Sequence record: PV808484.1
Source: a phage
DNA: 64,000 bases
Reading direction: 5' to 3' (one strand)
Below the pieces are notes generated by a model. The model did not search any database, had not been told where the DNA came from, and saw only the letters and a program-made list of their open reading frames with translations. Numbering within the stretch: position 1 is the first letter of the stretch; the number at the start of each line of letters is the position of its first letter. The position numbers were made by a program, and so were the translations under genes. Shown here one piece after another: positions 1-64,000 of the stretch.

Positions 1-707
1 ATACAGGTCATCTTTACATTTACACCTATGATGAACAAACTCAAACTGCTGAATATGTAGATATGGGTAGTTTGAAAGGTGATAAGGGTGAAAAAGGTGA
101 CGCTGGTACTAACGGTACAGACGGTGCAACTTGGATTGTTAAAACAACAGATCCAATCTCTAGTGATGGTAAACAAGGTGATTATGCCTTTAATATCTCC
201 ACTGGCGAGGTGTTCTTAAAAACATCTGCAACTGCCTGGACTTCTCAAGGTACACTGCCTAGCATCACAGATGCACCTAGTGACGGTAAAATTTATGCTC
301 GTAAAGATGGAGCATGGGAAGAACTCACTAGTTCTGTAGATGGTCAAGATATAGTTCCAACAAAAGTAACAGCTAATTTTATAGAGGTTACAGCATACAC
401 CAACAACTCTGTTACAGGTGACTGGACACCTCCAGGAACACATAACATGAATGTGTTGAATCTTACTGGTAACGCTACTATAAAAGCATGGCCTGGTGTC
501 GAAGATAGCACAAAACCTAAACCATTCTCTGCAATAGTTTATCTTATCCAAGATGCCACTGGGGGTCATACTGTTACTTTAGATCCATCTTATAAAGTAA
601 TTGGTTCTAGTGATATTAATACAGATCCTAACGGAGTAACAATACTACAACTAACATATTGTGGTGTTGGCGATTACGTGGATGCTATTGTTGCTAAACG
701 CACATAA
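1..707 (+). CDS. tail fibre protein with collagen-like Gly-X-Y repeats (5' end probably outside window)
   Basis: ORF 63..707 (214 aa); run GDKGEKGDAGTNGTDG; frame stays open upstream to window start (codons from nt 3), so true start may lie upstream. Confidence 0.6.
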   Translation, partial: TGHLYIYTYDEQTQTAEYVDMGSLKGDKGEKGDAGTNGTDGATWIVKTTDPISSDGKQGDYAFNISTGEVFLKTSATAWTSQGTLPSITDAPSDGKIYARKDGAWEELTSSVDGQDIVPTKVTANFIEVTAYTNNSVTGDWTPPGTHNMNVLNLTGNATIKAWPGVEDSTKPKPFSAIVYLIQDATGGHTVTLDPSYKVIGSSDINTDPNGVTILQLTYCGVGDYVDAIVAKRT

Positions 708-711
708 TCAA

Positions 712-735
712 AGCCCCTTCGGGGGCTTATTATTT
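712..735 (+). terminator. rho-independent terminator
   Basis: stem AGCCCC / GGGGCT with TTCG loop followed by TATTATTT, directly after stop at 705-707. Confidence 0.6.
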
Positions 736-746
736 AAGGAGATTAA

Positions 747-3575
747 ATGTATCCTATTCCTTTATTTATGTCAACAACATCAGCTTCAGTAGTAACAGCT
801 ACATCTATAACTACTTCCTCTATTGGTATTGCAATAGTTGGTAGTAAAAAACAACTGACATACACAGTTACACCCGAAGATGGTGCGTTATTTGATATAG
901 CTTTTTCATCTTCAGATGATACCAAAATGGTTATAGATAATAATGGTATGATGGAGTTTGTTGCCGAAGGTGGTTTTGATGCAATAATGACAGCTAAAAA
1001 TAATTTAGGTGCTGTCTTAACTGATCAATCTGGTGGTTATGCTTCAGAATTAAGCGTGTACACTGAAAGTCTATCGGCTATGGATGTAGGCACTACTCAA
1101 CAGTTGGTTGCTACAATCAGCCCAGAAGGTGCTAAAGACCTTCCAGACATGGTAATTACATACACCACAACAGATCCAGAAGTAGCTACTGTAAGCCCTA
1201 CAGGATTAATAACTGCTCTTAAAGATGGCAATTGCCGTATAGGTTGTACTGCAACGTATCAAGGAACAGTTGTGGCCTCTGATAGTTCTTATTTAGGTGT
1301 TAATGCTATTCCTGTTATTTCTAATGTAACAGCCGTGGCAAACAGTTATGGAGACGTTCGTGTTGCTTGGGATGTAACTGATCCGCTAGACGGTGATACT
1401 TATACTGTAGAAGTATTAGATTTAAGTAATAACAGTGTCCAGTGGACTACAACAACCACGAATACTCATGCTTACTTTGATATCTCTGACTCTATTCCTC
1501 TTTATGGGTTTGCTCCAACATACCTTAAAATTAGCGTTAAGAGCACCAAAGCAGCACCCGTTATCTTTAATAACTCAATAGCTACAGATGATTCGTTCAT
1601 TAAAGAAGTTGTTGTCTTTGCTGGACAAGATAACGTAAATGCACACTTTACAGAATTATCTGGTGCAAATAAAGCAGCAATGAGTAGCACAACAGCCCGT
1701 AATGCATATGCTACGCAACGTGGTTTAGCAAATGCTGAAGTTCTTCCGTTAAATACAGCTTCTGGATCATCAGCAGCAGATAAATATGCTGACGATAAAG
1801 CTGGAACAGGTACACCAGACAACTACTGGTATGATCTGGATAACACAGCAGATGGGCCATGCTTAACTAACTTTATCACTAAAGTCACACCTTATGCAAG
1901 TAAGGTTAAAGCCATTATTTGGGGACAAGGTGAAAATGATGCTGTATCAGCATCTTCAACTGTTGCAGGTAGATACAGTAACACTACACGTTACCATGAT
2001 GCTACGATAGCTATCTTTGATAAGATGCGTACAATAGTTCCTGCTTCTCAAGCAAAAATTGTTTGGCAGATCCTAGGACGTTCTTATTTATATGGTGTAG
2101 AAGTTAATGGTGTGGATTGGCAGAAGTACAGAAATGTACAAAGAACCATCTCTACAGCACGTGATGATGTTATCATTGGTTCTTGGGTAGATGGTGCTGA
2201 ACGTTACAGTGGTTATGTTTATGAAGAAGGTATTGATGGTCGTATCCATTATATTTCTTCTGTATACCAAACAGCAGCTACAAAACTTGCTAAATCAGCA
2301 GCAGACGGTACAGACTTAACATCAACGTCACCTGTTTGGGTTGATATGGCTGTTCCAACTGGAGCAACAGCTACTTCCCAACCTAATCAAGATACAATTT
2401 TAGCATGGGATGCTCAAGGCTATAGTAAACACTACTTCCGTAATATTAACGTCTTAACCGCATCTGTATTAACTGAACAAACGCTTAATACGAACAGTTA
2501 TACGTTTACCTATGCAGATCAAGTAGAACAATATGGTTTTGCAGCAGGAACTACTATATTTGATGTTGCATATTATGATGAAGCAAATGATGTGTTATCT
2601 CCTTTAGTACGTTTTAATGTTAACGTTACAGCAGGAACCGTAGAAGATAAACCTGTCGTGATGGATTATGATTTGACGCAAGAAACTCTCCCATCAGATG
2701 TTAAGGTTAATGGTGGGAACTCTTTTGCTCGTGCCTCTGGAGATATACTTGTAGCCACTAAGGCACCTGCTGGTATAGCTCCGTTGGAGTATGTTGGTAC
2801 TACCCCTGTAGGTAGACGTGTTGTAACAGCAAACAGTACACAAATTTTTGTCAACAACGCCTTAACAAGTGCAAGCCCGTGGGTAAAGACCAACTTAACT
2901 GTTGCAGCTTCATCGATCAACTCTCCGGCTGGAACTACAGCTAACACTTACAAGTTAACACCTTCTACAAATCCAGGACAACATATTTTATCAGCGGTGA
3001 ATACAGCTTCTGATATTACAGCAGGTAAACAATGGGCTGCATCTGTATTCTTGAAGCCAGATGGGATCACTAAAGTCAAGCTCAAATTGACTTCAGGAGA
3101 TGAGGTTAACGAAGGGACTTATGATCTTGAAGCTGGAACATTTACAGGCACAGATGCAAATATGATCGACATGGGGAATGGTTGGTATCGTGTAATCTTA
3201 CATAAAGTAACGATTGCTAAACAAGCCTCTATGACTTATGAGATTATAGCTTTGAATGCCAGTGGATCAGACACTTTTGCAGGAGATGGCACTGGAGGTC
3301 TTATTGCTTGGGTTCCACAACTTGAAATGGGTGATATGACAAACCCAGTTTGGGCGGGGACACCATTTGTTTGTACTTATGCACGAGACACAGATAGTGC
3401 TGCCACCTTCACTATTCCTAAGAACGGACACACTGGCGTGGATATTTACCACACAGATGGAACTGTGCAAAGAGAGATTTTCACTGGCACAGCTACTACT
3501 TGGATGTTGTCATTCAACGCCGCAAGTGCGGATTGGGGATCGAAATTCATTTCTGGTTTGAAATATTACGACTAA
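747..3575 (+). CDS. large tail fibre / receptor-binding protein with Ig-like (Big_2-type) region and possible SGNH/sialate-O-acetylesterase-like region
   Basis: 942-aa ORF, AAGGAG 7 nt upstream; Big_2-like segment (VGTTQQLVATISPEG...ATVSPTGLITALKDGNCRI); WGQGENDA resembles QGESN esterase motif (inference). Confidence 0.6.
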   Translation: MYPIPLFMSTTSASVVTATSITTSSIGIAIVGSKKQLTYTVTPEDGALFDIAFSSSDDTKMVIDNNGMMEFVAEGGFDAIMTAKNNLGAVLTDQSGGYASELSVYTESLSAMDVGTTQQLVATISPEGAKDLPDMVITYTTTDPEVATVSPTGLITALKDGNCRIGCTATYQGTVVASDSSYLGVNAIPVISNVTAVANSYGDVRVAWDVTDPLDGDTYTVEVLDLSNNSVQWTTTTTNTHAYFDISDSIPLYGFAPTYLKISVKSTKAAPVIFNNSIATDDSFIKEVVVFAGQDNVNAHFTELSGANKAAMSSTTARNAYATQRGLANAEVLPLNTASGSSAADKYADDKAGTGTPDNYWYDLDNTADGPCLTNFITKVTPYASKVKAIIWGQGENDAVSASSTVAGRYSNTTRYHDATIAIFDKMRTIVPASQAKIVWQILGRSYLYGVEVNGVDWQKYRNVQRTISTARDDVIIGSWVDGAERYSGYVYEEGIDGRIHYISSVYQTAATKLAKSAADGTDLTSTSPVWVDMAVPTGATATSQPNQDTILAWDAQGYSKHYFRNINVLTASVLTEQTLNTNSYTFTYADQVEQYGFAAGTTIFDVAYYDEANDVLSPLVRFNVNVTAGTVEDKPVVMDYDLTQETLPSDVKVNGGNSFARASGDILVATKAPAGIAPLEYVGTTPVGRRVVTANSTQIFVNNALTSASPWVKTNLTVAASSINSPAGTTANTYKLTPSTNPGQHILSAVNTASDITAGKQWAASVFLKPDGITKVKLKLTSGDEVNEGTYDLEAGTFTGTDANMIDMGNGWYRVILHKVTIAKQASMTYEIIALNASGSDTFAGDGTGGLIAWVPQLEMGDMTNPVWAGTPFVCTYARDTDSAATFTIPKNGHTGVDIYHTDGTVQREIFTGTATTWMLSFNAASADWGSKFISGLKYYD

Positions 3576-3580
3576 TAAAA

Positions 3581-3608
3581 AAGGAGCCATTAGGCTCCTT
3601 TTCTTTTA
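3581..3608. terminator. bidirectional terminator between convergent genes
   Basis: AGGAGCC-ATTA-GGCTCCT hairpin flanked by A-run upstream and T-run downstream. Confidence 0.6.
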
Positions 3609-3610
3609 TC

Positions 3611-4042
3611 TTAGTCAGTGAAAATTACGCTTACATCCTCTTTAGAAAAGAGTTTATGATCTTCACCTTTTGTTTCAAGAGTTTCATACAGGTTAAGAAG
3701 TTCTGAAACATCTTTCTCTACCAGTTTCTTCAATGTTGCAATTTTCTGTTTGCGACTCTTAATACGTTCAGCTACAACCTTACGCTGGTATCCGGCAGTA
3801 CGATAACCTGAGAAAGTTACACCAGTGAGACTTGCAGTTACAGGATCGTAGTGACGTTCAATCTGAAATTTATTAAAAGGTACAGCGTCATCACGAATAA
3901 TCTTACCTCCATTACTTACTTGACGAAGACCAGTAACTTGTTCCAGTCGTGCCATAGAAATCTTTGGAGACAGACCAGAGTCCAGGTTCATACCATTGTT
4001 AATCAGTGCTTTCAGGGTGATTTTGCTGTTCAGTGTACTCAT
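3611..4042 (-). CDS. hypothetical protein
   Basis: 143-aa ORF; GGAGG 8 nt upstream of ATG at 4042; 5' end overlaps 3' end of the methyltransferase gene. Confidence 0.5.
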   Translation of the reverse strand: MSTLNSKITLKALINNGMNLDSGLSPKISMARLEQVTGLRQVSNGGKIIRDDAVPFNKFQIERHYDPVTASLTGVTFSGYRTAGYQRKVVAERIKSRKQKIATLKKLVEKDVSELLNLYETLETKGEDHKLFSKEDVSVIFTD

Positions 4043-4730
4043 TTAGTCGTTCCTCCGCTTGCTTAAAAATATTTACATCGGCTTCACAGCCTAAGTATTC
4101 TCTACCTGTTAAAAGTGCCGCAACTTGTGTTGTTGCACTTCCAGAGAAGAAGTCTAAGACTACATCTCCTTCGTTGGTGTGTATATTAATAAGGTCACAA
4201 AACAAAGTCAAGTGTTTTTGTGTTGGATGAAAACGATCTGCTCCTTGATAGATAGGATACTCAAACACACCCTTATGGTAGGAAGCATTGAAGGTTGGCT
4301 TCGAACCTTTAACACAAACAATAGCCATCTCTTTAGCGTTACTAAGGTAGTTAACACCACTGTTGATGGGTACAGGGTTTGTTTTAATCCATTCGATAGT
4401 ACGGAACATACGAAAACCAAGCGGTTCAAGGATTTCACGTAGCTCCTGGATCTTCCAGATATCATACCAAACTATGCAAGTACCACCTTTTCTAAGCACC
4501 CTGTAGGCTTCTTTGAATACTTCTTTAAAGTAAGGAATATCTACAACATCCCAATCACCGAAGTTGTAAGATACACGGAATCTATCCGTATCTTTTCCAG
4601 TCGGCTCTCCAGATTGAAAATTTGTGTCACGAGAAATAGCATATGGTGGGTCAGTAAGAATCAAATCTACACTATTGCTTTCGAGGGTTTGCAGGTAGTT
4701 TAATGCGGTGTTGTTTACAAATTCGCTCAT
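3999..4730 (-). CDS. DNA methyltransferase, beta-class (N6-adenine or N4-cytosine)
   Basis: 243 aa; DPPY catalytic motif near N-terminus (LILTDPPYAI) and SAM-binding FFSGSATT near C-terminus. Confidence 0.75.
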   Translation of the reverse strand: MSEFVNNTALNYLQTLESNSVDLILTDPPYAISRDTNFQSGEPTGKDTDRFRVSYNFGDWDVVDIPYFKEVFKEAYRVLRKGGTCIVWYDIWKIQELREILEPLGFRMFRTIEWIKTNPVPINSGVNYLSNAKEMAIVCVKGSKPTFNASYHKGVFEYPIYQGADRFHPTQKHLTLFCDLINIHTNEGDVVLDFFSGSATTQVAALLTGREYLGCEADVNIFKQAEERLNEYTEQQNHPESTD

Positions 4731-4740
4731 TATATCTCCT

Positions 4741-4768
4741 TCAAAGAAAAGGAGCCGTTAGGCTCCTT
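4741..4768 (-). terminator. rho-independent terminator
   Basis: AAGGAGCC-GTTA-GGCTCCTT hairpin; U-rich tract on minus-strand transcript. Confidence 0.5.
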
Positions 4769-4790
4769 ATATTCACACAATACTTAACTA

Positions 4791-5738
4791 TTAGAAACAG
4801 TGCAGGAAGTTTCGACCATACTGCAAACCAATAGGAGCAAATGGGATATCATCATCGAAATCTTGAACAACAGGTTCTGGTTCCTTCGGTGCTGGCTCTT
4901 TCTTCTCTACTTTTTTAGTTTCTTTCTTAACTTCTTGTACTGGGGTAGACATTCCACGGATAGCAGCAGCTACTTTATCAGACAAAGCAAGAACTTCACG
5001 AGCAGCTTCAATAATCTCTTCTGCCGTTACAGTTTTACCTGTATGATCACGACAAGCGTTAAGAATTGCGTGTCCAACTGAAGCACCAAGATCATAGTCA
5101 GTCACATCAACGCCACGATCTTTAGCAATTTCTGCTTTCAGAGTAACAGTTGCAGATTGTACCACACCAGCCAAGTCGAAAGCATCACCTTTCACACCAG
5201 CACGTAGAAGCTCCAGAGCGCCATTTACAGCGTGTCCTGTTTCAATCCCTACGGTATCACGTTTTTTGTAGTTAGGCTTGCTACCTTCGTTATTAGATGG
5301 CTTATTTCCACCTTTTGAAGAAGATTGTGCTTGCTGAACACCTTCTGTTGAAAGAACAGTGATTTTACCTTTAGAGGAGTTGTAGTATGTTTTGCCATTC
5401 CATTCGGAAGGTTTAACATCCATAGTTACTTCTACACCTTTTTCGATAGTAATCCACTTATCACCATCTTTAACTTGCAGGTTTTCATGTTCTGGGTGCA
5501 GTTTAACTTCACCTAGGCTAACCCAAACACCTTTATCATCAGCACCAGCACCTTTCTCTTTAATAAGCAGAGATGCTTTGTGAGTTGATTCAATTTTCTT
5601 ATCTGGCTGACCTGCAACCTTAATATAAGAGACTTTCATTTCATCAAACTTATCTAGTTTGACATATTCAACGATACCTTCAGCCCAGAATGCTTCTTTT
5701 TTAGTACGACGGTCGATTTCAGAATTAATTACTGGCAT
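4791..5738 (-). CDS. putative single-stranded DNA-binding protein (SSB-like acidic motif)
   Basis: 315 aa; Gly/Ser-rich linker; DFDDDIPF near C-terminus but followed by 15 extra residues. Confidence 0.45.
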   Translation of the reverse strand: MPVINSEIDRRTKKEAFWAEGIVEYVKLDKFDEMKVSYIKVAGQPDKKIESTHKASLLIKEKGAGADDKGVWVSLGEVKLHPEHENLQVKDGDKWITIEKGVEVTMDVKPSEWNGKTYYNSSKGKITVLSTEGVQQAQSSSKGGNKPSNNEGSKPNYKKRDTVGIETGHAVNGALELLRAGVKGDAFDLAGVVQSATVTLKAEIAKDRGVDVTDYDLGASVGHAILNACRDHTGKTVTAEEIIEAAREVLALSDKVAAAIRGMSTPVQEVKKETKKVEKKEPAPKEPEPVVQDFDDDIPFAPIGLQYGRNFLHCF

Positions 5739-5754
5739 AAATTCTCCTCTATAA

Positions 5755-6153
5755 TTACATTACTTTAACACAAAACTCTCGTAAAAGAGTAGCGTCAGTT
5801 TCTTCCAACAGGTATTTACCAAGACCAATACCAAATCCTATTTCACCACTTTCAAAATGGAGGATTTGTATCTTTTCTCCACCAAGGTTAATTACTTTTG
5901 CTTTTCCAGGATTATCCAAAACATCTCGTATTGTATCCTGTAGTAACATAAGTTCACGTTTTGTGATAGTGGTTTCAGATATCTCTTTGTTTTCTACTCT
6001 CACTGTTAAACGGTTGTATCCACCAAAGAGACATAGTATTTGAATAAAAAAGGTATTATCTTGAGGTTCAACATCTTTTTTAGTTAGCTCAAGACGATTA
6101 GTTTCTCTACTGTAGAACGTCTCGACTAAGATTTTAGAACGATTATCTGTCAT
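5755..6153 (-). CDS. hypothetical protein
   Basis: 132-aa ORF in co-directional block. Confidence 0.5.
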   Translation of the reverse strand: MTDNRSKILVETFYSRETNRLELTKKDVEPQDNTFFIQILCLFGGYNRLTVRVENKEISETTITKRELMLLQDTIRDVLDNPGKAKVINLGGEKIQILHFESGEIGFGIGLGKYLLEETDATLLREFCVKVM

Positions 6154-6196
6154 TCAAGTCCTCATAATAACACACAATTATAATGTTTGTCAACAC

Positions 6197-6811
6197 TTAA
6201 ATTTTAAATTCTTCACTGTTAAATGAATCCAGTGTACGTACTTCTGGTTCTTTGGGAATGAAAACGTCTTTTACAAAGCGGAACATGGGGAAACGTTCTG
6301 CCATTTTACGGACGTGTGCTTCTTTACCTGTGTATCGGTGATTAATAGTACAAATATTAGTTTTCAGTGCAAATTCAAAATCTGGATGATATACATAATT
6401 TTGACCATCCCAGTAACACAAGCAAATAGCTACATCAAAGTTCCATACGATTTCACTGCGTACACCTTCTTCCATGATCATAAAGTTAAACTTAAGATCT
6501 TTATAGTATGCTTCAAATACCCATTTCAAATGTGGTAGTTCGGCATAAGTGTGTTCTGTTTGCTTAGTAAGTTGTTTAACATTACGTGCACCAACACCCA
6601 ACATCAAAAATTTCTCTACTAATACGAGTGTATTGTGGTTAGGCATACGCAAGTAAATGTCAATATCTTGTGCAGGTTTCTCTAATCGCCAATCACGTAC
6701 AGCGCCGCCAGCGACAATTGCAAACGGATCTACCAGTTGGCACATACGTAATACTTCTAAAGCTCGTACTTTTTGATCTTCAATATTCATATTTTCTCCT
6801 ATCGTTTCCAC
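6197..6811 (-). CDS. minimal nucleotidyltransferase (Pol-beta superfamily, CCA-adding/poly(A) polymerase head-like)
   Basis: 204 aa; GGAVRD...DID motif (VAGGAVRDWRLEKPAQDIDIYL). Confidence 0.55.
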   Translation of the reverse strand: METIGENMNIEDQKVRALEVLRMCQLVDPFAIVAGGAVRDWRLEKPAQDIDIYLRMPNHNTLVLVEKFLMLGVGARNVKQLTKQTEHTYAELPHLKWVFEAYYKDLKFNFMIMEEGVRSEIVWNFDVAICLCYWDGQNYVYHPDFEFALKTNICTINHRYTGKEAHVRKMAERFPMFRFVKDVFIPKEPEVRTLDSFNSEEFKI

Positions 6812-7395
6812 TCTTTGTGTTGTTCTACATGCTCAAGCATTTCATTATATAGTGCTTTAAGATGTGGAACAACTCTTTCATCTTCAGTTTCAAAGAATTT
6901 TGTAAGCTGTTCTGCCTTAGCTTTCAACCAGCAAAGATGCGCTTCAATTTCAGTATTAAAACGTCCCAGCGTTATAACACGTCCATCACGTTGAATATGG
7001 GCTTTATACTTTTTACGATCTTTTTCGTAACTACAGCCTACCATAGTTCCATGAGATCTTTTACTTACTCTATAAGCTAAGAACTTGTTAAGATCTCCTG
7101 TTACTAAAAGACAGGTATCGGGAGAGTAAACCCTCCCTCCTATAATATCTTTATCAAGTTCTAAGTTTTCCCAGTTATCCCAAGTTTGTAACCAGGAGTA
7201 GAAATTGGAGAACAACTTCCATTCTTCGCAAACCGTCACCCCATTATAACAAGGATCACGTTCTTGTTGACAAGGGGAGTAACACCTCCCCAACATAGCC
7301 ATCCATTTCATATAATGAGGTGTTAGTTTCCTACTGCCAGGTAGTGTACTCTCACCTTCCAAATCATTAATACCTTCACCATATACTGTAAACAT
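6799..7395 (-). CDS. AP2-domain putative homing endonuclease
   Basis: 198 aa; AAGGAG upstream; AP2-like segment VGCSYEKDRKKYKAHIQRDGRVITLGRFNTEIEAHLCW. Confidence 0.5.
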   Translation of the reverse strand: MFTVYGEGINDLEGESTLPGSRKLTPHYMKWMAMLGRCYSPCQQERDPCYNGVTVCEEWKLFSNFYSWLQTWDNWENLELDKDIIGGRVYSPDTCLLVTGDLNKFLAYRVSKRSHGTMVGCSYEKDRKKYKAHIQRDGRVITLGRFNTEIEAHLCWLKAKAEQLTKFFETEDERVVPHLKALYNEMLEHVEQHKEWKR

Positions 7396-7422
7396 AAAAA
7401 CTCCTTTAAAATCAAAGAGTTG

Positions 7423-10002
7423 TCAATGACAACTAGCCCATGAGTTACCAACATCGTAACCAGCAGTGAGAGGTACATTAAGATTGTAATACTCACCAGC
7501 TTTATTAACAGCGATAGATGCTAATTCTCCAGCACGACTGTAGGCTGTAAACCAACCACCTTTTGGAGACTCATGTACGTTAGCCCAAATCTTGCCAGTA
7601 CGTTTCTCTTCCTCTTCTTTCCAGGCATTAACTTTATCCAAACATTCTTTATCAATTTTCTTTTGTTCATCTGGATCATCAACTTGAGTCCAACCTAAAG
7701 ATTCTTTAGAGAACCATTTAAAATGCACCAAATCACGAGTTACTTCAAGCTGTGCTTCATCGTGATATGCAATCATTTGTTGAACGAATGACTTATTTTT
7801 CCAGTCATCAACAAAAAAGTCAACAGCTAATCCTTCTTCTTCGATAAGATCGTCGTAGATAACCATTGCTCTTTTTGCACAAATAACACCACCACTCTGG
7901 AACAGAGAGTTAAGAATTGCGTGTGCAGATCGTGTAGGTACTTTTCTACCATCAATACCGAGAATGTATTTCTTACCTGTTTTAACCCAAAAATCATGCA
8001 GACGTTCTTTAAGAAGCGCAAGAGGTTTTGCAGCTTCCCAGAAAGCATCGTATACAAGCTGTCCTGTATACATATCACTACCTATAGTTTTTGCTACTTT
8101 TGCAGCTTGAGCACCATAAGTAATACCATACTTAACAGATTTAGCAGGGCTTCGTTCAAACTTACGACCAATAGTGTCAGAAATACGTCGAGCCATCATT
8201 GTATGAACATCATTGGGTTTTTCCAATAATAGAGCATTACAATATTCGTGTGGTTCCTGCTCGTACCGCCAACAGTAGTGTGATTCTATTTTTGCCTCAA
8301 GAGAATCAAAGTCATAACCAATTTGGAAGTATTTTGGAACTTCTACACCAAATAAGTTACGCATTTCATATCCGTATAGAGATGTTACACGTGGAATATT
8401 TGCTACTAACCTATGTTTCATACGAGATGTAGCTGCATCACACGTTGCAGCAGGAGTTGGTATACGACCATCAGCCCTTACTGCTGCCAGATAACCTTTA
8501 TCGTAATCCTCTTCATCTTCTTCCCAATCAGCACCACCCCCTAGAATAGAGTTCCTACGGTGTTTATACGTAAGATACTGCACAATCTGCGTAGCATAAG
8601 GAAACTTTTCACCTAGTGCTTCCAAGTTAGGACAAATATCTTTCTCTTGCCCTTTTGTAAAGGAAGGGTTAGTAAGCACTTTAACACCACGACCTTTAGC
8701 TTTAGCAATACGATCTCTTAGTTTCCATTCCAAAGTTTCTGGTGTGCACTCCAGATGATCACATCTGTCCTGGCAGAAGTTAGATGCTAACGTTTGATCA
8801 ACATAGTCACGAATAGCTTTCTCCATCTGTGCTTCATCTTTCTTAATCTTAGTGCCAGATTTAAGAGTGATATCTTTATCTTTATATTCAGATGGACTCC
8901 AACCTAAACCAACTAACCAGTTTTTAATATGTGTAGTGTCGTCTAAAGTAGCAGGTACTGTAGGATCACAAATAGGTTCTTCTGCTGGAATAGGGAGTTT
9001 AAACTCTTTACCTAATGCAAATAACCACCAACCATCTTCTTTTTGTACAAGTTCACCAGAATGTTTCTCTGCAAACTTTATCATGTTACTTGAAGGTTCA
9101 CCATTCTTTTTAAACTGTAGTTTAGGTGGAATGAATGATTTCAAATAACCTTTAGTAGCAGGTTTAGGAGGTAGCACAGGTTCTGCCTCTAAACGACATG
9201 CTTCCATTCGAGCATCCAGATCACGAATATTATCTTCTGCTTGCTTCATGTTGAAAGCAAAGCCACGGTGCTCTTGACGTGTAATAATATCAGCTACACG
9301 TTGTTCTAAATTAAATGGTTCAGACCACTTATTATAATCACCCCACTCTTCCATTAAATAACGGAACACTGCGGTGTTAGCTTTGTTATCGTAAATACAG
9401 TAATACAGCATATCTGCTGCAAATGTTCTAAACCTTTCGGATTCAGGAATGTTTTTTCTGAAATCAATTTTAACATCCCCTCCAGCTTTCTTAGATAACT
9501 CTGCCAGACTATGACCACCGAAGCGATCAGGGTTTAGTGTCTTACTTAAGATCATAGTATCACAAATTTCAATGTTACTATTACCCCAAGTATTGTACTT
9601 AACACTGTAGTTGAGTTTAAAAAATAATTTAATTGCCAGTAAGTCGAAGTTAATGATGTTGTGTCCAACTACTTTGGTAATTTTATAGTTTGAATTACCT
9701 TTAAATTTACCTGTTCCATTTACAAAATCAGGAAAATCTTTAAGAGGGAAATGGGTATATTCTAAATGCTCATATTCCTCCAGTCGGTATTCATACTTTC
9801 CGTCAGTCTCAACATACGGACGACCATCGAAAAGATATTTATCACCATCATGGAAAGCAATAATCTCTCCAGTATCATGACTTTCGCACACAATACAGTG
9901 CATTGCAAAACTATCTTTTAAACGATATGGACTTGCCAAGTAATCTACACTTTCGTCATTAAGCAAGTTGTTACTTTCAATGTCGAAAGTAAAAGCTCCC
10001 AT
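7423..10002 (-). CDS. DNA polymerase, family A, with 3'-5' exonuclease domain
   Basis: 859 aa; N-terminal exo motif (FTFDIESNNL); Pol A motif B-like KSVKYGITYGAQAAK; strong RBS AAGGAGGG. Confidence 0.85.
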   Translation of the reverse strand: MGAFTFDIESNNLLNDESVDYLASPYRLKDSFAMHCIVCESHDTGEIIAFHDGDKYLFDGRPYVETDGKYEYRLEEYEHLEYTHFPLKDFPDFVNGTGKFKGNSNYKITKVVGHNIINFDLLAIKLFFKLNYSVKYNTWGNSNIEICDTMILSKTLNPDRFGGHSLAELSKKAGGDVKIDFRKNIPESERFRTFAADMLYYCIYDNKANTAVFRYLMEEWGDYNKWSEPFNLEQRVADIITRQEHRGFAFNMKQAEDNIRDLDARMEACRLEAEPVLPPKPATKGYLKSFIPPKLQFKKNGEPSSNMIKFAEKHSGELVQKEDGWWLFALGKEFKLPIPAEEPICDPTVPATLDDTTHIKNWLVGLGWSPSEYKDKDITLKSGTKIKKDEAQMEKAIRDYVDQTLASNFCQDRCDHLECTPETLEWKLRDRIAKAKGRGVKVLTNPSFTKGQEKDICPNLEALGEKFPYATQIVQYLTYKHRRNSILGGGADWEEDEEDYDKGYLAAVRADGRIPTPAATCDAATSRMKHRLVANIPRVTSLYGYEMRNLFGVEVPKYFQIGYDFDSLEAKIESHYCWRYEQEPHEYCNALLLEKPNDVHTMMARRISDTIGRKFERSPAKSVKYGITYGAQAAKVAKTIGSDMYTGQLVYDAFWEAAKPLALLKERLHDFWVKTGKKYILGIDGRKVPTRSAHAILNSLFQSGGVICAKRAMVIYDDLIEEEGLAVDFFVDDWKNKSFVQQMIAYHDEAQLEVTRDLVHFKWFSKESLGWTQVDDPDEQKKIDKECLDKVNAWKEEEEKRTGKIWANVHESPKGGWFTAYSRAGELASIAVNKAGEYYNLNVPLTAGYDVGNSWASCH

Positions 10003-10069
10003 TCTCCCTCCTTAAAATATTTCTAAAGTCTTAATTTGTTAATACTGTACCACAAATTAATTGTTTTGT

Positions 10070-10088
10070 AAAGGGGCTTTCGCCCCTT
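10070..10088. other. intergenic GC hairpin (weak terminator or RNA stability element)
   Basis: AAGGGGC-TTTC-GCCCCTT between two minus-strand genes; T-run only on plus strand. Confidence 0.35.
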
Positions 10089-10092
10089 CTTG

Positions 10093-10488
10093 TTATTTAT
10101 TGTCAGCACTTAGTTGTACTTTAATAAGGCAATTAGGGACACCATTGGTATTTCTCAAGCCTACACGTTCAATTTTAACAGTGCCTGTCAAACCATTAAA
10201 AGTGGAAACAATGTTATTAATGTTTTCATCCTTACTAGTGATATCAAGAATAACTTTATCACTCACATTTTTCAACATACGATCTACAAGCTCTCCCACA
10301 AAACCACTGGTAGTTTGAATGAGAAGGTATAGACAACCATCCTCAAACCACAAATGTTCACCATAAGCATAACCGTATGGTTCTAATTCCGATCCATCTT
10401 GAAATTTAAACTTAGCAATAGTTTTCGTATAATCATACGCTAAAGCAGAAGGGCATACCCCATAGAGGATGTTTTCGTTGTCTTTCAT
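10093..10488 (-). CDS. hypothetical protein
   Basis: 131-aa ORF. Confidence 0.5.
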   Translation of the reverse strand: MKDNENILYGVCPSALAYDYTKTIAKFKFQDGSELEPYGYAYGEHLWFEDGCLYLLIQTTSGFVGELVDRMLKNVSDKVILDITSKDENINNIVSTFNGLTGTVKIERVGLRNTNGVPNCLIKVQLSADNK

Positions 10489-10497
10489 ATTTTCTCC

Positions 10498-12270
10498 TTA
10501 ATAAGAACCAGCAGCGATGTTTTCTGGGTTACTTGTGTATTGATCGTAATCGTGAAGTGTAGCTGTTTTAATCTCATAGAAGAAACTACCTGCTGCACCA
10601 GTCTCGGAGAACTCACGGTTCTTTAGAATGTAGCAATATGTGCGGTTACGTTCCATAGGATCTTCAGCTTGTTTATCACGCTCCAGCGCAATTGTGATAC
10701 CAGCACCTTTAGCAAGGAAGCTACTACCCATTGCATCATCTTCTACAATATGTTCATTACTATTGTTAGAAGACTTTTTAACGTGTGAAATTACAACAAT
10801 GGTTATTGCATACTCTTTCATAATGCGTTTCAGCCACGTCGCAAGTTCCTCTTGTTGTGACACGTCCATACCAGAAAGCAAATCAGAATAAGGGTCGATA
10901 ACAAGAATGGTTACTCCGAAATAAATAATCATTTCCAGAACCTTCTCTTTAATCACATCTACGTTAGCTCCACGATCATCACAAACATAGAAACGTGGTG
11001 TTCCATCTTCTCGTTCGTAAAAATCACGAATCTTTTCTTCATTATCTTTTAAAATCTTTTCCTTCTCTTCTTTTGTTTTACGGTGAAGAGGGATATGCAA
11101 GAATGAAGACAGTAAGTTACGAGAATACTTCTTATACGTTGCCTCCAAAGATAAAATACCAAGAGTATGTTCTGGGTGTGCAAGAATAATGTGTTTCGTA
11201 ATCTCGTTAACCAACAGTGTCTTACCGATACTTGTTTTTGCAAGTATAACAGTAATTTCTTCTTCTACCAAGCCTCCACCTAACATATTAGAAGCAACAC
11301 GCATGAATGGAGGAAGGGTGATCATTTTAGCTTCCAGGCATTCCAAGGCTGCTTCATACAGTACGTTAGAAGCATAAACACCAGCAGGTGTGTACAGTTT
11401 AGCTTTGAAAAAGCGATCAATAAAATGATCAATTTTTCCTTCTACTAATGCCTGGTTAGGATCTTTAACATCCGTTAGTTCCATCACGTAAACTTTATTA
11501 CGTGGTAAGATTTTAACACATTTCTCAACTGCTGCACGTCCAGCTTCATCATTATCCATACATAGAACAATCTTTTTAAATTGGTCTAAGAATTTATAAC
11601 GATGTTGAAGCTGCTTATGCAGAGATGTTTCGCCACAAGTACCAGATACTACAGCAGGAACAGGATATTTACCACCCTTGTTATAATCTTTTAGCATCTG
11701 TGTTGCAGCCAGCATATCGTGTTCACCACCAACGATTAGAATAGTACCGCTGTGGTTACGATATTTAAACTCCCCAAAAAGATCACAATCCTTTCCTGTT
11801 TCACCGATAGGATGTGAGAAATCTTTTGGATCGATACGTTGTTTATACCCAGCAATATTGTAATCTTTAGTTGTAGGGTATAGTGTTGAAATTACTTCGC
11901 CAGTAGCTTCATCGTACATATAACGTACACCGAAAGGCTTAGAGATATCTTCACGAATACCGCGATAACCTTTTGGATTAGTTCCAGTGCTGGCTTTTAG
12001 TTTATCATGTACTTCTGGATTAAACTCACTACCCAAGATATCCTCCTCTTCAATTTCTTCGCCGTGTGCATTTAACCATTTTTGATCAGGGATAGTAAAG
12101 CCACAAGAAAAACAATGTGCGCCTCGATGGTCTTCATCGGCATCTAAGCCATATACCATCAAATTGTTTTGTGATCGATCACGCCCTCCTTTCATACAAC
12201 GAGGACACCCAGTATGTCCTTCTTGACTTAGATCAATGTTATACCCATATTTATTTACAACATAAGACAC
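10498..12270 (-). CDS. primase-helicase (T7 gp4-like)
   Basis: 590 aa; N-terminal zinc-binding cysteines (CPRC...CFSCGF); TOPRIM-like middle; DnaB-type Walker A (AKTSIGKT). Confidence 0.8.
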   Translation of the reverse strand: MSYVVNKYGYNIDLSQEGHTGCPRCMKGGRDRSQNNLMVYGLDADEDHRGAHCFSCGFTIPDQKWLNAHGEEIEEEDILGSEFNPEVHDKLKASTGTNPKGYRGIREDISKPFGVRYMYDEATGEVISTLYPTTKDYNIAGYKQRIDPKDFSHPIGETGKDCDLFGEFKYRNHSGTILIVGGEHDMLAATQMLKDYNKGGKYPVPAVVSGTCGETSLHKQLQHRYKFLDQFKKIVLCMDNDEAGRAAVEKCVKILPRNKVYVMELTDVKDPNQALVEGKIDHFIDRFFKAKLYTPAGVYASNVLYEAALECLEAKMITLPPFMRVASNMLGGGLVEEEITVILAKTSIGKTLLVNEITKHIILAHPEHTLGILSLEATYKKYSRNLLSSFLHIPLHRKTKEEKEKILKDNEEKIRDFYEREDGTPRFYVCDDRGANVDVIKEKVLEMIIYFGVTILVIDPYSDLLSGMDVSQQEELATWLKRIMKEYAITIVVISHVKKSSNNSNEHIVEDDAMGSSFLAKGAGITIALERDKQAEDPMERNRTYCYILKNREFSETGAAGSFFYEIKTATLHDYDQYTSNPENIAAGSY

Positions 12271-12282
12271 ATGATTCTCCTA

Positions 12283-12552
12283 CTAAAATGATTCGTTTGT
12301 CTCCATAATATATTGCATTTCCAAATCTTCCATATGTTTCTTAAATTGGTAAACAATTTCCGATGGGGAAATATCTATATCAAAAATTTCTTTTGTACCA
12401 GAATAAAATCTAATACCATCAACAATAAGACCACCATAATAATCCCAATCACTTTCTCGTGAGAAAGGATTAGGTTCTTCATAATAGTAATCTACTTCAA
12501 CAATAATAGGTTCTTTATTATCTTGTTTATACTCAAAATCAAAAGTGTTCAT
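12283..12552 (-). CDS. hypothetical protein
   Basis: 89-aa ORF. Confidence 0.45.
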   Translation of the reverse strand: MNTFDFEYKQDNKEPIIVEVDYYYEEPNPFSRESDWDYYGGLIVDGIRFYSGTKEIFDIDISPSEIVYQFKKHMEDLEMQYIMETNESF

Positions 12553-13496
12553 TATAAATCCTCGATAAGCAGTCTGCGGGTTTCATTTAAATCATCAATA
12601 TTGTAGTTATCTCTTACATACTTAGCAAGAGCCAATCCTTTCTCAATACAAACATCAGGAGATTCGATTAAGTATTCTACAATATCTTTCCACTCTTTAA
12701 CTGAATCAGCAAAGAAGATTAGATCTTTAAATTCTTCAGTATAATAGTTCTCTCGTGGTGAACAGACGAGTGGCAAACCTTTAGCACCAGCTTCAAGAAT
12801 TTTTAAATTACTTTTAGCATTATTAAAATGATTATTTACTAATGGAGCTATGGAGATTTGATGACCATCGTATGCTTCCATATAACACTCATAAGGACGA
12901 ATACCTTCATAAACACAATCTGGTTGAATATCTTCTTTAATTTGCAACCATTGAGCACTACTTAACTCTTCGTGATCTCTACGAAATCCACATAAAGTTA
13001 AATCTTTACCAAAATCAGGAAGAATTGCTAAATCATGTTTATGGGTTTCACTTCCCGCCCAAACCAGTGGACTTTTAGAATAACGGTCTTTCGTAACAAC
13101 AAACTGTCCTTCATCAAAAGGTAGTCCGTTAGGCACAATATGTACATTATCATTGTATTGGCTTAATTCAACCTTTAATGCCGGAGTTGTTGTAGTTACA
13201 AGATCGCTTCTTTCAAGGAACCATTTTAGGTCATCTCGGATTTGATTTTCAAATAGTCCTTCAAGCATATGCCCTTCAGGAATAATTAAAGAATCATCCA
13301 GATCCATTACCAATTTAAACCCAAGTTGTTTAAGAGCCAGGAAACCTGGCTTTCCACGTGTTGGTACTCCATTGAACACAAAAATATTATGCTTAGGATT
13401 AATGGTCAGTTTGCGTTTATATGGCAAAATGATCCTATGAAAATCACATACACTATACTTTTCATTTCCGCGTGTGTCAAGAATAATATTAGGCAT
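12552..13496 (-). CDS. putative glycosyltransferase (GT-B, GT1/GT4-like), paralogue 1
   Basis: 314 aa; C-terminal KSNLKILEAGAKGLP resembles GT4 sugar-donor motif; paralogous to 13508..14482. Confidence 0.55.
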   Translation of the reverse strand: MPNIILDTRGNEKYSVCDFHRIILPYKRKLTINPKHNIFVFNGVPTRGKPGFLALKQLGFKLVMDLDDSLIIPEGHMLEGLFENQIRDDLKWFLERSDLVTTTTPALKVELSQYNDNVHIVPNGLPFDEGQFVVTKDRYSKSPLVWAGSETHKHDLAILPDFGKDLTLCGFRRDHEELSSAQWLQIKEDIQPDCVYEGIRPYECYMEAYDGHQISIAPLVNNHFNNAKSNLKILEAGAKGLPLVCSPRENYYTEEFKDLIFFADSVKEWKDIVEYLIESPDVCIEKGLALAKYVRDNYNIDDLNETRRLLIEDL

Positions 13497-13507
13497 ATAA
13501 CTCCTTG

Positions 13508-14482
13508 TTAAAGACTTTCAATAACTTGACGACGCAGTTCATTGGCATCTGCAAGATTATAATTAAGACGAACGTGTTCTGCAAGCATCATACCACGATC
13601 TTCTGTGTATCTAGGGTTCCTCATTAGCTTGACAACTTCATAATGCCAAGATGCTTTAGAATCTGCATAGATAACAGCCTTTGCATCTACCGGATTGAAG
13701 TACGGCAGCACAGGAGAACAGATAATAGGAAGACCCTTTGCACCTGCTTCCAAAATCTTCAAATTGCTTTTACAGTTGTTGAAGTCATTATCTACCAGGG
13801 GAGCAATTGCAATGCTATGACCGTCATACACAGACATATACTCACCTAAATTTTTAATAGCTGGTTTATACTGTGCATTTGGAATTTTACGTTTTATTTT
13901 AACCCACTCCGCAGTAGTTAGATACTGACTGTTATTTCCAACAGGTGCAGAAGGATACACTTCATACCCTGCAATTGTCAATAGTGTATCATCAAATGTA
14001 TTAGCTACAAGAGATAAATCAGGCTCGTGGCTTGCTCCTCCAGCCCAGATAATAGGCGTGTCAGAATTACGGTCTTTTGTCAAAGTAAATTGACCTTCGT
14101 CGTAAGGTAGTGCGTTTCTAATAACGACAACATTACGATTTAAATGACGAATTTTGTAAGCTAGGTATTCTGTTGTTACTGTAACAACATCTGCTAACTT
14201 AACCATCTCTACAATAGTCTTTGAATGATTAGTAAATACGCCAGCCATATAATGTTCAGGATTAAGTGAATAAAAGTCATCTAAATCAACAATAATCTTA
14301 ACACCTTGTGCCTTCAGGCGTTTAACTTCGTCTGCTCCATGAGAATACACTCTATTAAAAACTAAAACGTCTTTCTTAGGTTTAAACGTATTTCCAGCAA
14401 ATGGCATTACAATACGATGGTAATCACAACCACTGCCTAACTTATTATCACACTTAAGTACAGGAGTATTAGGATTTACCAT
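13508..14482 (-). CDS. putative glycosyltransferase (GT-B), paralogue 2
   Basis: same motifs as paralogue 1; start moved to ATG 14482 (GAGGAGG upstream, N-terminus then aligns with paralogue 1). Confidence 0.55.
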   Translation of the reverse strand: MVNPNTPVLKCDNKLGSGCDYHRIVMPFAGNTFKPKKDVLVFNRVYSHGADEVKRLKAQGVKIIVDLDDFYSLNPEHYMAGVFTNHSKTIVEMVKLADVVTVTTEYLAYKIRHLNRNVVVIRNALPYDEGQFTLTKDRNSDTPIIWAGGASHEPDLSLVANTFDDTLLTIAGYEVYPSAPVGNNSQYLTTAEWVKIKRKIPNAQYKPAIKNLGEYMSVYDGHSIAIAPLVDNDFNNCKSNLKILEAGAKGLPIICSPVLPYFNPVDAKAVIYADSKASWHYEVVKLMRNPRYTEDRGMMLAEHVRLNYNLADANELRRQVIESL

Positions 14483-15155
14483 ATTTTTGAGCCTCCTCAT
14501 AAGAGATAAAAGTTTTACCATTGCGAAGATCCTCCAGTGATTGTTTATATTGTTCCCAGTTTACACCAATCCCCTGTTCTTTCTCTTCTTTTGATAGATT
14601 CGCAAAAGGTAAAGGATTGTCTCCAAACACATCGTCAGGATGGATAAACGCCATAATTCGAATAGGACATGGTACGCCTGGAATACCTCGGTTCAAACCT
14701 GCCAGCGGAACGCGCTGAATCCACTCTGCATCTTCATATCCATAACCGTGGGTGTATGAGCGGAAATAGCCAGCTTTCTCAATAACTGCACGGGAATACA
14801 TACCAAACTGGCACATCCCTAGTTCCCAAATAACCACTTCCCCTTCAATACCTTTTACTTTATCTTTAAAGTATTCAGGCATACCAAAGAAATCCCAACC
14901 ATTTTCCTTCGCCTGTTTTACAAAATATGTTTCCCAACCTTGAACAACAGGATAACAATCATCATCAAAAATAAACCAGTAGTCATACCCTTCGTCATAA
15001 AACTTTTTCATCAATTCATTACGAGCATATGCAACACCTTTTCGTTCCCGATCATACTGTACAACAAAAGTAGCATTAGGATCAGTCACAAGATAATCTT
15101 TAAGAGGACGCTTACCTACAGTAATAACACCAACACCAATTTTTGTATTTTCCAA
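14469..15155 (-). CDS. putative glycosyltransferase (GT-A, family 2-like)
   Basis: 228 aa; GVGVITVGKRP; DxD-type FIFDDDCYP. Confidence 0.55.
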   Translation of the reverse strand: MENTKIGVGVITVGKRPLKDYLVTDPNATFVVQYDRERKGVAYARNELMKKFYDEGYDYWFIFDDDCYPVVQGWETYFVKQAKENGWDFFGMPEYFKDKVKGIEGEVVIWELGMCQFGMYSRAVIEKAGYFRSYTHGYGYEDAEWIQRVPLAGLNRGIPGVPCPIRIMAFIHPDDVFGDNPLPFANLSKEEKEQGIGVNWEQYKQSLEDLRNGKTFISYEEAQKYGKS

Positions 15156-15164
15156 AATAACTCC

Positions 15165-15728
15165 TTAAATAATTTTATTCATGTCTTGACAATGTAAAAG
15201 GTGTGAAACAGCTTTTCTAGGATCATCATTACCTAAACGGTAGGTGTGAAATAAATATAACCCACGTAGTAAACCTAGCCTTTTATTATTAGCATGTAAT
15301 GCTTTAGAGAAAATTATATCAAACTGTATTGATCTTTCCTCAAAAGGGATTTCATTCCACAGACTCTTACGAAAGAGAAGAAAGAATCCTGCTAAGATAG
15401 CATCTGTAGGTACTTCCTCTATTGAGTTTCCCCATTCTAGATGTGCTCTTTTTGCAATCTCAATGTGGTGTAATATATTTGGATCTTCACTTCTTTCATT
15501 ATTAAATAATTGATATGTTGATCCCAATCTATTACAAGATGCACCAAGAACATCAAAATCAGGATTTGAACGGACTATTGATTCCAGCCAAGCAGGTTGT
15601 TCTGGAAGAAGAAACATTGTATCAATGTCTCTTAGGCAAATCCAACTATCTTCTGGTAAGACACTTATTGTGTCATTGATACCTTTTCCAATATCTCCAG
15701 AAAGATAGGGAGTTATGTGAAATATCAT
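15165..15728 (-). CDS. hypothetical protein (possibly glycosyltransferase-associated)
   Basis: 187-aa ORF, co-directional with the glycosyltransferase cluster. Confidence 0.45.
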   Translation of the reverse strand: MIFHITPYLSGDIGKGINDTISVLPEDSWICLRDIDTMFLLPEQPAWLESIVRSNPDFDVLGASCNRLGSTYQLFNNERSEDPNILHHIEIAKRAHLEWGNSIEEVPTDAILAGFFLLFRKSLWNEIPFEERSIQFDIIFSKALHANNKRLGLLRGLYLFHTYRLGNDDPRKAVSHLLHCQDMNKII

Positions 15729-15785
15729 ACTCCCTCCGTATTATTACTTTAGCATTTTTAGACTAAAAAGTCCAAATGGTTTTAC

Positions 15786-15980
15786 CTATTGATTACGTTT
15801 TGCGAGTTCCATTTGGATAGCTAAACTGTGATCTCGTGCTTCCATATACTCTTTATATGTTTCATTAAGATGATCACGACAAACATCACGCAGTTTAATC
15901 AGTTTATCTGTAGGGATACCACTAAGATCATCCCAAGATTTTACAACTTCACCAGTATCATTGATCCCAATGGTTTTCAT
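15786..15980 (-). CDS. hypothetical protein
   Basis: 64-aa ORF. Confidence 0.4.
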   Translation of the reverse strand: MKTIGINDTGEVVKSWDDLSGIPTDKLIKLRDVCRDHLNETYKEYMEARDHSLAIQMELAKRNQ

Positions 15981-16236
15981 CTACAACCTCCTTAATTGCT
16001 ACAGCACAGTTTTTGCAGATACACTGCCCTTTACCTTTAGAAATCTGGATGTAAGGTTCATTTTCATTTTCGCCCTTACGTGAGTCATATATTACAGAAT
16101 TGAAGCACACAACGCAAATATTTTTTAAGATTGTATACTTATCAACTTTCTTTTTTGTTTTAAAGTTAACTTCAATAACATCAGCCATTAGTGTAACACT
16201 CCCAGTATGTTGTTTTGTGACATAACCATAGAACAT
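15958..16236 (-). CDS. hypothetical Cys-rich (zinc-ribbon-like) protein
   Basis: 92 aa; CVVCFN ... CICKNCAVA. Confidence 0.4.
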   Translation of the reverse strand: MFYGYVTKQHTGSVTLMADVIEVNFKTKKKVDKYTILKNICVVCFNSVIYDSRKGENENEPYIQISKGKGQCICKNCAVAIKEVVDENHWDQ

Positions 16237-16466
16237 TCAACATTATCGTGACTACGTGAAAAACGTTCCCAAACATCTTCATCGACTCGTAAAGCTATAC
16301 AAGGATAGACGTTATCATTGATCATTTCAATTGAATAAACATCCACATTGTCTTCGTCTTCGATGAACATCATTGCAAACTGTTCTAAATGTTTCCTAAT
16401 GTAATGTACATCCTCTTCTGTAAGACCAATAACAAGATAACTTGCAACGATAACGCCATCTTTCAT
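16188..16466 (-). CDS. hypothetical protein
   Basis: 92-aa ORF. Confidence 0.4.
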   Translation of the reverse strand: MKDGVIVASYLVIGLTEEDVHYIRKHLEQFAMMFIEDEDNVDVYSIEMINDNVYPCIALRVDEDVWERFSRSHDNVECSMVMSQNNILGVLH

Positions 16467-16476
16467 CTATATCTCC

Positions 16477-16986
16477 TTAGCGATAGAATTGATGTTCTTT
16501 GTAGCGGTACACTAGAACCATATCTTTTTCCCAGTGTGCTCTTATTGTAGATTTTTTAAAGTATAATGCTCCTTTTGTAATATCTAATGCAATTCGTAAC
16601 TCTGGAAAATGAGTATCGAGATAAAGTAGACGTTCCGCTATAGCCTTAGCTTCCTTCCACTTATCACGTTCCATAACGTTGAATGTCTTTGTGTAAGAGA
16701 ATTGTCCTTTTTGAAACAAAACTTCTTTTATAGTATCAGGGAAATATGAATCTCTCGCCCTATTCAATACTACATTACCAACAGCAGACATACCGCGCTT
16801 TCCTTGATTACGACTTTCTGCATAGATTGCACAAGCTAATAGATTTTCTTTACTATCACGCTTTGTACACTTGTGAACTACTTTAGCAGTTTTTACGTTT
16901 GCAGCTTCGGCTTGCGCCACAACAGGTGTAAATGTAAAAGCAGTTAAGGATAGTAACGCAATTGCGACAAAGGTTTTTATTGACAA
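16477..16986 (-). CDS. secreted cell-wall hydrolase (SleB-like)
   Basis: 169 aa; N-terminal signal peptide (MSIKTFVAIALLSLTAFTFTPVVAQA); GNVVLNRARD...QFSY resembles SleB hydrolase core. Confidence 0.5.
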   Translation of the reverse strand: MSIKTFVAIALLSLTAFTFTPVVAQAEAANVKTAKVVHKCTKRDSKENLLACAIYAESRNQGKRGMSAVGNVVLNRARDSYFPDTIKEVLFQKGQFSYTKTFNVMERDKWKEAKAIAERLLYLDTHFPELRIALDITKGALYFKKSTIRAHWEKDMVLVYRYKEHQFYR

Positions 16987-17049
16987 ACTTGCCTCCTATT
17001 TTGTTAAACGAACTTTTATTGTAACACAGAAGAGGCTGTTTTGCAAGTG

Positions 17050-17068
17050 GAGGGGGATAATCCCCCTC
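17050..17068. other. intergenic 8-bp GC hairpin
   Basis: GAGGGGGA-TAA-TCCCCCTC between minus-strand genes. Confidence 0.35.
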
Positions 17069-17078
17069 TTAGACTCTG

Positions 17079-17684
17079 TTAGATATTGTAAACCTTTGTA
17101 TGAGTTACTACACCATCTTCTACAAAATCAATACGTTCTTGATCCGTAATCAGTGCAGACAACACTTTAAATTTAATTTTTACACGTTCAAAAGCTGGTT
17201 GACCATCTTTAAGATAATTATGTTCGGTTGTCACTGTCTTGTTTACAAAATCAACTTTCGCTTTACCGTTTTCGCGTAGGTGGAATGTTTTTCCTGCTTT
17301 GTACACAATTTCAACATTACCTTCGAGAATAATTCCTTCAAAAAGTTCACCATCTTCTTCTTCATTTTCTTCACTTTTGAACAGACGACGAAACTCTTCC
17401 ATATCAAGATAAACAACATCTTCAGAATGACTATCAGTAAGGTATGTCCTACCATCCATTAACCCGAAATATTGCCAGATTGCAGAATAAACATCACAAG
17501 TTGATCCTGCGGTTTCCTTTAGTTTAGTTCCACGGATTACTTCATAAACTTCAAAATTAAAACCAGACTGCAAAGCATTAAACAGTACATCACTAACCTC
17601 TAAAGCATACTCTTTATTGCTGTTAATATCTACAAGAAAATTGCCGCTGCGAATAAGTTTTTTACCTTCTAAAGTAATACCCAT
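17079..17684 (-). CDS. hypothetical protein (Ter-module neighbourhood)
   Basis: 201-aa ORF. Confidence 0.5.
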   Translation of the reverse strand: MGITLEGKKLIRSGNFLVDINSNKEYALEVSDVLFNALQSGFNFEVYEVIRGTKLKETAGSTCDVYSAIWQYFGLMDGRTYLTDSHSEDVVYLDMEEFRRLFKSEENEEEDGELFEGIILEGNVEIVYKAGKTFHLRENGKAKVDFVNKTVTTEHNYLKDGQPAFERVKIKFKVLSALITDQERIDFVEDGVVTHTKVYNI

Positions 17685-17700
17685 TGTTTTCTCCTCTTTT

Positions 17701-17735
17701 ATTTAAAATATGCGCCCCGAAGGGCGCTATGCTTT
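17701..17735. terminator. terminator hairpin
   Basis: GCGCCC-CGAA-GGGCGC with AT-rich flanks on both sides. Confidence 0.5.
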
Positions 17736-17748
17736 ATTACTTGACTTA

Positions 17749-18345
17749 TTACTCGAACCAATCGTCGCCAGCGCCAAACGCTTTAACTACATCATAAATG
17801 TCAAGTCCAGCTTTACCTACACCATATGCTTTCAGTTTCCATTCGCTATCTTCCCGTACCAGGGAGGCAACGTGGCAAATGGTATTACCTGCAAGTTCTG
17901 GAGCCAAGAAGTCAAAATCCAGCAGTTCAACGTTACGTTCATCATCGAAGATTTTAAGGAAACCTTCGGTAGCGTGACCAAGGCGTTTCTTACCCGTTTC
18001 GTCATCAATAGTGATTACGAATGCAATTTCCTGTGCTTCAGCAGAGATATTATCCAGTGTAACATCAATCTGCTCCATTTGTCCTACACCGTCACGAACA
18101 TCTTCACCTGCAAAAGTAGAACGTTCAGGATCAAATTTCTGTGCGTAGCATACCAGGTGGCGAGGAGACAACAGTTCCGGCAGACCAGATGCATTGTGTC
18201 GGCAAATCAGAGCACTAACATCCAGATCCAGTTTTTCGTTAGATTTCCAAGAGAATTCCAGACGAATGCGTTTCAGTGCTGGTGCGATCTTTTTCAGAGA
18301 AACTTTTTCGCTAGAACCTTTTTTCAGGGAAATTTTCTGAGTCAT
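17749..18345 (-). CDS. TerD-domain protein
   Basis: 198 aa; N-terminal ISLKKG..VSLKK, LDLDVSALI, EWKLKAYGVG match TerD family landmarks. Confidence 0.75.
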   Translation of the reverse strand: MTQKISLKKGSSEKVSLKKIAPALKRIRLEFSWKSNEKLDLDVSALICRHNASGLPELLSPRHLVCYAQKFDPERSTFAGEDVRDGVGQMEQIDVTLDNISAEAQEIAFVITIDDETGKKRLGHATEGFLKIFDDERNVELLDFDFLAPELAGNTICHVASLVREDSEWKLKAYGVGKAGLDIYDVVKAFGAGDDWFE

Positions 18346-18417
18346 AATTTATTATCTCCTTTGTTGTTAATTTACGTTGTCTATTTTACTAATCTTTTCT
18401 ACAAAGTCAAGCGTTTT

Positions 18418-19212
18418 TTACGCTTTTGCTCCAAATTTTTTAACCCACTCGCCAAACTCTTCGGATAACAGTTTATCGTAGAGTTCTTCATCAGACAAGG
18501 ACAAATCTGCAATACCGATAAAATCAACATTATCGTATTCTTTTGCCAAGTCTTTCAGGAATTTAAAGTTTGCATTACCTACACCAACCATAAACCAGTA
18601 AACAGGCGTATTGCGGTGTTTGTTCAGTAAGCTACGTACTGCTGAAGTATCCATGTTCTCCCCGTCAGTTTGGAAGAAAATCATTGCAGGAGTACGATCA
18701 ACTTGTGCATCAGTATCTACAACCTGTTCTACAACAGTACGTGTAACTTCTACAAGTTCTTTTTTACCAGTTAGTTTAGCAAGGAAACCCTTAGCCGGAA
18801 CTTCTTCATACTCAACGACTTCGCGTGTAATATTTTTCATAGGTACACTACCGAAGTATGTATCATAGATCTCTTGCATTACTGGAGCATAGGCTGTACC
18901 ACCGTTGATGCAAACATTAGACATGCAAGAGCCGACATAATCATCATACACATCAGCCGTTGCAGGAGGCAGTTCAAAAGAAGAACTATTGAAAGCCCAC
19001 ATGTCAATCTGTGCATTGTCATCAAACTTCATACCAAACGGCAGCAGTTTACCTACAAAATCACTTACAGTGCCATCACGATACAGCTCACACATACTAC
19101 CCGAAATATCTAAGGCGCTACCGACACGAAGAACAACATCGTTAATCTTTTTCTTACGCAGAGATACAGTAAGAGTTTCTTGACGTTTTTTAAGACTGAT
19201 TTTATTGGACAT
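18418..19212 (-). CDS. vWA-domain protein (TerY-like)
   Basis: 264 aa; MIDAS-like DISGSM; TerD-like N-terminal strand (ISLKK...TVSL). Confidence 0.5.
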   Translation of the reverse strand: MSNKISLKKRQETLTVSLRKKKINDVVLRVGSALDISGSMCELYRDGTVSDFVGKLLPFGMKFDDNAQIDMWAFNSSSFELPPATADVYDDYVGSCMSNVCINGGTAYAPVMQEIYDTYFGSVPMKNITREVVEYEEVPAKGFLAKLTGKKELVEVTRTVVEQVVDTDAQVDRTPAMIFFQTDGENMDTSAVRSLLNKHRNTPVYWFMVGVGNANFKFLKDLAKEYDNVDFIGIADLSLSDEELYDKLLSEEFGEWVKKFGAKA

Positions 19213-19213
19213 A

Positions 19214-19483
19214 TTATTTCTCCTTTCTGACTGTAATGTTAGTAACTTCTAAATCCACTTCTACCACTTCTGTATCATATAAAATACAGTTAAGTTGACC
19301 TCTTTGTGAACCGTTCAGACACATTGCTTGGTTTGTATTAACCTTAATAAACACTAAGTTTCTGAACGTATCTAAACCAGCATCTTGATAGGCAACATAA
19401 TATACGAATGTATCACCTGTGTCAAGTTCTCCAAAACATTTAGGTTCATCTGATTTGTCGTCTTTGATATTAAATTTAAGCAC
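19214..19483 (-). CDS. hypothetical protein
   Basis: 89-aa ORF. Confidence 0.45.
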   Translation of the reverse strand: MLKFNIKDDKSDEPKCFGELDTGDTFVYYVAYQDAGLDTFRNLVFIKVNTNQAMCLNGSQRGQLNCILYDTEVVEVDLEVTNITVRKEK

Positions 19484-20039
19484 TGTCTTCTCCTTTACCT
19501 GCTCTCAAGCCTAAATAGAAAGCCTCTCTGGTGATCTTTTGCAACTCGTTTAAAGAGATAGTTACAACTAAATCATCTTCAATTTCTAGCTTTGAGTCTT
19601 CTTCTGTCTCAATGCAAGTATTATGCACTTTGTGGTAAGGATTGTCAACACGTTTAAATTTATTATTTTCAGTGCTGAAGAAGCAATCTGGATCTTCTTC
19701 TCCATCACCCCAGCCCTGGTTAGGGTCTTCTTCAGATCTTTCTGTTGGGATCTCACCTGTAAAATGCTCTTCTAATACCATAGCAATACCATCCCCAAGA
19801 TCGGAAGAGAACATCAAATTACAAACTTCTTCCCAAGGCATAGACCACTTGAATCTTTTACGATTGCCATGTTTATCTTCTTCGTTAGAGAAAACACTAC
19901 CATAGCTATCATAATTGCCATACATCTCTTCAATAACTTTACCACCTTTCAAAAGAAATAGGTAGCAAGGAGAGCCATCGAAAGAGGTAGAAAGAGCAGC
20001 ATTACCAGACTCTTTGCATAAGAAACTAAAGCACCCCAT
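19476..20039 (-). CDS. hypothetical acidic protein
   Basis: 187-aa ORF. Confidence 0.5.
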   Translation of the reverse strand: MGCFSFLCKESGNAALSTSFDGSPCYLFLLKGGKVIEEMYGNYDSYGSVFSNEEDKHGNRKRFKWSMPWEEVCNLMFSSDLGDGIAMVLEEHFTGEIPTERSEEDPNQGWGDGEEDPDCFFSTENNKFKRVDNPYHKVHNTCIETEEDSKLEIEDDLVVTISLNELQKITREAFYLGLRAGKGEDSA

Positions 20040-20239
20040 TATACACCAGCCTTAAGATCAATTAAAGCCAAAGTTGTTTCAGAGTGTGTTTGCTCGTCTA
20101 CAGGTGCAGTCATATGATAATACAAAAAGTCTTCGGCATCATACCAATCTGACTCTTGACCTTGTTTCCAACCATCAATGAAAGCATCTTCCATAATGGT
20201 TTGTAACTCTTCACGAGTTAAGTGAATATCTTTACTCAT
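20039..20239 (-). CDS. hypothetical protein
   Basis: 66-aa ORF. Confidence 0.4.
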   Translation of the reverse strand: MSKDIHLTREELQTIMEDAFIDGWKQGQESDWYDAEDFLYYHMTAPVDEQTHSETTLALIDLKAGV

Positions 20240-20472
20240 TACACATTCTCCTCTTTTACCAATTCCATCGTTGAACTATCAAAACCATCTTTAGAAGAAT
20301 AGGTATAGACAGAACGTAGTTCTCGCAGGACAGTGAATACATTAGGATCATCTAACCAAGCATCCTGGAGGAGAACATAACGATCTTCATTGTCGTACTG
20401 GACGGCAATCATAGAACCAGACAGTTTGTAAATTTTAATATTCATAATATATTTCTCCTTAAAGTAGACCAC
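20239..20472 (-). CDS. hypothetical protein
   Basis: 77-aa ORF. Confidence 0.4.
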   Translation of the reverse strand: MVYFKEKYIMNIKIYKLSGSMIAVQYDNEDRYVLLQDAWLDDPNVFTVLRELRSVYTYSSKDGFDSSTMELVKEENV

Positions 20473-21562
20473 GTTTAACAGTTTGAATCATACCATCTTC
20501 AAGAGATTGTACTTCTTGGATGTAATCAATACGAGCAGCACGGGCTTCAGTATTGATTCGGTTAGTTTCTTCTAACATTTTAACTAAGTTTTCTTGATCG
20601 CGACGTAATGTTTCAATATCCAATACTTGACGATTAGCAAGTTGTGTAGCTTCAATTTGGTTTTGTGCAGCCAGATCACTACCCATTGCAATAGCAGCAT
20701 TAAATTCGTTCAGTACATTGTTCTGTGTATCTGCTGCTTTCTTCTGGCGTAGACTTTCAATATACATAGAAAAGTTTGCAGAGTAAGCAGGGATAACATT
20801 ATTCACAATATTACGGGCTGATCGCATCAAACTTGCAGATACTTTCTGCATACTTTGTACACGTGGCCCCATCTGAACACAGAGTAAACGTAAGGCTTTC
20901 AGGTCTGCAATACGAATTTCAAGCAGATCCATAGTATCACGAGTACGTTGACGCTCTTCTACTTCATTTTCAGGTAGTGTATTAAGGCGAACTTCTTCTT
21001 TTTCATAAGTAGCTGTTAGAAGCTCTATATCCCTGTTTAAGCTAAGAGCATATTTGGCAATAGCCTCTTCTAAACGTTGCAGATATCGTAAAGAATCTTC
21101 TTCTTTTTTCAAGTCTGTTTGGAGTGTCTTTACCAAACCTTCAATACGATTATTGATGGTGTCAAATTCTCCAAACAAATCTTCTTTCATACCTAATACT
21201 TTCTTAACTAACTTACCTAAACCTTTAGATTGTTTAATAGAATTAGGATCAAGTTGCTTTGCTTGCTTAATAAGTGCAGTTAAACGTTCACTCATTTCAT
21301 CTCCCTGAGATGAACGCTGGTGTTTAAGCACTTCAGCATTAAGGTTACGAAGAGTAAGTCCTGCATCAGCACCAACTTGTTCAATCTCTTCACGAGACAT
21401 TGGAGGCAGCATTTGTACAGGTCGTGCAACAGCAGGGGCATATACAGGGCTTGCATCCATAGCACTTGGAGCAAACAAAGACTTACTTTTTTCTGTTGTT
21501 GCCGTGAATACACTCATTTCAGACGGTTTGCTTTTTACGGCACTGATAAAAGGACTGGACAT
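20459..21562 (-). CDS. coiled-coil protein, TelA-like (toxic anion resistance family) by context
   Basis: 367 aa, largely alpha-helical/coiled-coil; size and ter-gene neighbourhood suggest TelA; no diagnostic motif confirmed. Confidence 0.4.
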   Translation of the reverse strand: MSSPFISAVKSKPSEMSVFTATTEKSKSLFAPSAMDASPVYAPAVARPVQMLPPMSREEIEQVGADAGLTLRNLNAEVLKHQRSSQGDEMSERLTALIKQAKQLDPNSIKQSKGLGKLVKKVLGMKEDLFGEFDTINNRIEGLVKTLQTDLKKEEDSLRYLQRLEEAIAKYALSLNRDIELLTATYEKEEVRLNTLPENEVEERQRTRDTMDLLEIRIADLKALRLLCVQMGPRVQSMQKVSASLMRSARNIVNNVIPAYSANFSMYIESLRQKKAADTQNNVLNEFNAAIAMGSDLAAQNQIEATQLANRQVLDIETLRRDQENLVKMLEETNRINTEARAARIDYIQEVQSLEDGMIQTVKRGLL

Positions 21563-21630
21563 TCAATTTCCTCCATATTCTTTAGTAGATGGTGATACCT
21601 CTGTACCACCATCATAACACAAATTAAGTA

Positions 21631-22482
21631 TTAAACAAACATATCTAAATAATTTGTAGTAATAAATGCTCCATCTGCTTCCAGATTAACATAACCAGTA
21701 GCATTAGTGGTTAAGAAATCCAGATCGAAAGACTCTTTAACACCCCGTACCTCAACACGAGAGATATCGAATACAGGTAGTGTAACAGCCTCTTCGTGCA
21801 ATACCGTACCTTTGTAGGTTGCCTTAATGATAAACTTGATATTACCCGTTCCAGCATCATACAAAACACTTTCAAACCCTTTGAGAGTATACTTATCACC
21901 AGAAGTGAAGTGCAAAGTTGCTTTGTTTACAGTACGTTTCTTACGAGGAGTTCCTTTCACACGTTTATGATCACTACGTTTTTTGTACTTATGGAATAAT
22001 ACAAACGATACACTATCAAGAAAGGTATCAACATCAAGGATTTTAATATCCTCTGTTGCAGCAAATTTTGAAGTCGTTGCATCAAAATGCTTTTCCCTGC
22101 GATCATACATAAAGATATCAAAACGATCTTCTAAATCAAACAAATTATGTATCTTAATTTCAGAATGCTTGCACATTGCAGCAACCTTAAACTCTTCAAA
22201 ACGTGGGTGTTCTACCAGTTCTTCAAGTTTTACACCAAAGACAGTATATGGCTTCGAAGTTTTTTCTGGCGTTGGCATTACAGAAGCATAATCACCGATT
22301 GCGCTTTTAAAGCAAAATTGTTCTTGACCTGTATTTTTACCAACGAATTTACAATATTCGTCATCGTGCATACTTTCTTTGGTAGTACCAACAAACTCAA
22401 AACCATCTTTATTCTTCTCAAGAATTTCTTGATTAAAGATCCAACCTTCCAGGCGATACACTTTACCAACTTCTAGTTTCAT
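21631..22482 (-). CDS. hypothetical protein
   Basis: 283-aa ORF. Confidence 0.5.
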   Translation of the reverse strand: MKLEVGKVYRLEGWIFNQEILEKNKDGFEFVGTTKESMHDDEYCKFVGKNTGQEQFCFKSAIGDYASVMPTPEKTSKPYTVFGVKLEELVEHPRFEEFKVAAMCKHSEIKIHNLFDLEDRFDIFMYDRREKHFDATTSKFAATEDIKILDVDTFLDSVSFVLFHKYKKRSDHKRVKGTPRKKRTVNKATLHFTSGDKYTLKGFESVLYDAGTGNIKFIIKATYKGTVLHEEAVTLPVFDISRVEVRGVKESFDLDFLTTNATGYVNLEADGAFITTNYLDMFV

Positions 22483-22517
22483 CTGTTTCTCCTTCTTATT
22501 TAATCTGTATTAAATTA

Positions 22518-23108
22518 TTAACGACGACGTGAGCTACTAAAACTACGTTTCGACGAAGAATAACTTTTCGAAGACTTACTATAAGAGCTAATAGGACTTG
22601 AGTAAGACTTACGAGCAGAGTAATCACTATTCACTTTTGTTGTTGATGGGCGTGAATACGTTTGTACACTTTGCTGCTTAATTGTGTTTTGTTTAGTGGT
22701 TGTATATGTATTTACAGGTTTATCATAAAAACTACGCTTTTGTGTTGTATACGATTTACTGTTAGTTGTAGGAGCAGCATTGTTATTAATAATGGTTGTA
22801 TTGCTACCACCATCTCTATAACCACCACCGCCACTGTTACCACTTAACATATGACCAAGAAGCATACCTGTAGCAAACTCACCTACACCAGAAGAACCAC
22901 TGCCGCCTCCTTGCACAACAACTGTTGAAGGTTGTGCAGGTGCTGCTTGAACAACTTGAGGTGCAGGCTGATTTACATATTGTTCATCTACCATCTGATT
23001 TGGTGTTTGTTGGTAACGTTGATTTTGTACATTTTCAGAATCATCACAACCTACCAGCAATGCACTACCTAATACAACTGCAACAATAAAAGATTTAATG
23101 TTTTTCAT
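22518..23108 (-). CDS. lipoprotein with Gly/Ser/Tyr-rich low-complexity tail
   Basis: start moved to ATG 23108 (MKNIKSF..); lipobox LLVGC; GAGAGGG upstream. Confidence 0.55.
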   Translation of the reverse strand: MKNIKSFIVAVVLGSALLVGCDDSENVQNQRYQQTPNQMVDEQYVNQPAPQVVQAAPAQPSTVVVQGGGSGSSGVGEFATGMLLGHMLSGNSGGGGYRDGGSNTTIINNNAAPTTNSKSYTTQKRSFYDKPVNTYTTTKQNTIKQQSVQTYSRPSTTKVNSDYSARKSYSSPISSYSKSSKSYSSSKRSFSSSRRR

Positions 23109-23340
23109 TTGTAACCCTCTCATTTAAAGTCTCAACACAATTTTTAAAATCCCTAGAGAAACAATACATCTGTTCTCCGTTCCTGTTGATAGTAATTGTA
23201 TGGTTATCAATATATGTTGTCAAGATAAAAATCAAACAAAACAACCCTAAAGCAAAACAAATATTTTCAAACAGAATCCAAAGAACACGTAAAACTACCA
23301 TCAGATCACCTCAACAAAGCCCCCGAAGGGGCTTAATGAA

Positions 23341-24318
23341 TTAAGCAACAGTCTGGTCTTCTTTTTCAGGGAAGATTAAACTTGCAATAACACCCAGCCC
23401 CAGAGTACCTAACACAATATACATACTGATCGTCGGATCAATGTGTGCTGGCAGGAAACTCACTTTTGCGTGCAGAGTTTCTGCAAACGGGTGATACATC
23501 AGTTTTACACCCACAAATACCAGGACTACGATAACTGCTTTCTCCAGATGAACCAAATATTTCAGTGCAACACTAAGGACAAAGAACAGAGCACGTAGAC
23601 CTAAAATTGCACACAGCATTGAAGAAAATACAAGCAGAGGTTCTTGTGTCACTGCAATTACTGCTGGAACAGAGTCTACTGCAAAGATTACGTCAACCAT
23701 TTCCATTACAAACACACAAACCAGAGCCGGAGTTGCTACACGAACACCATTTTTGATTGTGAAGAACTTCTCACCATCCATCTGATCAGATACAGGGAAC
23801 AGCTTACGAACAATGCGAGTAGCCCAGTGTTTAGAGTAATCAACTTCTGCGTCATTATCTCCAGCGAATACCATTTTAGCTGCACAGAAAAGGATGACCG
23901 CACCGAAGAAGATATTAACATACCAGCCCAAACTCAACAAGTAAGTGCCTACTGCTACAAACACACCTCGGAAGACAATCGCACCTGCAATACCCCAAAG
24001 TAGAATCTTGTGTTGCAAGTGTGTGCTTTTAATACCAAAACTTGCGAATACTGCCACAAATACTACTAAGTTATCTACAGAAAGAGATTTCTCCAACACA
24101 TACCCACTCAAGAACAAGCTCGCAAAATCAGCACCGTGTTGGAAGTATACAAAACCATAGTAGGCTAATGATACCCCAATCCAGAAAATTGACCAGCCAA
24201 TTGCAGATTTAAATGAAATTTCTTTGTTTTCTCTGTGTCCAAAGAAATCAATACAAATTGACAAGACTAAAATACCCACTAAAACAACCACATCAATAAT
24301 TGGGAAACCCAGTTGCAT
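23341..24318 (-). CDS. TerC-family integral membrane protein
   Basis: 325 aa, multi-pass hydrophobic; LSVDNLVVF and AVDSVPAV motifs typical of TerC/Alx. Confidence 0.7.
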   Translation of the reverse strand: MQLGFPIIDVVVLVGILVLSICIDFFGHRENKEISFKSAIGWSIFWIGVSLAYYGFVYFQHGADFASLFLSGYVLEKSLSVDNLVVFVAVFASFGIKSTHLQHKILLWGIAGAIVFRGVFVAVGTYLLSLGWYVNIFFGAVILFCAAKMVFAGDNDAEVDYSKHWATRIVRKLFPVSDQMDGEKFFTIKNGVRVATPALVCVFVMEMVDVIFAVDSVPAVIAVTQEPLLVFSSMLCAILGLRALFFVLSVALKYLVHLEKAVIVVLVFVGVKLMYHPFAETLHAKVSFLPAHIDPTISMYIVLGTLGLGVIASLIFPEKEDQTVA

Positions 24319-24336
24319 TCTCTTCTCCTCTTTAAT

Positions 24337-24355
24337 GCGGAGGACAATCCTCCGC
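24337..24355. other. GC hairpin immediately upstream of TerC RBS
   Basis: GCGGAGGA-CAA-TCCTCCGC. Confidence 0.35.
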
Positions 24356-24395
24356 TCTATGTCTTATACTATAAACTGTTTTTAAAGAAAGTCAA

Positions 24396-24644
24396 CTAGT
24401 TCAGTTCTGTAATTTTAAGTTTATCTTCTTTGTTAATGATAGGGAAAGCTACAGCATCACCTACATCATCAATAAAGCAAATAGCAAGACCACCTTCCAC
24501 TTTGCTAACCTGACCGTTAAAAGCATGATACGGGGCAGGAACTTCATCCCCATCTTCAATGAGAATAGCCTCGTAAACCTTGCCGATAGTACAATCACGG
24601 GTGTTTATAAATTTTTCAAGCACTTCAACATTTACTTTACGCAT
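24396..24644 (-). CDS. hypothetical protein
   Basis: 82-aa ORF. Confidence 0.45.
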   Translation of the reverse strand: MRKVNVEVLEKFINTRDCTIGKVYEAILIEDGDEVPAPYHAFNGQVSKVEGGLAICFIDDVGDAVAFPIINKEDKLKITELN

Positions 24645-24658
24645 ATAAAGATCCTCTC

Positions 24659-24865
24659 TTATTTGTTAGATTGAAAGATACCACGGAGTACCGCAAGAAT
24701 GAACGTCACACAGACTACACTCCAAAACGTTACAGGAACATGATGCCAGTCTAAGCCGATAATGTCAATCATATAGTTGTATGCTAAAAGCAGTAGCCAA
24801 CTAGGGATTAACACAATCAAGAACACAACAATAAAACAACCTAATACTGCTAAAACACCTGCCAT
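24659..24865 (-). CDS. small membrane protein
   Basis: 68 aa, two hydrophobic segments. Confidence 0.45.
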   Translation of the reverse strand: MAGVLAVLGCFIVVFLIVLIPSWLLLLAYNYMIDIIGLDWHHVPVTFWSVVCVTFILAVLRGIFQSNK

Positions 24866-24874
24866 ACTTTCTCC

Positions 24875-25591
24875 TTATTTCAGTTTGTAAACAATTACAT
24901 TTAAACCTTTGTTTACTAGAGTTTCTTCGATCATAAGTTTTACAATATTCCAAGAACCTCCAGCCAAACCACAACCAAGCATTGGTAAACCTACAATTTT
25001 ACCGCCTGAAGATACAACATCGTCTCCCATACTATCTAGCGCATTGTAGATAGCTTCATAATTCAGGTCACGCTTACCTTCCTCACGACGACTATAACCA
25101 TATTGTCCATATAAATTATAAATTGTCAAATTGTTTTCTGTATATTTGGTAAACGTACCTAATTTTTTATAATCACCACGTTTAGTGGCACAATCTGCTT
25201 TAAACGCACCAGGCCACTTGCTTTTAATTTTTGGTGCAATACCACTACCCATAGTGCAAAAACAGTTACAGCAGTGTGCTATAGCGTCTATATCGCCTCT
25301 CTCGGCTGCTGCTAAAAGATCACCGTATACCTCAATGATACCTGCCGGATAACTTGTTACAATTTCATCTTCCCAATACATTTTCTCTACACCACCGATC
25401 AGTGCAAAGTTTTGTGTAATGCGATCATCAATATAGTTAAGACCTGAAACATACACAGCGTATTCATCCTGTGCTGTAATACCTTGCACACGAATTCTTA
25501 AGACACCATCTTTATCTGTTGCTACACGCCCAAAATCTTTTTCTGTAATATTGGTGATAGGATCTCCGAAAGTCATTACTTTATTAGACAT
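24875..25591 (-). CDS. macro-domain protein, TARG1/OARD1-like (DarG-type ADP-ribose hydrolase fold)
   Basis: start moved to ATG 25591; AHCCNCFCTMGSGIA and GLPMLGCGLAGGSW match TARG1 landmarks HC..MGxGIA and GCGL. Confidence 0.7.
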   Translation of the reverse strand: MSNKVMTFGDPITNITEKDFGRVATDKDGVLRIRVQGITAQDEYAVYVSGLNYIDDRITQNFALIGGVEKMYWEDEIVTSYPAGIIEVYGDLLAAAERGDIDAIAHCCNCFCTMGSGIAPKIKSKWPGAFKADCATKRGDYKKLGTFTKYTENNLTIYNLYGQYGYSRREEGKRDLNYEAIYNALDSMGDDVVSSGGKIVGLPMLGCGLAGGSWNIVKLMIEETLVNKGLNVIVYKLK

Positions 25592-26441
25592 AATAATCCC
25601 CTTTAACATTAGATTTGTTGATAATGTTGCTTTCAAAAAATTGACGTAGGAAATCAAAGTTCTCTTTGTATTTTTCAATGTTATTGTAACCTTCTGCAAG
25701 GCAACCAAAGAACAGTTGTTCTACATAATACAAAGGAAGTTGTGAAAGTGCAATTTTAAAATCAACTTCGCTTTGACTCATTAGATACTTAATAGGACGA
25801 ACCAAACATTTAGCATCAGTTTCTTGCTTAATCATTTTAATAAAAGCTGCCAGGTTATTGATATAGTTGAAGTTAAGTGCAGCTTCGGTATTGGCTTCTG
25901 TACCTTCATACTTTGCAAAGTACAGGAAAAACGTATCGTTTTCAACACCTTCTTTGTCTAAAATTTCAATAAGTTTTTCTTCGTGTGTTCCTGTAATATT
26001 AACATCATCAATGAAAACCAGAGTTTTATTACCCCAGAAATCACGATTGATAGAGAAAGTGTCACCATCGATCAAAGCCTTACGATCTTCTTTACTAAGA
26101 AATCCATAATCATTGATATAGCTCACTTTACGATGAACGATATCCCACTCCACTGCTTTACCTCCTTTGATAGAGATTAGGTAGTTGAGGTGATCTACAA
26201 AATGTTCAGATAACACTGTAGCTGCATTTTTCACATAGTTATATGGAGATGGAATAACAACAAAACTTTCATTTACCAGTCGTTCTTCATACTTGGAAAA
26301 GAAACTTTCAGCCAGAATGCGCCCCATTCTTTTTGCTGCCTGGTTACTACCAAACTTTAACTTGGAATAATCTGCAATGTTAAATTTTGCTTCCTTCAGG
26401 TTAGTAAAAGTATTAGCAAAATGTTGAATTTGATTACGCAT
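25584..26441 (-). CDS. type-I phosphoribosyltransferase-domain protein
   Basis: 285 aa; PRPP-binding-type motif LVFIDDVNITGTHEE. Confidence 0.55.
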   Translation of the reverse strand: MRNQIQHFANTFTNLKEAKFNIADYSKLKFGSNQAAKRMGRILAESFFSKYEERLVNESFVVIPSPYNYVKNAATVLSEHFVDHLNYLISIKGGKAVEWDIVHRKVSYINDYGFLSKEDRKALIDGDTFSINRDFWGNKTLVFIDDVNITGTHEEKLIEILDKEGVENDTFFLYFAKYEGTEANTEAALNFNYINNLAAFIKMIKQETDAKCLVRPIKYLMSQSEVDFKIALSQLPLYYVEQLFFGCLAEGYNNIEKYKENFDFLRQFFESNIINKSNVKGDYYV

Positions 26442-27090
26442 TAATAAGTTCCTCTTTTTTAAGTTTAGCCAACAAGTCTTCTGGATTAATAATATGACAG
26501 AACTTCATCCCTATGTCAACAGCTTTTCCATCATAGATCAAACTATCTCCAACGTGTAAAATCTCCTCTGGTGCGAGATCAAATGTTACCATTTCATCAA
26601 AAGAGAGTTTAAAAAACCTAGGATCTGGTTTACACAAGCAAAACTCATCAGAAAAATGCATAAAGTCGAATGGTAATTTTGTCAAGCTAGAATATACAGC
26701 TAAGAAACTACCAGGTACAAAATTGGTATTGCTTTTAATACTCAAAGAATAGGTTGAACTTAGCTCTTCCAACTTCTTGCAAAGTTCAGGGTTTAATATT
26801 GGAGGATGTTTTATAAACATTGCTAAACAGTCTCTTTTTAACCCATCTACTTTATCAAGATCAATGTTCAAATGAGCAGAAAGTGTTTCCCAAGCATTTC
26901 TAGATGTTCCACAAATGCCTTTTTCTGCTTTTAAATCCAGGAGAGTTTTTACCTCTTTATATACGGTAGCTGCTTCTACCTCAGAACAAGAGGCATACTC
27001 GGCAATAACCTTGTTGCGTTCTTCTGCATACAAAGGATTAGCAGTAATAAGAGTATTCCATACATCAAAAGAAATATGCTTAACAGTCAT
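26434..27090 (-). CDS. HAD-superfamily hydrolase (phosphatase)
   Basis: start moved to ATG 27090 (GGAGG upstream); FDVWNTL motif-I-like, HVGDSLIYDG motif-IV-like. Confidence 0.6.
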   Translation of the reverse strand: MTVKHISFDVWNTLITANPLYAEERNKVIAEYASCSEVEAATVYKEVKTLLDLKAEKGICGTSRNAWETLSAHLNIDLDKVDGLKRDCLAMFIKHPPILNPELCKKLEELSSTYSLSIKSNTNFVPGSFLAVYSSLTKLPFDFMHFSDEFCLCKPDPRFFKLSFDEMVTFDLAPEEILHVGDSLIYDGKAVDIGMKFCHIINPEDLLAKLKKEELINA

Positions 27091-27092
27091 TT

Positions 27093-27248
27093 TTAATCCT
27101 CCGTCCAAAAGAATATCATCTGCTTAATTTTATTGATCTCTTGATGTAGTAACTTTCCAGCATGTGATTGATCTTTAATATTGACAGCAAGAATTTCAAG
27201 CTCCGTTAGTTTTTCTTGGATAGCTTTATATTCATCATCTGTAAGCAT
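27093..27248 (-). CDS. small hypothetical protein (51 aa)
   Basis: not in ORF track; ATG 27248 with AAGGGGAAG upstream; stop abuts HAD gene start. Confidence 0.35.
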   Translation of the reverse strand: MLTDDEYKAIQEKLTELEILAVNIKDQSHAGKLLHQEINKIKQMIFFWTED

Positions 27249-27259
27249 TTTCTTCCCCT

Positions 27260-27463
27260 TTAGAATGGTAATCTTTGTATGTCACTTATCCCCACACCAA
27301 GAAGTCTAGCAATATCCTTATCTAAAAGCAACTCTTTTTGTTCTAAAATGTTAATCAGATCTCCTAATACTTCTTTAATGTCACGATCATTTTTAGCAAC
27401 GTGACCACCTGCGGTATCAACTTTATCTTTAAAAACAAAATAATGATCCATAATACCCTCCAT
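27260..27463 (-). CDS. hypothetical protein
   Basis: 67-aa ORF. Confidence 0.45.
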   Translation of the reverse strand: MEGIMDHYFVFKDKVDTAGGHVAKNDRDIKEVLGDLINILEQKELLLDKDIARLLGVGISDIQRLPF

Positions 27464-27470
27464 ATAAATA

Positions 27471-27490
27471 AAGGAGGCTTTCGCCTCCTT
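27471..27490 (-). terminator. rho-independent terminator
   Basis: AAGGAGGC-TTTC-GCCTCCTT downstream of ATPase gene stop. Confidence 0.5.
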
Positions 27491-27497
27491 TTATCAC

Positions 27498-28658
27498 TTA
27501 GTAAGAACGACCACCAAACACATACTCTGTGTAGTTTTTACGTTCTTTGTTTTTAATAACAACTTCAATGTTGTTACCTTTATCATCGGTGAACATAAAG
27601 TGATAACCGTCACCACCCATTGTACGGATGTGTTTTTCATCATACGTTAGCAAGATACGGTCTACACCCCAGTAGTAGTCACCTTCTTCATCTTTATCTT
27701 CTACGGTAACGATCCCTTCCATTTCAGGAAGATGCTCTTCACCTAGTTTATGGTCTACAGCTACAACATAACGATTACCGCTAAACAAACCTTGTGCTGT
27801 CATACCGTCAATATCGGTATCTGCCGAAACATCTCCTGTACGATCTACACCGTTAACTTTCAGAAGTTTAACCTCTTTTGCCGCATAGCGGTGTTCAGTA
27901 ATACTGATACCCATCAATGCAAGTGCATCAGAGAATTTGTCATTAGGGTAACGGTTAAGTTCTTCTACTAATGACTGAACAATATCAAAGTTCAAATCCA
28001 CGGAGAGATTATAAAGCGTTTCAAAATCTGGTAAGAAGGCTTTGTTCTCCAGATTTTTAGCCAGATAATCATCCATAGTAGCTTTAGGTAGTTTCTTATA
28101 GCTAAAACTGTAGAAAATACGGCTAGGACGATTACGCAAAAATTCTGATACATAACCATCATTTTTAGTCAATACAAACAGTTTGTCGTAGCCACCAACA
28201 CCATCCAGCAGGGTAAGCAAACCATCTTGTGCATCTTTTTCAGCATACAGTTTATCAAATTCATCGATCATAATCATCACAGGTTGTGTGATTTTAGACA
28301 TAAAATTGATAAAACCTTCGCCATTAAAAGCACTACCGATAGAAATAGTAGGAATACCCATTTCACGAAGAGCAGAAGACAGCATTTTAGCTTGCAAAGT
28401 TTTACCGCTACCTTTCGTACCTTCAAGGAGAACACCTGTGTTTTTACCTTTGCGGCTAAGGAACGTTTTGATAATACGTTCTGATTTATCATCAGTATCA
28501 CCGTATGTTACTGAAGGGACTTCCATATCGTTTTTAGGATACAGGAAGAACTCACCACTTTGAGTAACACCTACACCAAAAGTTCCTGCTGGAATTTCTT
28601 CAATATCTGTACCAGATTTCTGACGCAGAAAGATTTGATTGCCGAATACTGTAAACAT
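27498..28658 (-). CDS. P-loop ATPase, paralogue A
   Basis: 386 aa; Walker A GTKGSGKT, Walker B MIMIDEFDK; clear paralogue of 42904..44031. Confidence 0.6.
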   Translation of the reverse strand: MFTVFGNQIFLRQKSGTDIEEIPAGTFGVGVTQSGEFFLYPKNDMEVPSVTYGDTDDKSERIIKTFLSRKGKNTGVLLEGTKGSGKTLQAKMLSSALREMGIPTISIGSAFNGEGFINFMSKITQPVMIMIDEFDKLYAEKDAQDGLLTLLDGVGGYDKLFVLTKNDGYVSEFLRNRPSRIFYSFSYKKLPKATMDDYLAKNLENKAFLPDFETLYNLSVDLNFDIVQSLVEELNRYPNDKFSDALALMGISITEHRYAAKEVKLLKVNGVDRTGDVSADTDIDGMTAQGLFSGNRYVVAVDHKLGEEHLPEMEGIVTVEDKDEEGDYYWGVDRILLTYDEKHIRTMGGDGYHFMFTDDKGNNIEVVIKNKERKNYTEYVFGGRSY

Positions 28659-28678
28659 AGTTTTCTCCTCTATTTAAT

Positions 28679-29149
28679 TTAGTCAGATTCCCAAATGTTG
28701 TCTTTCTTAACCCACATTCGTTGATTATCTGAACCTCTATAACGTTTCGTTGTTGGTTGATTCATATCATACTTACCATCTATCACTATGTCAACCAGTT
28801 TTTTAATTTTCTCTGGAATTTCTTCAAAAAGATATCCTGTATATAAGACAATATCTTTTTTGTTTCCAAAACAATCTCTTACCTTCTCAAGAACATACTC
28901 TACAGTGTCAATGTTCTCTTTGTCAAGAGGTTCACCACCTAAAACTGTTAATCCTTTAATGAAAGGTCGAGATAAATCTTCCAAGATAAGATCTAATGTT
29001 TCAGCAGTGAACTCTTGTCCGTAGCTATACGACCAGGCTTTCTGGTTAAAGCAGCCACGGCAACCGTGGCTACAACCGCTCACCCACAAAGAGCATCTTA
29101 CACCGTCACCGTTGAGCATGTCAACAGGTTCATATCCGGCGTAATTCAA
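28679..29149 (-). CDS. nrdG: anaerobic ribonucleotide reductase activating protein
   Basis: 156 aa; radical-SAM cysteine cluster CSHGCRGC; directly downstream of nrdD. Confidence 0.75.
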   Translation of the reverse strand: MNYAGYEPVDMLNGDGVRCSLWVSGCSHGCRGCFNQKAWSYSYGQEFTAETLDLILEDLSRPFIKGLTVLGGEPLDKENIDTVEYVLEKVRDCFGNKKDIVLYTGYLFEEIPEKIKKLVDIVIDGKYDMNQPTTKRYRGSDNQRMWVKKDNIWESD

Positions 29150-30975
29150 AAGTGTTTCTCCCTTTCTAGTACCTCTTGCATTTTACCTTTATTATAAGGG
29201 CGAGAGTTAGGAGCAGAAAGGTATCCTGACACTCTTCTGATCACAGATATGGATTCTTCTTCATGATTTCCACAACTTGGACACTCGAAGCCTTTAGCTG
29301 TTGCCTTAAATTCACCATGAAAACCACATTTGAAACACTGATCTACAGGTTGGTTCACGCCAAAATAAGGAATTTTGTTGTAGGCATAATCTACAAGAGT
29401 TTCCAGTGCTTGCAAGTTATTTTTAAGGTTTGGTGTTTCTACATAACCTATGTTCCCACCATTACTAATTTGTGCAAAACCTTCCTCATAATCCCATTTT
29501 TGGAACGGGGTAGTGTGCATCCATACAGGTTGATGGAAAGAGTTTGTCAAGTAGTCACGATCAATAGAACCAGGATAGCGATCATTTAACGCTTTGGCAA
29601 ATTTATAGCACAAGGATTCTGCTGGTGTTCCATACAAACTAAAAGCTAAACCAGAACGTTCTTTAAATGTGCAACAGATATCCTTCATATATTGAAGGAT
29701 GTTTTTACCCATTGCTTTTGGATTGGTGTTATTTGGGTATAAAATCTCCATAGCTTCTGCTAAACCTACATAACCGATACTAATAGAGGCATAACCACCT
29801 TCAAATAATTTACCAATCTCTTCATTAGCTTCTAGTCGAGCTAAAGCCCCTTCCATAAACAATGTAGGGTTTTGAGATGCTTTGGTATGTCTGATACGGT
29901 TAACACGTAGCATATGTGCCTTATACGCCATCTCCATATGTTGTTCCAACAGTTCAGTAAATAAGATGCCCCTTTCACGGGACTCTGCTGCAATGATAGG
30001 TAAGTTTAAAGAAACTACGCCTAAGTTGAAACGACCATCATATTTTTCACCTTGCTCTGTTGCATAATATGACAAGAAACTACGGCAACCCATGCTTGTG
30101 ACGCGACCATCTGAAGATCCTGTAACTTCTTTGTTTAAAGGTACAGAGATAAAATCAGGATAGATGCGTTCAGCACAACACTCCATTGCCAGTTGCTTCA
30201 GATCATAATTTGGATCGCCAGCTTTCATGTTAACACCATCTTCCAAGAAGAAGATAACTTTAGGAAACACAGGAGTTACCCTATCTTTTCCTAACCCTTG
30301 TTTGTGCACCATTAGGTAGTTTTTAGTGATCATTCTACCAAAAGCAGAGGTATCCAAACCTAAACTAATTGTTATAAAAGGTGACTGACCATTTACACTC
30401 ATTAGGGTGTTCACCTGGTAGATTAAAGTTTGCATTGCATCATAGACCTGTTTATCTACCATACGCATAGCAATATCATAATCGCCAACATCGGCATATA
30501 TTTTGTTAAAACTTGCTTTAACGTATTGACTAAGCCCAGTATCAATATGTGCACAAGTTTGTCCACCATATTGGCTAGAAGCTACTGCTTGAATAATTTG
30601 AGTTAGGACAGTAGTTGCTACGCCAATAGATTTTGGTTTTTCAATATGTGCATTACCAATACGGAAACCGTTCTCAAGCATATCTTGGTAATTTACCAGG
30701 CAACAATTAGTTAGAGGTGAGAGTAAATAATCTAAATCGTGAATGTGACCATACCCACTTTTATGCCATTCTGCCAGATCTTCCGGTAAAATATGGGTCA
30801 TTGCCATGTGCTTGCTTAGGATACCTGCTAGTAAGTCTCGGTGAGTATTAACAATCATTGCAGGTTTGTTTGCATTTTCACGAGTAAATTCTTCGGATGT
30901 TTGTTCGAGGAATCCGATTACATCCTCATATAGTTTTTGGGTCATTAATCCTCCGTGGAAAATAAAAGCCAGCAT
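29146..30975 (-). CDS. nrdD: anaerobic ribonucleoside-triphosphate reductase
   Basis: 609 aa; C-terminal glycyl-radical motif RVSGYLS; GGAGG RBS. Confidence 0.85.
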   Translation of the reverse strand: MLAFIFHGGLMTQKLYEDVIGFLEQTSEEFTRENANKPAMIVNTHRDLLAGILSKHMAMTHILPEDLAEWHKSGYGHIHDLDYLLSPLTNCCLVNYQDMLENGFRIGNAHIEKPKSIGVATTVLTQIIQAVASSQYGGQTCAHIDTGLSQYVKASFNKIYADVGDYDIAMRMVDKQVYDAMQTLIYQVNTLMSVNGQSPFITISLGLDTSAFGRMITKNYLMVHKQGLGKDRVTPVFPKVIFFLEDGVNMKAGDPNYDLKQLAMECCAERIYPDFISVPLNKEVTGSSDGRVTSMGCRSFLSYYATEQGEKYDGRFNLGVVSLNLPIIAAESRERGILFTELLEQHMEMAYKAHMLRVNRIRHTKASQNPTLFMEGALARLEANEEIGKLFEGGYASISIGYVGLAEAMEILYPNNTNPKAMGKNILQYMKDICCTFKERSGLAFSLYGTPAESLCYKFAKALNDRYPGSIDRDYLTNSFHQPVWMHTTPFQKWDYEEGFAQISNGGNIGYVETPNLKNNLQALETLVDYAYNKIPYFGVNQPVDQCFKCGFHGEFKATAKGFECPSCGNHEEESISVIRRVSGYLSAPNSRPYNKGKMQEVLEREKHF

Positions 30976-30987
30976 TAAGCTGGCTTT
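30965..30987 (-). terminator. rho-independent terminator upstream of nrdD
   Basis: AAAGCCAGC / GCTGGCTTT stem followed by U-rich tract on minus strand. Confidence 0.55.
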
Positions 30988-31034
30988 AGGGTGGATCTTT
31001 ATTTTAAATCTTTTTCGTAAGATTGTCCTTGATC

Positions 31035-31985
31035 TTAGTCAAGGTTTTTGGTAATACGTGTGCAACCGTCAGAAGTCAAACCGTCAACTTGAGTTTCCCA
31101 AGTACCATGAATATTTCGGAACAATGTTGTTACACCTTTTGGTTCATTAATAATGATTGCCATAACAAGTTTAGGATCGATAACAGACATAATCTTTTCC
31201 TCAATACCCTCTGTAATAACATTATTGCGCACAATATTAATTGCATCTTCTTGTACAGTAAGAACACTTACGTTCTTAAGAGTATATACCTGCTGTGTAG
31301 TGTAAATGATACGAACATAACTTACAGAACGAGTAGGCACAGGTTTACGCGGTCGGCGAAAACGTGGTTTTGGTGAAGATTCAGTTTTACTTTCATCTTT
31401 TGAATAATACTCCTCAAACAGTTTAGTAAATGTTTTTACATCAACTACAAACCGATCTTTCCGATATGGAGAATTCTTATGTGCACCATTAATACCACTG
31501 TTTTCATCGAAGAAAGTAATGTTTTCTTCAGTTGAATACATTAGATAATGATCTGCATTGTTCCAATGTGGTTGTGGACAACGAGAATTACAAACGGAAA
31601 GCAGATAATTAATATTTTCTTTCGTGGCCTCAGTATCCAGGAAACACGTATTATGCACAGTCAGTTGTACTTTTTCAGCCATATCCTTTTCTTTATCCTC
31701 ATTGGTAAGATATTCAGTACGAAGAATTTCCAGAAAATTTTCAGGTGTTACTTCCATAAATGTATATTCAGGATGAAGTTCCATATATTCAAATCCACAA
31801 CCATCTAATTGCTGTAGAAAGTTAGGGTAGAAGAACAAATCATTAACACTGTGAATCAGATCATTGATTTCTGCTTCAGTTGTGTAACCAAAACTTTTGT
31901 GAATTGCCTCGTTAAGAATATGCAGGATACCCATCTCTTCTGCTGCTTTTTTAACTTCCAGTTTATTAGCGTAAAATGCAATCAT
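31035..31985 (-). CDS. hypothetical protein
   Basis: 316-aa ORF. Confidence 0.5.
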   Translation of the reverse strand: MIAFYANKLEVKKAAEEMGILHILNEAIHKSFGYTTEAEINDLIHSVNDLFFYPNFLQQLDGCGFEYMELHPEYTFMEVTPENFLEILRTEYLTNEDKEKDMAEKVQLTVHNTCFLDTEATKENINYLLSVCNSRCPQPHWNNADHYLMYSTEENITFFDENSGINGAHKNSPYRKDRFVVDVKTFTKLFEEYYSKDESKTESSPKPRFRRPRKPVPTRSVSYVRIIYTTQQVYTLKNVSVLTVQEDAINIVRNNVITEGIEEKIMSVIDPKLVMAIIINEPKGVTTLFRNIHGTWETQVDGLTSDGCTRITKNLD

Positions 31986-32002
31986 TATGTTCTCCTTCTA
32001 AA

Positions 32003-32437
32003 TTAGTTTAAAATTTCTTTTGCAATGGTAGAAGCAAGTTTTCCATCATATTGATTCGGATACTCTGCTTTAAGGTGTTTCATCATATCTGGCATTTTCT
32101 TGCCTGTCAAGGCAAATTCTTCGGCAATAGCTCGAAGATCATCTTCAGATAGCATTTCTGGTAAATATTTCTCCAGAGTGGTGATATCACGCATAGCTCG
32201 CTCACATTTGCTAAGGGAAGCATTAACTTTCTTAAGCGAGTCTAGTTCCTCTTTAGCGTGTGCAATACCAATCTTAACAATGTTAATCATAATATCGTCT
32301 TCTGATTTGTTTAGATTTGCCTTTTGAGTACGAGCAAGGTCAAACTCACCAATAATATTAGTTAACAAAGCAAAAGCACCCTTATCGGTTGTACGTGCTA
32401 AGATACGATCTGCTTTCATTTGTGTCACAATAGACAT
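32003..32437 (-). CDS. GatB/YqeY-domain protein
   Basis: 144 aa; LEKYLPEMLSEDDLRAIAEE...DGKLASTIAKEIL aligns with YqeY signature. Confidence 0.7.
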   Translation of the reverse strand: MSIVTQMKADRILARTTDKGAFALLTNIIGEFDLARTQKANLNKSEDDIMINIVKIGIAHAKEELDSLKKVNASLSKCERAMRDITTLEKYLPEMLSEDDLRAIAEEFALTGKKMPDMMKHLKAEYPNQYDGKLASTIAKEILN

Positions 32438-32449
32438 TCTATTCTCCTC

Positions 32450-33022
32450 TTATTTGCTAATGCTTTGAATGTTATTTACAACACGGTTTATTGCCAGTGA
32501 AGCCCTAGGCTCTGCAATACCTGTTGCATAGATATAAGGATGACCTTTTGGAGACTCCCTCATACCGAATGAACCTAATTCTAAACCATATTCATCCTCT
32601 ACGTCAACCCCAATATTAGTGGGTACTAAATATGTTTTAACTCCATAATAAGTAGAGAAGAAACAGCGCATAGCGTTAGCATACTCTTCAATTGTAGCAT
32701 CAGGGTAGAACTCAATCAACTCCAATTTCAAGAAAATATTAAAATGGGTATCATCTAAACTTTCTTCTGTACGGTAACATGGCGTTAGTGCCATATACGG
32801 ATTACCTGCTGCAAATTCAAAACCATCCTTCTCCATTTGCAGGAAAGATTGTTCTGCACTAGCTACATAGTATTTACCGTTAGGATGCCCTAATGGGCGA
32901 TCCTCTTTATTTTCTGGTAGTGTGTACGCCAGTATATCAGCATCCACGAGATATGGAACTTCTAACATTTGTGCAAATCGACCATAGTAATCAATAGCTT
33001 GAGCTATTACTGCAACATTCAT
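32450..33022 (-). CDS. hypothetical protein (possible class-II aaRS-like ligase fold)
   Basis: 190 aa; ATGIAEPRASL resembles class-II motif 3; weak. Confidence 0.45.
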   Translation of the reverse strand: MNVAVIAQAIDYYGRFAQMLEVPYLVDADILAYTLPENKEDRPLGHPNGKYYVASAEQSFLQMEKDGFEFAAGNPYMALTPCYRTEESLDDTHFNIFLKLELIEFYPDATIEEYANAMRCFFSTYYGVKTYLVPTNIGVDVEDEYGLELGSFGMRESPKGHPYIYATGIAEPRASLAINRVVNNIQSISK

Positions 33023-33270
33023 GATCGACCTCCATTGCGGAATGCACGTTTAGTAATGTTTGACATAGTGATCAAATCTTGAAGCGTCATATCAGGAAAA
33101 TGCTGTTCAAGAACACCTTCAACAGCGCCTACAATATCTGATAACTCAATAAGTTGCATCAGCTTGCAGTCTTGATCAATAGCATCTTGAAGTTCATAAA
33201 GCTCTTCTTGAATCTTAGCAACAGAACCATATTCCTCTTTGCTAATCTCCTTCAAATGATACCCTGCCAC
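33019..33270 (-). CDS. hypothetical protein
   Basis: 83-aa ORF, acidic helical. Confidence 0.45.
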   Translation of the reverse strand: MAGYHLKEISKEEYGSVAKIQEELYELQDAIDQDCKLMQLIELSDIVGAVEGVLEQHFPDMTLQDLITMSNITKRAFRNGGRS

Positions 33271-33280
33271 TTTAACCCCC

Positions 33281-35017
33281 TTAGTTTACCAGTTTATTTA
33301 TGTCTGGTAAAAGATTTATTTCACCTAAGAAATCACCTTCACCTTCCTCTAGCCAACTCTCATATGCTTGTGCATGATTATAGTTACCATCAAAAGAATC
33401 TGCAACAAATTTTTCTACAGTTTTTCGAGATGTGCCAGCGCCAAATACACCAAGTTTAATACCATTGATCGGTAAAGTGGTGCTTGTGGGTACTTTCTCT
33501 GTTGCAACACGGTTGATATCTATAATCTCCTGTACGGTTGTATTCCATTGTAAGCATTTAACACAACGGGTGTGCGCTACATACAGTAGGTTTCGCTCTG
33601 CCTCTTCCAGTCCTACCCATTCACCAGTCTTTTTATCATAATTGGAAGGAAAATCATTAGCAACAATAACCTGATCCCACTCCAAACCTTTAGATTTGTG
33701 TGCTGTAGTCAATGTGACTTTTGCTGTAGGAGAATTTCTATGCGTTCTAAGTGTATGTGCTATAGTGTTTGCCTTACCAGAAACTACAATGTTTAACAAA
33801 CGTTTAGCATCTGGATCAGCCTCTGCACACTCAACAAATTCATCCCAGTCTGCATAAGGTAATACAGTTTCATGTTTTACTTTCTCAATATCTCCTCTCC
33901 GAAGAGCATTAACACTATCTACCATAGAGATAAAATCCCTGGTATCTACGTTAATAATAATTTCTTCCCCGTCTGCAATACGATCCATTGCCTCCATAAG
34001 CAAGGTTAAATTCTTGCGAAAGATGATAGTGTAAGGCTTTGTATAGTCTACAACATCTGATTTGTAGCTACCTACTACAGTATCAAAGCCTTTACCAACC
34101 AAAGGATGACGCAAAGGTTCTTTATCACTTAAAATCATATTCGCAATGTTTGCCACTTTGGGGCCAAAACGGAAGCAAGCAGTTAATGGAAGTTCTGCCC
34201 CATATGTAGAAGTTTCCTTCATCATATTTTGGCTTCCACGGAACTGGTAGATGCTCTGATATTCGTCTCCCACCACTACTACTTGTTTTGCAGATTTAGC
34301 ATTCCGCAGAATAGACAAGAATGCAGGGTTAACATCCTGGAATTCATCCCCAAAAATAATGTCATAACCAAGATCAGCACCTGATAATTCAAACAATTTT
34401 ACATAGGTGTCATGCGTCATCAAAGTATCTGTGTTAGGATCAATGCGCTCTCGCCACAATTGTTTTGCATACTTAACTACTTCTGTAATTAGTTTGTGTT
34501 CGTTAATACCTTTTCTTTTAATATCTGCAAGATGTACACCAGGAAAATGTTTACGGCTGATAAAAGGATCATCCGAAAATTCAAACTTACCTACGGTTTG
34601 CTTGATCATTAAACCAATCATAGCACGAGTTAAAAGTGTTTTCCCTCGTTTATCAATAAGATTATTAATCTTAAATTTCTTTGCTATCTCGCTACCTGTA
34701 CCTGCAACGTTAACATACTGTCCTTCTGGTCGTGACAGTTTTGCACGTAAACGATGATCCAGGAATTGATAGCAAATGGAATGCAATGTACGGCATTCTA
34801 CATTTGGTGGCATCTTACGCCGTGCTTCTTCTGCCATGCTTTTATTGAAAGCTAAGTAAAGAATGCGATCTTCTGTACTGTTAGCCAGCAAATAAAGTGT
34901 TGACGTTTTGCCTGATCCAGATTTAGCCTGGATAGTTAAAAAGCGATGATCTGGAAAAGCCTCCTTAATAGCTGTTTGCTCTTCTGTTGGAGTAAAACTC
35001 AACTCTTTCTTAGCCAT
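33281..35017 (-). CDS. UvrD/Rep-type superfamily-1 DNA helicase
   Basis: Walker A AKSGSGKT; C-terminal TAHKSKGLEWDQVIV; start moved to ATG 35017 (AGAGAGG upstream). Confidence 0.7.
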   Translation of the reverse strand: MAKKELSFTPTEEQTAIKEAFPDHRFLTIQAKSGSGKTSTLYLLANSTEDRILYLAFNKSMAEEARRKMPPNVECRTLHSICYQFLDHRLRAKLSRPEGQYVNVAGTGSEIAKKFKINNLIDKRGKTLLTRAMIGLMIKQTVGKFEFSDDPFISRKHFPGVHLADIKRKGINEHKLITEVVKYAKQLWRERIDPNTDTLMTHDTYVKLFELSGADLGYDIIFGDEFQDVNPAFLSILRNAKSAKQVVVVGDEYQSIYQFRGSQNMMKETSTYGAELPLTACFRFGPKVANIANMILSDKEPLRHPLVGKGFDTVVGSYKSDVVDYTKPYTIIFRKNLTLLMEAMDRIADGEEIIINVDTRDFISMVDSVNALRRGDIEKVKHETVLPYADWDEFVECAEADPDAKRLLNIVVSGKANTIAHTLRTHRNSPTAKVTLTTAHKSKGLEWDQVIVANDFPSNYDKKTGEWVGLEEAERNLLYVAHTRCVKCLQWNTTVQEIIDINRVATEKVPTSTTLPINGIKLGVFGAGTSRKTVEKFVADSFDGNYNHAQAYESWLEEGEGDFLGEINLLPDINKLVN

Positions 35018-35018
35018 T

Positions 35019-35495
35019 TCAACCTCTCTTAATTTGTTTAACAAGCATAGGAACAAAATCTCGTTTTAAAATTTGTTCAATAATGTGATCAGGTAGCTGT
35101 TGGAAATTATAATTAAAAGCTACTGTTTCACCTTTAGGTGTTTCTACCCGCACATATAACATGTTGCGAAGTTTATCCACTTGTGCTGTATATTCTAAAC
35201 CACGTAATTGATGCATTGCAAACATCAAATCATCAGTTTCAGTTTGGAATCTATCCCTTGTCTGCATCAAGGATAAGGCAAAAGGTAGATTTTCCCTAAG
35301 AGCCACCTTCTTAGGCACTAGTGAAGGGAAATACTCCCCAATAACTTCCTGTGTAAGCTGAATACACTCTTTTTCAAGCTGGTTTTGTTCCTTGAGTTCA
35401 CAAACACTTTTTTGTAAAGTGTTAACCTCTTTTTGCAAAGCTGCTAGTTGAGCACTTAACTTTCTTTTTTGATTACGACCAAAACGTTTAGACAT
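35019..35495 (-). CDS. hypothetical protein
   Basis: 158-aa ORF. Confidence 0.5.
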   Translation of the reverse strand: MSKRFGRNQKRKLSAQLAALQKEVNTLQKSVCELKEQNQLEKECIQLTQEVIGEYFPSLVPKKVALRENLPFALSLMQTRDRFQTETDDLMFAMHQLRGLEYTAQVDKLRNMLYVRVETPKGETVAFNYNFQQLPDHIIEQILKRDFVPMLVKQIKRG

Positions 35496-35503
35496 ATTTC
35501 CCC

Positions 35504-36019
35504 CTAGTAAAACCCCTTAACAATTTGTATTAACTCGGCACAACGGTTGACCAACTTTTCCTCGCACAATACACGTTGTGGCATATGTTGTATAATATAC
35601 TCCATTTGCTCATGCCATGTCCACTTTTCTTTTTTGTCCGGGATAACATCACTAGCACGAGAATTATCTTTTAATGTTTGTATAATCCAATTGCTTGGAA
35701 AGTGCTCTCCACCTTTCTTAAATGGTTTATAGTGTCCTAGAGTGAATTGAGAATCCCCTGTTAGAGCACCCAATTTATTTAGATGGATAATCAAACTACG
35801 AAACACGTAGTATTCATAGATGTTATCCACCGTATAGCAAGCATAATATTTCAAGATGCCCTTATCTCGCGGATACTTACCAACATCCAGATTACACCAG
35901 TTGACATTTTCTGGATCATAGTGGTGTTCCTTAAGCCATATTTCTCTTTCATCAAAGTCTGGATATATTACCGCCCTGCTTACAGAGTCAACAAGTGGAG
36001 ATTGAGCATCAAAAAACAT
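35504..36019 (-). CDS. hypothetical protein
   Basis: 171-aa ORF. Confidence 0.5.
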   Translation of the reverse strand: MFFDAQSPLVDSVSRAVIYPDFDEREIWLKEHHYDPENVNWCNLDVGKYPRDKGILKYYACYTVDNIYEYYVFRSLIIHLNKLGALTGDSQFTLGHYKPFKKGGEHFPSNWIIQTLKDNSRASDVIPDKKEKWTWHEQMEYIIQHMPQRVLCEEKLVNRCAELIQIVKGFY

Positions 36020-36040
36020 TATATTTTCCTTATTGGTTTG

Positions 36041-36406
36041 TTAAACGTTTTCTAAATCTTTTAAGGCATTACCCAACGTTAGAACAATAACATCGTTTGC
36101 TGCCTCTTCCCCATTGATATTGGTGAAATTTGGTGTGACAAAAGTAACCATATAAAACTCGTCCACCTGGAAGATAGCAATAACACCATCCATCTTAACA
36201 TCTTGACGAAAGGAAAAACCAATCATCTTCTCTTGCAAAGGCATATCCCCTTCCTTCATTACCGCCAGGGAGTTTTCAGGAATGTTATATTTATCTGCTC
36301 CGATGTAGATGTACGTAATGTTATCTTTATCGTGATGATACAGGGTTGCTTTTTCCATGTCTAAACCTGACAGATCAAATACGTTAATTTCTTGTGTAGT
36401 CTTCAT
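36041..36406 (-). CDS. hypothetical protein
   Basis: start moved to ATG 36406 (MKTTQEINV). Confidence 0.45.
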   Translation of the reverse strand: MKTTQEINVFDLSGLDMEKATLYHHDKDNITYIYIGADKYNIPENSLAVMKEGDMPLQEKMIGFSFRQDVKMDGVIAIFQVDEFYMVTFVTPNFTNINGEEAANDVIVLTLGNALKDLENV

Positions 36407-36770
36407 AAATATCCTCCCAAATCCAATAATCATCTGTGTAAGTAGGATGCCTTTTATCCCACTCTGTTCTAGCCCAAGCAACCGCTGCTACCAACACATC
36501 ACCATGACAAGGTTGAGGTGAGCAGAAGCAAACTAAGTCTTTCCCTTCTAATTCTAACAAATCCTCAAGAGTGATTTTACCACAACGAATTTGTTCCCAC
36601 AACCACTCTTTATATCTTTGTATAGTTGATCCTCGTGGTTCATCATCCTTTAACTTGAAAGGATTTGCAAACTTTGAGGCTTTTAACCCCATATGAGGCA
36701 TAGCTCTGCCAATGTACACTGCACCTTCAGGTATTACTTTACCTGAGTGGTAAAAATTTAATACTTTCAT
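36384..36770 (-). CDS. DUF4326-like protein
   Basis: 128 aa; KASKFANPF and CFCSPQPCHGDVL motifs. Confidence 0.5.
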   Translation of the reverse strand: MKVLNFYHSGKVIPEGAVYIGRAMPHMGLKASKFANPFKLKDDEPRGSTIQRYKEWLWEQIRCGKITLEDLLELEGKDLVCFCSPQPCHGDVLVAAVAWARTEWDKRHPTYTDDYWIWEDIYEDYTRN

Positions 36771-36771
36771 A

Positions 36772-37122
36772 TTAACCCAAACACATCTGCGCGATCAAGC
36801 CTTGTATAAATTTATTAGCTTCTTTACTGTCGTAGTCAGTCTCTTCTGGATATCCATCTTCATCGTACACAACTGTACCTTCAATATACCCTGCCTCAAT
36901 TAAGGCGCGGATCATATCAAATTGCCAGCATGAGTTACCAAATGGACGTTTACCATTAAAACACTCTTCTTCTCTCCATAACGTAGAGAGTAGTTGTCGG
37001 AAATATTCCCGTACAGTGACAGTACCAAGATCTGAATCCTCAAACATAACATCCAGGGCATCAGGATTGCTTTTCTCTACATAAGGAATATATTTAACAC
37101 CATTAATAGTTACATCAAGCAT
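36772..37122 (-). CDS. hypothetical protein
   Basis: 116-aa ORF. Confidence 0.5.
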   Translation of the reverse strand: MLDVTINGVKYIPYVEKSNPDALDVMFEDSDLGTVTVREYFRQLLSTLWREEECFNGKRPFGNSCWQFDMIRALIEAGYIEGTVVYDEDGYPEETDYDSKEANKFIQGLIAQMCLG

Positions 37123-37494
37123 TTATTTCTCCTTATCATCATATTCTAGGAACATATCTGCACGATATGCTTTACGCTCTTCAAACTTAGCAGGATCTAC
37201 AACAATAAGCAATACAAGGTTAACATCTAAATACTTTTTAACAAATAGAAATAAATCTTTTCCACAGTTAAAACCTACACCAGTATAGGCATCCCCATAT
37301 TGATCTACTGATTTAATCTTCTTACTAACCGTACATTCTATGCTATTCTTTTCTTCTTGGTATAAGGCTTTCCCACCCCAATATGTAAAGAATTTAGTAC
37401 CGTCAGCACCAAGTTTAAAACCCTCTGTTGCATGTCCCGCAAATGAAAGTAAGCATAACCAAGTGATCATCAGGTACTTTAGCATTTTAACCAC
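37123..37494 (-). CDS. secreted hypothetical protein
   Basis: 123 aa; signal peptide MVKMLKYLMITWLCLLSFAGHA. Confidence 0.5.
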   Translation of the reverse strand: MVKMLKYLMITWLCLLSFAGHATEGFKLGADGTKFFTYWGGKALYQEEKNSIECTVSKKIKSVDQYGDAYTGVGFNCGKDLFLFVKKYLDVNLVLLIVVDPAKFEERKAYRADMFLEYDDKEK

Positions 37495-37969
37495 CTAATT
37501 GCAAATGTTTAGAAAGAACAATATCCCACTGATCACCACAACCGTTATCTATGCGGAACATAATGTACGTATCATCTTCTTCTACGACATATAATACCTC
37601 ATAGGAATTACAACAGCCTTCCCAATTTTTAACAGCCTCTGGTGTATCATGTGTAAAAATTTCATTACCATCATATGACCAAAACAAAGGAGTAAGGTTT
37701 TCGAACGTCAGTGAAGTAGGGTTCACTTCGTCTTTAACTGCTTCCTCATATTCCTTATGCGTTTGTACTGCTTTAGTTAGTGTACTCATGTCTATCTCCT
37801 TTTCTCCTTCTTGACTATGGAGGATAGCGAACTCTCTAAACTCCACCTCACGCCATGTTTTCAGGTAGTGCTTTATAATTTGATCAACATCTGCCTGTTC
37901 AACGTTACTTTTCAAGCAATAGTAGTCATGGTCTTCACCCATTCTACCCCATATGCTATACATTGTCAT
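37487..37969 (-). CDS. hypothetical protein
   Basis: 160-aa ORF. Confidence 0.5.
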   Translation of the reverse strand: MTMYSIWGRMGEDHDYYCLKSNVEQADVDQIIKHYLKTWREVEFREFAILHSQEGEKEIDMSTLTKAVQTHKEYEEAVKDEVNPTSLTFENLTPLFWSYDGNEIFTHDTPEAVKNWEGCCNSYEVLYVVEEDDTYIMFRIDNGCGDQWDIVLSKHLQLGG

Positions 37970-38237
37970 CTGATTGATCCTTCACATTGTTCTTGGCATA
38001 CACAGGAATAACATCATGGTGATCTTTATTACTTTCGTCTGTTAAAGCCCAAAACAACTTACCTGCCGGATGTTTAAAGATGTAAGCAATAGGTTCCTCT
38101 TCCTGTGCTTCTTTGCTACGGATGCCATCCCGCCAGGCAAGCCAAGTGTAGATCATCATCTCTTGACGTTCTTCTTCATTAGGCCACAGATGGGGTAGAA
38201 AGTTTTTATCAAACCATTGCTTAAACTCTTCAGTCAT
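37956..38237 (-). CDS. hypothetical protein
   Basis: 93 aa; AAGGAG upstream. Confidence 0.45.
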   Translation of the reverse strand: MTEEFKQWFDKNFLPHLWPNEEERQEMMIYTWLAWRDGIRSKEAQEEEPIAYIFKHPAGKLFWALTDESNKDHHDVIPVYAKNNVKDQSDDNV

Positions 38238-38247
38238 AGTCTACTCC

Positions 38248-38412
38248 TTAGCGTACAAAGTTAACTTCTGCTTCTTTCAGCTTTGACACTTCTACATAAC
38301 CACCATGATCATCTTTAATCCATTCTTTTCCTTTACGGATGATAACAGGATATGTAGAGTGAGTAAGTTTAGGTACAGATCTTTTTGTTTTAGTGATAGA
38401 AATGTTTTGCAT
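38248..38412 (-). CDS. small hypothetical protein (54 aa)
   Basis: not in ORF track; ATG 38412 with AAGGAG 6 nt upstream. Confidence 0.4.
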   Translation of the reverse strand: MQNISITKTKRSVPKLTHSTYPVIIRKGKEWIKDDHGGYVEVSKLKEAEVNFVR

Positions 38413-38472
38413 AGTAATCTCCTTAGTAAATTTTACATAGAGTCTAGATTATTTAGTAGGTAGAGTCAATAA

Positions 38473-38739
38473 CTAATTACTGTTAGATCTGTACTCTGTC
38501 TTCCATTCACAATGGTAAACTTCAACAGGTTCTAACTTCCAGTGTTCAGGAACTAGTTCAGGACAATATCTACAAAAGAGAAATAGATAGATAACTAAGA
38601 CAGGTATTAAATAGTAAAATGGTATACGATCATAACCATACTTACGAGATAACATGTAGACATATAGATAGGGTATAACAATTAATCCTATAACTATAAG
38701 TAAGAAGAGAAGTATAAACCTTAGTGTAGTAACATCCAT
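38473..38739 (-). CDS. small membrane protein
   Basis: 88 aa, hydrophobic N-terminal half. Confidence 0.45.
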   Translation of the reverse strand: MDVTTLRFILLFLLIVIGLIVIPYLYVYMLSRKYGYDRIPFYYLIPVLVIYLFLFCRYCPELVPEHWKLEPVEVYHCEWKTEYRSNSN

Positions 38740-38904
38740 AGTATTCTCCTATACAGTAATATACTCTGTTCCTGCCCCTCCATGAGTGACAGGAACAATA
38801 TCTATAGAGAATACTAACTCGCTTCGCTCGTCACCTTTCAGGTTTAGGGTAGCATGTTTTTCTGAAAAAGTCAATACTCTCCACAAAACTTTACAAAATA
38901 CTTT

Positions 38905-39177
38905 TTACATAGGTACAACAGAGTCTGTTTTGAAGTCGTACATATGATTTACACCTGTGATTTTTGACATAGAGATCGCACGTTTAGCACCTGCAATTAC
39001 CTGGTCTGTCTTCTTAATCTCTTCACGGAACTTACGCACAGTTAGAGAGAAGAAACGATGATCCATCCATTGACGATTCACACGATCACGCTTGAAGTGA
39101 CGGAAATCTTCAATCTGTTTATTGCGCAATCGGCGCAGTACATGCAATAATTTATAGTAAGGGTGTTTATTTTTCAT
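38905..39177 (-). CDS. hypothetical basic protein
   Basis: 90-aa ORF. Confidence 0.45.
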   Translation of the reverse strand: MKNKHPYYKLLHVLRRLRNKQIEDFRHFKRDRVNRQWMDHRFFSLTVRKFREEIKKTDQVIAGAKRAISMSKITGVNHMYDFKTDSVVPM

Positions 39178-39180
39178 AAT

Positions 39181-39609
39181 TTATTCTCCAAATCGAAAAT
39201 CGTCAATATCATCAAACCATACACAATGGCGAGTCCTTTCTTTTTCTGTTGCAGACATTGTTTCAACAGCTTTAGGACTAAGCACAACAGGAATGTAACG
39301 AACAGGTCGTTCATAGTAGTAGCCATACTTTTCTGTATTAGCTGCCTCAAAGACTTTACGGCGTTCTTCAAGATCTTCTATGGTGAATCCTACCATATAA
39401 CCATCATGTTTGCTACCCCATCCTTCCTCACTTTCAACAATCGGGATATAAAAGCCGTTACGCGTCCCTGACGCTGGTTTTTCTTGAGCCTGAAGGCAAG
39501 CCTCCCATCCTGCTTTAAAGACGTTATAGAGCGATTTACGCACGTTATGAGTGCCGCTTTCGCTTGCTGGATAGAGTTCATTAAATTTATCTTGGATTTG
39601 TTGTGTCAT
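39181..39609 (-). CDS. hypothetical protein
   Basis: 142-aa ORF. Confidence 0.5.
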   Translation of the reverse strand: MTQQIQDKFNELYPASESGTHNVRKSLYNVFKAGWEACLQAQEKPASGTRNGFYIPIVESEEGWGSKHDGYMVGFTIEDLEERRKVFEAANTEKYGYYYERPVRYIPVVLSPKAVETMSATEKERTRHCVWFDDIDDFRFGE

Positions 39610-39752
39610 ACTCGCCCCTTAGTGATTATTTGACCAGCTAAACAAATAGCTTGTAGTACAATAAAGAAGTAGCCTAATTTTACACTACCCAATACCCAGA
39701 ATGCAATGTTTGCAAACAAACAAAAAGCAATATTAAGTCTAAAGAATAACAT

Positions 39753-39953
39753 TTAATCCCCTTCATATTTAGGTAAAGGCATATATGCCACAATAGGAGG
39801 GTAATCAAAGTGAAAATGATGGTTCACCACAATAATCTTACCAGACATACTTTTATGCACTTCACAATACCCTTTTTCACCATCTTCCATTACCACCACA
39901 TACTCACCTAGTGGGATATCGTATGGATCTTCTACTTTTACCCATTCTGTCAT
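39753..39953 (-). CDS. hypothetical protein
   Basis: 66-aa ORF. Confidence 0.4.
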   Translation of the reverse strand: MTEWVKVEDPYDIPLGEYVVVMEDGEKGYCEVHKSMSGKIIVVNHHFHFDYPPIVAYMPLPKYEGD

Positions 39954-40219
39954 TTTGGAAATACCTCTTGTCCATCTTCATGCATTTGTAGTAAAGTTTC
40001 ACAGATTTCATACACATCTTGGTATGTTACAACTGAGAGATCAGATTCTTGATCTTCGACAAGCATAGCACAAAGAGCTTTAATGTCAATACCTTTACAA
40101 TGTTCCGTAGCTACACGGTACATTTCACCATCCTCCCAAACAATTGGTTGCGGGAGCAAAACATCTGTACCATCTTCACAAGTTACAATGTAGTCTGCAA
40201 TATTGTCACGAATTTTCAT
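39950..40219 (-). CDS. hypothetical protein
   Basis: 89-aa ORF. Confidence 0.45.
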   Translation of the reverse strand: MKIRDNIADYIVTCEDGTDVLLPQPIVWEDGEMYRVATEHCKGIDIKALCAMLVEDQESDLSVVTYQDVYEICETLLQMHEDGQEVFPK

Positions 40220-40473
40220 TGTACTACCCCCTTAAATCCAGATGTACTGCCAGTTTTAACTTTTGCTTTAAGATGTTCCAACTCTACCATAGGTGTTGCT
40301 ACTTGTATAGGATTTTCCTCAACCTCATAAATATAATATTCATAATAAGCATACTTACCAATAGAGTGCAGATACTTAATTGCATGTTCAGGCGAATCTG
40401 CTTCAACATACCCTAAATCTTTTGTGGTACGACCTTCGCAATCACCTTCGGTAGTTACATGATAAAGTGTCAT
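40216..40473 (-). CDS. hypothetical protein
   Basis: 85-aa ORF. Confidence 0.45.
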   Translation of the reverse strand: MTLYHVTTEGDCEGRTTKDLGYVEADSPEHAIKYLHSIGKYAYYEYYIYEVEENPIQVATPMVELEHLKAKVKTGSTSGFKGVVQ

Positions 40474-40784
40474 AAAACCTCCTCATAGTAAGGTAAAGCC
40501 TTGATCAGTTGTTCTGAAGTGCCATTTTGCACCCACGTAACACCATTGTCAACAGAAACATACCCTTTTTTGTCAATAAATTTACGCAGACAACCAGTGA
40601 ACTTATTTTTGTAGATCATTTCTTCTTTCCTTTTTTGATTACAGCCCCCGTCACTTCCTTGCCAAACTTCCGCTCTGAATTCCATCTCAAACCACTCACC
40701 ACCGCAAAAACGGCTGTGTTCAACACGTCTATCTTCCTTCATTGCTTCTTTAGCTTCGATAGAAGTTAGTTCGATGTTTTGCAT
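40470..40784 (-). CDS. hypothetical protein
   Basis: start moved to ATG 40784 (MQNIELTS; AGGAGA upstream); first gene of leftward block. Confidence 0.45.
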   Translation of the reverse strand: MQNIELTSIEAKEAMKEDRRVEHSRFCGGEWFEMEFRAEVWQGSDGGCNQKRKEEMIYKNKFTGCLRKFIDKKGYVSVDNGVTWVQNGTSEQLIKALPYYEEVL

Positions 40785-40902
40785 TTGCTTTTCTCCTTTC
40801 CTTTGGTATGCGCTAATCTTAACAAAATAAAAACGTATGTCAATACTTGATTTGAAATTAGTTTCTGGTACTCTGTGTGTATCGTAACAAAAGAGGTTAG
40901 AT
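40785..40902. promoter_or_regulatory. divergent intergenic region at the strand switch
   Basis: 118-bp AT-rich gap separating first leftward and first rightward gene; no motifs assigned. Confidence 0.4.
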
Positions 40903-41193
40903 ATGAACATCACACTAGCAACTAAGAATATTACAGAAACTTTCGATGGTTTTGGCATTATTATTGCTGTTCATGGGCATAACGAAAAATGGTTAGCCTC
41001 TTTTGAAGAGGACAAAGAACGCAATGTACGTTTGAATGCACCAATCAAAGTTTTACACCAGGTAGGTGAGAATAAGAAACAATGGAGATCATACAAAGAG
41101 TGGAACATTACAAACGAATTAATACACAAACTTGACAAAGTGATAAACATGTTCGACAATGCACCAAGCAGTGCAAAACGTGTTTTACTATAA
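40903..41193 (+). CDS. hypothetical protein
   Basis: 96-aa ORF. Confidence 0.5.
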   Translation: MNITLATKNITETFDGFGIIIAVHGHNEKWLASFEEDKERNVRLNAPIKVLHQVGENKKQWRSYKEWNITNELIHKLDKVINMFDNAPSSAKRVLL

Positions 41194-41204
41194 AGGAGAG
41201 TGAT

Positions 41205-41558
41205 ATGAAAATTGTACACGATGAAATTCAATTTGAAGAGAGTGATCTTCTTGATCTGGATGTGACACTAAGTAAACTGATCTACAACGCACTTTCTGCA
41301 TATCGTGCAAAAGTGATAGCCACAAACAATGTTAAAATTCCTAGTGGGTTACTTCGTCGGATGTACCCACACGCTAAAGGTGACTATCTACCTTATATGG
41401 AAGAACGAGCAGCAGAACACTGGTTAGAAATTCTTGAAAAAATGGAGTCCTCTTTTAAAGATTCAACTCCACCTGAAGAAGTTAATGAAAAACAACGGCA
41501 AGAGCGTTTAGAAGGTCGTATTTTGTTTGCTAAGTATTTCCATAATTTGTGGAGCTAA
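41205..41558 (+). CDS. hypothetical protein
   Basis: 117 aa; AAGGAGAG upstream. Confidence 0.5.
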   Translation: MKIVHDEIQFEESDLLDLDVTLSKLIYNALSAYRAKVIATNNVKIPSGLLRRMYPHAKGDYLPYMEERAAEHWLEILEKMESSFKDSTPPEEVNEKQRQERLEGRILFAKYFHNLWS

Positions 41559-41656
41559 ACATATCTGGTAAAATCACTTATATGTTCTTAGTATACTTGT
41601 GTAAAGAAGTTATCTAACAGGTGTTGAGTGGACTATTAAATTAGGAGGGCTTTAAT

Positions 41657-41995
41657 ATGTTTAGTAAAGAAATGAGAGAAGTAATTGCCACTTTGGTAGT
41701 TGATCATGGTGTTGAAGTTGAGCGTCACGTTTGGAACGATGAACCTCCTTTCTTCGATTTGGCATCACGAGCTAAAAGTCATATGCACCTGCTGGAAGAC
41801 GGTAATGAGTTTGTTCTCCGTATGCGTTATGATCGAGAGTTTCGAATTCCGCTTGACACTGAACCAGATGGTGTAGTAATGTGGTTGGCAGAACATTTCG
41901 CATACGATGCACTACATGGAAGAAGTTTTGGTAATGAGCGTTGGGATGCCATTTGTCGTAAGCATAATATTGAACCAGAGTACGGGAGTTTATAA
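41657..41995 (+). CDS. hypothetical protein
   Basis: 112 aa; AGGAGGG upstream. Confidence 0.5.
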   Translation: MFSKEMREVIATLVVDHGVEVERHVWNDEPPFFDLASRAKSHMHLLEDGNEFVLRMRYDREFRIPLDTEPDGVVMWLAEHFAYDALHGRSFGNERWDAICRKHNIEPEYGSL

Positions 41996-42246
41996 TGTTA
42001 AGTATCAAACCTAAAATGATAACAGCAGATGAAGCAGACTTTATTTTCAAATGTGGACGTGTATGGAGAGAGTTCACAAAAGGGAATGAAGTGGTTGTTG
42101 TTGTCGAACACAAGATATCTATCCAGGATCTGTTTGGACAATATGTTGATGTTATTAAATTAGGTATTGACAAGGGTTTAGTTGAGGTGTTAACATTAGA
42201 TCAAGTTGAAGCAGAGCACCTCGATAAAGTGGTGGTTGAATTTTAA
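41995..42246 (+). CDS. hypothetical protein
   Basis: 83-aa ORF, start overlaps upstream stop. Confidence 0.45.
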   Translation: MLSIKPKMITADEADFIFKCGRVWREFTKGNEVVVVVEHKISIQDLFGQYVDVIKLGIDKGLVEVLTLDQVEAEHLDKVVVEF

Positions 42247-42266
42247 AATACAGACGGGAGAAAGGT

Positions 42267-42440
42267 ATGAGTTTCTTTGTTACAGTATTTATGGCTATTT
42301 GGATTGTAGTCTCACTCGTTCTTTTCCTGGTGGGTTGTCTGGAAGAGATTAAGAAAGCGGTTATTTGCGGTTTCTTTGGCTTTATTATCTCTCCTGCCTG
42401 GATGTGGTTCTTCATTATGATTGGTTTCCTTAAAAGGTAA
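42267..42440 (+). CDS. small membrane protein (57 aa)
   Basis: not in ORF track; two hydrophobic helices. Confidence 0.4.
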   Translation: MSFFVTVFMAIWIVVSLVLFLVGCLEEIKKAVICGFFGFIISPAWMWFFIMIGFLKR

Positions 42441-42454
42441 GTGAGGAATAAAGA

Positions 42455-42892
42455 ATGAGTAAAACAAACGCAATCGCAGATAAAGCAACGGATGTACTTC
42501 TGAACATGGTTAACGTCACTATTCAAACAATGAGTGATGTTGTGGAGTTTGGAAAACAACAAATTCCAGAAGTAATCCATCAATTATTAGTGTGGAAAGC
42601 AGTATCCGCAGGTTTATGGCAACTTTTTAGTATTTGCTTTATGTTTATTACTTTTATTGCTGTGCGGAACCTCGTAAAAGCAATTAAAGATAAAGAATGC
42701 CTGTGGTCACGAGATCGCTATGGTGAAGTATCTGCTTTACCTATTGTTGGTCTTGTTGTCTGTGCTTTCTTTTTCTTTTTAGGATTTGTTATTTTCTTTT
42801 CGAATTTTGATTGGCTAAAAATCATTATTGCACCAAAAGTGTATCTGATTGAATTTGCTGCTGATTTAATTCGTTCATCTCAACAAAAATAA
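42455..42892 (+). CDS. membrane protein
   Basis: 145 aa, multiple hydrophobic segments. Confidence 0.5.
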   Translation: MSKTNAIADKATDVLLNMVNVTIQTMSDVVEFGKQQIPEVIHQLLVWKAVSAGLWQLFSICFMFITFIAVRNLVKAIKDKECLWSRDRYGEVSALPIVGLVVCAFFFFLGFVIFFSNFDWLKIIIAPKVYLIEFAADLIRSSQQK

Positions 42893-42903
42893 AAGGGGTT
42901 AAA

Positions 42904-44031
42904 ATGAAATACACGATTTATGGTGATATTGTAAGTGTAAATAAAGATATGGGCGTGGAATCTAACTACCTTCCACCTGGATTCTATACTGTTAGTCGTG
43001 ATCCCCTTGGCAATTATTTTTTAAGCCGTGGTAATCTGACAGGTGTACCGGATGTTCTGTATGGTGAAACAGAAAAACGAGCAAATCACGTTATCCGTAC
43101 ATTCCATCGCCGGAGTGCACAAGGTAAAAATACAGGTTTGCTCCTGACAGGAACTAAGGGCAGTGGTAAAACTATGTTAGCCAAACTCATTAGTCGTGAC
43201 CTTGTAGAAGAAGGTATTCCAACTATTATGGTTACTCAAGCCTACAGCGATGCTAATTTCATTGAACTTATTAGCAAGATCACCGACAAAGCAGTGATTA
43301 TTTTTGACGAGTTTGATAAAGTGTATGAGAAGAAACAAGATCAAGAAGCACTTCTCACTTTGTTAGATGGTACTGGCAGTGGTAATAAACTGTTTATTCT
43401 GACTAAAAACAGTGGTTTTATCTCTGAATTCTTTTTAAATCGTCCTAGTCGTGTGTTTTATAATTTTAATTATGATAAAATCTCACTAGAAACTATGATT
43501 GACTATTTAGATAAAAACCTGGATAACAAAGCACACTTTGATAATTTCCAAAGACTTTGGGATGTAAGTTTAGAGTTGTCCTTTGATGTGATCCAAGGTA
43601 TAGTAGAAGAACTTAATTTCTACCCTGATTTATCCTTTAAAGAATGCATCTCTATGATGGGCGTTTCTTTAGGTGGTGGTAATAAATGGGATATCAGCAG
43701 CGTTGTTATTAATGGAAAACTTCAGAAAGTTAGCTGGGTATCTAGTTGGCATAACTTCACACCTGCAATCTTTTTAGGTGGTTCGTGCACACTAGACGTG
43801 TACTTGTCATCTCCAAGTGATGCAGATTCTAAAGAAGCCCTTGCTAATAGCTCTTACGTGGTTTTTGATGATGAAGGCGATGCTCGAATTCCATTGAATG
43901 CGACAAAAATGAAAGCAGACCTTATCACAGGCGGTAAAATCGTTGTGTTTAGTGATGATCCAGAAGATTCTTTCCGTATTGTTCTGGAACCAACTATCAC
44001 CAATGGTGCAACTTTGGCAAGCGTGTTTTAA
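42904..44031 (+). CDS. P-loop ATPase, paralogue B
   Basis: 375 aa; Walker A GTKGSGKT, Walker B IIFDEFDK; collinear similarity to 27498..28658. Confidence 0.6.
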   Translation: MKYTIYGDIVSVNKDMGVESNYLPPGFYTVSRDPLGNYFLSRGNLTGVPDVLYGETEKRANHVIRTFHRRSAQGKNTGLLLTGTKGSGKTMLAKLISRDLVEEGIPTIMVTQAYSDANFIELISKITDKAVIIFDEFDKVYEKKQDQEALLTLLDGTGSGNKLFILTKNSGFISEFFLNRPSRVFYNFNYDKISLETMIDYLDKNLDNKAHFDNFQRLWDVSLELSFDVIQGIVEELNFYPDLSFKECISMMGVSLGGGNKWDISSVVINGKLQKVSWVSSWHNFTPAIFLGGSCTLDVYLSSPSDADSKEALANSSYVVFDDEGDARIPLNATKMKADLITGGKIVVFSDDPEDSFRIVLEPTITNGATLASVF

Positions 44032-44045
44032 GTAAGCCAGCAAAT

Positions 44046-44072
44046 AAAAACCCGCTTCGGCGGGTTTTCTTG
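44046..44072 (+). terminator. rho-independent terminator
   Basis: AAAAACCCGC-TTCG-GCGGGTTTT then CTTG. Confidence 0.65.
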
Positions 44073-44105
44073 CATTAATGCCAGATTTAATAAGAGGAGT
44101 AGTAG

Positions 44106-45083
44106 ATGGCAGCACCAAAATCATGGGAACAATATAAAGAAGAGTGTATACCAATAGCAGAGAGTAAGCAAATCCAAATCTTAGGATGGACGGGACAATG
44201 GAAAGGGGGCCACACAAAACTTGATTTGTTGTGCCATTGTGGTTATAAATGGGATACTACAAGTATTAACAGTTTTAAATGTGGTAGCGGTTGTCCACAA
44301 TGTAAGAGGGAGAAACAAACAATGTCCGACGATCAACATATTGCAGGTTTCTTTTCTACAGGGAAATTTAAGGAAGGCACTATCTTCACTAACACAGGAA
44401 CACGGGGTAAAGGATGTAGGCATATTACCTGGATGGTTGAATGTCCTGTTTGCTCTCATGATGAATATGTTCAAGCAGGTGTTTGTGATGGTAAATTTTA
44501 CTCTAAAGGACATCGCCTTAAACAAGGGTATATTCCGTGTCGTTGTGGGAAATATCAGTATACAGAAGACCAGATCACCTATAGGGTAAAAAAGGAAGTA
44601 GAAGGGAAAGGGTATGTCTGGGTAGATTGGATTACCAAACCCTCTTCTATAGGTAAGTTTAAATATCTTTGTCTTGTGCATGGTGAGCAGATAGGGAGTG
44701 CTCGTAATTTATTAAGCCTCGGTCAAGGTTGTCCACAGTGTGCTGGTCATAGTCAACAGCAATTATATATTAATATTGTTAAAGATAATGATATTATAGT
44801 TGCTCTTAAGTTTGGTATAGCTAAAGATAGCGATAGACGATTAAACGGTCAAAATAGCCGTAATCTGTTTTTTATGGAGCGTATTTGTTTATATGATTTT
44901 AGCACAGTGAAACAATGTAAGGCTGCTGAAAGAGCTATAAAGAAAAAATTAAAAACTGGTATTTTAACGGCAAGAGAGTTGAAAGATGGTTATACAGAAA
45001 CAGTAAGTGTTTCTGATTTGGAAAATCTTCAAAAAATTATTACACAATATGGTGGCAAGTTAGTATACAGTAAGGAGGTGTAA
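44106..45083 (+). CDS. zinc-ribbon repeat protein, possible GIY-YIG-like (T5orf172-type) nuclease
   Basis: 325 aa; repeated G(S/Q)GCPQC units; C-terminal LYINIVKD...FGIAKDSDRR; low certainty. Confidence 0.4.
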   Translation: MAAPKSWEQYKEECIPIAESKQIQILGWTGQWKGGHTKLDLLCHCGYKWDTTSINSFKCGSGCPQCKREKQTMSDDQHIAGFFSTGKFKEGTIFTNTGTRGKGCRHITWMVECPVCSHDEYVQAGVCDGKFYSKGHRLKQGYIPCRCGKYQYTEDQITYRVKKEVEGKGYVWVDWITKPSSIGKFKYLCLVHGEQIGSARNLLSLGQGCPQCAGHSQQQLYINIVKDNDIIVALKFGIAKDSDRRLNGQNSRNLFFMERICLYDFSTVKQCKAAERAIKKKLKTGILTARELKDGYTETVSVSDLENLQKIITQYGGKLVYSKEV

Positions 45084-45635
45084 ATGCGGATTACTGATAA
45101 GTATGTGTTCTTCTTCTCGGCAAAAGATGAATTTAGCAACTGGTATCTATCATCTTTTATTGAACCTTTAGCTCCCAAGTATAATAATTCTATCACAAGT
45201 TCTGTCGAATTTACTTGTGTGGAACAATATATGATGTGGAGAAAAGCATGTTTATTTTATGATTACAACATTGCATCTTCTATTTTAACCGGAGATCTAA
45301 GATATACAGGAGAAAAAGAACAAGCATATTATAAGCGACTAGGTAGATTAGTTAAAGATTATGATGAAGATACCTGGACTTCTTTACGGGAGAAGATTGT
45401 CAAACGTGGTTTGTATCTTAAATACACACAAAATGAAGATCTCAAAAATAAACTTATAGCTTACGCAGATAAGGAGTTCGTAGAGGCAAGCCCTTATGAT
45501 TCTATTTATGGTATCAAAATGGGGATGTGGGATCGTGATGTTGAAAATAAGGATTGTTGGAAAGGACAAAATCTTTTAGGAAAATGGCATACAGACCTTG
45601 CTGTTTATCTAAAAGCACAATCTGATATTTCCTGA
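45084..45635 (+). CDS. NADAR (YbiA/DUF1768) domain protein
   Basis: 183 aa; VFFFSAKDEFSNWY, VEQYMMWRKA, YDSIYGIKMG match NADAR landmarks. Confidence 0.7.
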   Translation: MRITDKYVFFFSAKDEFSNWYLSSFIEPLAPKYNNSITSSVEFTCVEQYMMWRKACLFYDYNIASSILTGDLRYTGEKEQAYYKRLGRLVKDYDEDTWTSLREKIVKRGLYLKYTQNEDLKNKLIAYADKEFVEASPYDSIYGIKMGMWDRDVENKDCWKGQNLLGKWHTDLAVYLKAQSDIS

Positions 45636-45849
45636 TATTTTGAAAATTTTTATTTTTATAAAAAGGGGTGTGGGTTTCATGTACGGAAATCCACCCTCTG
45701 AATAATATATCCAGAGTAAGTATTATTCTGTACTCTGTTAATAAATTATTTAATTTGTTTGTTGGATTATGATATCTGGTTTTTAAAAGGCATACTATCT
45801 CTTAACTACTACTTATAACAGAACAGTAAAATCATTTTTATAAAAAGGA

Positions 45850-46055
45850 CAAAATTATTTAAAGTTTTTACAGATTTTTGGGTACAAATTTTGAAAATGA
45901 AAAGTTCAAGTTTGGTCAAAATTATTTAAAGTTTTTGTACGTATTTCCATCCAGATTTTGAAAATGAAAAGTTCAATTTTTTAAAAATTCCCCAGTTTAT
46001 TTAAAGTTTTTTTGCCTTTTTCCGTAGAAAAATCAAAAATGAAAAGTTCAATTTC
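45850..46055. repeat. three tandem ~67-bp direct repeats
   Basis: unit TATTTAAAGTTTTT ... TTTGAAAATGAAAAGTTCAA recurs at about 45856, 45923 and 45989. Confidence 0.6.
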
Positions 46056-46072
46056 GTGTTTTTATAGGTATG

Positions 46073-46190
46073 CGTATGATAATCATTCTCATTTGTAAAT
46101 GAGAATCATTATCATTTAATTATGTAAGTGATAATCATTCTCAGTAAGAGAATGAGAATCATTAGCAAATGAGAATTTTCTCATTTAGAG
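46073..46190. promoter_or_regulatory. cluster of three operator-like palindromes (Fur-box-like)
   Basis: GATAATCATTCTCATTT-GTA-AAATGAGAATCATTATC; GATAATCATTCTCA..GAGAATGAGAATCATTAGC; AAATGAGAATTTTCTCATTT. Confidence 0.5.
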
Positions 46191-46447
46191 AATAACGCGT
46201 AGGGGTGGTGTTTGTCTCGCGCTCCCGTGTCCCCTCGCCATACAATAAGAATAGCATAACCAACAACAAAAGCAAGCGATTATTTTTATCTTTACATTTC
46301 TTTACAAATTTATTTTAGACGAGCTACCGGCGATCAACCTTCCAACCAGTGTGCCCTGGTATGTTAGCCCCGCCTTTACGCCGTGGGGGTGGCGCTTCCT
46401 CTTCTGTATGTAAAACAGTATAAGCCCGATCCCTGGGCTTGTCAAGA

Positions 46448-46714
46448 TTATTTTTTGTTTTCTTGCCAGGATAGGACACCTAACCAAAAATACATGTCGC
46501 CCCGCGCCCCTGGCGGGATCTTGCTTTCCCCGCCGCCACTGCAAGCCCATAGATAACCATTTGCGAACGTATCAAAATGATCTATTTCTTCCACCTTATG
46601 ATCGCCCAGGTTGAGAACGGTTTCAACCTTTAAGCCCGTTGCGCTTGCTACCTGGTGCACCGTGCCGCCTTGCCAGCCTAATGAGTGCATGAGGTGTAAA
46701 GTAGTATTTGTCAT
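46448..46714 (-). CDS. hypothetical protein inside GC-rich island
   Basis: 88 aa from internal ATG 46714; opposite strand to neighbouring early genes; uncertain. Confidence 0.3.
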   Translation of the reverse strand: MTNTTLHLMHSLGWQGGTVHQVASATGLKVETVLNLGDHKVEEIDHFDTFANGYLWACSGGGESKIPPGARGDMYFWLGVLSWQENKK

Positions 46715-46824
46715 GGTATCGCCCTTTCTTTGATGTGCGCCCTGGTTGGCGCGGTAGAAAGATAATAGCCCCTTTCCTTTATAGATAGCAAGCAAAAAAG
46801 AAATGAAAAAAGATTAAAAAAGGG

Positions 46825-46853
46825 TTGACGTTCCTCACCTGGTAGCGTATTAT
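46825..46853 (+). promoter_or_regulatory. sigma70-like promoter
   Basis: TTGACG -17 bp- TATTAT; followed by strong SD and a 6-codon ORF (46907..46927). Confidence 0.45.
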
Positions 46854-46979
46854 TCATCTTGTCGAGGGGGGCGAGGCACAACGACAATAAACAAAAGGAG
46901 GGCGCAATGCAGGACGGGCAAAGGTGAGGATCTCCACAATCCACCGTCACAATAACATTACTTATAAAAGGTTGATAAC

Positions 46980-47075
46980 GATGATCAAGAAAGAAAACAG
47001 CTTGACGGTTGGAACGATTAACGCTATCATTTTCGCCGTTCCATTTTGGGTTGTAGTAGCGGTTATTATCTTTTA
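46980..47075 (+). CDS. small hydrophobic peptide (31 aa)
   Basis: MIKKENSLTVGTINAIIFAVPFWVVVAVIIF; AAAAGG upstream. Confidence 0.3.
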
Positions 47076-47130
47076 AAAATATTCTTGACAACGTTTTTTA
47101 ATCTGATAAGATGTATCACATAGGGCGGCA
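47075..47130 (+). promoter_or_regulatory. early promoter + 5' leader hairpin cassette
   Basis: TTGACA 47075-80, -10 TAAGAT, leader CACATAGG, hairpin GCGGC-AATAGT-GCCGC, ATG at 47165. Confidence 0.6.
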
Positions 47131-47164
47131 ATAGTGCCGCTCATAACAGAAGAGAGAAATAATC

Positions 47165-47437
47165 ATGGCATCATATAGCGCATCAATGATCGTAATGGGT
47201 ATCACTGGTAAACCTATGCGCGGTGGCGGATCTTTCGCTAACATCAATATTGATGGACGTTTATCCCTGGACGCAGCGATCACAGTGGCACGGGAAACAT
47301 TTAAAAAAGAATGTAATTTCAATAAACAAGATTATCTCGGTTTCGCTATTGAAAAAACCGCGCGATTTGTGGATTATAAAAGCCCGAAAATGATCGACAC
47401 TACACTAAAAGCGAAAGATGTAGCGTTTTTGCTTTAA
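47165..47437 (+). CDS. hypothetical early protein
   Basis: 90-aa ORF downstream of cassette. Confidence 0.5.
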   Translation: MASYSASMIVMGITGKPMRGGGSFANINIDGRLSLDAAITVARETFKKECNFNKQDYLGFAIEKTARFVDYKSPKMIDTTLKAKDVAFLL

Positions 47438-47447
47438 GACTTGACAC

Positions 47448-47508
47448 TGAAAAATAATTTGGTAATATATACCACATAAGGCGGGGAAATGGTTTCCCGC
47501 CAAGCCAT
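47448..47508 (+). promoter_or_regulatory. early promoter + 5' leader hairpin cassette
   Basis: TTGACA, -10 TAATAT, hairpin GGCGGGGAAA-TGG-TTTCCCGCC. Confidence 0.6.
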
Positions 47509-47526
47509 CAAAGAAAGGGTAACACA

Positions 47527-47889
47527 ATGAGCAAGCAAATCAATACTATCATGTTAAACCTGGTATCTTTCCGCGATGACGTGAAAAATCTTTCGCGTGA
47601 TGCAGTGGATGCACGGATCGAAAGCTATCGCACACAGATCGCAACATTACCGTTAAAACGTGATCAACATGCCGCTAATATGATGCTTGATGCTATGATT
47701 AAAAAGATGATTCAATGTGATCTTACTCTGGCTTATGAATATGCTGGCGATCTTTTTGTAACATATAACAAGCCCGTTCCAGGTATGAGCACCACGGAAG
47801 AATTGCATGCCTTAAATCTGCGACAAGATGCATGGGATAACATGCGCCGTGTTATGGTATGGGTAGAAAGCGGTAAAATTTACGAATAA
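47527..47889 (+). CDS. hypothetical early protein
   Basis: 120-aa ORF. Confidence 0.5.
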   Translation: MSKQINTIMLNLVSFRDDVKNLSRDAVDARIESYRTQIATLPLKRDQHAANMMLDAMIKKMIQCDLTLAYEYAGDLFVTYNKPVPGMSTTEELHALNLRQDAWDNMRRVMVWVESGKIYE

Positions 47890-47895
47890 AAACGG

Positions 47896-47949
47896 TTGAC
47901 ATTGCACTAAAACCTGATAAGCTATCTTAAAGCGGGAATAGTTCCCGCT
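47896..47949 (+). promoter_or_regulatory. early promoter + 5' leader hairpin cassette
   Basis: TTGACA, -10 TAAGCT, hairpin AGCGGGAA-TAG-TTCCCGCT. Confidence 0.55.
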
Positions 47950-47967
47950 TACATAGGATAAAACTTT

Positions 47968-48114
47968 ATGAAACAATATGTAATGAGTATTCACACCAAA
48001 AACGGCGCTACTGTTACGACTCCGGCACGGTTTGCACTTGTAAACCGTTGCAAGAGACTAAAACGAGAGCTAAAAAACAACCGTGCAACGGGCTTTAAAC
48101 GCTGGGGAGGATAA
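47968..48114 (+). CDS. small basic protein (48 aa)
   Basis: not in ORF track; ATG 47968 downstream of cassette. Confidence 0.4.
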   Translation: MKQYVMSIHTKNGATVTTPARFALVNRCKRLKRELKNNRATGFKRWGG

Positions 48115-48116
48115 TC

Positions 48117-48389
48117 TTGTTTTTTCTAAAAGTTTTTGATAATGTGATCGCTTTTGAACATGCTGCAACGTTCAACCTGGCGAGATACGCTATCAGGTTT
48201 AAAGATAATGTTTATCCCCGTGCTGGTGGCGGTTACACTATCTTTAATCATCGTAACGCTCAATTAACGGATATAACGAATCCAGATCCTGGAGTGTATC
48301 GCATAGGTTGGCTACCGTCAAAAGACGCGGCAAGCATGTTTAAGGTGTGTAAACTACTAACAGAAGAGGCGAACGAACATGGGGCGTGA
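48117..48389 (+). CDS. hypothetical protein (TTG start)
   Basis: 90 aa; TTG start with GGAGG 9 nt upstream. Confidence 0.35.
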   Translation: MFFLKVFDNVIAFEHAATFNLARYAIRFKDNVYPRAGGGYTIFNHRNAQLTDITNPDPGVYRIGWLPSKDAASMFKVCKLLTEEANEHGA

Positions 48390-48933
48390 ATATGTGATCC
48401 AGTCCTGGGTAAAGCATGATGCTGATGATCCGCGCATAATACCAGATGACATGATCGATCACATGGTAGGGTATAGCGGGGAGCAGATAGGAAATCGAGC
48501 GGCAAAGAGCAACGGTCACACAAAAACGCGATCCGTTCGCCCTGGTTGGCTGGCAAATGGTAACGCTGACATTGCAAGCGCCGCAGATCCAAGCGATGAC
48601 GCTAAAAATAATCCCTTATACAGCATTGATCCGGCTTTTAAGGTGTTAGAAGAGTATCCCGCTAAATTAGCCGCACTAGATAAAGCATATGAAGAAAAGC
48701 GCATGGCATGGACGGTATACAACACCGCTAAAATGGTGCTAGATGCAAAATTGATTAAAGCCCAGGAGAAGATCAATAAACTTGTTACCATAGCGCAAGA
48801 GGAAGACCAGGACGACCAGGAGGAAGAGGAAGAAATCATGCCTACCCTGGAAGAGGAAGAGATCCAGCCATACATGCCGACGGAAGAGGAAAAAAGACAA
48901 GCCCTAAAAAATTATGAAAATTGTGTTGTGTAA
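48379..48933 (+). CDS. hypothetical protein with acidic C-terminal tail
   Basis: 184 aa; E/D-rich C-terminus (EEDQDDQEEEEEIMPTLEEEE). Confidence 0.45.
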   Translation: MGREYVIQSWVKHDADDPRIIPDDMIDHMVGYSGEQIGNRAAKSNGHTKTRSVRPGWLANGNADIASAADPSDDAKNNPLYSIDPAFKVLEEYPAKLAALDKAYEEKRMAWTVYNTAKMVLDAKLIKAQEKINKLVTIAQEEDQDDQEEEEEIMPTLEEEEIQPYMPTEEEKRQALKNYENCVV

Positions 48934-48936
48934 GGC

Positions 48937-49042
48937 TTGACATATGCAAACAAGCCCCGTAATATGTACCACATAAAGCGGGGCAACGCCCCATAAGGTG
49001 AAATAAAAAATCACTTGACACCTGAAATCAGTAAGCTATAAT
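48937..49042 (+). promoter_or_regulatory. tandem early promoters
   Basis: TTGACA/TAATAT with hairpin GGGGC-AAC-GCCCC, then second TTGACA -16- TATAAT. Confidence 0.55.
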
Positions 49043-49079
49043 GCTTATATAGATTGAAACATTACTAAGGAATAAAAGC

Positions 49080-49259
49080 ATGGCTATTATTGCAAAGACT
49101 GAGATCGTAGGTTTAGATTCTATCATCCTGGCATATGAGGAAGCTATAGAAATGTATGTGGTTTCCTATGGTGATTATATCCGTGAATATAAATCTATTG
49201 ATCTAGCTTTTGAATGCTATATTCGCCAGGTCAATAAAGCCTATGATGATTATCGTTAA
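49080..49259 (+). CDS. small hypothetical protein (59 aa)
   Basis: not in ORF track; ATG 49080 with AAGGA upstream. Confidence 0.45.
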   Translation: MAIIAKTEIVGLDSIILAYEEAIEMYVVSYGDYIREYKSIDLAFECYIRQVNKAYDDYR

Positions 49260-49278
49260 AAGTTTTAGTCTTGTGCTA

Positions 49279-49307
49279 TTGACAACGAACGATAGTGCAA
49301 GCATAAT
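49279..49307 (+). promoter_or_regulatory. sigma70-like promoter
   Basis: TTGACA -17- CATAAT. Confidence 0.5.
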
Positions 49308-49354
49308 AACTTTTATCGGGAATACTCCTAACTAATCAAAAGAGATTAAAGACT

Positions 49355-49720
49355 ATGGCTAAAAATATCAATGTTTCTGCTTATGCTACCCTGGCTAACA
49401 CTGCTAAAATTGAACTATCCAGCATTGAAGCGGTACATATTAGCGCCCGTCGCTGGTTTCAAAAGTCTTATGGTAACACTTATTTCTCTTTGATGGTTGA
49501 CGTTGAGATCGGCGGTAAACTGATTGAAGTCGTTAACGTTCCGTTTCACTATGGCTACGGGGATCATTTTGATACCGTTGCCCTAGAAGAGTTTAGCAAG
49601 GTTATCAACCTGGAAGGTAAAGAATTTTCAAATTATGCCTACCTTTCCCGTTTTTGCCGTGATAATGGGATCGCTGTATACAGTCATGCAAGCGATGTTA
49701 AACGTAAAAAAGATTTATAA
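49355..49720 (+). CDS. hypothetical early protein
   Basis: 121-aa ORF. Confidence 0.5.
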   Translation: MAKNINVSAYATLANTAKIELSSIEAVHISARRWFQKSYGNTYFSLMVDVEIGGKLIEVVNVPFHYGYGDHFDTVALEEFSKVINLEGKEFSNYAYLSRFCRDNGIAVYSHASDVKRKKDL

Positions 49721-49726
49721 AAAGCA

Positions 49727-49898
49727 TTGACAGCACGAATAAAAAGCGTAAAATGTTTCATATCAGGACGGGGAACGAAGTAACACCCCGTTAAGTAGCC
49801 CAGGAGTAAGACACACGAAAAACTCCCCTGATAAAATAGTTTGACAATGGTTTCTAATAACGTATAATACTTACATCGAGAGCGGGAACACTTCCCGC
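49727..49898 (+). promoter_or_regulatory. tandem early promoters, each with leader hairpin
   Basis: TTGACA/TAAAAT + ACGGGG..CCCCGT hairpin; TTGACA/TATAAT + GCGGGAA-CAC-TTCCCGC. Confidence 0.55.
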
Positions 49899-49923
49899 CT
49901 CACTGAAAAAAGAGATTAACATC

Positions 49924-50163
49924 ATGGCTAAATCTAAAATGTTCTTAGGTCACAAAAACAAAACTCATTGGAATGTAAGCCTTTGGATCAACAACGATGA
50001 AGGTTTTTATAATCTTGCGCGTGAATTTATCGCAGCTAACACCAATAAGAATGACGCAGCGCGTGATATGATGTTATTTCTTGAAAGTATGGATCAAGAT
50101 AAAACGCCAGACGGATTCAAGTTCAGTAAAACCGCGATCCGTGCCGCTATGGTTGGAATGTAA
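49924..50163 (+). CDS. hypothetical early protein
   Basis: 79-aa ORF. Confidence 0.5.
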   Translation: MAKSKMFLGHKNKTHWNVSLWINNDEGFYNLAREFIAANTNKNDAARDMMLFLESMDQDKTPDGFKFSKTAIRAAMVGM

Positions 50164-50258
50164 AGGAGACATAAAAATGAAACATCGTTCGACCTATCTC
50201 ACAAAACGTTTTAGCTTAGATCATAAATTGGGCTATTACGGAAGAAATAGAAAATAAT

Positions 50259-50317
50259 TTGACAACGTTTTAAATTAGTGTAAGATATATCACATAGGGC
50301 GGGAAATGGTTTCCCGC
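50259..50317 (+). promoter_or_regulatory. early promoter + 5' leader hairpin cassette
   Basis: TTGACA, -10 TAAGAT, hairpin GCGGGAAA-TGG-TTTCCCGC. Confidence 0.6.
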
Positions 50318-50340
50318 CAAATCAAAGAAAGGTTATCATT

Positions 50341-50568
50341 ATGGCTATCATTATTGTTCGCGTATCCGGTACGGTTGGAAGCTCCCAGGTAGTAGCAGTT
50401 ATCACAGAGAAGAAAGGGGATGATCTTCACTCTTCCTTGAATAGTTGGGCGGTCGCTAATTTTGGTCAGTGGTCGAGCGTCGAGTATATCGAATCCTACC
50501 AGGTGCCGACGATTAGCCTAACCGATTTAAATGTTGATCGCTTGTTGTGCCTGGATGGATTAAACTAA
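50341..50568 (+). CDS. hypothetical early protein
   Basis: 75-aa ORF. Confidence 0.5.
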   Translation: MAIIIVRVSGTVGSSQVVAVITEKKGDDLHSSLNSWAVANFGQWSSVEYIESYQVPTISLTDLNVDRLLCLDGLN

Positions 50569-50576
50569 AAATAATC

Positions 50577-50632
50577 TTGACAAGATAACTAAAATCAGTA
50601 AAATGTAATGCATAGGGCGGCAATAGTGCCGC
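50577..50632 (+). promoter_or_regulatory. early promoter + 5' leader hairpin cassette
   Basis: TTGACA, -10 TAAAAT, hairpin GCGGC-AATAGT-GCCGC. Confidence 0.6.
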
Positions 50633-50655
50633 TCATAGTAAGAGAGATTATCAAA

Positions 50656-50871
50656 ATGGCTAATATCCGCACACTGTTAAAAAATGCAAGTCAAGTTTTA
50701 TTTTCAGATGACGAGTATTTCAACAAAGACATTACAGGCGTGAAAAATTTAAAAGACGTGAAGGATGTTATCGGTATCCGTGGATCTTTACGTAAAGGTG
50801 ACATATACGGTAACAAGGTGCAATATAAACTGTCAAAAGATTATGATTTTACTTTGACAATTATCAATTAA
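50656..50871 (+). CDS. hypothetical early protein
   Basis: start moved from track 50608 (inside leader hairpin) to ATG 50656. Confidence 0.5.
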   Translation: MANIRTLLKNASQVLFSDDEYFNKDITGVKNLKDVKDVIGIRGSLRKGDIYGNKVQYKLSKDYDFTLTIIN

Positions 50872-50882
50872 GGGATCACAAA

Positions 50883-51041
50883 ATGAAAACTTGCCAATGT
50901 GGTAAAAAGTCTATCTCTGGTTTAAAACGTGGCGTTGCTCTTTGTCAATATCACTATAACGCTCAAACGTGGGGTAAGCAGTGGGCGGATCAGATGGAAG
51001 AGGCAAAGAAAGAAAATATAAAAGTAGTTGCAAAGAAATAA
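50883..51041 (+). CDS. small Cys-containing protein (52 aa)
   Basis: not in ORF track; CQCG...CQYH. Confidence 0.4.
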   Translation: MKTCQCGKKSISGLKRGVALCQYHYNAQTWGKQWADQMEEAKKENIKVVAKK

Positions 51042-51066
51042 AAATAAAGTAAACTGTATTCATCAA

Positions 51067-51088
51067 GGCGGTGGAATAGCCCACCGCC
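51067..51088 (+). other. GC hairpin in intergenic leader
   Basis: GGCGGTGG-AATAGC-CCACCGCC, no -35 upstream. Confidence 0.4.
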
Positions 51089-51112
51089 TAACAAAGAGAA
51101 GAGGAAAACATC

Positions 51113-51283
51113 ATGATCACTTTCGCTACCCGTGAAGCCGCTCGCAACGTTGCACGTAAAGTTAACGCCGCCAACCTGGGCGCTACGTTTAAAGCCCCGG
51201 TGAAAGATGAGTCAGGAAAATGGATCTTCCCTGGTCTGCGTCACGCTGATAAGCTGGGAACATTAACGTTAAAAAATAAATAA
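51113..51283 (+). CDS. small hypothetical protein (56 aa)
   Basis: not in ORF track; ATG 51113, GAGGAAAA upstream. Confidence 0.4.
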   Translation: MITFATREAARNVARKVNAANLGATFKAPVKDESGKWIFPGLRHADKLGTLTLKNK

Positions 51284-51290
51284 GATCCGC

Positions 51291-51349
51291 TTGACAGTAG
51301 CATGATTTATAAGTAAAGTAACAACAACGGCGGGAAATGGTTTCCCGCC
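51291..51349 (+). promoter_or_regulatory. early promoter + 5' leader hairpin cassette
   Basis: TTGACA, -10 TAAAGT, hairpin GCGGGAAA-TGG-TTTCCCGC. Confidence 0.6.
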
Positions 51350-51369
51350 ATCAATAAAGAGATAAGATT

Positions 51370-51729
51370 ATGAAATCAGTAAAAGCAATCAAAACTTACA
51401 TTGTATCGGCTATTTCTTTTGAAGGTACTACAACCGAAAAAGAAAAAATCACCGAACTGATGCGCCGTTTTAATTCTGAATACTGGTATCCCGATAATCA
51501 AAAACGTTACAATTATAACGTGATCAAGGCGATAGCCTCATGGTTACAAGGTTTACCGTCAGACATTAACATCGCCTTTGATTATAACGAGATCGATCAC
51601 TTGTTAATTGAATGGAAGTACATAAAAGAAACAAGCAAAGAAACAACCGTTACCCGTGAGCGGGAAAATTATTGGTTATATATTGCAAGCATGATCGTAA
51701 TCCTGGCAAAACAGCATAACGTGGCGTAA
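51370..51729 (+). CDS. hypothetical early protein
   Basis: 119-aa ORF. Confidence 0.5.
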   Translation: MKSVKAIKTYIVSAISFEGTTTEKEKITELMRRFNSEYWYPDNQKRYNYNVIKAIASWLQGLPSDINIAFDYNEIDHLLIEWKYIKETSKETTVTRERENYWLYIASMIVILAKQHNVA

Positions 51730-51744
51730 TTAAGAGGAAGAAAC

Positions 51745-51882
51745 ATGAACGCATCACAGCAGATCGAAAAATTCAACCGCAGCAAGGCGCGTAAAGATTG
51801 GAACGAAGAGATCACCAAAAAAGGCGACAAGCGGAACAAAACAAAAAGAGATCGCAGCACAAAAAGACACTGGAACGAATAA
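51745..51882 (+). CDS. small basic protein (45 aa)
   Basis: not in ORF track; AAGAGGAAG upstream. Confidence 0.35.
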   Translation: MNASQQIEKFNRSKARKDWNEEITKKGDKRNKTKRDRSTKRHWNE

Positions 51883-51887
51883 CAAAA

Positions 51888-51912
51888 AAGGGCGCAATAA
51901 GCGCCCTTTTAG
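51888..51912 (+). terminator. rho-independent terminator
   Basis: AAGGGCGC-AATAA-GCGCCCTT then TT. Confidence 0.6.
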
Positions 51913-52000
51913 CTTATATAGAGGCTTGTTACCCATAGGCAATGGTAACGCCAGGGCAAGCCTATAAACAACGTTAGACGGCTTTACAGGAGCTTTAAAA

Positions 52001-52183
52001 ATGAGATTAGAAGAAATAAGCAAGGCACTAGCCCAGGGGCAAAGGTTATGCGCCAGATATCGTGATCAATATGGCTTCATAACTAGCGGCGTGATCCTGG
52101 GGATTGAAGGCAATAAGATTTTTATTGACACGTTGAAAAACGTTGTATATAGTGACAATATAATCTCAATAAAACATATATGA
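52001..52183 (+). CDS. hypothetical protein
   Basis: 60-aa ORF. Confidence 0.4.
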   Translation: MRLEEISKALAQGQRLCARYRDQYGFITSGVILGIEGNKIFIDTLKNVVYSDNIISIKHI

Positions 52184-52191
52184 GGCAAGAA

Positions 52192-52593
52192 ATGAAAAAC
52201 TTATTGATCGCTGGTTTACTCTCTTTTGGTATGGTTGGAACATCTAGCGCGGCGATATCCTCCACAGTAGCAGAATTAAGCGCCGTTGATGCAATGGAAA
52301 ACGTCATGCTTATTAATAATGCGATCCCCGATGAAATCATGGAGGATTCACACATGATCGCTTATGGTGCTGTTACACAACTAACGGCAAAAATAGATAA
52401 ATCTATTGTTAATGGCTTAAATGAAGATGTACCATGTGAAATTATTACCAGTGTGCTTACTACTCAAAATTTTACGCCGTGGTTAAAAAGTATTCAAAAA
52501 GTACACAGTACAGCCGCAGATCGTAGCAATGAAAAACTAGTGTCAGCACTTGCAACGTATACCCTAGCAAAATGCACCGAGATAAAAGATTGA
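52192..52593 (+). CDS. secreted hypothetical protein
   Basis: start moved to ATG 52192 (GAGG upstream); signal peptide MKNLLIAGLLSFGMVGTSSAA. Confidence 0.5.
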   Translation: MKNLLIAGLLSFGMVGTSSAAISSTVAELSAVDAMENVMLINNAIPDEIMEDSHMIAYGAVTQLTAKIDKSIVNGLNEDVPCEIITSVLTTQNFTPWLKSIQKVHSTAADRSNEKLVSALATYTLAKCTEIKD

Positions 52594-52618
52594 CAACATA
52601 GAAAGCACGTTATAAGAT
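52590..52618 (+). promoter_or_regulatory. sigma70-like promoter
   Basis: TTGACA ... TATAAGAT upstream of 52641 gene. Confidence 0.45.
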
Positions 52619-52640
52619 ACACACAACAAAGGAGAACTAC

Positions 52641-52943
52641 ATGAACGGCATAGCTAAAACGTTTTTTCTTTTTTCTGGTGTAAATGATCCATCAATAAAA
52701 GTCGATAGTGTAAAAGAAAACAATACTATCACCGCTAAATTGTTTCAAGATGAAACAAATAACGTGCTAATCATTAATCTTAAAGAAATAACTAAAGGTT
52801 ATTATACTATTGCTTACCATGCAATCTATCATGCTGGTACTAGTGAGGAAGTGCAAACAAGCAACAACGAAAGCGCGGCGCTACCTGGTGATCTGGTGCT
52901 GGGCGTTATCAGTTTAATTGTCAATGATTTTTTTAAGGAGTAA
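52641..52943 (+). CDS. hypothetical protein
   Basis: 100 aa; AAGGAGAA upstream. Confidence 0.45.
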   Translation: MNGIAKTFFLFSGVNDPSIKVDSVKENNTITAKLFQDETNNVLIINLKEITKGYYTIAYHAIYHAGTSEEVQTSNNESAALPGDLVLGVISLIVNDFFKE

Positions 52944-52947
52944 AACC

Positions 52948-53043
52948 ATGCCCTATTTACATTTATTTTTCGGTATCTTATTGACAGGATCTTTTTTCTT
53001 CTGTATGCTTGTTTCTATTGTAAACCACGTTTTAAGACATTAA
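52948..53043 (+). CDS. small hydrophobic peptide (31 aa)
   Basis: not in ORF track; AAGGAG upstream. Confidence 0.3.
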   Translation: MPYLHLFFGILLTGSFFFCMLVSIVNHVLRH

Positions 53044-53052
53044 GGAAACAGC

Positions 53053-53172
53053 ATGAAAATTATTCCCGTACAATATAGCGTAATAAATCCAGCATACGAG
53101 GAAGGAAGGAAAACAAGCATGGCTTTATGTTGTATTGCTACTATAGCCATGTTGTTATGCATTGTGTTTTAA
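53053..53172 (+). CDS. small peptide with hydrophobic C-terminus (39 aa)
   Basis: not in ORF track; AAGGAAACAGC upstream. Confidence 0.3.
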   Translation: MKIIPVQYSVINPAYEEGRKTSMALCCIATIAMLLCIVF

Positions 53173-53201
53173 TAGGTTTTATAGTTGTACGCTTTAAAGG
53201 C

Positions 53202-53253
53202 TTGACAATTTTTTGTTATGCTTTAAACTATATCTTGAAAACGGCAAAGGCCG
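53202..53253 (+). promoter_or_regulatory. early promoter + short leader hairpin
   Basis: TTGACA, -10 TAAACT, hairpin CGGC-AAAG-GCCG. Confidence 0.5.
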
Positions 53254-53272
53254 CAAACAAAAGGGTAAAATT

Positions 53273-53596
53273 ATGAAATCTGTGATCGGTGTTTATTTGG
53301 ATAACTCTGATTTTTTCTATCATCGCGCTCGTTTCCTTGATGCGATTGAAATGATAGAATCAGGCTTTAAAGAGTATCGCCTTGCACATGATGACCTGGA
53401 AGCATTACAGGGCAATAGTGTTTTTACATTGCAAGCTAAAGCACTATGCAAAAGCCGGATCGACATTGCGAGCAAAAAGATAGAACGCGGCATGTCCTGG
53501 TTGCGCACCGCAGAAATCAACATGGGGCAATGGTACGGCGAAAACTTAGAAAATAAACATGCTTTTGTCAATGTAGAAAATATTGAAGATTATTGA
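53273..53596 (+). CDS. hypothetical early protein
   Basis: start moved from track 53213 (inside promoter) to ATG 53273. Confidence 0.5.
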   Translation: MKSVIGVYLDNSDFFYHRARFLDAIEMIESGFKEYRLAHDDLEALQGNSVFTLQAKALCKSRIDIASKKIERGMSWLRTAEINMGQWYGENLENKHAFVNVENIEDY

Positions 53597-53658
53597 TTGA
53601 CAGCACACCTAACGGGTAGTATATTGTATCTCATAGAGCGGGGAAATGGTTTCCCCGC
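53597..53658 (+). promoter_or_regulatory. early promoter + 5' leader hairpin cassette
   Basis: TTGACA, -10 TATATT, hairpin GCGGGGAAA-TGG-TTTCCCCGC. Confidence 0.6.
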
Positions 53659-53678
53659 CATCAATAAAGAGATAAGCT

Positions 53679-53963
53679 ATGAAGATCACAAAAGCACTTT
53701 CCAACTATGCAGCACGTCGCGGATTATGTTTAACCGTTGAAAATTTAGGGAAAGAAGATTTTTTGTGCTTTTGGGAGCTTGAGAATGATAATGAGTGGAT
53801 CTTCTCTTATTCTATCTGCGAAGATCAAAACGGTTGTTTATTAACCTGGCGCGGTAATATCTATCTACCGGAAGAAATCAAAGAAGAATTACCAGGCACG
53901 ATCATGACTGAGAAACAGCTTAAGGAAGTGATCAATTTTGTAGGGCAAAACATTAAAAAATAA
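53679..53963 (+). CDS. hypothetical early protein
   Basis: 94-aa ORF. Confidence 0.5.
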   Translation: MKITKALSNYAARRGLCLTVENLGKEDFLCFWELENDNEWIFSYSICEDQNGCLLTWRGNIYLPEEIKEELPGTIMTEKQLKEVINFVGQNIKK

Positions 53964-53964
53964 T

Positions 53965-54021
53965 TTGACAGCAGAAAAACAACGTAGTAAAGTTTATCAC
54001 ATAGGGCGGCAATAGTGCCGC
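53965..54021 (+). promoter_or_regulatory. early promoter + 5' leader hairpin cassette
   Basis: TTGACA, -10 TAAAGT, hairpin GCGGC-AATAGT-GCCGC. Confidence 0.6.
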
Positions 54022-54044
54022 TCATAACAGAAGAGAAACAAATC

Positions 54045-54215
54045 ATGATCCCGACTATGTTTTATGTATCGCGCAAAGGTCACAATATTTTTTGGTCTGA
54101 AGATTTAAATGAAGCCATGACGTTTGCCCGTGATCGTGTTGCTATCGGTGGCGTTAACATTACTGTAACCGATGAAAATGGCATTGAATACTATAACGGC
54201 GACGATGAAGAGTAA
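54045..54215 (+). CDS. hypothetical early protein (56 aa)
   Basis: start moved from track 54015 to ATG 54045. Confidence 0.45.
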   Translation: MIPTMFYVSRKGHNIFWSEDLNEAMTFARDRVAIGGVNITVTDENGIEYYNGDDEE

Positions 54216-54260
54216 TTAACAAGGCGGGGAGTATTCCCGCCGTCAATAAAGGATAATATC

Positions 54261-54398
54261 ATGAAAACTTTCAACGCAACAGCATCAACAATTGGTTATA
54301 TTATCACCGTGCAAGCTATTGATCTAGTAGCTGCAACAAACAAGATTAAAAACATGATCCCTGTAGGCAGTGATTTTTCCGTTTGGGAAGTAAAATAA
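54261..54398 (+). CDS. small hypothetical protein (45 aa)
   Basis: not in ORF track; preceded by GGCGGG..CCCGCC hairpin and AAAGGA. Confidence 0.4.
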   Translation: MKTFNATASTIGYIITVQAIDLVAATNKIKNMIPVGSDFSVWEVK

Positions 54399-54401
54399 AT
54401 C

Positions 54402-54463
54402 TTGACAGTGATTTGTTATTTGATAAGATGTACTACGTAGGGCGTGGCAATAAGGCAACGCCC
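54402..54463 (+). promoter_or_regulatory. early promoter + 5' leader hairpin cassette
   Basis: TTGACA, -10 TAAGAT, hairpin GGGCGT..ACGCCC. Confidence 0.55.
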
Positions 54464-54484
54464 CACATCAGAAAGGGAAAGATT

Positions 54485-54721
54485 ATGACTATAGCAACAG
54501 TATTAACCGCCGTTAAAACCGCCGAATCATCCGGCTTGCATGTTGAGATTATAGATCAACCAGGTGGCGATCTCCTTGTCCAGGTTTACCCGCCGAAAGT
54601 AGGGGATGATTATTATTGGTGCTATTCTGATACGTTCGAACAAGTAGACACGAAAGCGATCACGGCTTTTATTTTAAAAGCTATTGAAGAAAATAACTTT
54701 CATTATAACATCAATCAATAA
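54485..54721 (+). CDS. hypothetical early protein
   Basis: start moved from track 54383 to ATG 54485 (AAAGGGAAAG upstream). Confidence 0.5.
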   Translation: MTIATVLTAVKTAESSGLHVEIIDQPGGDLLVQVYPPKVGDDYYWCYSDTFEQVDTKAITAFILKAIEENNFHYNINQ

Positions 54722-54763
54722 ACCATAAGCGGGGCAGTAACGCCCACTAATGAGGGTAAAATC

Positions 54764-54868
54764 ATGTTAGAGAAAATTTTCACGGTTGTAGTAGTGGGCC
54801 TGGCGTTATCGGTTGGAGTGGTTGCAACTATGGCTAACATGATTCTATCTTCTCACGGTATTGGATAA
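54764..54868 (+). CDS. small hydrophobic peptide (34 aa)
   Basis: not in ORF track; GAGGGTAAAATC upstream. Confidence 0.3.
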   Translation: MLEKIFTVVVVGLALSVGVVATMANMILSSHGIG

Positions 54869-54878
54869 GGTGAATCAA

Positions 54879-55094
54879 ATGATCACGAATAAGACAGGTA
54901 AAACAGAATTTTTACGCGGCTTGCAAATAGGTAAACCTGAGATCTGGCATTGCACTAAATCCGCGCATAATGAAATGAAAGATTTTACCGCTACTTTACA
55001 ACGTGTTAAAATATCTATCACACAGAAAAAAGCCTTGTTAGTAGTAGAAAACGAGATCCCGCAAACTATTATTATTGTCGAGCGTACAGCATGA
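54879..55094 (+). CDS. hypothetical protein
   Basis: start moved from TTG 54861 to ATG 54879. Confidence 0.45.
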   Translation: MITNKTGKTEFLRGLQIGKPEIWHCTKSAHNEMKDFTATLQRVKISITQKKALLVVENEIPQTIIIVERTA

Positions 55095-55477
55095 AAACAG
55101 AAATCATTATTGAAATCATCAACGGTTATAAAGAAGCCTTTATTTTTGCTGAATCCGCCAGGGATCATGAAGGTAATTTTATTGATAACTTGACTGATTA
55201 TGATTTTTCAGATCAAGCCCATCAGCGGATCATTCATGACGTAGCGGCTTATTGTGATGCCAATGATGCCGCTATCTCTGAGGCAATGAGCGACGGCGCA
55301 ACAGCCAACCAGATCGGGAATGATTTACATTTTACCCGTAATAGTCACGGCGTAGGCTTTTGGGATCGCCCTGAAATATACACTACTAACACCGCCAACC
55401 GCTTAACTAATGCAGCTAAATTGATGCCATCGGTGCATGCTTACATTGGTGAAGATAATTTGATTTATATTGAATAA
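55091..55477 (+). CDS. hypothetical protein
   Basis: 128-aa ORF. Confidence 0.5.
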   Translation: MKTEIIIEIINGYKEAFIFAESARDHEGNFIDNLTDYDFSDQAHQRIIHDVAAYCDANDAAISEAMSDGATANQIGNDLHFTRNSHGVGFWDRPEIYTTNTANRLTNAAKLMPSVHAYIGEDNLIYIE

Positions 55478-55483
55478 AAAGTA

Positions 55484-55541
55484 TTGACACCGATCCCCAA
55501 TATGGTACTATTTACCACGTAGGCGGGAAATGGTTTCCCGC
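55484..55541 (+). promoter_or_regulatory. early promoter + 5' leader hairpin cassette
   Basis: TTGACA, -10 TACTAT, hairpin GCGGGAAA-TGG-TTTCCCGC. Confidence 0.6.
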
Positions 55542-55565
55542 CAGGTAATCAAAAAGGTAAATACT

Positions 55566-55955
55566 ATGCGCAACCTGGTTTCTGTTTCTAACGTTGAAAA
55601 ATTTCAATCTTTACAGGGTATCGTTAACAACGTAGCGCCTTTTTTAGTCAACGGCTTGATTGCAAAGATGAAAAATAAACATCATGCGGCATGGTCTGCT
55701 TACTGCTTTGATAATGATGAAAAAGCGGCTGAAATGATGTTAAATATGCTGTTAGACAGTGTAGAATCATCTTTACCGGAAAACATCGCAGAAGAGATCA
55801 CCTATCGTTATAATATGGCGATCACTTACCAGGAGGTTGCGCAATTTAATATGATGGACGATGACGAACAACAGGATCAGGAAATTTTCTGGGAGTATGC
55901 AGATCGTCAATCGGCTTTTGATGAAAAGTTAGCGATGTATTATAACGAATATTAA
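55566..55955 (+). CDS. hypothetical early protein
   Basis: start moved from track 55530 to ATG 55566. Confidence 0.5.
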   Translation: MRNLVSVSNVEKFQSLQGIVNNVAPFLVNGLIAKMKNKHHAAWSAYCFDNDEKAAEMMLNMLLDSVESSLPENIAEEITYRYNMAITYQEVAQFNMMDDDEQQDQEIFWEYADRQSAFDEKLAMYYNEY

Positions 55956-55970
55956 TACACGGTAAAAGAA

Positions 55971-55996
55971 AGGGGCGCACTAAGCGCCCTTTTTTG
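55971..55996 (+). terminator. rho-independent terminator
   Basis: GGGGCGC-ACTAA-GCGCCCT followed by TTTTTTG. Confidence 0.65.
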
Positions 55997-56341
55997 TATT
56001 CTTTTTTCACAATGGAAGCGACACGTAAAGAATAGGCGTAAAAGGTGGCGTAAAACCATCTAAAACCGACTGTAACCGCTTAAACAAGGCAGGGATGATT
56101 AATCCCCTTACCAGGATGAAAAAGCTGTTAGAGAGCTATTCATAGCGTTTAAAGCACATAGGAAATAATTTGCTTTTTATCTTGCCTTTTATCCTGCTTT
56201 TGATTATTATTATGGAACGGGCGGCACCTGGGGACAGGGGAAGATAATCACCGGAAGATCCCGCTATATATTGATAGCTAATACCTATTAAACAACAAAA
56301 CATCAAAGGGATAAACTATCAAATCTTTACAATCCTACCTA

Positions 56342-56400
56342 TTGACACACGATCACCCTTATACTAATATGTATCCCGTAGGCGGGAAATGGTTTCCCGC
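56342..56400 (+). promoter_or_regulatory. early promoter + 5' leader hairpin cassette
   Basis: TTGACA, -10 TAATAT, hairpin GCGGGAAA-TGG-TTTCCCGC. Confidence 0.6.
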
Positions 56401-56419
56401 TTGATATAGGAATCATACC

Positions 56420-56650
56420 ATGATCGAACAAATTAAAAGCACTCAAAATGTTAACGGCAATGTGTTCCACTTTATCGGCAATAAAGGAAAAGGCGTACCC
56501 TACGCCGCCGTAACCGTGCAACCTAATGGCGATTATTGGTTTACCGTGTACGGATCATACTCTTTCGGACGCCCGGCACATGATAAGATCTTGCAAGCGG
56601 TTAAACCTGCGGGGAAGAATATTACAGCAGAAAAATTTTATAAAAAATAG
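56420..56650 (+). CDS. hypothetical early protein
   Basis: 76-aa ORF. Confidence 0.5.
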   Translation: MIEQIKSTQNVNGNVFHFIGNKGKGVPYAAVTVQPNGDYWFTVYGSYSFGRPAHDKILQAVKPAGKNITAEKFYKK

Positions 56651-56651
56651 C

Positions 56652-56680
56652 TTGCTTTATTTCTTCTGTTAACTTATAGT
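56652..56680 (+). promoter_or_regulatory. sigma70-like promoter
   Basis: TTGCTT -17- TATAGT. Confidence 0.45.
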
Positions 56681-56725
56681 TATCGCGTAGGGCAAACAAT
56701 TTTAAACGGTAGACGAGGAATCACC

Positions 56726-57109
56726 ATGAGCAATATCATCAACCTGGCAGCGACTGTAAACGGTAAAGACTTTAACGGCGCTGTAGACCGTGATCCTATG
56801 TGGTGCTTATCAGTGTTTAAAGGCGATCTGGTTGAAGTTAGAACAACCGAAGGGTATAGCGATGATTATAAATGCGAGATCCATTTACATAACTGGTACA
56901 CGGGGAAAACTTATGCGCTGAATCACGCGTTTATCGGGAAAATTGAATATCGCGAGATGATCGACGATGAAACGGGGCAAGATTTTAGTGATTATGTTTA
57001 TATTCGTTCAGAAACATTAGCCGAACGTTTGATCGAGAAAATGAAAGCAAAAAATAAAATTAATTTAGCTCATTGGCTTGATATAACAAATGATCCGGCT
57101 TACAAGTAA
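56726..57109 (+). CDS. hypothetical protein
   Basis: 127-aa ORF. Confidence 0.5.
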   Translation: MSNIINLAATVNGKDFNGAVDRDPMWCLSVFKGDLVEVRTTEGYSDDYKCEIHLHNWYTGKTYALNHAFIGKIEYREMIDDETGQDFSDYVYIRSETLAERLIEKMKAKNKINLAHWLDITNDPAYK

Positions 57110-57123
57110 ATAACATTTCATAC

Positions 57124-57150
57124 CAGGGCGCACAAAGCGCCCTTTCTTTT
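57124..57150 (+). terminator. rho-independent terminator
   Basis: GGGCGC-ACAAA-GCGCCC followed by TTTCTTTTT. Confidence 0.65.
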
Positions 57151-57354
57151 TACCTAAATAAAGATGATAGCTTTTACCTATCAAAAACATTCACCGAAAA
57201 AAGTGAATAGATCGCGGTATCGAGCTAATCAAGGAGCAGATGAACAACCATACCATGAAGATCATAAGGCGCTTACAACGTGTTTTAAACCGCTTATTTT
57301 TAATTTCTCCATGTAACTATCTGGCAAAAACAGCCTTTTTCGTGTCTTTCCTCT

Positions 57355-57435
57355 TAAGTGATAATCATTCTTATTTATAGCTGATTATTTATGCAATAAA
57401 CTGCATAATGCAATAATGATAATCATTCTTAACTT
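57355..57435. promoter_or_regulatory. pair of Fur-box-like sites
   Basis: GTGATAATCATTCTTA at about 57358 and AATGATAATCATTCTTA at about 57414. Confidence 0.45.
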
Positions 57436-57439
57436 ATGA

Positions 57440-57780
57440 CCATCTAACCTATAAAATAATAAGTTATCTAACTAAATTAAAGCTAATTATTTCACCTTTA
57501 TTTATAACTTACTGTTACTATCTCATTGATAACCTTATATTAAACAACAATAACTAATATAAATCATTACTAAGCTAAATATAATCTATCTAACCTTTAA
57601 AACTATAACTATAATCTATCGAATTGTTGCACAAAGTAACTATTAAATTGTTAGTAACATTACTAAATAATTCATATCCTATCTATTTATGATCTAATCT
57701 TTACTTTCCTATCTATTACCTAAATAATCCTATCATACAGTTACCATTTCATGTAATAATCATTTCATACAATAACTATA
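57440..57780. repeat. AT-rich iteron-like short repeats
   Basis: recurring CTATCTAACCT / CTATCTAT / ATAACTATAA words in 340 bp without coding potential. Confidence 0.45.
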
Positions 57781-57837
57781 ACAAGAAATATAATTCGCAA
57801 GCGTATCATTAGCAGCCTATGCCGGACACATAGGCGG

Positions 57838-57985
57838 CTAATAATAACGCAACTACACACCCCACATAATAACCATCACCGATAGTTATTATTTGTGCTT
57901 ATGTAGCTTGCAACAATTGCAAGCGCAACAATATACATGGTATATTGTATCCCTTACATTGTTGCGGTGCGTTATTATTAGCTAA
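57838..57985. repeat. long-range inverted repeat with internal palindrome
   Basis: GCTAATAATAACGCAAC ... GTTGCGGTGCGTTATTATTAGC ~110 bp apart; internal CTTGCAACAATTGCAAG. Confidence 0.45.
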
Positions 57986-58282
57986 TGTTTGGAACATTGG
58001 CTATAATATAAGCTAAATAATAAGCTATTCAATAATAAACATAATGAATAATGACACTGATGATCATAATGCGCCACCTTCCAGGGGGCGCTATGTGAAC
58101 ACAAAGAAATCTTTCTTGTCAAGAAAAATATTAACACTATTGCGCAAAATTATTTATGTCTGAATAGATGATTTTTCATACTATTGTTATTATTTATCGG
58201 CCCTAACTATTGCCTATTTGTTGAGCCTACTTTCTTAAAAGCGCAATAAATCAGAATTATCTTGATTTTTAGGGTGTTTTAT

Positions 58283-58305
58283 AGTATAGAAAATATGCAA
58301 ATGAT
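58283..58305. promoter_or_regulatory. Fur-box-like site (17/19 match to GATAATGATAATCATTATC)
   Basis: GCAAATGATAATCATTATC read directly. Confidence 0.5.
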
Positions 58306-58482
58306 AATCATTATCAGCTATCTTCCACGGGTGGCACTATTTCACGCAGGATCATTTCATTTGGCAAGGTGTATATAGATGTTTAGACTTGCCAAGCCAT
58401 TGATTTACTTAGAATTTATCTGTTTTGTTGTGAGTAGTACCTTTCTTGCTCAGAAAATAATCAAAAGTCTTATAAGTCATTG

Positions 58483-58515
58483 AATGATAATGCAAATGAT
58501 AATTATTCTCATTGA
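58483..58515. promoter_or_regulatory. overlapping Fur-box-like sites
   Basis: GAATGATAATGCAAATGATAATTATTCTCATTGAT. Confidence 0.45.
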
Positions 58516-58632
58516 TATTTGAGGGGGACGGTCGGCAGAAATCGGGGGGCGCTGAAAATCGCGTTAAGCACCTCTCGCAAGCGAGCAGTATTTTGCGGCA
58601 AGTTATTGATATTATTGGCTTTACGCTTATGG

Positions 58633-58730
58633 AAAGGGGGTGTGTCGAAATAAATCGGGTATACCGGAAAATTTTTGTGGCATAGATATTTATTTGTCTA
58701 TATTATGTACAAAGGGGTGTGTTAAAAATA
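58633..58730 (+). repeat. two copies of AAAGGGGTGTGT-containing ~35-bp direct repeat upstream of paralogue array
   Basis: AAAGGGGGTGTGTCGAAATAAATCGGGTATACC and AAAGGGGTGTGTTAAAAATATTAGGTATATA; third core copy at 45661. Confidence 0.45.
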
Positions 58731-58872
58731 TTAGGTATATATAGAATAATTGATAGGGAAATCCTATACTAATTCCTCCATTAATGATGTTTCTATGTTG
58801 CTGTTCTTGTAACAGATGAAAAGACGCTGTATGATGTGTAGCATGAAACGTAAATTTATAAAGGAGTCTGAT

Positions 58873-59241
58873 ATGTGTGTTCCTCTTAGCAGTCCTCTGC
58901 TGTTAGAATTTTACAAAGCATGGATGGAAGATCATTCCTCAATGCATCGTGAGAATGTTGGTTTGTGTAATTGCCTTATGGATTACCTGGCAACCACTAT
59001 GTCAAAGAAAAAGCCTACGGAAGAAGATATAGAATATTTCAAGATGGTTCGTAGCAAAACGCTGAAAGAGATGAAACTGCAATTCACGTGTGCTGGGCTA
59101 TCCTCCTTCCTACCCTTTAATTATGATCTTCTATGTTATGAAGATGAAGGTAAGACACATTCTTGCCATACCAACCCAAAGAGATTGCAGTGGGTGAAAG
59201 ATCGTATTGCCGATTCATGTTTGGTGTTAGGGGGGTGGTAA
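58873..59241 (+). CDS. paralogue family protein 1 (Cys/His small protein)
   Basis: start moved to ATG 58873 (AAGGAG upstream); FYKAW..GLCNCL.DY and HTNPKRLQWVKDRI. Confidence 0.5.
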   Translation: MCVPLSSPLLLEFYKAWMEDHSSMHRENVGLCNCLMDYLATTMSKKKPTEEDIEYFKMVRSKTLKEMKLQFTCAGLSSFLPFNYDLLCYEDEGKTHSCHTNPKRLQWVKDRIADSCLVLGGW

Positions 59242-59609
59242 TGAAAAGTAATATTCCGTTGAGTAGTGCAGCTTTAATACGATTCTATAAAGCATGGATT
59301 GCCAACCATCCGGCAATGAATCGCACAACGAGTGGCTTGTGTGGTTGTCTGGTAGATTATGTAGATGATTTTGTTGGCGAGGTAACTAGAGAAGAAGATA
59401 AAAGATGGCGTGATCGTTTGTTGGATAGTTTGAAATACGAAATGAGGAAACAATTTACATGTGCAGGACTGGACTACAATCTTCCGTTCAATGTAGATTG
59501 CATGGATTACCTTTCAGAGTGTATAGACTTGGCGTGTCATACCAACACGTTACGTCTTCAATGGGTGAAAGACAGAATCGAAGATGCAAATAATGCTTGC
59601 ATTGAATAG
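59241..59609 (+). CDS. paralogue family protein 2
   Basis: start ATG 59241 overlapping upstream stop (TAATG); same motifs. Confidence 0.5.
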   Translation: MKSNIPLSSAALIRFYKAWIANHPAMNRTTSGLCGCLVDYVDDFVGEVTREEDKRWRDRLLDSLKYEMRKQFTCAGLDYNLPFNVDCMDYLSECIDLACHTNTLRLQWVKDRIEDANNACIE

Positions 59610-59680
59610 AAATGTCTGTACACTGTGTTCCATAAGATATGCAATATCGCGCATAACAAAACTACTAATGAGAGGTGTAA

Positions 59681-60139
59681 ATGAAAACTGTATCTTTGTA
59701 TCTTGCTAACACGGAGCGTGTACATAATCTCGTAAAAGAATGCGGTGTGAGTGTTCAATTTAATACAGGAAAGCCTTCCGTGGTGACAGGCAGTGAGATG
59801 TGTGTTATTGATTTCCTCAATGAATATTTTCGTGGAAAACCTATTGCTCGTCACTTCATTCAAGAAATGCGAGATGTTCTACAGGATTATGAATTCTACC
59901 CAGAAGTTTGTGAACGCTATGAAACGATTCTTAGTTCTGTAGAAGATCCAGATACTAGTGAAACAGGTGCTTCCCACTTACTGTGGATGTTGAATGAAAT
60001 TCAGGATGGGTGTAATGGTATGTCTGAAACCAAACGCCATCGTTGGCTAGGCTATATTCAGGGTGTTATGGTTATGAAAAACCTTATTACAGTGAACGAT
60101 GAACGTAACGCTACACGCCCCGTCTTTAATGGAGCATAA
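59681..60139 (+). CDS. hypothetical protein
   Basis: 152-aa ORF. Confidence 0.5.
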   Translation: MKTVSLYLANTERVHNLVKECGVSVQFNTGKPSVVTGSEMCVIDFLNEYFRGKPIARHFIQEMRDVLQDYEFYPEVCERYETILSSVEDPDTSETGASHLLWMLNEIQDGCNGMSETKRHRWLGYIQGVMVMKNLITVNDERNATRPVFNGA

Positions 60140-60140
60140 C

Positions 60141-60356
60141 ATGAAAAGCATTAAGGTGTGTATTGAAAATAATTGTGGCTATCTGGGGTTGACACACGTT
60201 GCTTTCCCTCTTATATTGGATGCCGATATAGCTTACAGCGGAGTTGCTTATGTGTCATTCAAGACAATGAGCCAAGTACCTGGCTGGAATTGGGAAGTAG
60301 TTGATGTTGTTGAAGGAGAAGACTATGTTTTCCTTCCACACGAATATACTGTTTAA
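60141..60356 (+). CDS. hypothetical protein
   Basis: start moved from track 60099 to ATG 60141 (GGAG upstream). Confidence 0.45.
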   Translation: MKSIKVCIENNCGYLGLTHVAFPLILDADIAYSGVAYVSFKTMSQVPGWNWEVVDVVEGEDYVFLPHEYTV

Positions 60357-60371
60357 AGAGAGGAAAAGAAG

Positions 60372-60548
60372 ATGGATAAACAAACTACTGTGTACTTAGT
60401 AACAAAGAATACCCCAGGCTGGAGCCAATGCAGCACTGTCCCTTACAAGATTTGTGCAACATTAGAACTAGCACAACGCGCAGAAGCAGAAGTGGATGCC
60501 ATGCAATACAGCTATGGTGAGATCATTCCTTTTACTCTTGAACAATAA
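60372..60548 (+). CDS. small hypothetical protein (58 aa)
   Basis: not in ORF track; AGAGGAAAAGAAG upstream. Confidence 0.4.
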   Translation: MDKQTTVYLVTKNTPGWSQCSTVPYKICATLELAQRAEAEVDAMQYSYGEIIPFTLEQ

Positions 60549-60559
60549 GGAGTTGTGTA

Positions 60560-61012
60560 ATGTTTGAAATTGGTAAAGTGTATCGTTTTAAGAACGCATC
60601 TTATATCCGTAAGTTTGCTAATGTGTCTGAGTGCAATAGCAGGATTGCTTCTTTCTTAGGTGATTCCTGTTTTCGTGTATTAGATGTGGATGCCTGGTAT
60701 GGTGTCACTTCTTTGCAATCCTTAGCAGGAGAGCAAGAAATTATCACTCAAAATGAAGGAGACTTTGTTCTGTGTTACACATTGCTTGCAGAAAGTGAGT
60801 TTGAGTATTTTGTAGAAGTATTAGAAGAAGCACCAAAAAGTAAACACGAAGAGAAATACCTGCTTGTAGTGGATGGAGTTCCGATCATGGAAACCACCTC
60901 CCGTGAGGAAGTTGAAAAAGAGGCAAAACGTTACAAGCTGGATCGTACACAGAGTGTAGTTGAAGTCTATTCTCTTGTTGGTGTTGCAGATGTTCATGTG
61001 AACATTGTATAA
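60560..61012 (+). CDS. hypothetical protein
   Basis: 150 aa; AAGGAG upstream. Confidence 0.5.
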   Translation: MFEIGKVYRFKNASYIRKFANVSECNSRIASFLGDSCFRVLDVDAWYGVTSLQSLAGEQEIITQNEGDFVLCYTLLAESEFEYFVEVLEEAPKSKHEEKYLLVVDGVPIMETTSREEVEKEAKRYKLDRTQSVVEVYSLVGVADVHVNIV

Positions 61013-61015
61013 TAT

Positions 61016-61228
61016 ATGTGTAATGATAGATACATTCTTCGTGTATCTGATAAGTCTCCTATGTTTGACTGGCGGGGCTGGTGGCTACTAGCTCCGATGC
61101 AAGGTCTGACAGACGTGGAAAAGGAGGCTTATGTGTATACAAAAGAAGAGATAGAAGATAGCCTTTATTTGACAGATAACATTAAGAATGGTATCTTTGA
61201 GTGTAAATTGAAAGGAGAGGAAGAATGA
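61016..61228 (+). CDS. hypothetical protein
   Basis: 70-aa ORF. Confidence 0.45.
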   Translation: MCNDRYILRVSDKSPMFDWRGWWLLAPMQGLTDVEKEAYVYTKEEIEDSLYLTDNIKNGIFECKLKGEEE

Positions 61229-61524
61229 CTATTACAGAAAAACTGCGCTGTATTGCAAAGCAAAGTGGAGAAGGTTTATGGTTTCCTATTGAGGAAATTA
61301 TTCAGGACTGTTATGATCAGGCTAAGACTGGCAAATACTCCAAAGCATTTAAACCGTCTGTTTTCGGTTTGGATGACTATCCAAAAAATGAACAAGCAAA
61401 GAAACGACAAGTTGATTTGATTGATCTGGCTATGGAAGCACTACGAGAGCATGGACTTAGTAAGGTGTATGCTTTAAACACCAAAGAGGGCTTTGTAGAT
61501 TCCGTGATCGTAGACTGGTATTAA
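61225..61524 (+). CDS. hypothetical protein
   Basis: 99 aa; GGAGAGGAAG upstream. Confidence 0.5.
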   Translation: MTITEKLRCIAKQSGEGLWFPIEEIIQDCYDQAKTGKYSKAFKPSVFGLDDYPKNEQAKKRQVDLIDLAMEALREHGLSKVYALNTKEGFVDSVIVDWY

Positions 61525-61533
61525 GGAGAAGTC

Positions 61534-61902
61534 ATGCAAGAGAATAGTAAAGTGTGTAGCATGAAAAGCAGCCCCTATTTGCTACAATTTTATGAGTGGT
61601 GGTTAGAACAAGAAGATACAAACTTTAGCAAAAAACATTATGGTCTTTGCACGTGTCTTGTAGACTTCTTGTACAATATTGCTTTGATAAAAGATGTTGA
61701 GAATGTAGCAAAGCTCCAATCCTCTGTACGAGAGGAAATGAAGGAACAATTTAAGAAAGCGGGTTTGAACCATTTACATCCGTTTAATACGGATTTCTCG
61801 CACTACTTTACGGAAACAGAGCTAGGCATTGCACACCTTAATAAAGAACGTGTACAATGGGTGATTGATCGTATTCGTGATATGGAGGAATACAATGGTT
61901 AA
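61534..61902 (+). CDS. paralogue family protein 3
   Basis: 122 aa; FYEWW..GLCTCLVDF and HLNKERVQWVIDRI. Confidence 0.5.
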   Translation: MQENSKVCSMKSSPYLLQFYEWWLEQEDTNFSKKHYGLCTCLVDFLYNIALIKDVENVAKLQSSVREEMKEQFKKAGLNHLHPFNTDFSHYFTETELGIAHLNKERVQWVIDRIRDMEEYNG

Positions 61903-62104
61903 GTTTAAAACTTTCTGTGCAATCACTGTTTGTCTTATTCTTGCATACGTGTTATTCTCTGGTATCGTTCGTTTAGGTGAGTATATGGCAAGAGAAGCTC
62001 GTGAAAGTGCAGCTAAAAAAGAACAGTGTATTGTGTTCAAGCATCAAAGAGATGCTGAAAAGTTTCTTGAACAGGATTGTGGGCGCTATGTGAATTATAA
62101 TTAG
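61895..62104 (+). CDS. hypothetical protein with N-terminal hydrophobic segment
   Basis: start moved from track 61865 to ATG 61895 (GGAGGAA upstream). Confidence 0.45.
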   Translation: MVKFKTFCAITVCLILAYVLFSGIVRLGEYMAREARESAAKKEQCIVFKHQRDAEKFLEQDCGRYVNYN

Positions 62105-62113
62105 GAGGGAAGT

Positions 62114-62362
62114 ATGTTAGATATTTTTACCTTTGATCGTGTTGGTACACCGATTACCGAAGAAGAACGTACCAAAATTGAACAAGAATTGGATGCTTTA
62201 CGTGCGTCTCTTACAGACACAGCCTCACTACAACGTGAAGCTGCACATCTCACAGAGATCACTGGTATTCAGTGGAACACGGAGTGGGTTGTAATTACAA
62301 TTGAAGCGGATATTTGGGGACATGAAGAGACGCTACGTACCGGAGTAGTAACGGTTTGGTGA
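62114..62362 (+). CDS. hypothetical protein
   Basis: 82 aa; AGGAGGG upstream. Confidence 0.45.
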   Translation: MLDIFTFDRVGTPITEEERTKIEQELDALRASLTDTASLQREAAHLTEITGIQWNTEWVVITIEADIWGHEETLRTGVVTVW

Positions 62363-62408
62363 TAGATGTTATTCTTTTGTGTTTCTTGATATATAAATAG
62401 GAGGGTTT

Positions 62409-62633
62409 ATGGTAAAACGTCTGGAATGGGATGCGTGTACTGCTCACGCTTGTCACTGTGATATTGTTGAAGATCCTAATGGAGAGATGGTGTATTATGA
62501 GGATTACGAAGCATTGCACAATGCTGTGATTGCTTTACTGGATGATATTAGCTCACGCTATCCAGGACAACAATTCACGTGTCCACATATCCAACTATTA
62601 GCCGAACTTACGGAGTATCCAAGTGTTCCATAA
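62409..62633 (+). CDS. hypothetical protein
   Basis: 74 aa; AGGAGGG upstream. Confidence 0.45.
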   Translation: MVKRLEWDACTAHACHCDIVEDPNGEMVYYEDYEALHNAVIALLDDISSRYPGQQFTCPHIQLLAELTEYPSVP

Positions 62634-62634
62634 T

Positions 62635-62802
62635 ATGGGTGTCCCTGAACAACTGCTCTTTATTGTAGGATTAGTAGGCTTATTGGCGGCTGGCGCTAAA
62701 GCCGCTTCTCACACGCATCACATAATGTTAAGATTTCTGTTCCTACTCCCTTCTATCCTTGTATTATTAGTCATATTGATTGATAACATTTTTCACAATT
62801 AA
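62635..62802 (+). CDS. small membrane protein (55 aa)
   Basis: not in ORF track; start overlaps upstream stop (TAATATG); two hydrophobic segments. Confidence 0.4.
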   Translation: MGVPEQLLFIVGLVGLLAAGAKAASHTHHIMLRFLFLLPSILVLLVILIDNIFHN

Positions 62803-62811
62803 GGAGAGGTT

Positions 62812-63396
62812 ATGAGTAAAATTATACCAAGCAGTTATGAATTATTGCAGTTTTATGTATATTACTTAGACTGGGTTAATAGATCGAATGTTAAAGACAA
62901 TGCGATGTTTAGTAAAAACATCTGTTTAACAGAAAGTATCTTCCGTTATTGGCACACAGGCAGAAAGTGTACACACAGTGAAGCTATGCGCATTGTAGGT
63001 GAATACCTGGAGCAATTGCAAAAAGCAGAACTTCCTGTCCTTCACCCATTCAACGAATCTAAAGAAGAATTAGAACAAGAGTGTAGAGAAGGTAAGTGCC
63101 ATTTAAATGAAAAACGTATCGAATGGGTGAGGCAACGTTTAGCCGATGCAGGGAATCCTCCTAGTGACTCTGACTATACGTGGTATGATGTAGAGGGTTT
63201 AGTTCAAGGTTTTGAGGCTTGTGCTATAGGTAATACCAACTTTGCCAAAGTTTTATGCGAGGTTTATGATCTGGCAGATAAAATCCGAAATCACGGATGG
63301 AAACAAGAGCATAAAGAATCATATGAACGCCTTGACAAGATTTTCAAACAGATCTATTCTAACCACAAAGAGATGTTCCAAATGGAGGATGTGTAA
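62812..63396 (+). CDS. paralogue family protein 4 (extended)
   Basis: 194 aa; FYVYYLDW...HLNEKRIEWVRQRLADA; AAGGAGAGG upstream. Confidence 0.5.
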   Translation: MSKIIPSSYELLQFYVYYLDWVNRSNVKDNAMFSKNICLTESIFRYWHTGRKCTHSEAMRIVGEYLEQLQKAELPVLHPFNESKEELEQECREGKCHLNEKRIEWVRQRLADAGNPPSDSDYTWYDVEGLVQGFEACAIGNTNFAKVLCEVYDLADKIRNHGWKQEHKESYERLDKIFKQIYSNHKEMFQMEDV

Positions 63397-64000
63397 TGAA
63401 AGAGATTATGTTTGAAGGGCATCGTTACGAAGTTCCAGACAATGCAAATTTCATGGCTCGTGATATCACTGGAGATGTGTTCTGGTTTGAAGATGAACCT
63501 GTGTTTTCTTCGAACAAACACTGGTTTTCACAACAATCTTCTTCGGAAAATATGACTTTTGGCTACGTAGAGCCTAAAGTGCGCTGCAAAGCAGCTTCTT
63601 CTTTGGTAAAAATTTCCCAAGATGATCAAGAAAATACTCCAGATGTTGTTAGTGCACTACTGAAGTACATTGCAGAACTTGAGAAGAAAATTAAAGAAGC
63701 AGAAACTAAGGTGAAAGCACGATCAGCCATCATTGAAGCTATGTCTGAACGTATCTTAGAGCTAGAAGATTTGTGTGGAGAGGCTTATCAAGTGGTTGGT
63801 GCGCTGGCTTGTGAAGCACAAATGTTTGAAACTTCAGAACAAGTTTCACATATGTTAGATAATTTGAGTGAATGTAAAATGATTCATGATGATGTATTGC
63901 CATTTTGTTGCAATGTTAACAAAACAGAGCAAACACAAGATTCAGAAACAGTTTATGTTCCGCTAATGTGTGTTCCAGATCATCTAAAAGGTGTATTCTC
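63396..64000 (+). CDS. hypothetical protein (3' end outside window)
   Basis: ATG 63396 overlapping upstream stop (TAATG); frame open to window end (>200 codons); not in ORF track. Confidence 0.5.
   Translation, partial: MKEIMFEGHRYEVPDNANFMARDITGDVFWFEDEPVFSSNKHWFSQQSSSENMTFGYVEPKVRCKAASSLVKISQDDQENTPDVVSALLKYIAELEKKIKEAETKVKARSAIIEAMSERILELEDLCGEAYQVVGALACEAQMFETSEQVSHMLDNLSECKMIHDDVLPFCCNVNKTEQTQDSETVYVPLMCVPDHLKGVF

Follow-up and report, generated by a model that had tools for sequence, protein, structure and literature searches.

SGNH esterase domains are already known on phage adsorption proteins, and the tail fibres and tailspikes of the G7C gp63.1 type (4qnl) are reportedly active serine esterases that form trimeric spikes. 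The sialate or carbohydrate O-acetylesterases of the SASA family (PF03629; NanS/YjhS; 3pt5, 1zmb, 2apj) use a serine as nucleophile, and in NanS catalysis depends on Ser19 and His301 with no catalytic Asp, the oxyanion hole being provided by Gln18 and a Gly (PMC9063846). The structure of gp65 of phage N4, which is both the non-contractile tail sheath and the receptor-binding protein, has also been solved (9lc0, 9yf4, 9yf5); the sheath makes protein-protein contacts, parts of it touching the tail tube and the plug, and the N4 structure paper does not call the gp65 domains esterase-like. The head spike fibre of RcGTA, Rcc01080, is a flexible single subunit of 325 aa that sits on capsid pentons and binds capsular polysaccharide, and its hydrophobic N-terminal peptide (residues 2-10) is seated in a pentameric base.

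Here we describe a 942-aa protein of a phi92-like myophage that has homologous parts in both gp65 and Rcc01080 and contains an SGNH domain in which the nucleophile serine is replaced by an aspartate. On balance we consider this protein to be, probably, a modular adhesin that is associated with the tail and bears a catalytically disabled pseudo-esterase module. Such an adhesin would be a string of beads, probably flexible, tethered to the virion at its N terminus, possibly by a hydrophobic peptide, and its exchangeable C-terminal lectin-like domain would be the main provider of reversible attachment to polysaccharide and of host specificity. Because phi92-like phages infect a broad range of hosts, any protein that serves in their adsorption bears on host-range engineering.

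Gene context and domain organization

The window, by which we mean the whole stretch of 64,000 nucleotides of phage DNA analysed here (PV808484.1), aligns over its initial 4 kb with Justusliebigvirus genomes at 92-97.5% identity, the top match being Bas61 EmilieFrey. Justusliebigvirus comprises phi92-like E. coli myophages of the Stephanstirmvirinae. A T5-like origin, to which the size of the DNA polymerase had pointed, was rejected on this match. The ORF at 747-3575 on the + strand codes for 942 aa and is the last gene of a tail-fibre cluster; it is the ortholog of Bas61_0035 and of phi92 gp152+gp153. In EmilieFrey a long run of genes for lateral tail fibres, tailspikes and the baseplate ends with bas61_0035, after which come convergent replication genes. 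The literature searched makes no mention of phi92 gp152. Some database records name orthologs automatically, either as a 'tail carbohydrate esterase' or as a 'non-contractile tail sheath'. The features of the gene and its immediate flanks are collected in Table 1.

Table 1. Sequence features in and around the gene of the 942-aa protein (window coordinates)
Feature	Position	Strand	Remarks
GC-rich hairpin, terminator-like	711..728	+	Between the upstream fibre gene and the 942-aa gene
Shine-Dalgarno AAGGAG	736..741	+	ATG 5 nt downstream
Conserved hydrophobic N-terminal peptide MYPIPLF..., residues 1-19	747..803	+	Unstructured in the model
Two Big_2 Ig-like domains, residues 20-186	804..1304	+	Pfam Big_2; all-beta, pLDDT 85-93
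First beta-sandwich, residues 190-274	1314..1568	+	FN3-like by shape only
SGNH/SASA-fold esterase-like domain, residues 275-535	1569..2351	+	
Codon GAT, Asp295, at the block I catalytic-Ser position	1629..1631	+	GQSN in the family, GQDN here
Glycine of block II, Gly340, aligned with the oxyanion-hole position	1764..1766	+	G in 70/95 aligned copies
W392-GQGEND-A399, block III	1920..1943	+	Weak hhalign match to NanS CWMQGEFD
His501, block V histidine, equivalent to NanS His301	2247..2249	+	Family alignment
Second beta-sandwich, residues 536-628 (541-626 in the full-length model)	2352..2630	+	
Low-confidence linker, residues 629-679	2631..2783	+	Full-length model
All-beta C-terminal domain, residues 680-942	2784..3572	+	Rcc01080 homology; pLDDT 76-95; varies between phages
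Terminator between convergent genes: strong 10-bp hairpin with a T-run behind it	3579..3602	+	

The original prediction described the product as a tail fibre with a Big_2-like domain and a possible esterase region, and the first of these domains is confirmed by Pfam, with Big_2 (PF02368) matching two stretches above the gathering cut-off (54.6 versus 22.8 bits, E = 1.1e-14). The term 'tail fibre' itself turned out to be loose. The protein is laid out as beads on a string in the order Ig, Ig, beta-sandwich, SGNH, beta-sandwich and lectin-like domain, and the secondary structure of the monomer model holds no coiled coil or beta-helix, nor was a trimerisation element detected. On this absence the model would favour a monomeric beads-on-a-string adhesin over a trimeric fibre of the classical kind. 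The protein differs from the G7C gp63.1 type in giving no sign of a trimer in the monomer model and in lacking the serine. The full-length model has a mean pLDDT of 64 and is poor in the SGNH region, where the alignment was shallow; its use was therefore restricted to placing the boundaries of the domains and to the Ig and C-terminal regions. A structure search of the PDB with this model placed N4 gp65 on top, followed mostly by generic Ig-repeat proteins.

The start of the protein follows a conserved hydrophobic pattern, M-Y/F-P-I-P-x-F, and by analogy with the RcGTA head fibre this segment is a possible virion anchor. Neither of the two beta-sandwiches matched in a Pfam search, and residues 452-631 match PHROG 15324. 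The C-terminal module begins at the junction motif VVMDYDLTQE.

An SGNH fold shared with a podovirus tail sheath

Residues 275-545 served as the query of an exhaustive phmmer search among 1.84 billion representatives, which gave 76 relatives of the central domain; this search was needed because a word-indexed homolog search with residues 190-650 gave only six proteins. An AlphaFold2 model of the domain, built from an alignment of 27 relatives (mean pLDDT 94.2, pTM 0.92), shows the SGNH-like fold for which a structural check had been proposed: residues 275-545 form a three-layer alpha/beta/alpha arrangement with a parallel sheet that resembles the solved members of the SGNH/SASA fold. Foldseek with this model returned N4 gp65 in first place (TM 0.76-0.79), and the family profile matches the same 'non-contractile tail sheath' with E = 6.6e-87. 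N4 gp65 contains the domain twice (residues 437-602 and 725-989) and is the nearest solved relative over the SGNH-like domain together with the beta-sandwich that follows it, which are homologous to gp65 residues 725-1091 and make up a unit in common with the sheath proteins of the gp65 type. Pfam SASA is matched by 16 of the 27 aligned relatives (best E = 1.4e-13). The 942-aa protein differs from the NanS-type esterases in that its domain is set between two beta-sandwiches of a virion protein and scores below the 24.8-bit gathering cut-off (15.0-17.3 bits, E = 0.004-0.02), the weak SASA match being confined to residues 374-433, the region of block III.

Both gp65 and the 942-aa protein are multi-domain virion proteins of the beads-on-a-string kind. 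Unlike gp65, however, the latter has no match at E <= 1 to NCTSP_N (PF23844) or TIM-barrel_NCTSP (PF23845), both of which are found in the relatives P0008, P0009 and P0011, and it has an Ig N terminus and a GTA spike-fibre C terminus. As the virion is that of a myovirus with a contractile tail, the 942-aa protein cannot take the role of an N4-type sheath. The closest Ser-bearing relatives are nevertheless sheath proteins of the gp65 type, and in the preferred reading the SGNH domain is proposed to descend from esterase modules of phage tail proteins. The literature searched gives no account of a link between a myovirus protein and a podovirus sheath, nor of the three-way module shuffling described below. 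A phmmer search of PDB sequences with the distant member P0044 found nothing, and a scan of public collections with the single domain gave only two near-identical IMG/VR loci.

The kinship with gp65 raises the question of whether it might be through this module that phi92-like phages depend on the NGR glycan and the NfrA-NfrB-WecB pathway. The module is common to N4 gp65, which binds NfrA, the proteins nearest to it are of the gp65 type and carry PF23844 and PF23845, and the Justusliebigvirus phages Bas60-62 need wecB and nfrB, like N4. We regard such an N4-type recognition role as highly improbable all the same, since phages of the genus Vequintavirus (rV5-type) show this dependence too but are absent from the matches listed in the phage collection (60 of 77), and the shared dependence is ascribed in the literature to another, deacetylase-type fibre; moreover, the gene is fragmented in the phi92 record, which shows two frame changes and a deletion of 74 residues, and the N4 papers do not establish which domain of gp65 touches NfrA. 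On the same distribution among the matches listed, the module was rejected as the cause of the NGR dependence shared with Vequintavirus. The matches from Vequintavirinae identified among those listed are Avunavirus Av-05 plus three phages with the same identity.

Replacement of the catalytic serine

The family consensus consists of GQSN after strand 1, W-QGE-D, and G-IHY towards the C terminus, and the corresponding stretches of the NanS sequence read ..VAGQS19N.., CWMQGEFD and SSH301F. The motif WGQGENDA, on which the suggestion of an esterase had been based, was placed around residues 380-400 and is found at 392-399. A catalytic arrangement of the esterase kind is present in part: Gln294, Gly340 and His501 are in place together with the QGE-D block, whereas block I reads G293-Q294-D295-N296, with Asp295 where the nucleophile serine would be. 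Asp295 is mapped onto NanS Ser19 by way of the family alignment, by the likeness of its motif to that of NanS and by its place in the secondary structure, and in the model D295 lies at the junction of strand 1 (287-293) and helix 1 (295-301), the usual site of the SGNH nucleophile. An hhalign comparison of the family alignment with NanS aligned block III alone, at a weak probability of 4.8%. The nucleophile column of the aligned domain copies (n = 69) contains Ser 50 times, Asp nine times and other residues ten times, and the block V histidine is present in 45 of 53 aligned copies. In the alignment the oxyanion-hole residues are represented by Q294, G340 and Q394-G-E-N-D398, their roles being carried over from NanS, and the position -3 to His501 is without Asp, likewise in NanS.

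The replacement of the nucleophile by Asp295 makes serine-esterase activity of the domain, that is a deacetylase acting on the receptor, unlikely as judged from the sequence, and an Asp nucleophile is not known to us from any SGNH hydrolase. Of the esterase region first suggested, then, the fold stands and the catalytic serine does not. The nucleophile would have changed from Ser to Asp in this lineage, leaving what is most likely a pseudo-esterase that no longer deacetylates the receptor. No account of the loss of the nucleophile, or of its fixation as Asp, was found in the literature searched. The missing residue is of practical concern, as automatic esterase or sheath labels can mislead predictions of depolymerases and deacetylases when phages are chosen or engineered.

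An active O-acetylesterase that modifies the receptor would, at adsorption, remove acetyl groups from O-antigen, capsule or some other glycan, with Asp295, as nucleophile or as a general base that activates water, acting together with His501. We hold this to be improbable. The serine is missing from every ortholog examined; members of the wider Asp clade have lost the Gln of block I and that of block III, and some of them the His, which is unexpected for a working site; and the 'esterase' annotations are automatic names with no tests behind them. The retention in Justusliebigvirus of Gln294, Gly340, QGE-D and His501, all intact and strongly conserved, could nonetheless be equally compatible with a residual Asp-His catalysis.

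Conservation of the aspartate and selection on the domain

The GAT codon is unchanged in the window and in nine other records, phi92 included, so that Asp295 is not a sequencing error. Orthologs of the Avunavirus type (Av-05 and P0001-P0005), at 47-49% identity, have GGDN and LGEQD, and the catalytic histidine is kept in some of them and is Gln in others. By these alignments the Asp is common to the whole clade, and the remaining positions of the catalytic site drift in the Avunavirus-type relatives. In a neighbour-joining tree, which is indicative as it carries no bootstrap support, the Asp-bearing sequences form one clade within Ser-bearing relatives, and their neighbours are P0010 and P0011, both with GQSN, and P0009, with GQAN. 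P0010 adjoins a lysis cassette on a phage-like contig. A scan of metagenome DNA for the degenerate motif VFAGQxNVxxHF turned up no close Ser-bearing relative; its three matches were another Justusliebigvirus with GQDN, a FAGQANVLGHF as in P0009 but with an unrelated flanking translation, and one apparently due to chance.

At least 55 Justusliebigvirus records among the matches listed have the domain at 96-99.6% amino-acid identity. Pairwise comparison of six phages gave dN/dS values of 0.04-0.18, about 0.1, for the domain, from few substitutions and from pairs that are not independent. These values indicate that the SGNH domain is under purifying selection and is maintained rather than eroding. 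In the preferred reading the disabled domain would be retained under this selection as a glycan-binding or spacing module, and its pocket would possibly help to hold the surface polysaccharide. A precedent for an SGNH esterase pocket that serves as a non-catalytic carbohydrate-binding site is offered by the family 2 carbohydrate esterases, as the title of the PDB entry 2w9x has it, although these are bacterial enzymes of another SGNH subfamily, and pocket binding would be taken over to the phage protein by analogy. Granted that the protein is a pseudo-esterase adhesin, we give the binding of glycan by the pocket an even chance. If acetylated glycans do bind in the disabled pocket, it would offer a glycan probe ready for use, and a case of transition from enzyme to lectin in phage host recognition.

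A related but distinct possibility is that Asp295 marks a changed function, the domain having become a non-cleaving lectin for an acetylated surface glycan, which would hold the receptor without destroying it, or, less likely, the seat of a novel Asp-His SGNH chemistry. Either change would account for the fixation of the Asp across 47% divergence and for the purifying selection, and we put it forward tentatively, as a possibility well short of even. In our view rather unlikely is a purely structural part for the module, as a rigid spacer or assembly element without ligand that sets the distal reach or touches virion proteins. The homologous domain of N4 gp65 is consistent with such a part, since its complete copy (725-989) is degenerate too, the Ser being replaced by Gln and the His by Tyr, and sits in a sheath of protein-protein contacts; the drift of the catalytic site in the Avunavirus-type relatives points the same way. 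Against it, Asp295 and the adjacent Asn are kept at 47% identity where the flanking residues vary.

Exchange of the C-terminal tip

Residues 672-886 match the head spike fibre of RcGTA (PDB 6tb9) with E = 3.3e-14, and the C-terminal domain scores 72.3 bits with NCBIfam NF048003 (cut-off 36). Rcc01080, to which the C-terminal 260 residues of the 942-aa protein are homologous, has no Ig or SGNH modules, but as a flexible single subunit with a short N-terminal anchor peptide it matches the architecture inferred for the 942-aa protein. By analogy the C-terminal domain is a probable polysaccharide-binding, host-range module.

Three architectures were seen at one genomic position. The short form (628-647 aa), found in muut, in Av-05 and, in fragments, in phi92, stops after the second sandwich; the long form, in the window, EmilieFrey and PHB05, goes on into the C-terminal domain; and the Phapecoctavirus form (e.g. 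ESCO37) joins an RCC1-like propeller and Big_2 domains to the same C-terminal domain without the SGNH cassette, which is absent from P0082-P0084 as well. These architectures bear on the structural alternative in both directions. The Phapecoctavirus relatives function without the SGNH module, and the short forms, which amount to little more than the SGNH unit, are still maintained, both of which could be expected of a spacer; the short forms, however, have no other candidate binding domain, for which ligand binding is the simpler reading.

Returning to the pseudo-esterase adhesin, the protein provides an example of module shuffling in which an Ig anchor, an SGNH cassette in common with podovirus sheaths and a lectin-like tip in common with GTAs are found combined in three or more ways in a single subfamily. 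Sequence comparison indicates that the C-terminal tip, likely the host-range part, has been exchanged horizontally: residues 1-628 share 97-100% identity with PHB05, whereas the C-terminal domain is only 64% identical to that of this phage of the same genus and 88% identical to that of ESCO37.

Allelic and domain variation of the tail-associated protein

The second β-sandwich of the 942-aa tail-associated protein (residues 536-620; window 2352-2606), which follows the SGNH-like esterase-type domain, exists as two deeply diverged alleles, as comparison with two loci from related phages (L006 and L008) revealed. Synonymous divergence (dS) between the alleles is ~1.1, as against 0.03-0.1 in the adjoining SGNH domain. 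The alleles sort with the short forms of the protein, which end after this sandwich, and with the long forms, which carry the C-terminal lectin-like domain, and this sorting thus places a recombination boundary near residue 536. In Phapecoctavirus ESCO37 (L013 1714-4389) the positional ortholog, of 891 aa, has a C-terminal domain 88% identical to that of the window protein and is devoid of the SGNH cassette; its N terminus presents an RCC1-like β-propeller (Pfam PF25390 / PF00415), and Big_2 domains are also present.

Two of the related records present the gene in pieces. The annotation of phage ALITA (L002 14747-17566) divides the long-form gene into a 719-aa ORF, named 'tail carbohydrate esterase', and a 172-aa ORF, named 'tail protein'; this division is suggestive of a break within the C-terminal domain in that record. 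The ortholog in the phi92 reference record (NC_023693; L004 2905-4567) is split across three reading frames, covering residues 1-198, 273-335 and 335-628, with residues 199-272 missing, and its annotation there consists of two genes, gp152 and gp153. Old errors in sequencing would account for this arrangement, or else the gene was disrupted, and dispensable, in the laboratory stock.

Two copies of the SGNH-like domain are found in N4 gp65 (PDB 9lc0 chain I), neither of which is called esterase-like in the published N4 structure paper. The copy at residues 437-602 keeps both the serine (GESQ) and WGQGDQDA and is truncated ahead of the histidine, while that at residues 725-989 is complete and aligns a glutamine at the serine position and a tyrosine at the histidine position.

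Genomic context

The C-terminal 214 aa encoded by the upstream fibre gene include a collagen-like Gly-X-Y run and weakly match the fibritin C-terminal region; the product resembles the classical trimeric type of fibre and in this differs from the tail-associated protein. The convergent ORF downstream had no NCBIfam match and overlaps the start of a Dam-like methyltransferase gene by 44 nt.

Genes flanking the tail-associated gene (window 747-3575, +)
Feature	Coordinates	Strand	Ortholog
Upstream fibre gene, C-terminal 214 aa	63-707	+	phi92 gp151
Convergent ORF, 143 aa	3611-4042	-	phi92 gp154

Across the window (1-64000) ARAGORN identified no tRNA genes, and the GC skew reverses its sign at about 41-42 kb, which fits a change of transcription direction at that point.

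Follow-up and report, generated by a model that had tools for sequence, protein, structure and literature searches.

Comparative analysis of an SSB-like phage protein and its relatives shows the 15 residues that follow its SSB-type acidic tip to behave as a portable, horizontally mobile tail module, found on several unrelated ssDNA-handling proteins. Judged by its codons, this extension is under purifying selection at the peptide level, and comparison of related phages shows that it has been gained and lost repeatedly through replacement of the 3′ end of the gene. On balance, we consider it probable that tip and extension form a bipartite docking tail, in which docking to the usual host partners is blocked and the protein is retargeted to one partner, most likely a host-encoded one.

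An SSB-like protein with an internal acidic tip

The window (the whole 64,000-nucleotide stretch of phage DNA analysed here) was assigned by tblastn to Justusliebigvirus, the phi92-like E. coli myoviruses of the Stephanstirmvirinae. The 315-aa protein of interest matches the PHROG 4477 profile over its full length (E 1.9e-101, 340.9 bits). A Pfam scan of the protein returned no family at E up to 1 and no SSB OB-fold domain, and a PDB sequence search with it matched nothing. An AlphaFold2 model was built on 77 homologues; the same architecture is present in 98 homologues. The gene and the parts of its product are the following.

4791–5738, minus strand: gene for the 315-aa SSB-like protein, PHROG 4477 family (open reading frame list and family profile match)
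5349–5738, minus strand: residues 1–130, OB-fold beta domain, the presumed ssDNA-binding part (confident in AlphaFold2)
4959–5252, minus strand: residues 163–260, four-helix domain (AlphaFold2, pLDDT above 90)
4863–4958, minus strand: residues 261–292, Lys/Pro/Glu-rich disordered linker (pLDDT 51–59, no secondary structure)
4839–4862, minus strand: residues 293–300, the host-SSB-like acidic tip DFDDDIPF (from the translation; matches the enterobacterial SSB terminus)
4794–4838, minus strand: residues 301–315, the 15-residue extension APIGLQYGRNFLHCF (conserved on many scaffolds)

The N-terminal domain is predicted to adopt an OB fold of the ssDNA-binding type and is separated by a disordered stretch (residues 131–160) from four helices (163–179, 186–208, 215–230, and 239–260). 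A fold search with this helical domain recovered generic helical repeats only; the domain possibly serves oligomerisation. The whole tail (residues 261–315) is modelled without secondary structure at pLDDT 50–59. The acidic tip thus lies at the end of a disordered linker (residues 261–300, pLDDT 51–59), and the extension (pLDDT 50–54) is undocked on the protein, although such low values would be compatible with a possible transient fold-back. The gene product is best explained as the SSB-like replication protein of the phage, with ssDNA binding presumed. A replication cluster surrounds the gene, with a family A polymerase (7423–10002) and a Toprim/DnaB-type primase-helicase (10498–12195). The interval between the SSB operon and the polymerase gene holds two further genes (6799–7395 and 6197–6790), a 198-aa ORF without a Pfam match and a nucleotidyltransferase (phrog_1614). 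A possible counterpart of the 198-aa ORF, with a faint AP2 match, occurs in the primase-helicase/polymerase flank of the related locus L065.

The protein ends in ...EPVVQ-DFDDDIPF-APIGLQYGRNFLHCF, and its TAA stop (4793..4791) is directly followed by an in-frame TAG. Translation thus bears out the first-pass annotation, which had placed the motif internally with 15 more residues behind it. The tip is an exact match to the last eight residues of enterobacterial SSB (...NEPPMDFDDDIPF in the alignment), an identity that should lie far beyond chance for a protein of 315 residues. The suggestion that the protein mimics host SSB therefore holds for the tip, which is identical to the enterobacterial SSB end, and finds no support beyond it. 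Among the 77 homologues, P299 and F300 are invariant and D293, D295, and D297 are at least 90% conserved. Residues 293–300 provide the acidic residues and the I-P-F of an SSB-Ct docking motif; the terminal Phe with its free alpha-carboxylate is replaced by an internal one with 15 residues after it, as it is in all Justusliebigvirus records listed. We agree with the earlier reading that this conflicts with the usual need for a C-terminal Phe, since F300 is not terminal. The two forms of the tail can be represented by a peptide pair, the tip-only WMDFDDDIPF-COOH and its extended counterpart DFDDDIPFAPIGLQYGRNFLHCF-COOH. No second copy of the motif was found in a real ORF of the 64-kb window, and no acidic PF tail was seen on its other ORFs.

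Most homologues stop at DDDIPF, and the same annotation had allowed that the true stop lies there and was hidden by a sequence error. We regard this as having a negligible chance of being correct. Phages sequenced independently of one another, among them muut, VEcB, Nernie, EmilieFrey, and cardinal, encode the protein with 100% identity, which excludes a read or assembly error. More than 50 independent genomes have this 315-aa protein, all of the best 40 tblastn records cover residues 1–315, and dozens of unrelated contigs have the conserved extension. Differences within the extension between the window and Mt1B1_P17 are synonymous only.

Distribution and evolution of the extension

About three-quarters of the 98 homologues stop exactly at ...DDDIPF, while some 20 go on for 14–17 residues with the consensus [AS]-P-[IVL]-G-L-Q-Y-x-x-x-hydrophobic..., summarised for the extension as A-P-[IV]-G-L-Q-[YF]-x2-3-hydrophobic-hydrophobic-x-small-hydrophobic. 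Orthologues that end at DDDIPF had been named as grounds for rejecting the extension; they do exist in this majority, but the extension is no artefact, and comparison of the family indicates that extended and tip-only genes are real alleles that interconvert repeatedly. When the core domains are placed on a neighbour-joining tree, extended and tip-only members lie intermingled at all depths, and Fitch parsimony has to assume 15 changes to account for the 20 extended ones among 77 sequences. Cores that share only 36–64% identity bear the same extension, which points to exchange of the 3′ end of the gene. Simple loss of a stop codon was ruled out, since the closest tip-only relative, P0003 (89% identity in the A1 alignment), has a stop and a terminator right after the tip, retains no remnant of the extension downstream, and has a linker completely unlike that of the window protein in sequence. 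Near relatives also differ in allele, as seen for rV5 ORF214 (extended) and Bas53_0086 (tip-only), Mt1B1_P17 (extended) and phAPEC8 (tip-only), and Seu621 (extended) and K54_rec4 (tip-only). Because near-identical phages (rV5/Bas53 and Mt1B1_P17/phAPEC8) have either form, the extension appears dispensable, at least in the laboratory. The tip is intact in extended alleles, which argues that it is still in use.

Selection on the peptide is evident from a comparison of the window and Mt1B1_P17 tails, in which 8 of 24 codons differ, all synonymously; the 15 extension codons account for six synonymous and no non-synonymous changes. These changes are non-synonymous in an overlapping +1 endonuclease frame, and the two phages cease to be homologous exactly at the SSB stop codon. 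Four unrelated contexts compared with one another show third-position variation in the A, P, I/V, G, L, and Q codons. In a set of 57 distinct tail sequences at the DNA level, the conserved positions A, P, I, G, L, Q, and Y draw on the full range of synonymous codons, Leu on all six of its own; this set was found with a degenerate pattern, so that its amino-acid conservation is partly by construction, and a homology-selected set shows the same conservation. The synonymous variation rules out that the extension is an element acting at the DNA level.

In Stephanstirmvirinae and Vequintavirinae, genes for HNH/EndoVII-like homing endonucleases have a hot spot at the 3′ end of the SSB-like gene. The features at and around this end are listed below, with the endonuclease genes of the other loci in their own coordinates.

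4784–4819, minus strand: start of a vestigial homing-endonuclease ORF in the +1 frame, with its ATG at 4819 and 11 codons before a stop (comparison with Mt1B1_P17)
L063 2544–3167; L066 4405–4899; L069 3691–4116; L070 3385–3816; window 4784–4819: HNH/EndoVII-like homing-endonuclease sites at the 3′ end of the SSB-like gene
4749–4768, minus strand: terminator-like hairpin right after the SSB stop (8-bp stem, 5 GC pairs, T-rich tail)
3611–4730, minus strand: N6/N4 DNA methyltransferase (3999–4730, Pfam PF01555) and an overlapping phrog_20244 ORF (3611–4042, PHROGs)
6164–6193, minus strand: sigma-70-like promoter TTGACA-18-TATTAT (11/12, a consensus match only)

The promoter-like sequence is located upstream of a two-gene unit made up of ORF 5755–6153 and the SSB gene. 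The methyltransferase and the phrog_20244 ORF sit between the SSB gene and a convergent tail-fibre gene, where they take the place of a full endonuclease ORF, and both are missing at this position in tip-only relatives (loci L065 and L067).

The proximity of these genes raises the question of whether the extension is a functionless passenger, arising where the SSB frame runs on into the 5′ part of an endonuclease gene inserted there, and merely tolerated. In rV5 and Mt1B1_P17, the HNH/EndoVII-like gene takes its start ATG from within the extension, in the Q-Y-G codons; in Mt1B1_P17 this is the ATG of the 11-codon remnant in the window, and it opens a 164-aa HNH endonuclease ORF overlapping the SSB 3′ end. 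That remnant, the overlaps, and the extra genes behind extended alleles in three pairs are what such an origin would leave. It is nonetheless very improbable. The extension of Seu621 has no inserted gene behind it, tip-only alleles are followed by an endonuclease in K54_rec4 and nepoznato, and most extended canonical SSBs have no endonuclease nearby; moreover, the substitutions described above, synonymous in the SSB frame and non-synonymous in the endonuclease frame, contradict it. A strict linkage of the extension to a downstream insert or endonuclease was rejected, with three pairs that fit and three cases that contradict. Endonuclease-adjacent alleles have altered tips (DFDDQIPF in K54_rec4 and DFDDNIPF in nepoznato, both tip-only, and DFCDDIPF in rV5), which suggests the tip-coding DNA as the cleavage target. 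We infer that the tip-coding DNA would be a homing site and that the extension is not a by-product of the endonucleases, which probably drive tail swapping by 3′-end replacement.

The extension is found on at least six unrelated scaffolds, PHROG 4477 proteins among them. Canonical OB-fold SSBs carry it in the lambdoid phage mEp235, whose protein matches host SSB from end to end in the alignment and continues for 15 further residues, and in about 35 IMG/VR loci with SSBs like that of mEp235. It also occurs on phrog_9002, phrog_2544/32668, and phrog_3284 proteins, on a Vibrio K443-type SSB, and on the 179-aa P0098. Among replication enzymes, the T7 gp4-like primase-helicase of the Klebsiella phages P8734/KpS8/BIS47 (Mydovirus) ends in ...GPDDDTPF-APIGLQYAKHAIYVI, so that both the SSB-like protein and the primase-helicase of Mydovirus are extended. 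Vequintavirinae encode gp4-like primase-helicases with SSB-like acidic tips (L004 1501–3579, L005 1501–3513, and L003 1018–3081), and those of rV5 and 4MG are tip-only, with ends of the ...GFEDDETPF and ...DFDNDTPF types. The primase-helicase of the window phage itself (10498–12195) ends in ...NIAAGSY, without an acidic tip.

Searches with the motif show that the extension always stands directly behind an acidic ...IPF tip. A first scan required a Dx-PF tip; a scan for F-A-P-I-G-L-Q-Y gave 44 stretches, 39 of them already in the first scan, and the five new ones comprise four with an acidic ...IPF tip and one chance match. The window protein carries A-P-[IVL]-G-L-[QPM]-[YF] right after ...IPF, followed by 7–10 residues and a hydrophobic end, as in the consensus drawn from homology-selected sequences together with pattern and profile searches. 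The string DDDIPFAPIGLQ[Y] is present in about 230 of 50,697 phage records, and an exhaustive profile search returned 52 cluster representatives among 1.84 billion. Matches in bacterial genomes are prophage-like SSBs of Vibrio, Pseudoalteromonas, Oceanisphaera, Glaciecola, and Providencia. Several records (MG065639, MG065645, MG065656, MG065689, and others) are labelled ‘Campylobacter phage’, a host label that is probably wrong because they encode proteins with 100% identity to proteins of E. coli phages from Justusliebigvirus and Vequintavirus.

Two length subtypes can be distinguished. Tails with seven residues after QY (PALLNCM-like) belong to phages of Vibrio, Aeromonas, and marine Gammaproteobacteria, and those with eight (GRNFLHCF, xRHAIYxI, GKSRIYAL) to Enterobacterales phages, including tails on canonical SSBs. 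Subtype tracks host group and not scaffold, a correlation that could arise from separate gene pools instead of from a host partner.

Function of the tail and its candidate partner

In E. coli SSB-Ct complexes, the binding pockets need the free carboxylate of the terminal Phe. In the bipartite docking tail that we favour, D-D-D-I-P-F would be followed by A-P-[IV]-G-L-Q-[YF], two to three residues, and hydrophobic-hydrophobic-x-small-hydrophobic-COOH. The Phe carboxylate would become a peptide bond, and the tail could no longer dock in the SSB-Ct pockets of host proteins such as ExoI, RecQ, PriA, and chi. The phage protein would thereby leave the general pool of host SSB partners, and the hydrophobic/aromatic element together with the retained tip would steer the tail to a single partner. 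Retargeting, rather than simple silencing, would be the outcome for the phage SSB and, in Mydovirus, for the primase-helicase as well.

The first-pass annotation had offered masking or regulation of the motif as one reading. Masking may play a part, but it is incomplete as an account; the extension is itself a conserved, portable motif on several unrelated proteins, which speaks for a binding role of its own. In its pure form, the extension would be a cap that only buries the Phe carboxylate, so that the phage protein would neither recruit nor titrate SSB-interacting host proteins such as ExoI/SbcB, RecQ, and RecJ, or would escape defences that sense phage SSB-like proteins. The tip-only orthologue Bas52_0087 triggers DRT10, which is functionally linked to SbcB, and the patchy, accessory-like distribution with its 15 switches would suit such a role, as would the occurrence of either form in near-identical phages. 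We nevertheless think a pure cap improbable: it has no need for an A-P-I-G-L-Q-Y kept invariant by purifying selection across very divergent DNA or for a fixed length of 14–17 residues, and a silenced DDDIPF should decay in extended lineages, where no decay is seen.

The far end of the extension suggests another function, as a degradation or unfoldase tag (for ClpX, ClpA, Lon, or FtsH) or as a pro-peptide clipped after Phe300. Non-polar C-termini destabilise E. coli proteins by a classical rule. The last five residues are mostly non-polar (FLHCF, IYAL, LLNCM), usually with a small-aliphatic end; tails such as LYALA, MYALYA, and IYAL resemble the YALAA end of the ssrA tag, and the would-be scissile F|A bond is flanked by conserved residues. 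The pattern of conservation makes this unlikely, being best in the proximal part (APIGLQY), while the extreme end varies in sequence and by 0–2 residues, unlike terminal degrons. A degron could go on any protein, yet the motif occurs exclusively on proteins that have an SSB tip. There is no protease common to all the phages compared, and we know of no host endoprotease with F|A-type specificity.

Two other readings of the tail were tried and rejected. Beta-clamp motifs (QL[SD]LF or QLxLxL) have an invariant Gln and hydrophobic residues at positions 2, 4, and 5 or 6; in a beta-clamp/PIP-box reading, QYGRNF would on inspection have Arg at position 4, and its Gln is P, M, or A in natural variants. 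Intramolecular docking was set aside with the AlphaFold2 tail disordered, one fixed docking domain being also unlikely given the unrelated scaffolds.

All ORFs of a complete Justusliebigvirus genome (the window plus the rest of muut), mEp235, and K443 were compared by phmmer for a partner encoded by the phages. Only the SSB tail was similar in all three, and K443 and Justusliebigvirus additionally have baseplate and tail proteins in common. With nothing else shared by such different phages, a common phage partner seems unlikely and a host-encoded one is favoured, with the caveat that remote or non-homologous phage partners would escape phmmer.

A weak lead is RdgC. Of 48 extended SSB loci, 16 have an RdgC-family gene (PF04381) no more than four genes away, as against one of 73 tip-only controls (Fisher p 7.6e-7), a statistic that is inflated because the loci represent only about four lineages. 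When phage RdgC loci were collected with a four-sequence RdgC alignment, 10 of the 11 adjacent SSBs with acidic ...IPF tails proved to be extended, including the divergent APLFKQYRAMHLAC. The window phage encodes an RdgC-family protein outside the window (in muut, Pfam E 2.3e-19), and the corresponding entry is given here.

23238–24119 and 40902–41555 of muut (locus L078, outside the window): genes listed with the RdgC-family entry

The muut annotation cites an RdgC homologue in phAPEC8, whose SSB is tip-only; mEp235 and K443 are without RdgC, and no report of RdgC binding to SSB was found in the literature consulted. RdgC is accordingly put forward as a hypothetical partner of the tail. The muut annotation also has an HslV-family peptidase and a DprA-like protein.

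Several other observations were made at these loci. In prophage-like contigs (L006–L061 and L201–L221, e.g. L201 6001–6891), an extended canonical SSB is paired with an RdgC-family gene, often with a C-terminal domain like the FtsK gamma winged helix (...RKFRIGYNRAARLVEQLEA.GIV..PGHNGAREVL); the same FtsK-gamma-like domain is joined to a different N-terminal region in L049. Among tip-only control loci from IMG/VR (L081–L160, with MDFDDDIPF SSBs), 47 of 73 adjoin one protein family, against only 11 of 48 extended loci.

A broader reading, which we offer as tentative and doubtful when all its parts are taken jointly, combines these strands. Tip and extension would form a so far unrecognised class of SSB-tail ligand, able to bind without a free C-terminal carboxylate and used by phages of Gammaproteobacteria as a portable address tag on SSBs and primase-helicases; the tag would lead to one host or phage hub protein, for which RdgC is the sole candidate with statistical support, and homing endonucleases directed at the tip-coding DNA would toggle it.

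Bacterial genome maintenance has its central hub in the C-terminal tip of SSB, for which a free terminal Phe is held to be essential. A selected extension behind this tip in hundreds of phage genomes, on replication and recombination proteins unrelated to one another, would mean either a second way of reading the tip or its deliberate hiding from host enzymes and defences. The identity of the partner would show how phages keep their own ssDNA transactions apart from those of the host. Knowing this partner could also account for the triggering of defences such as DRT10 by certain phage SSB-like proteins, and could yield a short peptide tag, transferable between proteins, for use in recombineering or in studies of SSB interaction networks.

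Comparison with known systems

The protein family and the SSB tip are already known; for the conserved, mobile extension and for its occurrence on a primase-helicase there seems to be no earlier account, as the searchable literature yielded no description of the extension sequence or of an extended SSB tip in phages. The tail of the window protein resembles the E. coli SSB-Ct (...MDFDDDIPF-COOH) in having the same eight residues, which close a disordered linker that follows an OB-fold domain. It differs in the 15 conserved residues past the Phe, which leave no free tip carboxylate, and in an OB domain that is not a Pfam SSB domain.

In T7, the acidic C-terminal tails of gp2.5 (SSB) and gp4 (primase-helicase) are interchangeable and bind T7 DNA polymerase. 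A parallel is seen in Vequintavirinae, where the SSB-like protein and a gp4-like primase-helicase both end in an acidic ...PF tail, and the Vequintavirinae and Mydovirus phages compared encode a family A polymerase. T7 tails, however, end at the aromatic residue, the primase-helicase of the window has no such tail, and the extension is also found in phages without a polymerase gene. The window protein itself has neither sequence nor fold similarity to T7 gp2.5-like SSBs.

A characterized relative is Bas52_0087, a two-OB version within the PHROG 4477 family, which was identified as the SSB-like trigger of the DRT10 reverse-transcriptase defence (bioRxiv 10.64898/2026.04.29.721553). Its SSB-like architecture was independently predicted and the FDDDIPF motif noted in the same preprint, where the extension goes unmentioned. 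The mutated residues D252 and Y351 of Bas52_0087 are conserved in the Bas53 and rV5 orthologues, and the Bas52 escape mutations map to the region equivalent to the four-helix domain of the window protein. Unlike the window protein, Bas52_0087 appears to be tip-only; the tails of Bas53 and JeffSchatz end in AFDDDIPF. Recruitment of a specific partner by the C-terminal tail of a phage SSB has a precedent in phage HK620, whose SSB brings in its cognate annealase Sak4 through the six terminal residues NDYPPF (PMC5928155). The HK620 tail is of the same kind in this respect, but differs in its sequence and in being terminal, without an extension.

Follow-up and report, generated by a model that had tools for sequence, protein, structure and literature searches.

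[quoted passage not shown] The frame is present as the initial annotation described it, with 204 codons, and lies on the minus strand of the window (the whole analysed stretch of 64,000 nucleotides), a strand that the annotation had left unstated. Judged from the local sequence, translation is more likely to begin with the ATG at 6790 than with the GTG at 6811, because AGGAG lies 5 nt upstream of the ATG and gp038 of the RefSeq phage alia, a 197-aa protein labelled 'nucleotidyltransferase', begins there. The longer start form is annotated in some GenBank records, as seen in tblastn matches spanning residues 1-204 versus 4-204. Residue numbers below are those of the 197-aa form, which compares with 412 aa for Escherichia coli Cca, so that the earlier description of the protein as half the size of a full CCA enzyme is accurate. 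The features of the gene are collected in Table 1.

Table 1. Features of the nucleotidyltransferase gene and its start region, in window coordinates
Feature	Position	Strand	Basis
Nucleotidyltransferase CDS, 197 aa	6197..6790	-	ORF list, RefSeq alia start, PHROG 1614, AF2 pLDDT 91.3
Stop codon of nucleotidyltransferase	6199-6197	-	Within CDS 6197..6790
Seven more codons if GTG at 6811 is the start; probably untranslated leader	6791..6811	-	Direct sequence reading
AGGAG ribosome-binding site	6800-6796	-	5 nt upstream of ATG at 6790
TAG stop of upstream HNH gene	6801-6799	-	Overlapped by AGGAG of nucleotidyltransferase
GGAVRD, residues 28-33: hG[GS]/triphosphate-binding part of motif A	6692..6709	-	Sequence, alignment
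D42-I-D44: two metal-binding aspartates, strand beta2	6659..6667	-	Sequence, alignment
E93: candidate third catalytic carboxylate, predicted strand 88-96	6512..6514	-	Alignment, DSSP of model

Over the 1.8 kb around the gene (window positions 5700-7500), identity is 99.7% to Escherichia phage EmilieFrey and 96-98% to further Justusliebigvirus genomes, which are phi92-like members of the Stephanstirmvirinae; the window itself comes from a coliphage of this genus. RefSeq records label the gene 'nucleotidyltransferase', while the homologue in phAPEC8, ~37% identical, is labelled 'putative tRNA nucleotidyl transferase / poly(A) polymerase', a label that is also found on other records. The protein matches PHROG 1614 ('nucleotidyltransferase') with an E-value of 1e-34. 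By tblastn, 196 phage records are matched at identities down to ~30%, and the hosts of these homologues include Escherichia, Vibrio (including the host of ICP1), Klebsiella, Aeromonas and others. A word-indexed homologue search returned two proteins only, and an alignment query was needed to find more. With a profile, a search of 1.84 billion proteins (representatives of clusters at 50% identity) gave 2889 relatives at E<=1e-3, of which 249 reach E<=1e-30; among the best 150 of the 2889, almost all are 175-230 aa long. Scanning the N-terminally extended family members (262-400 aa) for fused domains revealed none. On this sequence conservation, the frame is a genuine conserved gene rather than an ORF that arose by chance. 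The gene as such is no discovery, because it is already annotated as a nucleotidyltransferase and falls in named families, PHROG 1614 and PF26128; the family is thus already known, and it is the role of its members that is at issue.

Both parts of the GGAVRD...DID signature reported by the initial annotation can be read directly in the minus-strand translation. The GGAVRD stretch aligns with GGAVRD of E. coli Cca and of the Planococcus CCA enzyme, and D42 and D44 align with D21 and D23 of E. coli Cca, as well as with D45 and D47 of the anti-defence protein Gad2, discussed below. In a family alignment of 78 sequences, 23-55% identical to the window protein, the hG[GS] element followed by [DE]h[DE]h takes the invariant forms A27-G28-G29 and D42-I-D44-I. 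Residue by residue, D21, A27, G28, G29, W34, D42 and D44 are invariant; R32 is kept in 77 of the 78 sequences (99%) and D33 in 69, and conservation reaches at least 90% at R32, Y46, Y82, M104, M106, W126 and K162. At position 93, an acidic residue is present in 72/78 sequences (92%), 67 of them with Glu and five with Asp. In the structural model this residue sits on a neighbouring beta strand, as a third carboxylate should, and E93 is accordingly named here as a candidate for that role, its placement following strand order and not coordinates.

Selection on the active site is indicated by the unchanged G28, G29, D42 and D44 and the 92% acidic occupancy of position 93 across sequences only 23-55% identical to the window protein, which is very probably an active enzyme. 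The same pattern weighs heavily against a catalytically dead remnant with a structural or regulatory function. The homologue in ICP1, which is truncated or split to 139 aa, speaks for such a remnant, but this explanation borders on the negligible.

An AlphaFold2 model built from the family alignment has a mean pLDDT of 91.3 and a pTM of 0.84, and shows the alpha-beta-alpha-beta core of the superfamily. When the model was compared with the PDB using Foldseek, the first 44 matches were all class-II CCA-adding, A-adding, CC-adding or PAP enzymes. The comparison with CCA-adding head domains, MNT toxins and cGAS/DncV-like enzymes that had been suggested as a check thus places the CCA/PAP group closest, with MenT1 (6.6), CdnE (6.2 and 5.8) and OAS1 (6.1) weaker at about 6, and the aminoglycoside and lincosamide nucleotidyltransferases also among the weaker matches (5.5-7.3). 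Because the top matches are uniformly of the class-II CCA/PAP type and the others are weaker, the identification as a nucleotidyltransferase stands. The proposal of a minimal Pol-beta superfamily enzyme is supported, neither an unrelated fold nor a missing triad having been found, and the assignment of fold and family is close to certain. Searches of solved structures by sequence matched motif A only (E 0.2-1), apart from spurious hits to a designed protein and haemoglobin, and were uninformative by themselves. Many phages, and giant viruses as well, encode small proteins whose predicted structures are similar.

The ranking of structural matches also bears on the possibility that the enzyme inactivates a host factor by nucleotidylylation, either of a protein, as MntA does when it AMPylates HepT, or of a small non-nucleotide molecule, as the aminoglycoside and lincosamide nucleotidyltransferases do. 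Enzymes of these kinds do appear among the matches, but clearly below the CCA/PAP group. There is also no conserved adjacent partner gene: the downstream 132-aa ORF, shared only with phAPEC8 and one metagenomic contig, is confined to a Stephanstirmvirinae-like lineage. Transfer to a protein or a small non-nucleotide molecule is thus highly improbable.

Structural proximity to class-II enzymes makes a tRNA-directed function a candidate: as a minimal tRNA nucleotidyltransferase, the protein could add or restore the 3'-CCA of tRNAs from the host or the phage, for instance where a defence nuclease or toxin has damaged them. In favour of this, class-II CCA-adding and A-adding enzymes are the nearest solved structures, and the annotation carried by phAPEC8 and other records points the same way. 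Motif A, with the form GGxVRD...DxD, is present, since GGAVRDWRLEKPAQDID aligns with motif A of Cca and of the CCA enzyme. Beyond this, similarity to class-II CCA/PAP enzymes is limited to ~25-55 residues around motif A and remains under the family cutoffs. The Pfam model PolyA_pol (PF01743) scores 19 bits against a cutoff of 23 bits and covers residues 26-81 only; just seven of the 78 family members match it at E<=0.01. With the NCBIfam CCA equivalogs, whose cutoffs are 281-290 bits, the score is 14-15 bits, and an hhalign comparison with the single E. coli Cca sequence gives a probability of 5% over 24 columns.

The neck, body and tail domains, by which class-II enzymes grip the tRNA or RNA and reach a total of ~350-480 aa, are absent from the 197-aa protein, as is an HD domain; a short C-terminal subdomain is the last part of the model, whereas its structural targets have 344-517 aa. 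In class-II enzymes, motif B (RRD) reads the ribose and motif D (EDxxR) selects the base. In a manual alignment to E. coli Cca, NFDVAICLCYWDG stands in place of RRDLTINALAQDD, and KEAHVRKMAERF stands in place of EDPLRVLRVARF. Aligned by eye, the family lacks the Arg pair of motif B, which would precede F118, and has 'xxF[GPD]' instead, and at motif D the Asp and Arg are not conserved, K-E-x-[HY]-V-x-K being found in their place. The absence of motifs B and D is moderately secure, because it was read from an alignment by eye and not from a structure-based one.

The tRNA gene content of the phages themselves is relevant as well. In the sister phage alia, 15 tRNA genes occur together with an RNA ligase/phosphoesterase pair, a setting in which tRNA repair is conceivable, and one family member lies ~4 kb from a T4 Rnl1-like RNA ligase and a kinase/HD gene. 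However, a phage requirement for CCA synthesis on its own tRNAs can be rejected because all 15 alia tRNA genes (15/15) encode CCA. No tRNA or Rfam match was found in the 64-kb window, and no tRNA gene in the Vibrio podophage 1.253.O, which carries a homologue. The host, moreover, possesses its own Cca. The protein is thus probably not a CCA-adding enzyme, and a role in adding or repairing the CCA ends of tRNAs is improbable. There is correspondingly no support for labels such as 'tRNA nucleotidyltransferase / poly(A) polymerase' in the annotation of these genes.

A different relationship emerges from PF26128, a family named 'Gad2'. Gad2 (Gabija anti-defence 2), from Bacillus phage SPbetaL7, is 400 aa long and contains a predicted nucleotidyltransferase domain; it was described by Yirmiya et al. 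(bioRxiv 10.1101/2023.05.01.538930). Its expression is toxic, deletion of gad2 renders SPbetaL7 sensitive to Gabija, and a Gad2 homologue from a Brevibacillus laterosporus prophage abolishes Gabija defence; genetic anti-Gabija evidence is confined to these two proteins (bioRxiv 10.1101/2023.05.01.538930). The Gad2 mechanism had not been elucidated according to a review of February 2026, which lists Gabija in a summary table as reported to act at DNA ends (PMC12904381). The window protein enters this family through a precomputed table, in which PF26128 is assigned to P0001, its cluster representative and 99% identical to it, and to many relatives; P0073 and P0031 are marked 'Gad2' there without a weak or faint flag. 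The assignment rests on that table, the local Pfam copy being one without the PF26128 model, in which true Gad2 itself is unmatched. Gad2 sequences were taken from the preprint supplement; 602 homologues were collected, and PF26128 is present on all 120 listed. One 400-aa member of the window family, P0143, was considered as a Gad2 and rejected.

In a direct hhalign comparison with 46 true Gad2 sequences, the window family reaches a probability of 93.3% (E 2.7e-7); the 114 aligned columns are confined to the catalytic core and set window residues 22-152 against Gad2 25-141, at ~22% identity. Against a single Gad2 sequence the probability is 86.9%, compared with 5% for the single Cca sequence, and the family is therefore closer in sequence to Gad2 than to Cca. 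The relationship is nonetheless a remote one: an HMM of the Gad2 N-domain built here reaches only 21.5 bits, and reciprocal HMM searches give 21-25 bits. In an AF2 model of Gad2 (pLDDT 80.8), the first ~125 residues show the same succession of helices and strands as the window protein. The two also have in common the AGGA...ND.D.Y pattern, a Gln or Asn on strand beta5 (N102 in the window protein, Q in the family consensus, Q88 in Gad2), an F-D-x-x-x-C element (F118/C123 and F105/C110, respectively) and a conserved Phe (F138 and F127), and both are phage-borne.

The differences are equally clear. Gad2 has ~400 aa, whereas the window protein ends at 197 aa, soon after the core, and lacks both the helical region and the beta-rich C-terminal domain of Gad2 (residues 250-400, within a part of ~250 residues). 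Gad2 is without the RDW of GGAxRDW, and it has no acidic residue at the position of E93, D106 and D115 being invariant instead. Because of this exchange of acidic positions, the active sites of Gad2 and the window protein may differ. Gad2 is found in phages and prophages of Firmicutes, whereas the window subfamily belongs to virulent phages of Gram-negative hosts. From these alignments, the window protein is best described as a distant and shorter relative of Gad2, not as an ortholog.

The surroundings of the gene are those of replication. It is co-directional with the DNA polymerase gene and lies inside the replication block; phAPEC8 and an unrelated 54-kb contig both preserve the order primase-helicase, PolA, (HNH), nucleotidyltransferase, 132-aa ORF and SSB-like ORF. 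In unrelated phages, family members follow a DnaB helicase and PrimPol, a UvrD helicase or a 5'-3' exonuclease; in ICP1-like phages the gene is near those for DNA ligase, ClpP and PhoH, and other members adjoin ribonucleotide reductase (RNR) genes. Genes for NT5C and a dGTP diphosphohydrolase are also among the neighbours of some members. Neither the downstream 132-aa ORF nor the other neighbours have a Pfam or PADLOC match. The replication neighbourhood may reflect no more than early or middle timing of expression, and an apparently subfamily-wide presence inside the replication block would be unusual for an anti-defence gene.

Within its phages the gene appears to be retained as faithfully as the polymerase. 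Organism counts by tblastn are equal for the nucleotidyltransferase and the adjacent DNA polymerase (Escherichia 107, Klebsiella 8, Campylobacter 5, Justusliebigvirus 3, Phapecoctavirus 3), and each gene is matched by 56 records at >=95% identity, so that the nucleotidyltransferase appears to be a core gene of the Stephanstirmvirinae. Outside phages it is scarce: a search of 5,426 complete E. coli genomes and 72,556 plasmids gave no match, and only four MAG contigs were picked up when 185,579 species genomes were scanned by pattern, although the consensus used, AGGAPR[DN]W, would not match the GGAVRDW of the window protein. Retention is combined with rapid change. Between Justusliebigvirus and Phapecoctavirus the nucleotidyltransferase is ~37% identical, compared with 56% for the downstream 132-aa protein and ~78% for the polymerase. 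A protein that is kept and yet diverges quickly fits a host-facing function.

The reading preferred here, with a probability of about 0.5, is that the gene encodes an active, stand-alone nucleotidyltransferase of the Gad2 family whose role is in host interaction or counter-defence rather than in the synthesis of tRNA CCA ends. The enzyme would use two-metal catalysis to move a nucleoside monophosphate from an NTP or dNTP onto an acceptor hydroxyl, which is most likely a 3'-OH, either at the end of a polynucleotide or on a nucleotide. A polynucleotide 3' end is a serious candidate for the acceptor, at a little under even odds. Untemplated addition to the 3' end of a nucleic acid, or alternatively a nucleotide product, could then serve counter-defence; these two routes are favoured because the closest enzymes all extend a polynucleotide 3'-OH and because Gad2, the nearest relative in sequence to have been characterised, counters a defence that is reported to act on DNA ends. 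A counter-defence role resembling that of Gad2 is an attractive but tentative analogy, and action specifically against Gabija is unlikely. A literature search for Gabija acting on Stephanstirmvirinae found nothing.

Two other activities would be open to an enzyme with this core. The first is RNA tailing in the manner of a poly(A) polymerase, by which host or defence transcripts, or other RNAs, would be marked for decay during host takeover. Here, small phage nucleotidyltransferases that structurally resemble CCA enzymes are known to be toxic on overexpression (PMC7291057; bioRxiv 10.64898/2026.09.15.751885). These toxic proteins, however, are from Autographiviridae; they are absent from the tblastn matches and may belong to a different subfamily. 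An ORF homologous to the toxic Autographiviridae Gp22 was not found in the KP34 region examined. The window protein has no RNA-binding domain, and its pI is near neutral (6.3, with a family median of 6.6), which does not suggest strong binding to nucleic acids. The gene has no link to RNA decay genes either, and RNA tailing is on the whole a rather improbable function.

The second concerns nucleotide signals, for example a dinucleotide decoy, cyclic or linear, which the enzyme might make or alter in the manner of CD-NTases or of the phage nucleotidyltransferases reported to inhibit TIR-STING. Phage minimal nucleotidyltransferases that make 3'3'-cGAMP and c-di-AMP have been reported by Ho et al. 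(bioRxiv 10.1101/2022.06.09.495361), and the neutral pI and the lack of an obvious polynucleotide-binding module in the window protein would be compatible with a small-molecule acceptor. The family members near RNR, NT5C and dGTP diphosphohydrolase genes also have nucleotide metabolism as their setting. A search for the marks of cGAS/DncV-like enzymes (a CD-NTase fold with a C-terminal helical lobe and a match to a defence model) did not find them in the window protein, and a signalling function is quite improbable.

What is added here to an already named gene is its relationship to Gad2, the case against CCA addition, and a pattern in which a core gene, restricted to virulent phages, evolves fast. 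As a small, confidently modelled protein with a canonical triad, it makes the function of a head-only enzyme of the CCA/PAP type testable. A second testable question is whether counter-defence of the Gad2 type reaches virulent phages of Gram-negative hosts. In a more speculative extension of the preferred reading, the short proteins may be minimal, self-sufficient Gad2 enzymes, encoded by a fast-evolving core gene next to the replication genes of virulent phages, that blind end- or nucleotide-sensing defences such as Gabija by adding untemplated 3' nucleotides to phage DNA or RNA or by means of a nucleotide product. This is a long shot; if it were true, the 197-aa enzyme would give direct biochemical access to the Gad2 mechanism, and interest in the gene would rise sharply if the short form carried Gad2 activity.

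Several other systems of small Pol-beta fold enzymes invite comparison. The MNT-like phage nucleotidyltransferases and the MenT/AbiEii toxins are likewise minimal enzymes of this fold that take part in phage-host conflict, but the adjacent cognate partner and GSx10DxD motif that characterize the MNT/MenT/AbiEii group were not found for the window gene. The cyclic dinucleotide-making enzymes of Ho et al. carry the signature GS-x-AYGT-x4-SDxD (bioRxiv 10.1101/2022.06.09.495361); the window protein was considered as one of these and rejected on its motif, and belongs to a different family. Among bacterial proteins, NP_344798.1 of Streptococcus pneumoniae (PDB 2la3) is a stand-alone 191-aa protein described as a 'CCA-adding enzyme head domain', 10% identical to the window protein. 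A further comparison is with the small genes annotated as 'tRNA nucleotidyltransferase' in Autographiviridae and other phages, including Pectobacterium phages PP2 and DU_PP_II, Dickeya phage Ninurta, Pseudomonas phage phiNV3 and Caulobacter phage Cd1. These often lie beside replication genes (PMC7693777). Their products are too diverged to be detected by tblastn, and several are named in UniProt as PolyA_pol head-domain proteins. Their predicted structures match the window protein in Foldseek with E-values of 1e-7 to 1e-9 and TM-scores of 0.57-0.62 and, at 167-190 aa, they are stand-alone proteins of similar size.

Downstream of the gene for the NTase (the Gad2-family nucleotidyltransferase) lies an ORF of 132 aa. 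The pair is kept together in the Phapecoctavirus relative phAPEC8, where the 132-aa protein is 56% identical, and also in an unrelated contig of 54 kb (31%). The 132-aa ORF was not found as a neighbour of NTase homologues in other phage groups, and has no match in Pfam or PADLOC. A predicted promoter lies within the 43 nt (6154-6196) that separate the NTase stop codon from this ORF, and therefore the 132-aa and SSB-like genes may have a host-dependent promoter of their own, with the total of promoter-like sites in the region not above shuffled expectation. A terminator-like hairpin (4768-4749) follows the two genes.

The 315-aa product of the second gene, named single-stranded DNA-binding protein in one GenBank record, has no match in a Pfam search. 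It contains DFDDDIPF, 18 residues from the C terminus, the same sequence as the C-terminal tip of Escherichia coli SSB. That tip recruits host replication and repair proteins.

Features of the window and of the sister phage alia (gp numbers)
Feature	Location	Strand	Remarks
SSB-like gene, 315-aa protein	4791-5738	-	PHROG 4477
132-aa ORF	5755-6153	-	PHROG 16560
Sigma-70-like promoter, near-consensus	6164-6193	-	TTGACA, 18 nt, TG-TATTAT; 11/12
HNH endonuclease gene	6799-7395	-	PHROG 953, E 9e-74
Glycosyltransferase-run ORF	12552-13496	-	Run: alia gp044-gp047 counterparts, RefSeq "glycosyltransferase"
Glycosyltransferase-run ORF	13508-14521	-	As above
Glycosyltransferase-run ORF	14469-15155	-	As above
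Glycosyltransferase-run ORF	15165-15728	-	As above
Sir2-like protein	alia gp165		
Short "histidyl tRNA synthetase" fragment	alia gp176		
MazG-like nucleotide pyrophosphohydrolase	alia gp214		
RNA ligase + phosphoesterase pair	alia gp221-222		
PRPP synthetase + nicotinamide phosphoribosyltransferase	alia gp231-232		

Directly downstream of the primase/helicase, four genes whose alia counterparts are annotated as glycosyltransferases occur in a row (12552-15728, minus strand), an unusual run within a replication block. Candidate targets of these enzymes are DNA, the virion or a host glycan. A dTDP-rhamnose pathway is also present in alia (gp189-192). In the alia segment L014 (97010-147009), there are 15 tRNA genes, all 15 with an encoded CCA. 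Together with these tRNA genes and the report of the anti-TIR gene Atd1 in Justusliebigvirus (AntiDefenseFinder preprint, PMC11370490), the alia genes listed from gp165 to gp232 constitute a putative, sizeable counter-defence repertoire beyond the window.

The NTase homologue in Vibrio phage ICP1_2006_A (locus L003, 4986-5405) is only 139 aa, comprises the head domain and ends just past the F-G-x-S-V-C motif; a 60-aa ORF (5386-5568) overlaps and follows it. Isolates of ICP1 have the gene in either a split or a truncated form. The same region holds genes for DNA ligase, ClpP, PRPP synthetase and NadV. A 55-kb metagenomic phage contig has two Gad2-family (PF26128) genes (locus L011, 1-233 and 6001-6588), one encoding 300 aa and one 195 aa, which flank genes for ribonucleotide reductase and glutaredoxin.

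Upstream of the NTase, an HNH endonuclease gene is located between it and the DNA polymerase gene, with the HNH stop codon overlapping the ribosome-binding site of the NTase. Several relatives show the polymerase match broken into two parts or carry an intein annotation for it, which makes this stretch look like a hotspot of homing elements. In phAPEC8, by contrast, three small ORFs are present where the window phage has the HNH gene.

What the first reader, a model, noticed from the sequence alone, without database searches (positions are those of the whole stretch)
24875..25591. TARG1/DarG-type macro domain: candidate reversal of DNA or protein ADP-ribosylation
The C-terminal ~140 aa carry AHCCNCFCTMGSGIA and GLPMLGCGLAGGSW, which match the landmark motifs of TARG1/OARD1-type macro domains; this is the fold used by the DarG antitoxin to remove ADP-ribose from DNA. 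A phage-encoded copy is a plausible counter-measure to DarT-type or other ADP-ribosylating host defences. The ~100-aa N-terminal extension has no recognisable motif. The gene sits next to a PRTase and a HAD phosphatase, which could process the released ADP-ribose.
Basis: partly seen in the sequence, partly recalled or inferred. Interest (0 to 1): 0.75.

Follow-up and report, generated by a model that had tools for sequence, protein, structure and literature searches.

The report
Phage macrodomain, likely anti-DarT2 eraser
This phi92-like coliphage gene encodes an ADP-ribose-removing macrodomain related to T4's AdfM, which protects T4 from the bacterial DarTG2 DNA-ADP-ribosylating defence, so it is a new member of a recently described counter-defence family, here fused to a small borrowed N-terminal domain.

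Summary
Window 24875-25591 (minus strand) encodes a 238-aa protein. Residues 83-238 are a confidently modelled macrodomain of the TARG1/DarG/SCO6735 (ALC1-like) class.

It lacks the TARG1 Lys/Asp dyad and the DarG Lys. It has Gln163/Ala210 instead, as do Streptomyces SCO6735 (a proven thymidine-ADP-ribose DNA hydrolase) and T4 Tk.4. A 2025 preprint shows Tk.4 (renamed AdfM) is needed for T4 growth on DarTG2 hosts. Our protein aligns with Tk.4 at 30% identity (E 9e-18) and shares its PHROG.

The same window also carries the ortholog of the NADAR enzyme AdfN-Bas60, a validated anti-DarT1 factor. The genome therefore probably holds both DNA-ADP-ribose erasers.

The neighbouring PRTase and HAD genes are not ADP-ribose processors. 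They are the conserved PRTase_3-HAD pair of a phage-borne Ter cluster, and this pair occurs without a macro gene in other phages and in bacteria.

The N-terminal 82 residues form a small acidic SH3-like beta-barrel. In Citrobacter phage Tr1 this module belongs to a MazG-like gene lying between the PRTase and macro genes. In phi92-like phages it has been fused onto the macrodomain.

Verdict: new member of a known kind, with modest interest.

The parts
24875..25591 (-). Complete gene, 238 codons plus stop: N-module fused to a macrodomain (ortholog of bas60_0070 / phi92 gp185)
   Evidence: ORF and translation; 99-100% identical in phi92-like phages; annotated 'putative macrodomain protein' or 'phosphatase'
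24878..25345 (-). Macrodomain, residues 83-238, ALC1-like (TARG1/DarG/SCO6735) class, Gln-type active site
   Evidence: Pfam Macro; PDB phmmer; AF2 pLDDT above 90; Foldseek to TARG1, BT1257, SCO6735 and DarG; alignment with T4 AdfM and references
25103..25105 (-). Codon of Gln163, at the position of TARG1 Lys84, DarG Lys80 and SCO6735 Gln85; invariant in 73 homologs
   Evidence: sequence read (ttg on the + strand = CAA)
25346..25591 (-). N-terminal module, residues 1-82: acidic (pI 4.4) small SH3-like beta-barrel with motifs DxGRxA...G..R and LIGG..KMYWEDE
25597..25603 (-). Shine-Dalgarno-like AAGGGGA, 5 nt upstream of the ATG at 25591, lying inside the last codons of the PRTase gene
25584..26441 (-). 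Upstream neighbour: PRTase_3 (ComF-like phosphoribosyltransferase). Its stop overlaps the macro start by 8 nt. Part of the Ter cluster, not of the macro function
   Evidence: Pfam PF15610 E 2.9e-41; distribution
26434..27090 (-). HAD-family hydrolase, overlapping the PRTase start by 8 nt; obligate partner of PRTase_3
   Evidence: HAD immediately upstream of the PRTase in 22 of 24 genome loci
45084..45635 (+). Companion eraser elsewhere in the window: NADAR protein, 98.9% identical to bas60_0111. This is inferred to be the AdfN-Bas60 of the paper, which names no locus tag
   Evidence: PMC11825919

Best explanation
The gene encodes an orphan, phage-borne ADP-ribosylglycohydrolase of the AdfM (T4 Tk.4) type. 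During infection of a host carrying a DarTG2-type system, DarT2 ADP-ribosylates thymidines in single-stranded phage DNA and blocks replication. The macrodomain (residues 83-238) binds the ADP-ribose and cleaves the thymidine-ribose bond, restoring the DNA. Catalysis would follow the SCO6735-type mechanism: no Lys/Asp dyad, Gln163 positioning the substrate, and a water activated near the H106-C107 backbone. Together with the NADAR enzyme encoded 20 kb away (guanine-specific, anti-DarT1), the phage would cover both known DarT chemistries, as T4 does with AdfN plus AdfM. The N-terminal 82-aa acidic beta-barrel is a module captured from the adjacent MazG-like gene. It probably acts as a protein-protein adaptor or oligomerisation domain and is not needed for chemistry. 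Shown here: the fold, the class, the active-site state, homology to proven enzymes, the genomic context and the origin of the fusion. Inferred: the substrate (T-ADPr DNA), the in vivo role, and the role of the N-module.
For: Macro fold of the ALC1-like class. Homology to T4 Tk.4/AdfM at 30% identity, E 9e-18, same phrog_335. tk.4 was the only significant hit on a DarTG2 host, and a clean knockout sensitises T4. SCO6735, the best PDB sequence hit at 3e-15, removes ADPr from thymidine in DNA and rescues cells from DarT, with Gln85 essential. Gln163, H106, N109, G206, G208 and the long 'mobile loop' are conserved with SCO6735/BT1257, and Q163 is invariant in 73 homologs. So proven T-ADPr erasers bracket this protein on both sides. 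The PADLOC and NCBIfam DarG models hit only the macro part. There is no adjacent darT, so it is an orphan. The same window carries a NADAR gene (PF08719, E 2.5e-36) 98.9% identical to bas60_0111; Bas60-62 are reported to encode a NADAR, AdfN-Bas60, that neutralises DarT1. The family is widespread in large lytic phages, at 2,909 records, as expected for a general counter-defence gene.
Against: No experiment has been done on this protein or on any phi92-like ortholog; neither AdfM paper mentions them. Identity to the validated enzymes is only about 30%. The two SCO6735 lysines that position DNA (K34, K89) are Ser here, although T4 AdfM lacks them too. For T4 AdfM the enzymology is itself inferred, and only genetics is published. 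The gene is tightly coupled to the PRTase_3 gene (8-nt overlap), an adjacency kept in four Stephanstirmvirinae-type lineages, which could mean a shared pathway. SCO6735 also acts on protein-ADPr, so the DNA substrate is not the only possibility.
Confidence: 0.62

Rival explanations
1. The macrodomain is a working part of the phage Ter cluster. It would bind or hydrolyse a ribose-phosphate-containing small molecule made by the co-translated PRTase_3 and HAD enzymes (the proposed Ter 'nucleoside-like signal'), rather than acting on DarT-modified DNA.
For: The gene lies between TerC and PRTase_3-HAD within a cluster holding TerD, vWA-TerF, TelA and TerC. 8-nt overlaps link HAD/PRTase and PRTase/macro. 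The PRTase-macro adjacency is conserved in Phapecoctavirus, Tr1 and metagenomic contig L004. In Tr1 a MazG-like nucleotide pyrophosphatase sits in the same slot.
Against: The HAD-PRTase_3 pair occurs without any macro gene within 7-8 kb in Xanthomonas XaC1, Rhizobium RHph_TM21B and Caulobacter CcrColossus phages. The same is true of 23 of 24 loci from the bacterial genome collection, several with TerD/TelA/TerC; the one exception is a phage-like contig. The macro family is in 2,909 phage records against 157 for PRTase_3. T4 Tk.4 has no Ter context.
Confidence: 0.1
2. It reverses ADP-ribosylation of proteins or RNA rather than DNA. The targets could be modifications made by other host ART-based defences (for example mRNA-ADP-ribosylating systems) or by phage or host ARTs during takeover.
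For: SCO6735 and TARG1 also hydrolyse Glu/Asp-linked protein ADP-ribose. The macro pocket recognises ADP-ribose whatever the acceptor. The fold matches to viral nsP3 macrodomains are significant but weaker.
Against: The only in vivo phenotype known for this phage family (T4) is DarTG2-specific, with a single significant hit. No ART gene was noticed in the annotated 35-84 kb stretch of Bas60 that covers most of the window, although this was not searched systematically.
Confidence: 0.15
3. It is an ADP-ribose-1''-phosphate phosphatase (Poa1p/Appr-1-p type) or a degrader of soluble ADPR-derived immune signals such as Thoeris-type molecules. The legacy 'phosphatase' annotation implies the former.
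For: PHROG and GenBank label it 'phosphatase'. There are weak hits to yeast Poa1p (E 0.02-0.1 for ours, 3e-6 for T4 Tk.4). H106 aligns with Poa1p H23 and T112 with S30 (my reading). Close homologs on jumbo-phage contigs sit near NAMPT, Nudix and SIR2 genes.
Against: The 'phosphatase' label is a historic transfer from the A1pp motif, not a test. Similarity to Poa1p is much weaker than to SCO6735/BT1257. No phenotype links this family to Thoeris.
Confidence: 0.08

Closest known systems
T4 Tk.4 = AdfM (anti-DarT factor Macrodomain; bioRxiv 10.1101/2025.11.20.689424)
   Same: Phage-encoded orphan macrodomain. 30% identity, E 9e-18, same phrog_335. Gln at the TARG1-K84 position, HxCNC and GxG motifs. 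No adjacent darT.
   Different: T4 AdfM is a bare 155-aa domain with a shorter loop after the Gln (a 6-residue deletion). Ours keeps the long SCO6735-type loop, carries an 82-aa N-terminal beta-barrel, and is coupled to a PRTase_3-HAD/Ter cluster.
Streptomyces coelicolor SCO6735 and Bacteroides BT1257 (PDB 5E3B, 2FG1)
   Same: Best PDB sequence hits (3e-15, 4e-15). Same Gln-type active site (Q85 = Q163), and H24, N27, G126, G128 and the long mobile loop are conserved.
   Different: These are cellular, stand-alone proteins. The DNA-positioning K34 and K89 are Ser116 and Ser167 here. SCO6735 is strongly basic (pI 9.7), against 8.2 for our macro domain and 5.4 for the whole protein.
Chimallivirus AdfM (PhiKZ gp104; Cell Rep 2026, PMC13309987) and bacterial DarG2
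   Same: Macrodomain that removes DarT2-made ADP-ribose from DNA; a phage-encoded orphan in PhiKZ.
   Different: These are Lys-type (PhiKZ N23/K78, TaqDarG N22/K80). PhiKZ gp104 is only 24% identical to ours, E 1e-3. DarG2 additionally has a C-terminal DarT-binding domain and a cognate darT, both absent here. The NCBIfam DarG model scores 48.9 bits against a cutoff of 250 and matches only positions 4-147 of 338.
Human TARG1/OARD1
   Same: Best structural match (Foldseek E 1.5e-12, target TM 0.87-0.90); same class.
   Different: The catalytic dyad K84/D125 is replaced by Q163/A210.
AdfN-Bas60 (NADAR, PMC11825919)
   Same: The same logic of an orphan antitoxin-like eraser, and a gene 98.9% identical to bas60_0111 is encoded in the same window at 45084-45632.
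   Different: Unrelated fold, specific for guanine-ADPr (DarT1), and does not counter DarTG2.

Membership tests
Macro domain superfamily, ALC1-like (TARG1/DarG/SCO6735) class | Macro fold closest to TARG1, DarG and SCO6735 | tested here: met
   Pfam 31.3 bits above the cutoff of 22; phmmer against PDB; AF2 plus Foldseek, TM 0.81-0.90 to TARG1, BT1257 and DarG
TARG1/OARD1 | Catalytic Lys84/Asp125 dyad | tested here: not met
   Q163 and A210 occupy the aligned positions
DarG2 antitoxin | Catalytic Lys (TaqDarG K80) in the macro domain | tested here: not met
   Gln163 at that position
DarG2 antitoxin | C-terminal DarT-binding domain, full-length match to the equivalog model | tested here: not met
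   NCBIfam NF048014 scores 48.9 bits against a cutoff of 250, covering model positions 4-147 of 338 only; PADLOC DarG positions 6-144 of 329
DarG2 antitoxin | Adjacent cognate darT toxin gene | tested here: not met
   The neighbours are PRTase_3, HAD, two small ORFs and TerC. A PADLOC scan of four genes (macro, PRTase, HAD, AAA ATPase) gave no DarT hit
SCO6735/BT1257 subclass | Gln at the Lys position, plus H24/N27/G126/G128 equivalents and the long mobile loop | tested here: met
   Q163, H106, N109, G206 and G208; loop length equals that of SCO6735/BT1257; Q163 invariant in 73 homologs
SCO6735/BT1257 subclass | DNA-positioning lysines K34 and K89 | tested here: not met
   S116 and S167; also absent in T4 AdfM, so probably not required in the phage branch
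AdfM (T4 Tk.4 type) | Phage-encoded orphan macrodomain homologous to Tk.4 | tested here: met
   BLASTP E 9e-18; same phrog_335 at E 6.6e-65; tblastn hit to T4 tk.4
AdfM (T4 Tk.4 type) | Confers resistance to DarTG2 / removes thymidine-linked ADP-ribose from ssDNA | not testable with these tools
   Needs plaque assays and a gel-shift assay; no published data for phi92-like phages
Ter system biosynthetic module (PRTase + HAD) | Co-occurrence of the macro gene with PRTase_3-HAD wherever that module is found | tested here: not met
   Macro absent near PRTase_3-HAD in 3 distant phages and in 23 of 24 genome loci

The most novel reading that the evidence does not exclude
The captured acidic SH3-like N-module may be a portable adaptor that delivers different nucleotide-processing enzymes (MazG-like in Tr1, macro in phi92-like phages) to a common partner. 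That partner could be a component of the co-encoded Ter/PRTase-HAD system, or DarT itself, which it might inhibit by ssDNA mimicry as the DarG C-terminal domain does. The fusion protein would then be a two-pronged inhibitor (binding plus erasing), or it would link ADP-ribose erasure to Ter signalling. Either would be a new architecture for phage counter-defence.
Probability: 0.12. Interest if true: 0.6.

Novelty: new member of a known kind. Interest (0 to 1): 0.3.

Why it matters
If confirmed, phi92-like coliphages, which are used in the BASEL collection and in therapy-oriented work, would carry a complete two-enzyme kit against DarT toxins: NADAR for guanine and macro for thymidine. It would also extend the Gln-type AdfM branch beyond T-even phages. 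About 2,900 phage genomes carry homologs still labelled 'phosphatase', so the annotation could be corrected at scale. The domain-capture event (N-module moved from MazG to macro) is a clean example of how anti-defence or auxiliary genes are remodelled by local deletion. The work also shows that the PRTase and HAD neighbours belong to a phage Ter cluster, which removes a misleading guilt-by-association inference.

Tried and rejected
1. NARP3 (Sci Adv 2026) as an explanation for the PRTase+HAD+macro cluster. It is a PnuC/NadR pair and is unrelated.

2. Extra copies of the N-module or the macro domain in the window. None were found.

3. Word-indexed search with the N-module. It returned only truncated or frameshifted copies of the same gene. 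The exhaustive phmmer search gave three true relatives plus repetitive false hits.

4. Pfam on the N-module and its relatives. Nothing significant.

6. Similarity between the P0124 C-terminus and the 283-aa ORF at 21631-22482. Only a 31-aa motif, not pursued.

7. The Anantharaman 2012 Ter paper (PMC4104200) is not held. I relied on its summary in PMC7824862.

8. The 2026 Migulavirinae/Thoeris preprint. The macrodomain it mentions is the host ThsA, not a phage enzyme.

9. Promoter scan. Counts were not above the shuffled expectation, so it is uninformative.

10. ICP1 AdfB. It acts by binding DarT and is not a relevant homolog.

Full report
**1. What is at the coordinates**

Window 24875-25591 holds a single uninterrupted minus-strand ORF of 238 codons. 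The ATG at 25591 is preceded by AAGGGGA with a 5-nt spacer. The ATG at 25609, which several GenBank records use as the start, has no such signal. The distant homolog P0002 also starts at the equivalent of 25591. The window is a phi92-like coliphage (Justusliebigvirus, Stephanstirmvirinae). It is 99.2% identical over 6 kb to phages PATM and PaulScherrer (Bas60), where the gene is annotated 'putative macrodomain protein' or 'phosphatase'.

**2. The macrodomain**

- Pfam Macro matches residues 106-217 (E 2.1e-7, above the gathering score).
- phmmer against PDB ranks SCO6735 (5E3B, 3e-15) and BT1257 (2FG1/2AFC, 4e-15) first, then human TARG1 (3e-10) and T. aquaticus DarG (9e-4).
- An AlphaFold2 model built on 73 homologs has pLDDT above 90 from residue 83 to the C-terminus.
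- Foldseek places that model on TARG1 (E 1.5e-12, target TM 0.87-0.90), BT1257, SCO6735 and DarG, ahead of alphavirus nsP3 and yeast Poa1p.
- The DarG models of NCBIfam and PADLOC hit only their macro part and fall far below the equivalog cutoff (48.9 against 250 bits).

The class assignment (ALC1-like) is therefore solid. Membership of DarG proper is excluded, because there is no C-terminal DarT-binding domain and no adjacent darT.

**3. Active site**

They are not.

- In the alignments, TARG1 K84 aligns with Gln163 and TARG1 D125 with Ala210.
- This is exactly the state of SCO6735 and BT1257. The SCO6735 paper (PMC9411070) shows that SCO6735 lacks the TARG1 dyad and the DarG lysine.
- That paper also shows that Gln85 at the lysine position is essential, and that the enzyme efficiently removes ADP-ribose from thymidine in DarT-modified DNA and protects cells from DarT.
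- H106, N109, G206 and G208 match SCO6735 H24, N27, G126 and G128. The long 'mobile loop' after the Gln is retained.
- Q163 is invariant across 73 homologs.
- The two SCO6735 lysines that position DNA (K34, K89) are Ser here, but they are also absent from T4 Tk.4.

**4. Link to a validated phage counter-defence**

A tblastn search finds homologs in 2,909 phage records, including T4 tk.4. Direct BLASTP of our protein against Tk.4 gives 30% identity and E 9e-18. Both proteins fall in phrog_335, and Tk.4 also has Gln at the key position.

The HIDEN-SEQ preprint (10.1101/2025.11.20.689424) reports three things:
- tk.4 was the single significant conditionally essential T4 gene on a DarTG2 host.
- A clean knockout sensitises T4 to DarTG2.
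- The authors therefore named the gene adfM.

A second, Lys-type AdfM was characterised biochemically in chimalliviruses (PMC13309987). PhiKZ gp104 is only marginally similar to our protein (24% identity, E 1e-3).

Our protein is thus bracketed by a biochemically proven T-ADPr DNA hydrolase (SCO6735) and a genetically proven anti-DarTG2 factor (T4 AdfM). Neither AdfM paper mentions phi92-like phages. The assignment for this gene is therefore by homology only.

**5. A companion eraser in the same window**

Johannesman et al. (PMC11825919) showed that Bas60-62 encode a NADAR protein, AdfN-Bas60. It neutralises DarT1 and rescues phages on DarTG1 but not on DarTG2. The paper gives no locus tag. 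The annotated stretch of Bas60 that I read contains one NADAR-type gene, bas60_0111 ('YbiA-like N-glycosidase'). The window encodes a protein 98.9% identical to it at 45084-45632 (+), with Pfam NADAR at E 2.5e-36. I take this to be the AdfN-Bas60 ortholog. The genome therefore most likely carries one eraser for each DarT chemistry, as T4 does.

**6. The PRTase and HAD neighbours**

The macro gene is the last of three genes with 8-nt overlaps (HAD, PRTase_3, macro), downstream of a terminator-like hairpin at 27491-27470. The wider neighbourhood is a phage Ter cluster:

| Gene | Window coordinates |
|---|---|
| TerD | 17749-18345 |
| vWA-TerF-like | 18418-19212 |
| TelA | 20459-21562 |
| TerC | 23341-24318 |

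Iyer et al. (PMC7824862) describe PRTase plus HAD as the 'signal biosynthesis' arm of Ter systems, including phage-borne ones.

I tested whether the macro gene belongs to that module.
- PRTase_3 occurs in only 157 phage records, against 2,909 for the macro family.
- In Xanthomonas XaC1, Rhizobium RHph_TM21B and Caulobacter CcrColossus phages, the HAD-PRTase pair has no macro gene within 7 kb.
- A scan of the bacterial genome collection returned 24 loci. HAD lies immediately upstream of the PRTase in 22 of them, and several Bacteroidota loci also have TerD, TelA or TerC.
- A macro gene appears in only one of the 24, a phage-like contig whose PRTase is 65% identical to ours.

The PRTase and HAD enzymes are therefore Ter components, not processors of released ADP-ribose. 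The macro gene is a lineage-specific neighbour. The adjacency is nevertheless conserved in Phapecoctavirus, Tr1 and contig L004, so a functional link in this lineage cannot be fully excluded. I give it about 0.1.

**7. The N-terminal extension**

An exhaustive phmmer search over 1.8 billion representative proteins finds only three true relatives:
- a stand-alone 71-aa protein (P0126);
- a 264-aa protein (P0124);
- P0123 (202 aa), whose C-terminus is a MazG-like pyrophosphatase.

Among cultured phages the module is limited to 54 phi92-like records plus Citrobacter phage Tr1. In Tr1, also a member of Stephanstirmvirinae, the locus reads HAD, PRTase (77.5% identical), [N-module + MazG-like, split there by a frameshift], macro (163 aa, 54% identical, no extension), an orf68 homolog, and further on TerC. 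Phapecoctavirus has HAD, PRTase and a bare macro.

The simplest history is that loss of the MazG part fused the N-module in frame to residue ~2 of the macro domain. The junction reads ...MYWEDEIVTSYPAG-IIEVYGDLL. The fusion is kept in a 53%-identical metagenomic lineage (P0002), which suggests it is tolerated or useful. Its function is unknown.

**8. Verdict**

- The central interpretation is supported by homology to experimentally characterised enzymes.
- The active site is Gln-type rather than Lys/Asp.
- The PRTase/HAD inference is rejected.
- The extension is explained as a captured module.

This is a new member of the recently defined AdfM kind, with a variant architecture. It is of modest interest, mainly for re-annotating a large phage family and for the domain-capture example.

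Noticed in passing
window 17749-27108 (minus strand): A near-complete phage-borne Ter cluster: TerD (17749-18345), vWA-TerF-like (18418-19212), TelA (20459-21562), TerC (23341-24318), PRTase_3 (25584-26441) and HAD (26434-27090). Most of these genes are annotated 'hypothetical' in Bas60. The function of Ter systems in lytic phages is unknown; superinfection exclusion has been proposed.
   Followed up: partly
window 45084-45635 (+): NADAR-domain gene 98.9% identical to bas60_0111 ('YbiA-like N-glycosidase'). It is inferred to be the ortholog of the experimentally validated anti-DarT1 enzyme AdfN-Bas60.
   Followed up: yes
window ~8272 and ~34228-34261, compared with L014 7553-8286 and 34227-35298: Compared with PaulScherrer, the window lacks about 0.73 kb and about 1.07 kb. 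These coincide with the annotated inteins of the DNA polymerase and the UvrD/Rep helicase, so this phage appears to have intein-free alleles.
   Followed up: no
L016 (Citrobacter phage Tr1) 3983-4590: The N-module + MazG-like gene is split into 142-aa and 60-aa ORFs by an apparent frameshift. The intact 202-aa form exists in metagenomes (P0123).
   Followed up: partly
GenBank MG065689, MG065639, MG065645: Records named 'Campylobacter phage A110a/A145/A150' (host C. jejuni) are 97-99% identical to phi92-like coliphages in this region. The host assignment or the sample purity looks doubtful.
   Followed up: no
L005 5001-5911 (368-kb contig), L007-L010: Close macro homologs (about 48% identity) lie on jumbo-phage-like contigs of 300-390 kb next to NAMPT, Nudix and SIR2 genes. 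L005 has two different macro genes in tandem.
   Followed up: no
window 22518-23123 (minus strand): A 201-aa Ser/Gly/Thr-rich ORF with an N-terminal lipoprotein-like signal (…ALLVGC) lies between TelA and TerC. It has no Pfam hit and matches only phage families of unknown function (phrog_21570).
   Followed up: no
window 14469-15155 (minus strand) and neighbours to ~12.5 kb: A weak TET-associated glycosyltransferase (TAGT) hit (E 4e-5, below the cutoff) sits in a run of genes annotated as glycosyltransferases or disaccharide synthases next to the primase/helicase. This may be a DNA or surface sugar-modification module.
   Followed up: no
window 25607-25609: Several GenBank records (for example bas60_0070) start this gene at an upstream ATG that lacks a Shine-Dalgarno sequence and adds 6 residues. 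The ATG at 25591 is the better-supported start.
   Followed up: yes
L012 (Rhizobium phage RHph_TM21B) 4308-6425; L011 (XaC1): In distant phages the HAD-PRTase_3 pair sits beside NMN adenylyltransferase/Nudix or RNA-repair genes, with no Ter genes annotated in the stretch shown. The pair may therefore have a Ter-independent nucleotide-metabolic role in some phages.
   Followed up: no
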